A stretch of DNA of 6,460 bases from Zestosphaera tikiterensis. GTDB taxonomy: Archaea > Thermoproteota > Thermoprotei_A > Sulfolobales > NBVN01. The stretch is from contig NBVN01000016.1 of NCBI GenBank assembly GCA_003056265.1, positions 1-6,460 on the forward strand, written 5' to 3'. Below are positions 1 to 6,460 of this stretch, in pieces. Position 1 is the stretch's first letter; each line of letters opens with the position of its first letter. The position numbers and the translations under genes are program-made. The notes under the pieces were generated by a model. It saw only the letters and a program-made list of their open reading frames with translations. It ran no database searches and had not been told where the DNA came from.

Positions 1-2
1 TA

Positions 3-782
3 GGCTACAACCCAGATAATCTTGTATCCGTCGACATTAACGAGAACAACGTAACTCTAGCAATTTTTAAGAATAGAACACTTGAGGAATTCGTCAGGAT
101 AGAGACAAAGCTCGGAAAGATCGTTATAGCATATTCCGAGAGGAGGAAGAGGATAGAGAAAGGTAAGTCAACCAAGACTAGAAGTGTAAGGAAAGCTTTA
201 AGAAAGCTTAAGGAAAGGAAAAGGAAGCTTGATATCATATATAAGGTGGCGAGGGTCATAGAAAACGTAGCTAGAATGTATAACGCTAGAGTTGTGGTTG
301 GTGATGTTTACGTTAATAAGGATGATATACTTGAGAAGGTTGTAGATGATAAGCTTAGACATAGAATACATCAGTGGAGCGTTTCTAAGTTGGTGGGCGT
401 TCTCAGTCAGAAGCCTCTGTATGTTGAGTGTGTGCCTGAAGAGGGTTCTTCCAATAGAGATCCGTTTAGAAAACGTAGAAAGCTTATGTATGCCTCCGCA
501 GTGATCCGTTTTGTGAAGGTGAGCGGGGGCTTTAGGAGAAGAGTTAAAGTTGAGAAAGCAACCTTAAGAACAGCAAGACTAAGTAATGGATGGATCCTAG
601 ATAGGGATATGGTTGGATCTCTAAACATAGGTCTTAAAGCCCTAAACTCAGATGGGAGCCCCATGGCGTTGGGCTCGACAGAGCCTCATGAAGTGCGGGC
701 GAAGCTAGTGAACCCGTACAGAGGGCTAACCCAGACCACGGAATTAAAAATATTAGGAATATTTAAGGGTACCGTGGTCTAG
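3..782 (+). CDS. tnpB: IS200/IS605-family TnpB (OrfB)-like protein, 5'-truncated by the window edge; apparently degenerate (RuvC-II Glu replaced by Gly, no zinc-ribbon cysteines)
   Basis: Frame 3 is open from nt 3 to TAG 780-782. The ORF-track entry 246..782 is only the part after an internal GTG. The translation GYNPDNLVSVDINENNVTLAIF...RKALRKLKERKRKLDIIYKVARVIENVARMYNARVVVGDV...LRHRIHQWSVSKLVGVLSQKPLYVECVPEEGSS...GWILDRDMVGSLNIGLKAL follows the TnpB/OrfB_IS605 layout. That layout is a RuvC-I block (vDiNe, Asp codon 33-35), a basic helical region, a RuvC-II strand (VVVGD, 291-305), and a C-terminal DRDxNAAxNI-like block (DRDMVGSLNI, 600-629). By-eye motif match only. Confidence 0.75.
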   Translation, partial: GYNPDNLVSVDINENNVTLAIFKNRTLEEFVRIETKLGKIVIAYSERRKRIEKGKSTKTRSVRKALRKLKERKRKLDIIYKVARVIENVARMYNARVVVGDVYVNKDDILEKVVDDKLRHRIHQWSVSKLVGVLSQKPLYVECVPEEGSSNRDPFRKRRKLMYASAVIRFVKVSGGFRRRVKVEKATLRTARLSNGWILDRDMVGSLNIGLKALNSDGSPMALGSTEPHEVRAKLVNPYRGLTQTTELKILGIFKGTVV

Positions 783-783
783 G
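640..783 (+). ncRNA. Candidate omega-RNA (right-end RNA) scaffold / IS right-end structured region overlapping the tnpB-like 3' end
   Basis: There are four stem-loops in about 130 nt. GAGCCC 656-661 pairs with GGGCTC 671-676 (alternative: GGCTC 672-676 with GAGCC 681-685). GTGCGGG 693-699 pairs with CCCGTAC 713-719, including one G-U wobble. A nested hairpin has outer stem AGACCACGG 733-741 with CCGTGGTCT 772-780 and inner stem AAATATT 748-754 with AATATTT 758-764. TnpB omega RNAs are known to overlap the 3' end of tnpB and stop at the IS right end. Boundaries are guessed. Confidence 0.3.
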
Positions 784-1107
784 AAACGCTGAACGATGTA
801 TGGAATACATCGACGAAAATGTCCCCAACGGCGTCAACGTCGATGCGTGCTTCAAACAAGTTCTTCTTATAGTATAGTACGTATTCAACGCATTCACTCC
901 TCATTATTATTAATCACCTTCTGCAGACGATACACGTGATACTTGAAGTTCGAGTACTTAATCTTCAGTCCTGTCCTGCTGTTAACCAGATCTACGAAAT
1001 CCTTCATACACGCACTATCTAATCCTACACCGTCGTCGTCCATAAACACACCCCTAGACGTTGAATTCGTTAAGAGTAACTACCATATCGTCTGGTGTAG
1101 AAATCAT
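779..1107 (-). pseudogene. Possible decayed gene: three consecutive short minus-strand ORFs in different frames (17 aa, 49 aa, 41 aa)
   Basis: ATG 1107-1105 is preceded by GGAGGT (1120-1115, 7-nt spacer) and gives MISTPDDMVVTLNEFNV before a stop. ATG 1043-1041 gives MDDDGVGLDSACMKDFVDLVNSRTGLKIKYSNFKYHVYRLQKVINNNEE, ending at TGA 896-894. The overlapping ATG 904-902 gives MRSECVEYVLYYKKNLFEARIDVDAVGDIFVDVFHTSFSVS, ending at TAG 781-779. All three are below the ORF-track length cut-off. I recognised no family. They could be independent micro-ORFs or noise. Confidence 0.2.
794..812. repeat. Perfect 8-bp inverted repeat with 3-nt spacer (CGATGTAT-gga-ATACATCG) just downstream of the tnpB-like stop; possible IS200/IS605 subterminal hairpin or bidirectional terminator
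   Basis: Read directly: 794-801 CGATGTAT, 802-804 GGA, 805-812 ATACATCG, which is the exact reverse complement. It lies between convergent reading frames. Its function is not established. Confidence 0.5.
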
Positions 1108-1164
1108 ATTCCCAACCTCCTGTAGACATCATCCAGCAAGACCTTCAAGAATATAACGGGCAGA

Positions 1165-1180
1165 ACAATAAAAGCAAAGA
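1165..1180 (-). terminator. Oligo-T tract downstream of the RHH gene (minus-strand CTTTGCTTTTATTGTT), a possible archaeal intrinsic terminator
   Basis: The T-rich run on the transcribed strand starts about 25 nt after the TGA at 1205-1207. Archaeal RNA polymerase terminates at oligo-T stretches. Only sequence composition supports this call. Confidence 0.25.
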
Positions 1181-1204
1181 GCCACCACAGACACTCAGTC
1201 ACCC

Positions 1205-1387
1205 TCATCCAACTTCACCCACCTTCATCTCCAGAAGCCCGGCTTTTTCCAAATCCTCCCTTATTAAGCTTCGCAGGTAATCACTTACGCTTATGTAGCC
1301 CTTCATATCTATACGCCTTAGGATTAAAGACCTCCATTCAATAGGAACAACAAGACCTATATGCCACATCTTTTTTCTTTCTCTCAT
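1205..1387 (-). CDS. Ribbon-helix-helix (CopG/Arc/MetJ-like) DNA-binding protein, 60 aa
   Basis: MRERKKMWHIGLVVPIEWRSLILRRIDMKGYISVSDYLRSLIREDLEKAGLL shows the RHH pattern. This is an N-terminal beta-strand (HIGLVVP), helix 1 (EWRSLILRRID), a G-containing turn, and helix 2 with the typical S.S(D/E)YlR.lI signature. GGTG lies at 1399-1396, 8 nt upstream of ATG 1387-1385. A TATA box lies about 35 nt upstream. Confidence 0.75.
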   Translation of the reverse strand: MRERKKMWHIGLVVPIEWRSLILRRIDMKGYISVSDYLRSLIREDLEKAGLLEMKVGEVG

Positions 1388-1405
1388 AAATTTTACACCA
1401 GATTA

Positions 1406-1426
1406 AAATATGTTGAAAACATATTT
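1406..1426. promoter_or_regulatory. Perfect 9-bp inverted repeat AAATATGTT-gaa-AACATATTT in the RHH gene promoter; candidate operator
   Basis: Read directly: 1406-1414 AAATATGTT, 1415-1417 spacer, 1418-1426 AACATATTT. It overlaps the TATA box (1422-1429) and sits between the TATA box and the expected transcription start of the RHH gene. It is also 24 nt downstream of the upstream operon stop (1450), but the all-AT stem makes it a poor RNA hairpin. Confidence 0.5.
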
Positions 1427-1429
1427 AAA
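1422..1429 (-). promoter_or_regulatory. TATA box TTTAAATA for the RHH gene
   Basis: The minus strand reads TTTAAATA, matching the archaeal TTTAWATA consensus. Its downstream (3') end at 1422 lies 35 nt upstream of ATG 1387 (43 nt from the 5' end at 1429), implying a short leader that contains the GGTG motif. Confidence 0.45.
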
Positions 1430-1449
1430 ATTAAATGTTCCATTCCCTC

Positions 1450-2040
1450 TTAGAGTTCATCCTCGGAAGTCAGTAATACGTAGGTAGCGCCAGCAAGTAA
1501 AGCATTAATCGTGTTTAACGCCATAACCGTTAAGGGGTTTAAGAGAGTTGAAGTTAGGCTGTTTACGTGGTAGTACGTCCTACCGAAGTTTACCAAGCCT
1601 GCTGACGTATAGAATACGTTATCAACGCTTAACCCACTTACTTCAGTCGTTAAGATCCTAACTATTGAGAGTAGTAACGTACTCATGGCTACCGATGCTA
1701 AACCACCGCCTAAAAGCAACTCCACCGCCGAAAGTAAGGAGTTAAACTTCTTAAAAACATACGTTAGTAAGGCATAAGCTGAAGAAGCGATTAAAAACGT
1801 GGATAACATAAATAAAGGAATGGTTAAAACCCTCACAGCATCTAACGAAGCAACACGCACTACCTCACCATAGTAGCTCAGTAGATACCATAAGAGAGCG
1901 ACCTCACCCTCCACAACGCCGTGGAAACGGTAGATAGGCGTCACTACAGACGTTATTAACGTCAACCCTAAGAACGTAGCGGAAACGCAGGCCAGTATGT
2001 AAAGCACCTTAACCTTTGAAGTCAACCCTCCTCCTCTCAA
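1450..2040 (-). CDS. Polytopic integral membrane protein (about 5 predicted TM helices), last gene of the fibre operon; unknown family
   Basis: The 196-aa ORF is dominated by hydrophobic stretches (VLYILACVSATFLGLTLITSVV, VLTIPLFMLSTFLIASSAYALLTYVF, LLLGGGLASVAMSTLLLSIV, LTVMALNTINALLAGATYVLL). The start is uncertain. The track uses TTG 2040, which overlaps the upstream gene by 32 nt. TTG 2025-2023 directly follows GGAGGAGGG. GTG 2007-2005 begins 1 nt after the upstream TAA (2011-2009). All three options imply translational coupling to the peptidase gene. Confidence 0.7.
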   Translation of the reverse strand: MRGGGLTSKVKVLYILACVSATFLGLTLITSVVTPIYRFHGVVEGEVALLWYLLSYYGEVVRVASLDAVRVLTIPLFMLSTFLIASSAYALLTYVFKKFNSLLSAVELLLGGGLASVAMSTLLLSIVRILTTEVSGLSVDNVFYTSAGLVNFGRTYYHVNSLTSTLLNPLTVMALNTINALLAGATYVLLTSEDEL

Positions 2041-3139
2041 GAACTACCCCACCCCCGCCGTAAGGCCAGAACTTAAACTCGTATTTAAACTCTACGTAAG
2101 CATATCTACTGCCGTTTACAGGCATCACATCTATCGTTAAGGACTTCCCAGCCCCCACGACGTAATCGCTTAAGTACTCAATCTTCAAAACCTCAGGTGT
2201 GTTGAAGGGTTGCTTAACCCCCATGTAAATCACTTTAACTTCAGTTAAGTTGAATTGAATGTAGTTTGGGTTGTTAATAACTACTGAGTTGTTAATCACC
2301 GATACTTGAAGCGCCCTCCAGTTTATAGTGTATGAATACCTCCCCTCAACCCACCCCTTATCGAACGTTATGTTTAGCCTTAAGCTTACGTAAGTTATGT
2401 AGTTATTTGAAGCTCTATAGGCGTAGCTATACACCTCCCTAGGCACTTCAACAACAGCTACGGAACCCACTAAACGATGCGTTAAACATGGGAAGGTAGC
2501 GTTTAGTAAGGTAACCTCACATAAACTTACGTTTAGAGGCTCAGCGTTTTCAACTGTGAAGGTTAAGTAGACACTACCCCCATCTTTAGAGACTTCCATA
2601 CCCCTTAACTCAACCGAAGGCTTAATTAAAACCGTTGCCGGGCTGAAGTACTGAACACCCACTAAAAACACGGTAGCTATGTCAACGATCACGAAAAATA
2701 TGAATACTGCGTAAGCCACCCTCATCTCACCCGGCGTGATGGTCTTAAGCGTTGAGGCTATCTCCCTACGCTTCTTGAAGACGTAGAAAGCAGTTAATGC
2801 GAGGACAGCAGGAATCCAAAACTCACTAGGTATGTGGGACACGACCTTATACTTAACGAACGAAGCAGGTATTGAAGGATCTGGCAACGGGTTATTATCG
2901 CCTTTAGTTACTACATACCCTTCAGAAACGTTAACAACCCTATGTATAGTTCCATACGCTACCGTAGCATACCAAACAACAACATCACCAACCCCATAAC
3001 CACTTAAATACGTAGCAACACCTAAAACGAAATCCCCAGTCTTAAGAGTTGGAAGCATGGAATCCCCGGAAACCACGAAGAGAGCTACGGGAAACCAAAC
3101 CAACCTACCTAAAACAAGTGTGAGGACCGCTACCGCCAT
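2009..3139 (-). CDS. Type I signal peptidase, S26B (archaeal/ER Sec11 / Bacillus SipW type), fused to two further TM helices and an approximately 210-aa beta-rich extracellular C-terminal extension
   Basis: The N-terminal TM segment is followed by the S26 boxes. These are SGDSMLPTL (catalytic Ser codon 3061-3059), GDVVVW, GTIHRVV (a His rather than Lys general base, so S26B), and TKGDNNPLPD. Next come FWIPAVLALTAFYVF-KKRRE and VAYAVFIFFVIVDIATVFLVGV. After these is a Val/Asn/Tyr-rich region with six N-x-S/T sequons (NVS, NAT, NIT, NNS, NLT, NGS), with a seventh (NVS) in the peptidase domain, consistent with an exposed, glycosylated domain. Confidence 0.85.
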   Translation of the reverse strand: MAVAVLTLVLGRLVWFPVALFVVSGDSMLPTLKTGDFVLGVATYLSGYGVGDVVVWYATVAYGTIHRVVNVSEGYVVTKGDNNPLPDPSIPASFVKYKVVSHIPSEFWIPAVLALTAFYVFKKRREIASTLKTITPGEMRVAYAVFIFFVIVDIATVFLVGVQYFSPATVLIKPSVELRGMEVSKDGGSVYLTFTVENAEPLNVSLCEVTLLNATFPCLTHRLVGSVAVVEVPREVYSYAYRASNNYITYVSLRLNITFDKGWVEGRYSYTINWRALQVSVINNSVVINNPNYIQFNLTEVKVIYMGVKQPFNTPEVLKIEYLSDYVVGAGKSLTIDVMPVNGSRYAYVEFKYEFKFWPYGGGGVVLERRRVDFKG

Positions 3140-3210
3140 AAGGTAATCAAGTCTTAAAGTCTTCAGGCCTCAGCACCTTCCCGACATAATTTAATAACTT
3201 AAGCATGATT

Positions 3211-5279
3211 TTAAACACTAACCTCTAAAAGAACGTAATCTAGGTAAAGCCGGTAATCTAGGTCTGTATTGCCTTTCGAAGATATGTTAACTTGAATTAC
3301 GGCGAGGTATTCGTTACTGAATTCCAGTAGGTCTGAAGGGATTGCGTAGCTATATACGTCGTAAGAACTTGACGGCGTTAAAGAAGCACTCCACACTATG
3401 CTGCCGTTGCTTAAGTCAATTATGGATATGGTTAAGCTCTGACTGCTTAACTGACCTTCCGGTTGCGCTTCATATCTACACCTAACTTCAAGCTTAAGGT
3501 CCCCGGCAATCCTAGGAGCTGTGAACACTTGCTGAATTAAAGCTACGTCGCCGCCGACCCCCTTAGGTAGTGTACCGTTTAGAAGGGCTACACCGCCTAA
3601 TGCTTGAAGGTCTGTTGAGGAAACCCACTTCAAGTAAGTACCGCTTACTACCTCCCAATGGCTTAGGGATTCGTTGAAATCATAATTCAAAAGCAATTGA
3701 GCGGGGACTACCTCATCGAGGTACCCGCTTTCATCCCCTAGAGCTTCAGACTCGCTATAAGGTTCGTAGGAGGTTTCCGAAGGGTTGGTTGCGGGTTGAG
3801 GTTCAGCATAGCTTAAGGTTGGGTCGGGGTCAATAAGCTGTATGGTTAACGGGTATATAACGCAGGCGCCGACGTAGTTAGGACCGCCTACACATCCGAT
3901 AACTTTCAATACTAAAGTGGAGGTTGATCCCGATGAAGCGTAAGCGCTTCCAACGACTACGTGTTTAGTAGAGCTAGACGGTAGAAACACCCAATCAGTA
4001 GAGGTTGAGGTAGGGGCGCCGTTCACGATCGTTATCTTTTGTGAATTGCCTTCAACGTATATCTCTGCGTTAAGGCTTGAATCTATGGTTGATGAGCCTA
4101 CGTCAAGCTCAAGCATTAAGTAATAATTCTGAGTGGCTGTTAAGTCGACTGCGTAGAACGAGGTTAAAGCGTTAGAACTCGACGAAACGTATGCGGTTAC
4201 GACCGCGTTAGTTCCCGTAGGACCTATAGACGTGGATAGCGTATGTGTGTTAAGGCTGTAGTTATCGCCGCCTAGGAAAGCATCGCTAGTGGGTATTGAT
4301 GCATTCAGACAGAGAAGGCTCCCGTCCGGGTAGGCTATCCTTATATTGCCGTCGCTACCCGTACCCAGAACTACATCTGGAGTAACGCTTAGGCTGTACG
4401 TGCTTGATGTAGCCGTGAAGCTGTATGTAAGCGTGCCGAGGTTGTCGTAGATGTTGAATATCAGCCCGCTCCGAAGATTTGTGAAAGTTACGGTTCTGGG
4501 ATCCCTAGTTGAGATTATGAAGTCGTCGAACCTACCGTAGTTGCCGTCCACCTCAAGACCTATGTAGGCTGGAGTAAACCTTCTTGCTGATGTGCTACTC
4601 GCCGTTAAGTATGCCACTTGATTGCCGTTGGGGTCATAGACCCACACATAGAAGTTCACAGCTGTTGTCGTAGCAACGTAGTTCAGCACTATAGTGTACC
4701 AGTAGCCGGAGTTAAAACTGCTGAAGGCGGCACTACCTAATTGACTCCAACCACCGGCCCTTTCAACGTTGTAACTCCGTACATAAATCACGTTGTTGTA
4801 TATCGATATCTCGTAGAGCCTATTCGTTCCGGAGTTAATCAGGGCTAAACCTTTATATGTAGTAGTCGGTGAGCCGTAGACCTTCAGAGTCACCCACAGA
4901 GATGTGTATGTAGTGTCCAACCTAGTGTTGTAGTAGTACTGTGAAGCCCCGCCGATGCCTCCACCGTTGTCGCTGTACTGGAGTGCGTTGCCTTTATGAC
5001 CACCGGATACTATGGAGGTTGTCCCGCCCCTGCTAGCCCACCCACTTGGAAGACTCTCGAAGTCTGTGTACGTTACAGCACCTCTATAGGTTCTCACTAG
5101 TGCTATGCATGTGTAGCTGTAGGGTGGATTAGTAAATGTGAGTGTGGGGTTAACCCCCCGAGTATTCACGGAGGTAGGGTAGTAGGCGAATACGGAAGCA
5201 TAAACAGAAGGTATGATGAGGACTAGGAGCGACGTGACTAATATATAAAAAAACTTAGTTTCGGCTTAGGGTGTTTCAT
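3211..5279 (-). CDS. Large secreted multidomain protein (about 689 aa if joined): signal peptide, ConA/LamG-like lectin domain, Ser/Thr-rich beta region, acidic linker, CBM-like C-terminal beta-sandwich. It needs a -1 frameshift (or a T8 allele) at 5247-5253; candidate fibre-associated adhesin
   Basis: The track ORF 3211..5169 starts at an internal GTG. Its frame stays open upstream to 5265 and encodes KFFYILVTSLLVLIIPSVYASVFAYYPTS, a signal-peptide-like core, but has no ATG/GTG/TTG there. ATG 5279-5277 is preceded by GGTGA (5291-5287, 6-nt spacer) and opens MKHPKPKLSFF in the other frame. It meets the long frame inside a T7 run. Domain calls are by eye. The lectin-like part reads FESLPSGW..GNALQ..YWYTIVLNY..FYVWVYDPNGN..IGLEVDGNYGRFDDFII. 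The linker reads DPDPTLSYAEPQPATNPSETSYEPYSESEALGDESGYLDEVVP (3706-3831). The C-terminal part reads NYDFNESLSHWEVV...LYLDYVLLEVSV. Confidence 0.8.
5247..5253 (-). other. Homopolymer T7 (A7 on the + strand), equivalent to the slippery heptamer U UUU UUU at the junction of the two reading frames of the large secreted protein gene
   Basis: Read directly. Frame A (from ATG 5279) reads AGT TTT TTT ATA TAT TAG. Frame B (the long ORF) reads AAG TTT TTT TAT ATA TTA. A -1 slip on the T run, or one extra T, fuses them. Confidence 0.7.
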
Positions 5280-5294
5280 TCTTGCTCACCATTA

Positions 5295-5927
5295 TTAAGG
5301 TGGCTCAGTATTCTGCGGGCTGTATATCAATTCCAGAACTGCTGTATCGCTTACTGAGCCTGCGTTAACGTTTCTATCTATCTGTATCTCTATGTCTATA
5401 TATAGCTTTCCGGGCGTAATAACTGTATTACCATTCTGGTCAGTTGTCTGAGTAGCTTTGGGAATCGTGATGTAGTTTGGATAGGCTGGCTGTATCGTAT
5501 TTGATTTGAGGTCTATTGTAGCTATGGCAACATTTGGAGGATCTTTAGGCGAAGTCTTTATGTACAGCGTGGCTGAGATTATGTATTGGTTAGATATGGG
5601 TGTATTGACCTTTATCCACGCGTAGTAGTACCTGTTGACTCCGTGGTTCTCTATCCCTAAGACGTCCCTGTAGTATGTTTTCTCGTTTGTCGGGTGTATA
5701 GTTATGGTGGCTTTAGTGTTGTAGCTACCATCTAAGTTTACAGTTATTGTTCGACTGGCTAAATCGCTTTTACCAGCGTTGCTACCTACTGCGAACCTGA
5801 CCTCAGCTTCGGTGCCGCTAATGTTCACAGTTAGCCCGTAGTAGACGAAGACGCTGGCGTTTACCACAGCTACGGCTACAGCTAAAGCCACTAGCACTAA
5901 CAACGTTCTTTTCTGCTTTCCATTCAT
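5295..5927 (-). CDS. Secreted TasA/camelysin-like (archaeal bundling pilin AbpA-like) fibre subunit candidate, 210 aa; first gene of the operon
   Basis: The N-terminus MNGKQKRTLLVLVALAVAVAVVNASVFVYYG has a basic n-region, a hydrophobic core, and then an A-S-V-F-V-Y-Y segment. That segment resembles the G-T-(F/W)-A-x-F segment of SipW-dependent signal peptides in TasA-family proteins. The mature part is an all-beta-looking, Thr/Asn/Ile-rich domain of about 180 aa with no Cys. It sits in one operon with a SipW-type peptidase. The fold assignment is an inference from context and N-terminal pattern, not from an alignment. Confidence 0.6.
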   Translation of the reverse strand: MNGKQKRTLLVLVALAVAVAVVNASVFVYYGLTVNISGTEAEVRFAVGSNAGKSDLASRTITVNLDGSYNTKATITIHPTNEKTYYRDVLGIENHGVNRYYYAWIKVNTPISNQYIISATLYIKTSPKDPPNVAIATIDLKSNTIQPAYPNYITIPKATQTTDQNGNTVITPGKLYIDIEIQIDRNVNAGSVSDTAVLELIYSPQNTEPP

Positions 5928-5961
5928 TTTATTTTACCCTATTAAACCATATATTTTTCAG

Positions 5962-5970
5962 TTTATAAAA
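5962..5970 (-). promoter_or_regulatory. TATA box (minus-strand TTTTATAAA) for the fibre operon
   Basis: Its downstream (3') end at 5962 lies 35 nt upstream of ATG 5927 (43 nt from the 5' end at 5970). No SD motif lies in between, which fits a short-leader or leaderless first gene, as is usual in Crenarchaeota. The element is near-palindromic, so direction rests on spacing only. Confidence 0.4.
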
Positions 5971-6033
5971 TTCTACTATGTTTTTAGATTCTCACCTTAT
6001 TGGTCGTGTATTTCTGAACTTTGCCAAGAACTG

Positions 6034-6041
6034 TTTAAATA
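6034..6041 (+). promoter_or_regulatory. TATA box TTTAAATA for the KaiC-like ATPase gene
   Basis: It matches the archaeal TTTAWATA consensus and starts 44 nt upstream of ATG 6078 (36 nt from its downstream end at 6041). Confidence 0.45.
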
Positions 6042-6070
6042 CCTCAGGGAATCCATACTATCCTTGAGGT
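6041..6070. promoter_or_regulatory. 10-bp inverted repeat ACCTCAGGGA-N10-TCCTTGAGGT spanning the expected transcription start and the GAGGT ribosome-binding site of the KaiC-like gene
   Basis: Read directly: 6041-6050 pairs with 6061-6070 with one G-T (G-U) position (6047/6064). The right arm contains GAGGT 6066-6070, 7 nt upstream of ATG 6078. Confidence 0.45.
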
Positions 6071-6077
6071 ATGCCTC

Positions 6078-6460
6078 ATGGTTAAAGGTTATGTTGTAAA
6101 ACGTGAAGAAGAGGCGGAGCCGACACCACCTGAGGAAAGAGAGAAACTTGAAATTAGGAGGCTTCCTACAGGGTTGAAGCTACTTGATGAAGGTCTCGAA
6201 GGCGGTATCCCAATCGGTGCCTGGGTGGTCATCTCGGGGGAGCCCGGAACAGGTAAGACCGTCCTCACCCAGCATGTAGCGATGACAGCGCTTGAGAACG
6301 ACTACAGGGTTGTCGTAGTTTCTACCGAGCTTAAGAAGTGGGAGTGGTTGACACAGGCGAAAGGCTTAGGACTTAACGTTGATAAATACCCAATCGTGAG
6401 GTTAAGGGATATCATAGAGTTCAACAAGGAGAAGAACGAATACTACGTAGCACTAGACAA
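6078..6460 (+). CDS. KaiC/RadA(RecA)-superfamily ATPase, 3'-truncated by the window edge
   Basis: It is open from ATG 6078 to the window end and is absent from the ORF track because there is no stop codon. The translation MVKGYVVKREEEAEPTPPEEREKLEIRRLPTGLKLLDEGLEGGIPIGAWVVISGEPGTGKTVLTQHVAMTALENDYRVVVVSTE is the canonical KaiC-like N-terminus. It shows (R)lpTGi..LD..L.GGip.G....i.G.PGTGKT, with Walker A GEPGTGKT at 6237-6260. Confidence 0.85.
   Translation, partial: MVKGYVVKREEEAEPTPPEEREKLEIRRLPTGLKLLDEGLEGGIPIGAWVVISGEPGTGKTVLTQHVAMTALENDYRVVVVSTELKKWEWLTQAKGLGLNVDKYPIVRLRDIIEFNKEKNEYYVALD

Follow-up and report, generated by a model that had tools for sequence, protein, structure and literature searches.

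Organization of the locus

The window analysed here, a stretch of 6,460 nucleotides (positions 1 to 6,460), is a contig of the hot-spring archaeon Zestosphaera tikiterensis whose minus strand carries four genes, named g1 to g4 in their order of transcription. As a previous sequence-only reading of this DNA had noted, the four genes share one strand and are tightly packed, with gaps of 15 nt and 71 nt followed by an overlap of 32 nt, and a single TATA-like box (TTTTATAAA, minus strand, positions 5970-5962) stands ahead of them. This putative element, read from the sequence, precedes the g1 ATG by 35-43 nt and falls within the 147-nt divergent intergenic region between g1 and a KaiC-like gene.

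The first gene, g1 (5295-5927, minus strand as for all features below), codes for a protein of 210 amino acids, which would be the major fibre subunit. After the first of these gaps comes the ATG of g2 at 5279, with a long open reading frame that terminates at 3211, and the second gap leads to g3 (3139-2009, 376 amino acids), which overlaps the last gene, g4 (1450-2040, 196 amino acids). Rfam and tRNA scans of the whole window found no RNA genes. The KaiC/ArlH-like ATPase encoded upstream was considered as a motor; it adjoins g1 only in a near-identical contig (L001), the neighbours of g1 being different in the other loci, and this reading was therefore dropped.

A predicted thread-type fibre subunit

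The g1 product had been described as a small secreted all-beta protein, and this description holds. The AF2 model is confidently all-beta (pLDDT 93.2), with one N-terminal helix and 12 strands, and the protein starts with a Sec-type signal peptide whose predicted cleavage site is VNA/SVFVYYG (the slash marks the cut). The N-terminus of the mature protein is a putative donor strand: F27, Y29 and Y30 are invariant among 46 homologs, and residues 23-42 are modelled in a non-strand conformation that precedes the head domain.

Structure comparison with Foldseek gave as top matches the archaeal bundling pilus subunit AbpA (7ueg_A, E 1.2e-6, TM 0.65) and the thread subunit of Sulfolobus (7pnb_A, E 2e-6, TM 0.62), with cannulae-type proteins coming next, and the best four matches are all donor-strand filaments. 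At the sequence level, the g1 family profile compared with PDB sequences matches the thread subunit Saci_0406 (7pnb_A) over its full length (positions 2-188 of 189, E 6.6e-8), and in the reverse search the g1 HMM recovers the S. acidocaldarius gene with E values from 1e-10 to 5e-12. The same profile search gave no match to 7UEG at E<=10, and the resemblance to AbpA is thus one of predicted fold. Sequence and model together place g1 among the subunits of fibres built by donor-strand complementation, with the Sulfolobus thread as its nearest family by sequence. The proposal of a TasA/AbpA-class fibre consequently stands in part: the broad donor-strand class was right and AbpA is the best fold match, but the nearest relative is the thread. 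TasA itself is absent from the top 50 Foldseek matches, and its Pfam profile, Peptidase_M73 (PF12389), gives no match to g1 at E<=1; the literature draws a connection between the two at the superfamily level only. Neither g1 nor g4 has a significant Pfam or NCBIfam match. A type IV pilin of the UpsA kind was considered for g1 (NF046073, scoring 19 bits where the cut-off is 130, E 1e-3) and rejected, since the fold matches are donor-strand fibres rather than type IV pili and the predicted signal peptide is of the Sec type rather than of class III.

A signal peptidase fused to an ectodomain, and a putative membrane partner

The third gene encodes, by its sequence, an ER/archaeal-type (S26B) signal peptidase I, as had been recognised from its Ser and His boxes. 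It scores 55.0 bits against TIGR02228 (archaeal signal peptidase I), above the curated cut-off of 51.85, and the best match of the family profile is human SEC11A (E 3.8e-7). Among 31 homologs, the catalytic boxes are conserved, with S27 nearly invariant and H66, R67 and the G80, D81 and N83 of a GDNN box invariant. The membrane anchor and peptidase domain are encoded by positions 2828-3139 (amino acids 1-104 in the AF2 model), and the rest of the gene (2009-2827) adds helices 105-159, corresponding to two predicted membrane passes, and two tandem beta-sandwich ectodomains (amino acids about 175-373, with pLDDT >95 for residues 180-350). The model thus bears out the suggested fusion of the peptidase to an extracellular domain.

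This C-terminal part has no Pfam match and contains seven N-x-S/T sequons. Foldseek aligns the ectodomain with the pilus chaperones PapD, FimC, DraB, Caf1M and CupB2 (E 9e-5 to 5e-4), at TM scores of just 0.14-0.32 and rmsd >14 A, and cytokine receptors, RbmA and transglutaminase score equally well. For the matched tandem Ig/FnIII proteins in general, E is about 1e-4 and TM 0.2-0.33. At such low TM scores, a chaperone reading of the ectodomain could not be told apart from a generic tandem Ig-like similarity. Hydropathy shows four hydrophobic segments in g4, in agreement with the polytopic membrane protein proposed earlier.

Conservation of the gene set

If the four genes form a module, they should travel together, and homologs of these genes do lie in synteny elsewhere. 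On the same strand and after g1, g3 is present in 47 of 50 related loci, an arrangement far beyond chance, and the g4 HMM finds a match in 36 of the 38 loci that extend far enough, always adjoining g3. The gene order in the 47 loci is g1-(g2)-g3-g4, g2 being absent from some loci (L018, L025, L032 and L034). The whole set of loci covers Desulfurococcales, Thermogladius genomes, Sulfolobales MAGs and Brockarchaeota. A dedicated S26B peptidase encoded beside putative fibre substrates is the pattern of operons of the tapA-sipW-tasA type. Z. tikiterensis itself has a second thread-type locus, and between the two the machinery is 96% identical whereas the fibre genes are unrelated. Such a contrast points to a rapid exchange of the exposed parts, perhaps driven, as a speculation, by viruses or by a nanoarchaeal symbiont of the organism.

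A probable partner protein sharing the N-terminal module of g1

The body of g2 (3211-5265, 684 codons) contains the h-region of a signal peptide, an SVFAYYP strand and a core of about 478 amino acids common to homologs of ~500 amino acids, followed by a linker rich in Pro, Ser and Glu and, at the C-terminus, an additional domain of about 200 amino acids. It resembles other g2 proteins in a modular fashion. An alignment of the g2 and g1 families with hhalign gives a probability of 98% (E 3e-13) over 64 columns, which cover the signal peptide, the SVFxYYP strand motif after the cleavage site and the first strands. Given that g2 shares the signal peptide and strand of g1, it probably serves as a minor or tip subunit, perhaps an adhesin. 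Moreover, the motifs of g1 and g2 agree within a locus, for example AAFAYRW with SIFTYRW in L008. In a shuffle test, the co-variation amounted to 3.64 identities in 7 against 3.09 (29 of 10000 shuffles), an excess to which we give little weight because the motif registers are noisy and the sequences are related.

The g2 protein of the window has no Pfam, NCBIfam or PDB sequence match, nor does the g2 family profile match any PDB sequence. These searches gave no significant support for a lectin, and two hints are left for the lectin-like label of g2, a Laminin_G_3 match at E 0.01 in one homolog and an FDDF-type motif seen by eye.

A conserved frame break at a T tract

The large secreted protein had been taken for one intact gene, which it is not. 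The frame that opens with the ATG at 5279, preceded by a Shine-Dalgarno-like GGTGA, spans 13 codons (MKHPKPKLSFFIY) and stops at a TAG (5240-5238), just after a run of seven T residues (5247-5253) read as U_UUU_UUU in phase with this 0 frame; the leader thus occupies positions 5238-5279. The long body that ends at 3211 is read in the -1 frame, where the first canonical start codon is a GTG at 5169, on the 3' side of the part coding for the signal peptide. From the upstream TAA to the cleavage motif, this frame has no ATG, GTG or TTG, and separate initiation inside the body frame was rejected on this ground. A slip of -1, or one extra U or T, would fuse the leader to the body and yield MKHPKPKLSFFYILVTSLLVLIIPSVYA, followed after the predicted cut by SVFAYYP, so that the mature protein is predicted to begin with SVFAYYPTSVNTR.

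The same tract and frame relation are present in L001, L002, L005 and L006 and in about 12 further diverged loci. Between the window and these four loci, the g1 and g2 proteins are only 56-70% identical and the leader varies by exactly 3 nt, yet the frame break is common to all and the downstream reading frames are intact. The -1 type comprises about 17 distinct loci, and about 35 loci are in frame. Those of the -1 type carry in-phase heptamers (U_UUU_UUU, U_UUU_UUC, U_UUU_UUA or C_CCU_UUU) which follow the X_XXY_YYZ pattern of -1 frameshift sites and are kept among diverged homologs.

To our knowledge, a single frameshift has been proven in Archaea. This is the -1 frameshifting of fucA1 from S. 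solfataricus (PMC1616953), a crenarchaeal gene split, like g2, between the 0 and -1 frames at a homopolymeric X_XXY_YYZ heptamer (PMC1616953, PMC8211752). The fucA1 site, A_AAA_AAT, has been proven by experiment and interrupts the coding sequence of the enzyme itself, whereas the putative U_UUU_UUU site of g2 lies inside a signal peptide and, unlike that of fucA1, is polymorphic in length in one clade.

The T tract of g2 is a possible recoding site or phase-variation switch. The second of these options dispenses with recoding: slipped-strand mispairing of the DNA would set the g2 adhesin ON (T8) or OFF (T7) in subpopulations. The length polymorphism speaks for it, since close contigs of the L022 clade have T7 (L116), T8 (seven loci) or T9 (L098, in frame) and the tract is missing from L108, and so do L048 and L096, where the opposite shift is required, and the failure to find a frameshift-stimulating RNA structure, the 97 nt past the tract folding no better than shuffled sequences (z +0.99). 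On the other hand, five diverged loci of the Zestosphaera type are all OFF and none ON, the 17 loci of the -1 type face just two of the +1 type, and the tract has only 6-8 nt. We hold phase variation without recoding to be possible, if doubtful.

That g2 is simply an inactivated pseudogene in this strain, leaving a homopolymeric fibre of g1, is improbable. The gene is indeed interrupted, Thermogladius and other loci do without any g2, and the NCBI record lists no protein with the exact sequence of the ORF; against this, the frame remains open for its 684 codons, and the break is shared by loci in which g2 is down to 56% identical or has another type of domain, all with intact bodies. Since diverged loci have the break in common and keep these bodies, selection appears to have acted on the g2 body after the break arose.

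The fibre itself could also be questioned, with g1 as a monomeric surface or S-layer-associated beta-sandwich protein and g3 as a second housekeeping signal peptidase. The g1 family has no experimental filament, and lectins and capsids, which appear among the lower Foldseek matches, often have jelly-roll folds. We nevertheless consider this quite improbable, as the match to the thread subunit is full length and includes the aromatic strand after the cleavage site, the four best fold matches point the same way, and the strict linkage to g3 and g4, together with the N-terminal module in common with g2, favours a dedicated system. Finally, homopolymers are error-prone on some sequencing platforms and part of the JGI hot-spring data may, we presume, be old, but a sequencing or assembly error hiding a real T8 tract is very improbable when an identical T7 is shared by the NCBI MAG contig and contigs of three JGI samples (3300005800, 3300005801 and 3300020567) that differ at many other positions.

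Comparison with known fibre systems

The closest relative is the thread of S. acidocaldarius (Saci_0406; PDB 7PNB, 8RZL; PMC9715654), to which g1 is homologous by sequence and by predicted fold. In both subunits, an aromatic N-terminal strand comes after a Sec/SPase-I signal peptide (LVA/DVIYYY in the thread, VNA/SVFVYY in g1), and both loci encode downstream a secreted partner beginning with the same motif. In S. acidocaldarius this partner has 442 amino acids (...TSASVYYFF) and shares no sequence similarity with g2 outside the motif. The conserved Asp24 of the thread, proposed for an isopeptide bond between subunits, is replaced by Ser or Ala as the first mature residue in the alignment of the g1 family. 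For the processing of threads, published work assumed a generic peptidase, and in fact no homolog of g3 or g4 was found within 8 kb on either side of the S. acidocaldarius locus (E<=10). As this organism builds threads with neither gene at the locus, g3 and g4 are not universally needed.

Among other systems, the haloarchaeal Tat-fimbriae or Tafi (pilins TafA/E/C, peptidase TafD and accessory TafG; PMC11821415, PMC12337348) combine a donor-strand fibre with a dedicated S26 peptidase, as the genes suggest for the present locus. TafD is genetically required, its deletion abolishing tafi (PMC11821415), and carries additional membrane helices as well as a C-terminal ectodomain, an architecture also present in the AF2 model of g3; a membrane accessory and variable tip or minor subunits complete the system. 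In both cases variable structural genes go with conserved enzymes. The Tafi pilins, however, are a separate subfamily, mostly exported by Tat, and the accessory TafG is a DUF5305 protein, a domain for which g3 and g4 give no match at E<=1. Homologs of tafD and tafG are, according to the published Tafi work, missing from thread and ABP clusters (PMC11821415, PMC12337348).

The operon logic is the one of tapA-sipW-tasA in B. subtilis (PMC9674648, PMC10151520), with a major subunit, a larger partner and an ER-type peptidase. There, SipW processes both TasA and TapA, and TapA, of low abundance, complements TasA through its N-terminal strand (PMC9245690, PMC10151520). Unlike g3, SipW has no tandem beta-sandwich ectodomain, and the B. 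subtilis operon has no four-pass partner like g4. The abp operon of P. calidifontis (AbpA/AbpB; PDB 7UEG; PMC9245690) also contains a larger secreted partner and several four-pass membrane proteins, and no dedicated peptidase was found nearby (PMC9245690). At AbpX loci, a tip protein and a minor subunit are encoded alongside an SPase I and a DUF5305 accessory (bioRxiv 10.64898/2026.01.04.697558). One of them, another locus of Z. tikiterensis, belongs to the same superfamily and has the same layout (major, minor, tip, SPase I, accessory). Its proteins are different ones (A0A2R7Y7S4, Y7T0 and Y9R0, against A0A2R7Y1E9, Y168 and Y160 at the present locus), and its peptidase, unlike g3, has ten membrane helices and a DUF5305 accessory.

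The earlier statement that this architecture matches no characterised system is therefore outdated, dedicated peptidases and accessories being known in the similar Tafi and AbpX loci, and dedicated peptidases for TasA fibres as well. What is new is the presence of such machinery on a thread-type subunit, the fusion of the peptidase to tandem beta-sandwiches and a four-pass partner in the place of DUF5305.

A model for the locus and its implications

We propose, with a probability of roughly 0.7, that these genes specify a thread-type surface fibre (Saci_0406 family, TasA superfamily) along with a dedicated module for its processing and assembly, and that g2 is made through a slip or a change of length at the T7 tract. 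The major subunit g1 and the minor or tip subunit g2 would be exported by Sec, and g3 would cut both after the h-region by means of Ser27 and His66, freeing an N-terminal [S/A]VFxYYP strand. Polymerisation would proceed by insertion of this strand into the groove of a neighbour. Since g2 adds large extra domains to this strand, it would end or start the fibre, displaying binding domains, and the tandem beta-sandwich ectodomain of g3 and g4 may hold or anchor the newly cut subunits at the membrane. The g2 protein would be produced only upon a one-base slip of the ribosome or the RNA polymerase at T7, or upon a change in tract length, which would keep it rare with respect to g1, or switchable.

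A bolder, joint proposal, which we regard as rather unlikely in its entirety, is that expression of the tip or minor subunit depends on a conserved programmed -1 slip, by the ribosome or during transcription, at a U tract in the signal-peptide region, and that g3 with the four-pass g4 forms the assembly platform so far missing for thread-type fibres. The first part, if true, would provide a built-in device fixing a low ratio of tip to shaft, and g2 would be only the second frameshift-dependent archaeal gene known and the first in a surface-appendage operon. The second part, if true, would couple cleavage to strand capture, in a minimal archaeal counterpart of a pilus chaperone.

Sulfolobus has four surface filaments, threads among them, and the assembly machinery of threads has been termed elusive in published work. 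In loci from outside Sulfolobus, a dedicated peptidase-ectodomain fusion and a four-pass membrane protein nearly always accompany the thread subunit, and this near-constant linkage makes g3 and g4 concrete candidates for thread processing and assembly, while tying threads to the operon logic of Tafi, AbpX and TasA. The conserved T tract, in turn, offers a tractable archaeal case of recoding or phase variation.

Organization and conservation of the operon

The four genes of this locus lie on the minus strand of the window, which is the entire 6460-bp contig of the Zestosphaera tikiterensis MAG. Behind a TATA-like box (TTTTATAAA, 5970-5962, minus strand) comes the ORF of the fibre subunit g1 (5927-5295; PUA31283.1, B7O98_09575), and 15 nt past it the leader ATG of the large partner g2 (5279), whose long ORF ends at 3211. 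The peptidase gene g3 (3139-2009; PUA31281.1 at 100% identity) starts 71 nt after the g2 ORF and overlaps by 32 nt with g4 (2040-1450; PUA31280.1), all these features having been read from the minus strand. The coordinates, the spacings and the TATA box of the sequence-only reading were exact, but it missed that g2 is not one intact gene: ATG 5279 opens 13 codons only and the 684-codon body lies in the -1 frame.

The flanks of the operon carry fragments of other genes. A gene for a KaiC/ArlH-like P-loop ATPase (TIGR03881, E 1e-19) is divergent from g1 and runs off the contig end, with its N-terminal 128 aa encoded at 6075-6460 (plus strand). Of the other loci, just the near-identical contig L001 keeps this neighbour, and it has beyond it a gene weakly matching Zn_Ribbon_TF in Pfam and another that matches Intein_splicing and, weakly, DUF87; the remaining loci showed no linkage to g1. 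On the opposite side there are a 60-aa ORF (1205-1387, minus strand), which has a TATA-like box to itself and matches weakly to the NikR-like (ribbon-helix-helix) type, and a 178-aa fragment (246-782, plus strand) akin to the C-terminal part of the IS200/IS605 TnpB (TIGR01766, E 1e-5). This mobile-element remnant at the contig edge may be the cause of the assembly of the locus as a separate small contig.

The window and related loci from metagenomes and GTDB genomes (120 sources altogether) were scanned with HMMs built from g1, g3 and g4. Where the sequence continues for 3 kb or more past g1, g3 follows downstream on the same strand in 47 of 50 loci, and g4 is present in 36 of the 38 that extend far enough. 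The lack of synteny that would have refuted the sequence-only reading is therefore not observed. The exceptions to the g1-g3 order are L072 and the pair L003 and L004, in which g2-g3-g4 converge on g1. Hosts include Desulfurococcales, two complete Thermogladius genomes, Sulfolobales and Acidilobaceae MAGs, Ignisphaera and Brockarchaeota. The large partner is optional: about nine loci pass straight from g1 to g3, and the complete Thermogladius genomes (NZ_CP151274, NZ_CP196893) show the g1-g3-g4 core without g2. In the variant layout of L003/L004 (8593-15084), the operon convergent with g1 encodes a 1121-aa protein, a 481-aa g2-like protein with the motif GASLFVTYS, g3 and g4, and upstream lie two Csx3-domain genes and a MoxR/VWA pair.

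The same MAG holds a second thread-type locus (B7O98_04500-04510, on a 644-kb contig), also represented by the JGI contig L005. Nucleotide identity between window 1450-3110 and L005 3163-4828 reaches 96.4% across g3 and g4, and it is 85% over the g1 signal peptide (window 5830-5927, L005 1460-1557), with no detectable DNA similarity between the two in mature g1 or in g2; the flanking genes are different. From these alignments, the two loci look like either a cassette swap or paralogous loci with homogenised machinery.

The fibre subunit and its large partner

The confident AlphaFold model of g1 (pLDDT 93.2, pTM 0.80) comprises one N-terminal helix, unstructured residues 23-42 and 12 strands, which bears out the small all-beta protein proposed earlier. 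Foldseek searches against the PDB placed AbpA of the Pyrobaculum calidifontis bundling pilus first (7ueg_A, E 1.2e-6, TM 0.65), followed by the Sulfolobus acidocaldarius thread subunit (7pnb_A, E 2e-6, TM 0.62), the Hyper2 tube and the cannulae fibre, with bacterial type 1 pilins only weakly after; of the two folds that the sequence-only reading had proposed for comparison, AbpA was recovered and TasA was absent from the top 50 matches. The sole PDB sequence match of the g1 family profile was the thread subunit Saci_0406, at full length (E 6.6e-8), a relationship also recovered by the reverse search, and the profile alignment sets LVA|DVIYYYQGQITV of Saci_0406 opposite VNA|SVFVYYPITINI. The motif (V)NA-SVFVYYP, directly behind the hydrophobic region, is invariant in an alignment of 46 g1 homologs, and the predicted mature protein starts with SVFVYYG. 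Because the fold matches to AbpA and the thread coincide with a full-length sequence match in both directions, we assign g1, on sequence and model, to the thread family, a small one whose members form 186 clusters (50% identity) in a set of 1.84 billion proteins.

All g2 proteins have an N-terminal module in common with g1 (hhalign 98%, E 3e-13, 64 columns), which runs from the signal peptide through the [S/A]VFxYYP strand into the first strands; the predicted mature g2 of the window starts with SVFAYYPTSVNTR. Among themselves the g2 proteins also have a C-terminal domain of ~120 aa in common, with a variable middle, and family scans and PDB sequence searches gave no match for g2. The window protein has a 478-aa core, 56% identical to that of L006 and 47% to that of L022, to which a linker and an extra ~200-aa domain are added; other loci have this domain near the N-terminus. 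The parallel with TapA, Saci_0405, AbpB and the AbpX tip proteins would make g2 a minor or tip subunit giving the same strand to g1.

A frame break at a T tract

The g2 leader runs for 13 codons (MKHPKPKLSFFIY) to a TAG stop, and the -1 frame of the body offers no ATG, GTG or TTG before a GTG at 5169, itself beyond the signal peptide. In general, GGTGA precedes an ATG that opens a short leader in the 0 frame, containing Lys or Arg; a run of T6-T8 follows, then a stop 0-8 codons on, and the -1 frame encodes the body. Slipping by -1 on U_UUU_UUU (T7 tract, 5247-5253, minus strand) would yield MKHPKPKLSFFYILV..., in agreement with the in-frame reading KPKQFFYLSS of L006, and the junction falls inside the predicted cleaved signal peptide. 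The break is common to the window, L001, L002, L005 and L006 (an NCBI MAG and three JGI samples), whose g1 and g2 either show 56-70% identity or belong to another domain type, and whose leaders differ by exactly 3 nt. Loci of other clades show the same layout, both L016, L020, L021, L023, L036, L067 and L084 and the group of L022, L074, L107, L070, L112 and L102.

A programmed slip at this tract, either ribosomal or transcriptional, may be the route to g2, and so may phase variation. Against a purely programmed frameshift, folding found no RNA structure downstream of the tract, within the L022 clade the tract comes as T7, T8 or T9 and is deleted in one variant, two loci need +1 instead, and g2 is in frame in ~35 loci. 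The only proven archaeal -1 frameshift is that of fucA1 (PMC8211752). In favour of a programmed slip, long intact bodies sit behind an old, shared break, which makes a pseudogene unlikely, and a sequencing error is improbable because independent assemblies carry the same break.

The peptidase fusion and the membrane partner

The identification of g3 as a signal peptidase was confirmed: it clears the cut-off of the curated model for archaeal signal peptidase I, human SEC11A and SEC11C are the top matches of its profile, and its homologs conserve Ser27, His66-Arg67 and the GDNN box. The model (pLDDT 88.7) comprises the peptidase (aa 1-104), helices (105-159) and two beta-sandwich domains (175-373, pLDDT above 95). 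Seven glycosylation sequons and the KKRRE loop that follows helix 105-122 would place the sandwiches outside the cell. Fold searches with this ectodomain returned tandem Ig/FnIII proteins, all at TM 0.14-0.33, among them the pilus chaperones PapD, FimC, DraB, Caf1M and CupB2, and equally cytokine receptors, RbmA and transglutaminase; a chaperone-like role is hypothetical at this level of model similarity. Ahead of its ATG, g3 has 10 further open codons (GLKTLRLDYL; 3139-3169, minus strand), which line up with MKYLDYIALG, the start of the L005 homolog. The L005-type ATG is lost in the window, where g3 begins 7 codons further on, at the boundary of the high L005 identity.

Four hydrophobic segments agree with g4 being a polytopic membrane protein, and Pfam/NCBIfam scans assigned it no known family. 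In two loci without g2 (L032, 3138-5246; L034, 9555-11621), the ORF matching the g4 model reaches ~700 aa, pointing to a fusion of g4 with a large additional domain.

Relation to known archaeal fibres

In contrast to the window, the 8 kb to each side of the S. acidocaldarius thread locus (L038, L039) contain no homolog of g3 or g4, even at E<=10. Downstream of Saci_0406, however, lies a 442-aa protein that starts with ...VITSASVYYFFQAQLIF, a motif of the g1/g2 type. In both contigs (L038, 9168-10496; L039, 9173-10507) this 442-444-aa protein has a signal peptide followed by SASVYYFFQAQLIF, the post-cleavage motif type of Saci_0406, is preceded by a 131-aa (or 74-aa) ORF with a 4-nt overlap, and contains an ADGFEIYFF stretch, which we take to be reminiscent of legume lectins. 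This protein is possibly a donor-strand partner of the thread that has gone unrecognised.

For threads, saci_0404, 0407 and 0408 have been described as elusive and a generic peptidase was assumed (PMC9715654, PMC11607397), and AbpA operons come without a dedicated peptidase (PMC9245690). The haloarchaeal Tat-fimbriae (Tafi) require TafD, with four TM helices and a C-terminal ectodomain, alongside TafG (DUF5305), and their authors described thread and ABP clusters as devoid of both (PMC11821415, PMC12337348). A 2026 preprint defined a TasA superfamily that includes the threads, and reported AbpX loci with a tip, a minor subunit, a ten-TM SPase I and DUF5305, one of them in Zestosphaera (10.64898/2026.01.04.697558); the accessions show that the latter is a different locus from ours. 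Since Tafi and AbpX loci already pair fibre subunits with a dedicated peptidase and an accessory, the general architecture is known, and the earlier claim that the operon matches no characterised system is outdated; its AbpA-like subunit and its synteny stand. Overall, the sequence-only observation is confirmed in part and its interpretation likewise has partial support. The compared literature does not describe a locus that unites a thread-type subunit with a 4-TM partner and with a peptidase fused to tandem sandwiches, and that also has the T-tract device.

Follow-up and report, generated by a model that had tools for sequence, protein, structure and literature searches.

The window, a 6,460-nucleotide stretch of contig NBVN01000016.1 from a relative of Ignisphaera, probably contains a four-gene pilus operon in which a pilin and a lectin-like accessory protein carry the same N-terminal tail, each donating it as a strand to a neighboring pilin so that the lectin-like protein comes to lie at one filament end as tip, cap or nucleator, with a dedicated signal peptidase I and a membrane protein completing the set; this estimate is meant for the operon, the tail, strand donation and placement at that end taken jointly. 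The shared tail, a "plug-in" module of 22 residues, appears to mark the secreted proteins that become part of the filament, among them lectin-like heads with a probable role in attachment, and it offers a sequence handle for pilus-associated adhesins in uncultured hyperthermophiles. What emerges is a pilus operon of thread-like type, present in Desulfurococcales, Sulfolobales and other archaeal lineages and undescribed in the literature searched (a full-text search for the motif and the Ignisphaera locus tags found no papers), which connects thread-type pili with a dedicated signal peptidase in the way known from TasA systems. The main finding extends known biology and overturns none of it: the principle of an accessory protein sharing the donor strand of the major subunit is known from TapA, AbpB, Saci_0405 and the AbpX tip proteins.

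The features discussed below all lie on the minus strand (Table 1). The ER-type signal peptidase and the membrane protein are the remaining members of the conserved operon; the peptidase gene adjoins the pilin gene in nearly every locus with sufficient sequence, and the membrane protein is syntenic in 11 loci, while in other lineages a domain homologous to it is fused N-terminally onto the lectin-like protein. Pfam and NCBIfam scans returned nothing significant for the pilin, the large lectin-like protein or the membrane protein, and the assignments of the first two come from family profiles and predicted structures.

Table 1. Positions of genes, domains and sequence elements in the window.
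Feature	Positions	Strand	Basis
Pilin gene (210 aa), major pilin, thread-like, TasA superfamily	5295..5927	-	ORF list, profile, AF2, Foldseek
Predicted pilin signal peptide, residues 1-24, ending V-N-A	5856..5927	-	Model helix 3-22; -3/-1 pattern; alignment with Saci_0406 signal peptide ending LVA
Motif ASVFVYY, pilin	5838..5858	-	Residues 24-30 of the 210-aa ORF 5927-5295; predicted as Ala -1 plus mature +1 to +6
Predicted pilin donor-strand module SVFVYYGLTVNISGTEAEVRFA, mature +1 to +22	5790..5855	-	Gap-free alignment to Saci_0406 tail DVIYYYQGQITVGNVAPPMYFA; hydrophobic/polar pattern
Interrupted 5′ end of the large gene	5238..5292	-	In-frame ATG 5292-5290, GTG 5289-5287, in-frame TAA 5268-5266
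T7 tract (T TTT TTT, then A)	5247..5253	-	42 nt after the pilin stop codon
Large-protein gene body	3211..5265	-	One open frame, 684 codons, AETKFFYILV... to stop
Motif ASVFAYY, large protein, preceded by S-V-Y	5179..5199	-	Translation; orthologs YA↓SVFxYYP (↓, predicted cut)
Predicted donor-strand module SVFAYYPTSVNTRGVNPTLTFT, large protein	5131..5196	-	Low-pLDDT tail; same position-specific pattern as pilin tail
Concanavalin-A/legume-lectin-like domain, model residues about 42-255	4501..5142	-	Foldseek against PDB
C-terminal beta-sandwich domain after a disordered acidic/Pro-rich linker	3223..3603	-	AF2 strands 555-681
Operon signal peptidase I, 376 aa, archaeal/ER type	2009..3139	-	TIGR02228, catalytic residues, SEC11 match
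Multi-pass membrane protein, 196 aa, fourth conserved operon gene	1450..2040	-	Synteny

By profile comparison, the pilin is homologous to Saci_0406, the thread pilin of Sulfolobus, and is a thread-like member of the TasA superfamily. A family profile built from 35 members matches Saci_0406 in the PDB (7pnb_A) with E=1.3e-7, query residues 1-185 aligning with chain residues 1-198, and pairs VNA↓SVFVYY with the LVA↓DVIYYY of the thread protein; phmmer with the single sequence returned only noise from the PDB. The AF2 model (pLDDT 93.4) has as its top Foldseek matches AbpA (7ueg, E=5.4e-7) and the thread (7pnb, E=1.4e-6), with TM-scores of 0.54-0.64, followed by cannulae and type 1 pilins. By sequence the protein resembles the thread and not TasA, the Pfam family PF12389 (Peptidase_M73/TasA) failing to match it at E up to 0.1. 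Membership in the AbpX family was considered and ruled out by the donor-strand signature and the peptidase architecture.

The observation from which this analysis starts is the occurrence of ASVFVYY in the pilin (5858-5838) and ASVFAYY in the large protein (5199-5179), in both cases directly after the hydrophobic core of a signal peptide, and minus-strand translation bears out the residues, their coordinates and their placement. On the evidence of the alignments, the shared ASVF(V/A)YY stretch is real and conserved and not due to chance, a judgment made because of its position and conservation, the heptad match taken alone being only suggestive. It is the most conserved block of the 210-residue protein family, which diverges down to 32% identity and in which F27, Y29 and Y30, together with G48, N50 and D55 outside the motif, are invariant. 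All 38 distinct pilin N-termini have F at +3 and Y at +5 and +6, with A or S at -1 and V or A at -3. Orthologous pairs retain the motif as well, and for the large protein most orthologs read Y-(A or G)-S-V-F-x-Y-Y-P. In six-frame ORFs totaling 263,000 residues from 32 loci (31 from a genome scan plus L001), the pattern [ASG][VIA]F.YY occurs 46 times, and all but two of these occurrences (44/46) stand at the N-terminus of a pilin or of a protein encoded by an adjacent gene.

The two proteins had been described as showing no obvious similarity outside the heptad, and here the likeness proved to run on, for about 22 residues beyond the cleavage site, so that the shared unit measures about 22 residues and not seven. 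The common pattern consists of P at +7, alternating hydrophobic residues at +8, +10 and +12, P at +14, PP at +17 and +18, and hydrophobic residues at +19 and +21. In dozens of archaeal loci the motif and some 15 more residues open the product of the gene that lies downstream of the pilin gene, whatever the remainder of the protein may be, and in 23 non-redundant locus pairs the 22-residue module is carried by second proteins with unrelated bodies; in membrane-fused versions of the large protein, it sits after the last transmembrane (TM) helix. When the pilin profile was run against the whole library of 1.8 billion proteins, second proteins were matched through their N-terminal 45-70 residues alone (E=4.5e-7 to 1.9e-5), the same search recovering a thread-like representative (TA↓DVIYYYS), and a local search agrees that the match to the second proteins runs through the N-terminal part. 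The tails also go together by locus: over +7 to +22, pilin and second protein of the same locus score higher in BLOSUM similarity than pairs drawn from different loci (28.0 vs 20.5), a value reached in 0 of 20,000 permutations, with phylogenetic relatedness of the loci left uncorrected.

Both window proteins have the order n-region, h-region and A-x-A with the conserved segment after the hydrophobic core, and neither has the class III signal-peptide layout of type IV pilins. From homology to Saci_0406 and the -3/-1 rule, we infer that the first Ala of the motif occupies position -1 in a canonical (-3,-1) site for signal peptidase I, so that SVF(V/A)YY would form the first six mature residues. 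The placement in this pilin follows from the gap-free alignment with Saci_0406, whose mature N-terminus is known: cryo-EM places it at Asp24, after LVA, and identifies the residues after the cut as the donor strand, and the first seven mature residues are identical among thread homologs, YYY included (PMC9715654). By this homology the cut would lie upstream of six of the seven motif residues, rather than downstream with loss of the motif from the mature proteins, and the segment from SVFxYY onward is most likely a donor strand inserted into the next pilin subunit. The monomer models are compatible with such a role, the pilin module lacking regular secondary structure, as an unstructured tail after the signal helix, and residues 24-37 of the large-protein model having pLDDT below 50, which we read as a free tail.

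The preliminary description had taken the large protein to be lectin-like, and its model (mean pLDDT 80.7) bears this out. After the signal-peptide core and the predicted donor-strand tail come a lectin-like head, further beta domains, an acidic linker (residues 485-555, pLDDT <50) and a C-terminal beta sandwich, the last of which belongs to a shorter second protein in three loci. Foldseek matches of the head in the PDB include peanut lectin (2pel), Platypodium lectin (3zvx/3zyr) and the A domain of SasG (7smh), with probability 1.0 and TM-scores of about 0.45-0.5 relative to the target. The body shares 85% identity with Igag_1321 of Ignisphaera aggregans and, across roughly two thirds of the protein, 64-68% with the remaining orthologs of the clade; a metagenome scan with the large protein yielded only relatives of ~47% identity and none of the close clade. 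Lectin heads of this kind also occur on proteins with class-III-like N-termini, an observation that Pfam did not confirm.

Several events can be envisioned for the two proteins once they are exported. The operon peptidase would cut after Ala, giving V-N-A↓S in the pilin and V-Y-A↓S in the large protein, and would thereby free S-V-F-x-Y-Y-P as the new N-terminus, with an extended, amphipathic stretch of ~15 residues behind it; the pilin tail would then serve as donor strand to the beta-sheet of neighboring subunits and so polymerize the filament, in the manner of Sulfolobus threads. The large protein, with the same tail on a lectin-like head, would donate a strand to a pilin and accept none, because it has the tail and shows no pilin-like acceptor domain, no pilin-like structure appearing among the best 50 structural matches listed for its monomer model, a kind of model that by itself reveals neither an acceptor groove nor the lack of one. 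Because it would only donate, it should be located at the single filament end with an open pilin groove, as a tip adhesin, cap or nucleator. The suggestion that the lectin-like protein plugs into the fibre is thus supported by the shared conserved tail and its homology to a donor strand, and we favor reading the protein as a tip, cap or nucleator that donates a strand, in the way proposed for TapA, AbpB and Saci_0405.

The assignment of the operon peptidase to the archaeal/ER-type S26 enzymes stands: its TIGR02228 score of 55 bits passes the cutoff of 51.85, the profile of the protein matches SEC11A/C at 7e-7, and Ser27, His66, Asp81 and Asp87 are invariant in 24 homologs, so far as sequence goes an intact set of catalytic residues. 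From its N-terminus, the enzyme has one TM segment, the catalytic domain, a further pair of TM segments and finally, at the C-terminus, a beta-rich domain of ~200 aa with a probable extracellular location. A pilin-like identity for this domain was rejected at an hhalign probability of 2% against the pilin, and a chaperone-like one on the ground that PDB matches are limited to SEC11, the PDB profile search of the peptidase having returned nothing else. The NCBIfam SipW model matches weakly (21.7 bits, cutoff 190). A curated NCBIfam model also exists for the SipW-cognate signal peptide, and it is not among the NCBIfam matches for the pilin or the large protein at E up to 0.1.

The presence of a dedicated peptidase raises the question of whether the conserved stretch is solely its substrate-recognition element, spanning P1 to about P6′ and marking cargo with no role in assembly. 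Such a reading would account for the strict co-occurrence of the motif with a dedicated S26 peptidase gene, for the conserved small residues at -3 and -1, and for the persistence of the motif behind an internal TM helix in the fused proteins, a place at which cleavage would be its obvious use. We nevertheless think it unlikely, since conservation extends ~22 residues past the cut and the active site of a signal peptidase is expected to contact fewer; the segment has, moreover, its homolog in the donor strand that structural work defined in Saci_0406, and it is positions +7 to +22 that covary between the two proteins of a locus. Recognition and assembly need not exclude one another in any case, and of the two functions first proposed for the heptad, cleavage determinant or donor strand, both find support, with Ala at -1 and SVFxYY opening the mature tail in the Saci_0406 alignment.

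The less expected part of the operon is the interrupted 5′ end of the large gene, together with a conserved T7 tract, which would make it a testable case of archaeal recoding. The motif codons of the large protein are present as first described; a plain reading from a canonical start is not available, as the motif lies upstream of the sole canonical in-frame start, GTG 5169. In a frame different from that of the gene, the ATG at 5279 begins a short ORF (MKHPKPKLSFFIY*), closed by TAG 5240-5238, that encodes a charged n-region, MKHPKPKLSFF. Where the two frames overlap, the ATG-5279 frame reads AG-T TTT TTT-A, a slippery heptamer of the form X XXY YYZ, and slippage by -1 at this point, or a transcript with one additional U, would join it to the gene frame. 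Because of the in-frame TAA and the start in the other frame, translation of the large protein's motif would depend on recoding at the T7 tract. T7 followed by A is also found in L001, L033 (the finished I. aggregans genome), L034 (identical to L033), L064, L065, L068 and L069, so that the slippery arrangement recurs in six further distinct sequences; in the Ignisphaera clade, the 5′ end of the large gene lacks an unbroken reading frame, and in L069 the upstream frame lacks a canonical start codon.

It might be argued that the large gene of the window is simply a decaying pseudogene and its motif an untranslated relic with no present function in this organism. The in-frame TAA, the position of the only ATG with a charged n-region in the wrong frame, and the habit of gene callers of starting the orthologs after or inside the motif are all consistent with decay, but the same interruption is present in at least seven distinct sequences, including a finished isolate genome, and the ~2-kb body is open in every one of them and retains its close identity to the I. 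aggregans ortholog. In the orthologs whose upstream DNA was examined, the gene frame ahead of the annotated start remains open through the signal-peptide core and motif, both of which are conserved, and upstream of T7 it is the alternative frame that keeps a start codon and residues rich in K, R and H, while the gene frame gains extra stops. This distribution makes decay a very improbable account. Weaker still, and already refuted by the conservation data, is the idea that the similarity arose by chance or as a compositional by-product of signal peptides that end in small and then beta-prone residues: a pair of 7-mers with at least six identities somewhere in two proteins of this size does arise in 15 of 300 shuffles (~5%), but the motif is invariant across a family of great divergence, recurs on non-homologous second proteins and was found by the whole-library profile search.

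If the gene is functional, a frame change is the more plausible route to its expression. Stop-codon readthrough is less likely, two in-frame stops being present in both L064 and L069, and an ATA start after the stop was rejected as it is not conserved in L069. The T7 tract could also act as an oligo-T terminator or attenuator. We therefore put forward, tentatively and as a possibility we would not yet favor, that in the Ignisphaera clade the tip gene is expressed only via T7 recoding, by -1 frameshifting or transcriptional slippage and perhaps with attenuation as well, and that this sets a low ratio of tip protein to pilin; if true, one short element would set that ratio for a donor-strand pilus in a hyperthermophilic archaeon. 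An archaeal precedent exists in fucA1 of Sulfolobus solfataricus, a case of programmed -1 frameshifting in which two frames likewise overlap at a homopolymeric slippery heptamer. The site described here differs in being located where a pilus accessory gene encodes its signal peptide, in being known from sequence alone, and in lacking predicted downstream RNA structure: over the 70 nt following T7 in eight T7-bearing sequences, MFE values range from -0.5 to -2.7 kcal/mol with z-scores of at least -0.36. The corresponding 70 nt in L067, which bears T6, have an MFE of -4.1 kcal/mol.

Returning to the strand-donating tip as the preferred reading, the closest known system is the Sulfolobus acidocaldarius thread (Saci_0406, PDB 7pnb), with which the operon shares profile homology, a similar pilin fold, a Sec signal peptide cut after Ala (here by prediction) and a conserved aromatic tail, DVIYYY in the thread and SVFVYY here, the former an established donor strand and the latter a predicted one. 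In both systems the product of a neighboring gene bears a similar tail, and the thread study proposes that Saci_0405, the neighbor of Saci_0406, is a cap or nucleator (PMC9715654). The differences are equally clear. The Asp24/Asn57 pair of the thread, partners in a proposed intermolecular isopeptide bond, is not conserved here, the mature N-terminus being S, A or G and the family column aligned with Asn57 not being Asn. Saci_0405 is pilin-like and has no signal peptide of its own, whereas its counterpart here is lectin-like, large and built of several domains, and has one; and the peptidase is syntenic here, whereas none is described for the thread cluster in the available part of its source (PMC9715654).

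The combination of fibre subunit, accessory protein and dedicated ER-type peptidase is that of TasA, TapA and SipW in Bacillus subtilis, where SipW processes both TasA and TapA (PMC9245690) and an N-terminal segment of TapA is reported to complement a TasA subunit (PMC10151520). Beyond the failure of PF12389 to match the pilin, the present operon differs from that system in the two extra TM segments and ~200-aa C-terminal domain of its peptidase and in an accessory head that is lectin-like and not of the TapA fold. In Pyrobaculum calidifontis, AbpA forms a donor-strand filament with a mature N-terminus after an A-x-A site, the downstream secreted multidomain protein AbpB is proposed to be both assembly initiator and adhesin, and the authors found no dedicated peptidase nearby (PMC9245690). 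AbpA (PDB 7ueg) is the best Foldseek match to the pilin (E=5e-7, TM 0.56/0.64), a likeness of fold alone, neither phmmer nor the profile search against the PDB giving a sequence match. AbpX clusters combine a major subunit with predicted tip and minor subunits, whose co-assembly by strand donation was modeled with AF3, and also encode a signal peptidase I of their own and a membrane protein as accessory (bioRxiv 10.64898/2026.01.04.697558). This make-up resembles that of the operon here, but the AbpX peptidase has ten TM helices and the accessory protein is a DUF5305 protein, neither of which is seen in this operon.

Chaperone-usher pili provide the more distant comparison. FimA and FimH use donor-strand complementation and a lectin adhesin at the filament end, both of which are proposed here, whereas the chaperone and usher have no counterpart, no such families appearing among the Pfam and NCBIfam scans of the operon proteins. 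FimH accepts a strand, whereas the adhesin described here would donate one and would thus cap the opposite kind of filament end. The pilin itself has weak structural matches to FimA and FimG in the Foldseek search.

For the 210-aa pilin, Pfam and NCBIfam returned nothing significant and a single-sequence PDB search gave only noise. A profile of its family reached Saci_0406, the subunit of the Sulfolobus acidocaldarius pilus termed the thread (7pnb), over the whole length (E=1.3e-7), and the confident AlphaFold model (pLDDT 93.4) is best matched in structure by the bundling pilin AbpA (7ueg, E=5.4e-7), next by the thread itself (7pnb, 1.4e-6), and after these by cannulae and type 1 pilins. Together, these profile and structural matches identify the protein, by sequence and predicted fold, as a donor-strand pilin of the TasA superfamily, with the thread as its closest relative in sequence. 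Some 45 nt ahead of the pilin ATG sits an A/T-rich element, TTTATAAA, that resembles an archaeal TATA box; if it is one, the pilin would be the first gene of the transcription unit.

The preliminary description had noted a heptad, ASVF(V/A)YY, common to the pilin and the large lectin-like protein, and it was confirmed in both reading frames (see table); the minus strand holds all the relevant genes. The match by itself is weak evidence: at least six identities out of seven in some 7-mer pair arose in 15 of 300 shuffles of two proteins this size. It is because of position and conservation that the shared heptad is regarded as real. A search with the pilin returned 58 relatives, none of them named, from Desulfurococcales and other Thermoproteota MAGs, and their N-termini are strikingly uniform, in that the n-region is charged, the core is hydrophobic, and next comes (V/A)-x-(A/S)↓(S/A)-V-F-(V/T/A)-Y-Y-P, where the arrow marks the predicted cut. 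Eleven columns, including F27, Y29 and Y30, are invariant in the pilin alignment (35 members, divergence to 32% identity), and among 38 distinct pilin N-termini all have V or A at −3, A or S at −1, and F, Y and Y at +3, +5 and +6, with P at +7 in 35. The large protein yielded 105 relatives, the best named being Igag_1321 of Ignisphaera aggregans DSM 17230 (85% identity), and where these have an annotated N-terminus it mostly reads ...Y-A/G↓S-V-F-x-Y-Y-P. Right behind the pilin tail, G48, N50 and D55 are also invariant (family alignment A1); they do not align with Asn57 of the thread, and could be a site of metal binding or of cross-linking.

Coordinates of features in the window and in related loci (L handles)
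Feature	Sequence	Coordinates	Strand	Remark
A/T-rich element	window	5940-5975	−	
Pilin ORF	window	5927-5295	−	210 aa
Pilin heptad	window	5858-5838	−	...AVAVVN-ASVFVYY-GLTV
Invariant G48, N50, D55	window	5766-5786	−	GSNAxxxDL; pilin residues 48-55
Interrupted 5' region of large gene	window	5238-5292	−	
Homologous start	window	ATG 5292, GTG 5289	−	M V S K N E T P
Out-of-frame ATG	window	5279	−	MKHPKPKLSFF
In-frame TAA	window	5268-5266	−	
T7 tract	window	5253-5247	−	42 nt past pilin stop codon
TAG closing the ATG frame	window	5240-5238	−	
Large-protein gene body	window	3211-5265	−	
Large-protein heptad	window	5199-5179	−	...IIPSVY-ASVFAYY-PTSV
Sole canonical in-frame start (GTG)	window	5169	−	downstream of motif
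Signal peptidase	window	2009-3139	−	376 aa
Peptidase C-terminal domain	window	2009-2630	−	residues ~170-376; invariant P174, L178, N290, Y353; NPNY motif
Membrane protein	window	1450-2040	−	196 aa
60-aa ORF	window	1205-1387	−	downstream of operon
TnpB-like C-terminal fragment	window	246-782	+	
Peptidase homolog	L007	2049-3173		
Cas12f/TnpB-like gene	L063	1991-3199		full length
A6T6 in place of T7	L063	~3900-4000		
Pilin/second-gene junction	L062	~4930-5010		
Exosortase/EpsH-like protein and glycosyltransferase	L062	10376-11416		

It had further been stated that the rest of the two proteins lacks obvious similarity, and this did not hold, as a common pattern extends well past seven residues, to +21 from the cut. 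In both protein classes the block from +2 to +6 is hydrophobic or aromatic, the residues at +8, +10 and +12 are hydrophobic and interleaved with Ser, Thr or Asn, a further hydrophobic pair stands at +19 and +21, and Pro occupies +7, +14, +17 and +18. From +7 to +22, a pilin and a second protein from the same locus score higher than such pairs from different loci (mean BLOSUM62 28.0 versus 20.5; 5.5 versus 4.4 identities out of 16), and in 20,000 permutations of the 23 locus pairs the observed score was never reached, a test counted as supportive only, since related loci inflate it. Among 1.84 billion representative proteins searched, 188 scored E≤0.001 with the pilin profile, three of them long second proteins matched by their N-terminal 45-70 residues alone (E=4.5e-7, 4.3e-6 and 1.9e-5); a local search gave the same outcome for orthologs of the large protein.

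The profile alignment places ...VVNA SVFVYYP... over ...VLVA DVIYYYQ... of Saci_0406 without a gap. According to PMC9715654, the mature chain in the Saci_0406 cryo-EM structure starts at Asp24, behind LVA; the first seven mature residues, the YYY motif included, are identical among homologs; the N-terminal strand acts as the donor and is buried in subunits n-1 and n-2; and Saci_0405, the product of the neighbouring gene, whose tail is similar, is a candidate cap or nucleator of the filament. By this homology and the −3/−1 rule, the heptad is predicted to straddle the cut, with Ala ending the signal peptide and SVF(V/A)YY opening the mature donor strand. The two roles that had been proposed for it as alternatives, cleavage determinant or donor strand, would therefore each be partly right, and they are mutually compatible. 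Residues 23-42 of the pilin monomer model have no regular secondary structure and residues 24-37 of the large-protein model fall below pLDDT 50, which is consistent with a strand that stays disordered until it occupies the groove of a partner.

The large-protein model (mean pLDDT 80.7) runs from a signal helix through a free tail, a confident domain (~42-255), beta domains to ~480 and a disordered acidic linker to a C-terminal beta sandwich. The description of this protein as lectin-like is borne out by Foldseek, in which its first domain matches legume lectins (peanut and Platypodium lectins) and the L-type lectin A domain of SasG, a staphylococcal adhesin, at probability 1.0 and a TM-score of ~0.45-0.5 relative to the target; there was no pilin among the 50 matches listed. 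With a predicted donor strand and no apparent acceptor domain, the large protein would be confined to the filament end with an open groove, the same role as has been proposed for TapA, AbpB and Saci_0405, and the predicted lectin fold favours a tip adhesin at the distal end over an anchor at the proximal end. The same head (49% identity over ~300 residues) is also found on ~875-aa proteins (P0144, P0149, P0152-P0155, P0158, P0159 and P0163, some named flagellin-like by JGI) with N-termini similar to class III (type IV pilin-like) signals, a reading that Pfam did not confirm. We infer a modular adhesin head, the N-terminal module deciding which filament bears it.

Scanning one genome per species recovered 31 loci, in lineages including Desulfurococcales, Sulfolobales, Thermogladius, Brockarchaeota and Nezhaarchaeota, with the recurring order pilin, second protein, signal peptidase, membrane protein. 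In six-frame ORFs of these and of L001, a closely related contig (32 loci, 263,000 residues), the pattern [ASG][VIA]F.YY occurs 46 times, 44 of them at the N-terminus of the pilin or of a protein encoded alongside. At several loci the second protein matches the large protein of the window in the C-terminal domain only, or nowhere, and still keeps the module, sometimes degenerate (TVFTYYA, NVFVYAP, SLYVFYP). Another architecture, seen in several lineages (P0091-P0146, e.g., P0105), has a multi-pass membrane domain of ~230 aa, akin to the membrane protein of the window, fused ahead of the lectin-like protein; here the module sits near residue 235, past the final TM helix and behind a small-x-small site (SLA↓SIFSYYP, ALA↓SVFIYYP), and the order at loci L025, L026, L028 and L029 is pilin, peptidase, fusion protein. 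Such fusions would tie the membrane protein functionally to the system. At L062, the 3' end of the pilin gene (…SSETPP) abuts the motif region of the second gene (…ASVFVYHP), with intergenic region and signal peptide absent, which suggests either a deletion or a chimeric assembly at a shared GCCTCCG.

The peptidase is assigned by sequence to the ER/archaeal type, like SipW, because it scores 55 bits with the archaeal signal peptidase I model (cutoff 51.85), Ser27, His66, Asp81 and Asp87 are invariant in 24 homologs, and its profile finds human SEC11A/C at 7e-7. The gene accompanies the pilin almost throughout, which suggests an enzyme dedicated to this system. Behind the catalytic domain come two more hydrophobic segments and a conserved beta-rich domain of ~200 aa, probably extracellular by the positive-inside rule, which has no match in Pfam or PDB and no profile similarity to the pilin; it may be an assembly platform. 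The homolog at L007 apparently lacks the Ser-Met catalytic motif (…VVAGSPWGDGYPL…) and may be an inactive paralog.

A major donor-strand subunit with a strand-sharing accessory protein is the scheme described for TasA/TapA/SipW, AbpA/AbpB and Saci_0406/0405, often with a dedicated signal peptidase I; the AbpX loci, with tip proteins predicted by AF3, are the most recent example. That the present family adds to this known scheme is solid, will not surprise specialists, and is useful for annotation. The pilin family differs from TasA in having no PF12389 match, and from the thread, with which it shares homology, fold and N-terminal tail, in lacking the Asp/Asn isopeptide pair; membership in AbpX was rejected, as donor-strand signature and peptidase architecture differ. 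A full-text literature search found no paper naming the motif or the Ignisphaera locus tags.

The more unusual element is a conserved interruption of the large gene at a T7 tract. The gene frame opens with a start homologous to that of intact relatives and meets a TAA eight codons later, the sole canonical in-frame start of the large ORF being the late GTG, while an out-of-frame ATG encodes a typical charged n-region whose frame closes just past the tract. Slippage by −1 on T TTT TTT, or the addition of a single U, would give MKHPKPKLSFFYILVTSLLVLIIPSVYA↓SVFAYYP. This arrangement recurs in L001 (96% identical, metagenome), in the finished genome of an I. aggregans isolate (L033; TTG start, RHIHKPNNFF) and its independent assembly L034, and in four further metagenome orthologs (L064, L065, L068, L069); the T7+A tract is thus conserved where a −1 slip would join the frames in a finished genome and at least six other sequences. 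From I. aggregans to L064, substitutions in the alternative frame are conservative (K to R, a synonymous N codon), while a stop is gained in the gene frame. Recoding at T7, by ribosomal −1 frameshifting or transcriptional slippage, is plausible from these sequences. No hairpin or other RNA structure was predicted downstream of the tract, and the gene frame is intact in L066 (T7) and L067 (T6). At L063, an A6T6 requires +1, not −1, to join the ATG frame to the gene frame, a difference more in keeping with variable tract length or slippage than with ribosomal frameshifting fixed at −1, and one that could be a sequencing error. Oligo-T tracts terminate archaeal RNA polymerase, so the T7 could also be a terminator or attenuator limiting expression of the downstream accessory genes. 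Simple readthrough of the stop codon is argued against by the two in-frame stops in both L064 and L069, and a pseudogene is doubted because the ~2-kb body is open in all these relatives and, in the window, is 85% identical to the I. aggregans ortholog.

Elsewhere in the window, the TnpB-like fragment matches TIGR01766 at 25.9 bits, under the cutoff, and at L063 the full-length Cas12f/TnpB-like gene adjoins the pilus locus. The 60-aa ORF has a weak ribbon-helix-helix-like match to a nickel-responsive regulator model (E=0.049), and related loci carry small AF2212-like genes in the corresponding neighbourhood. At L062, the pilus operon is followed, a few kb downstream, by the genes for the small exosortase/EpsH-like protein and the glycosyltransferase.
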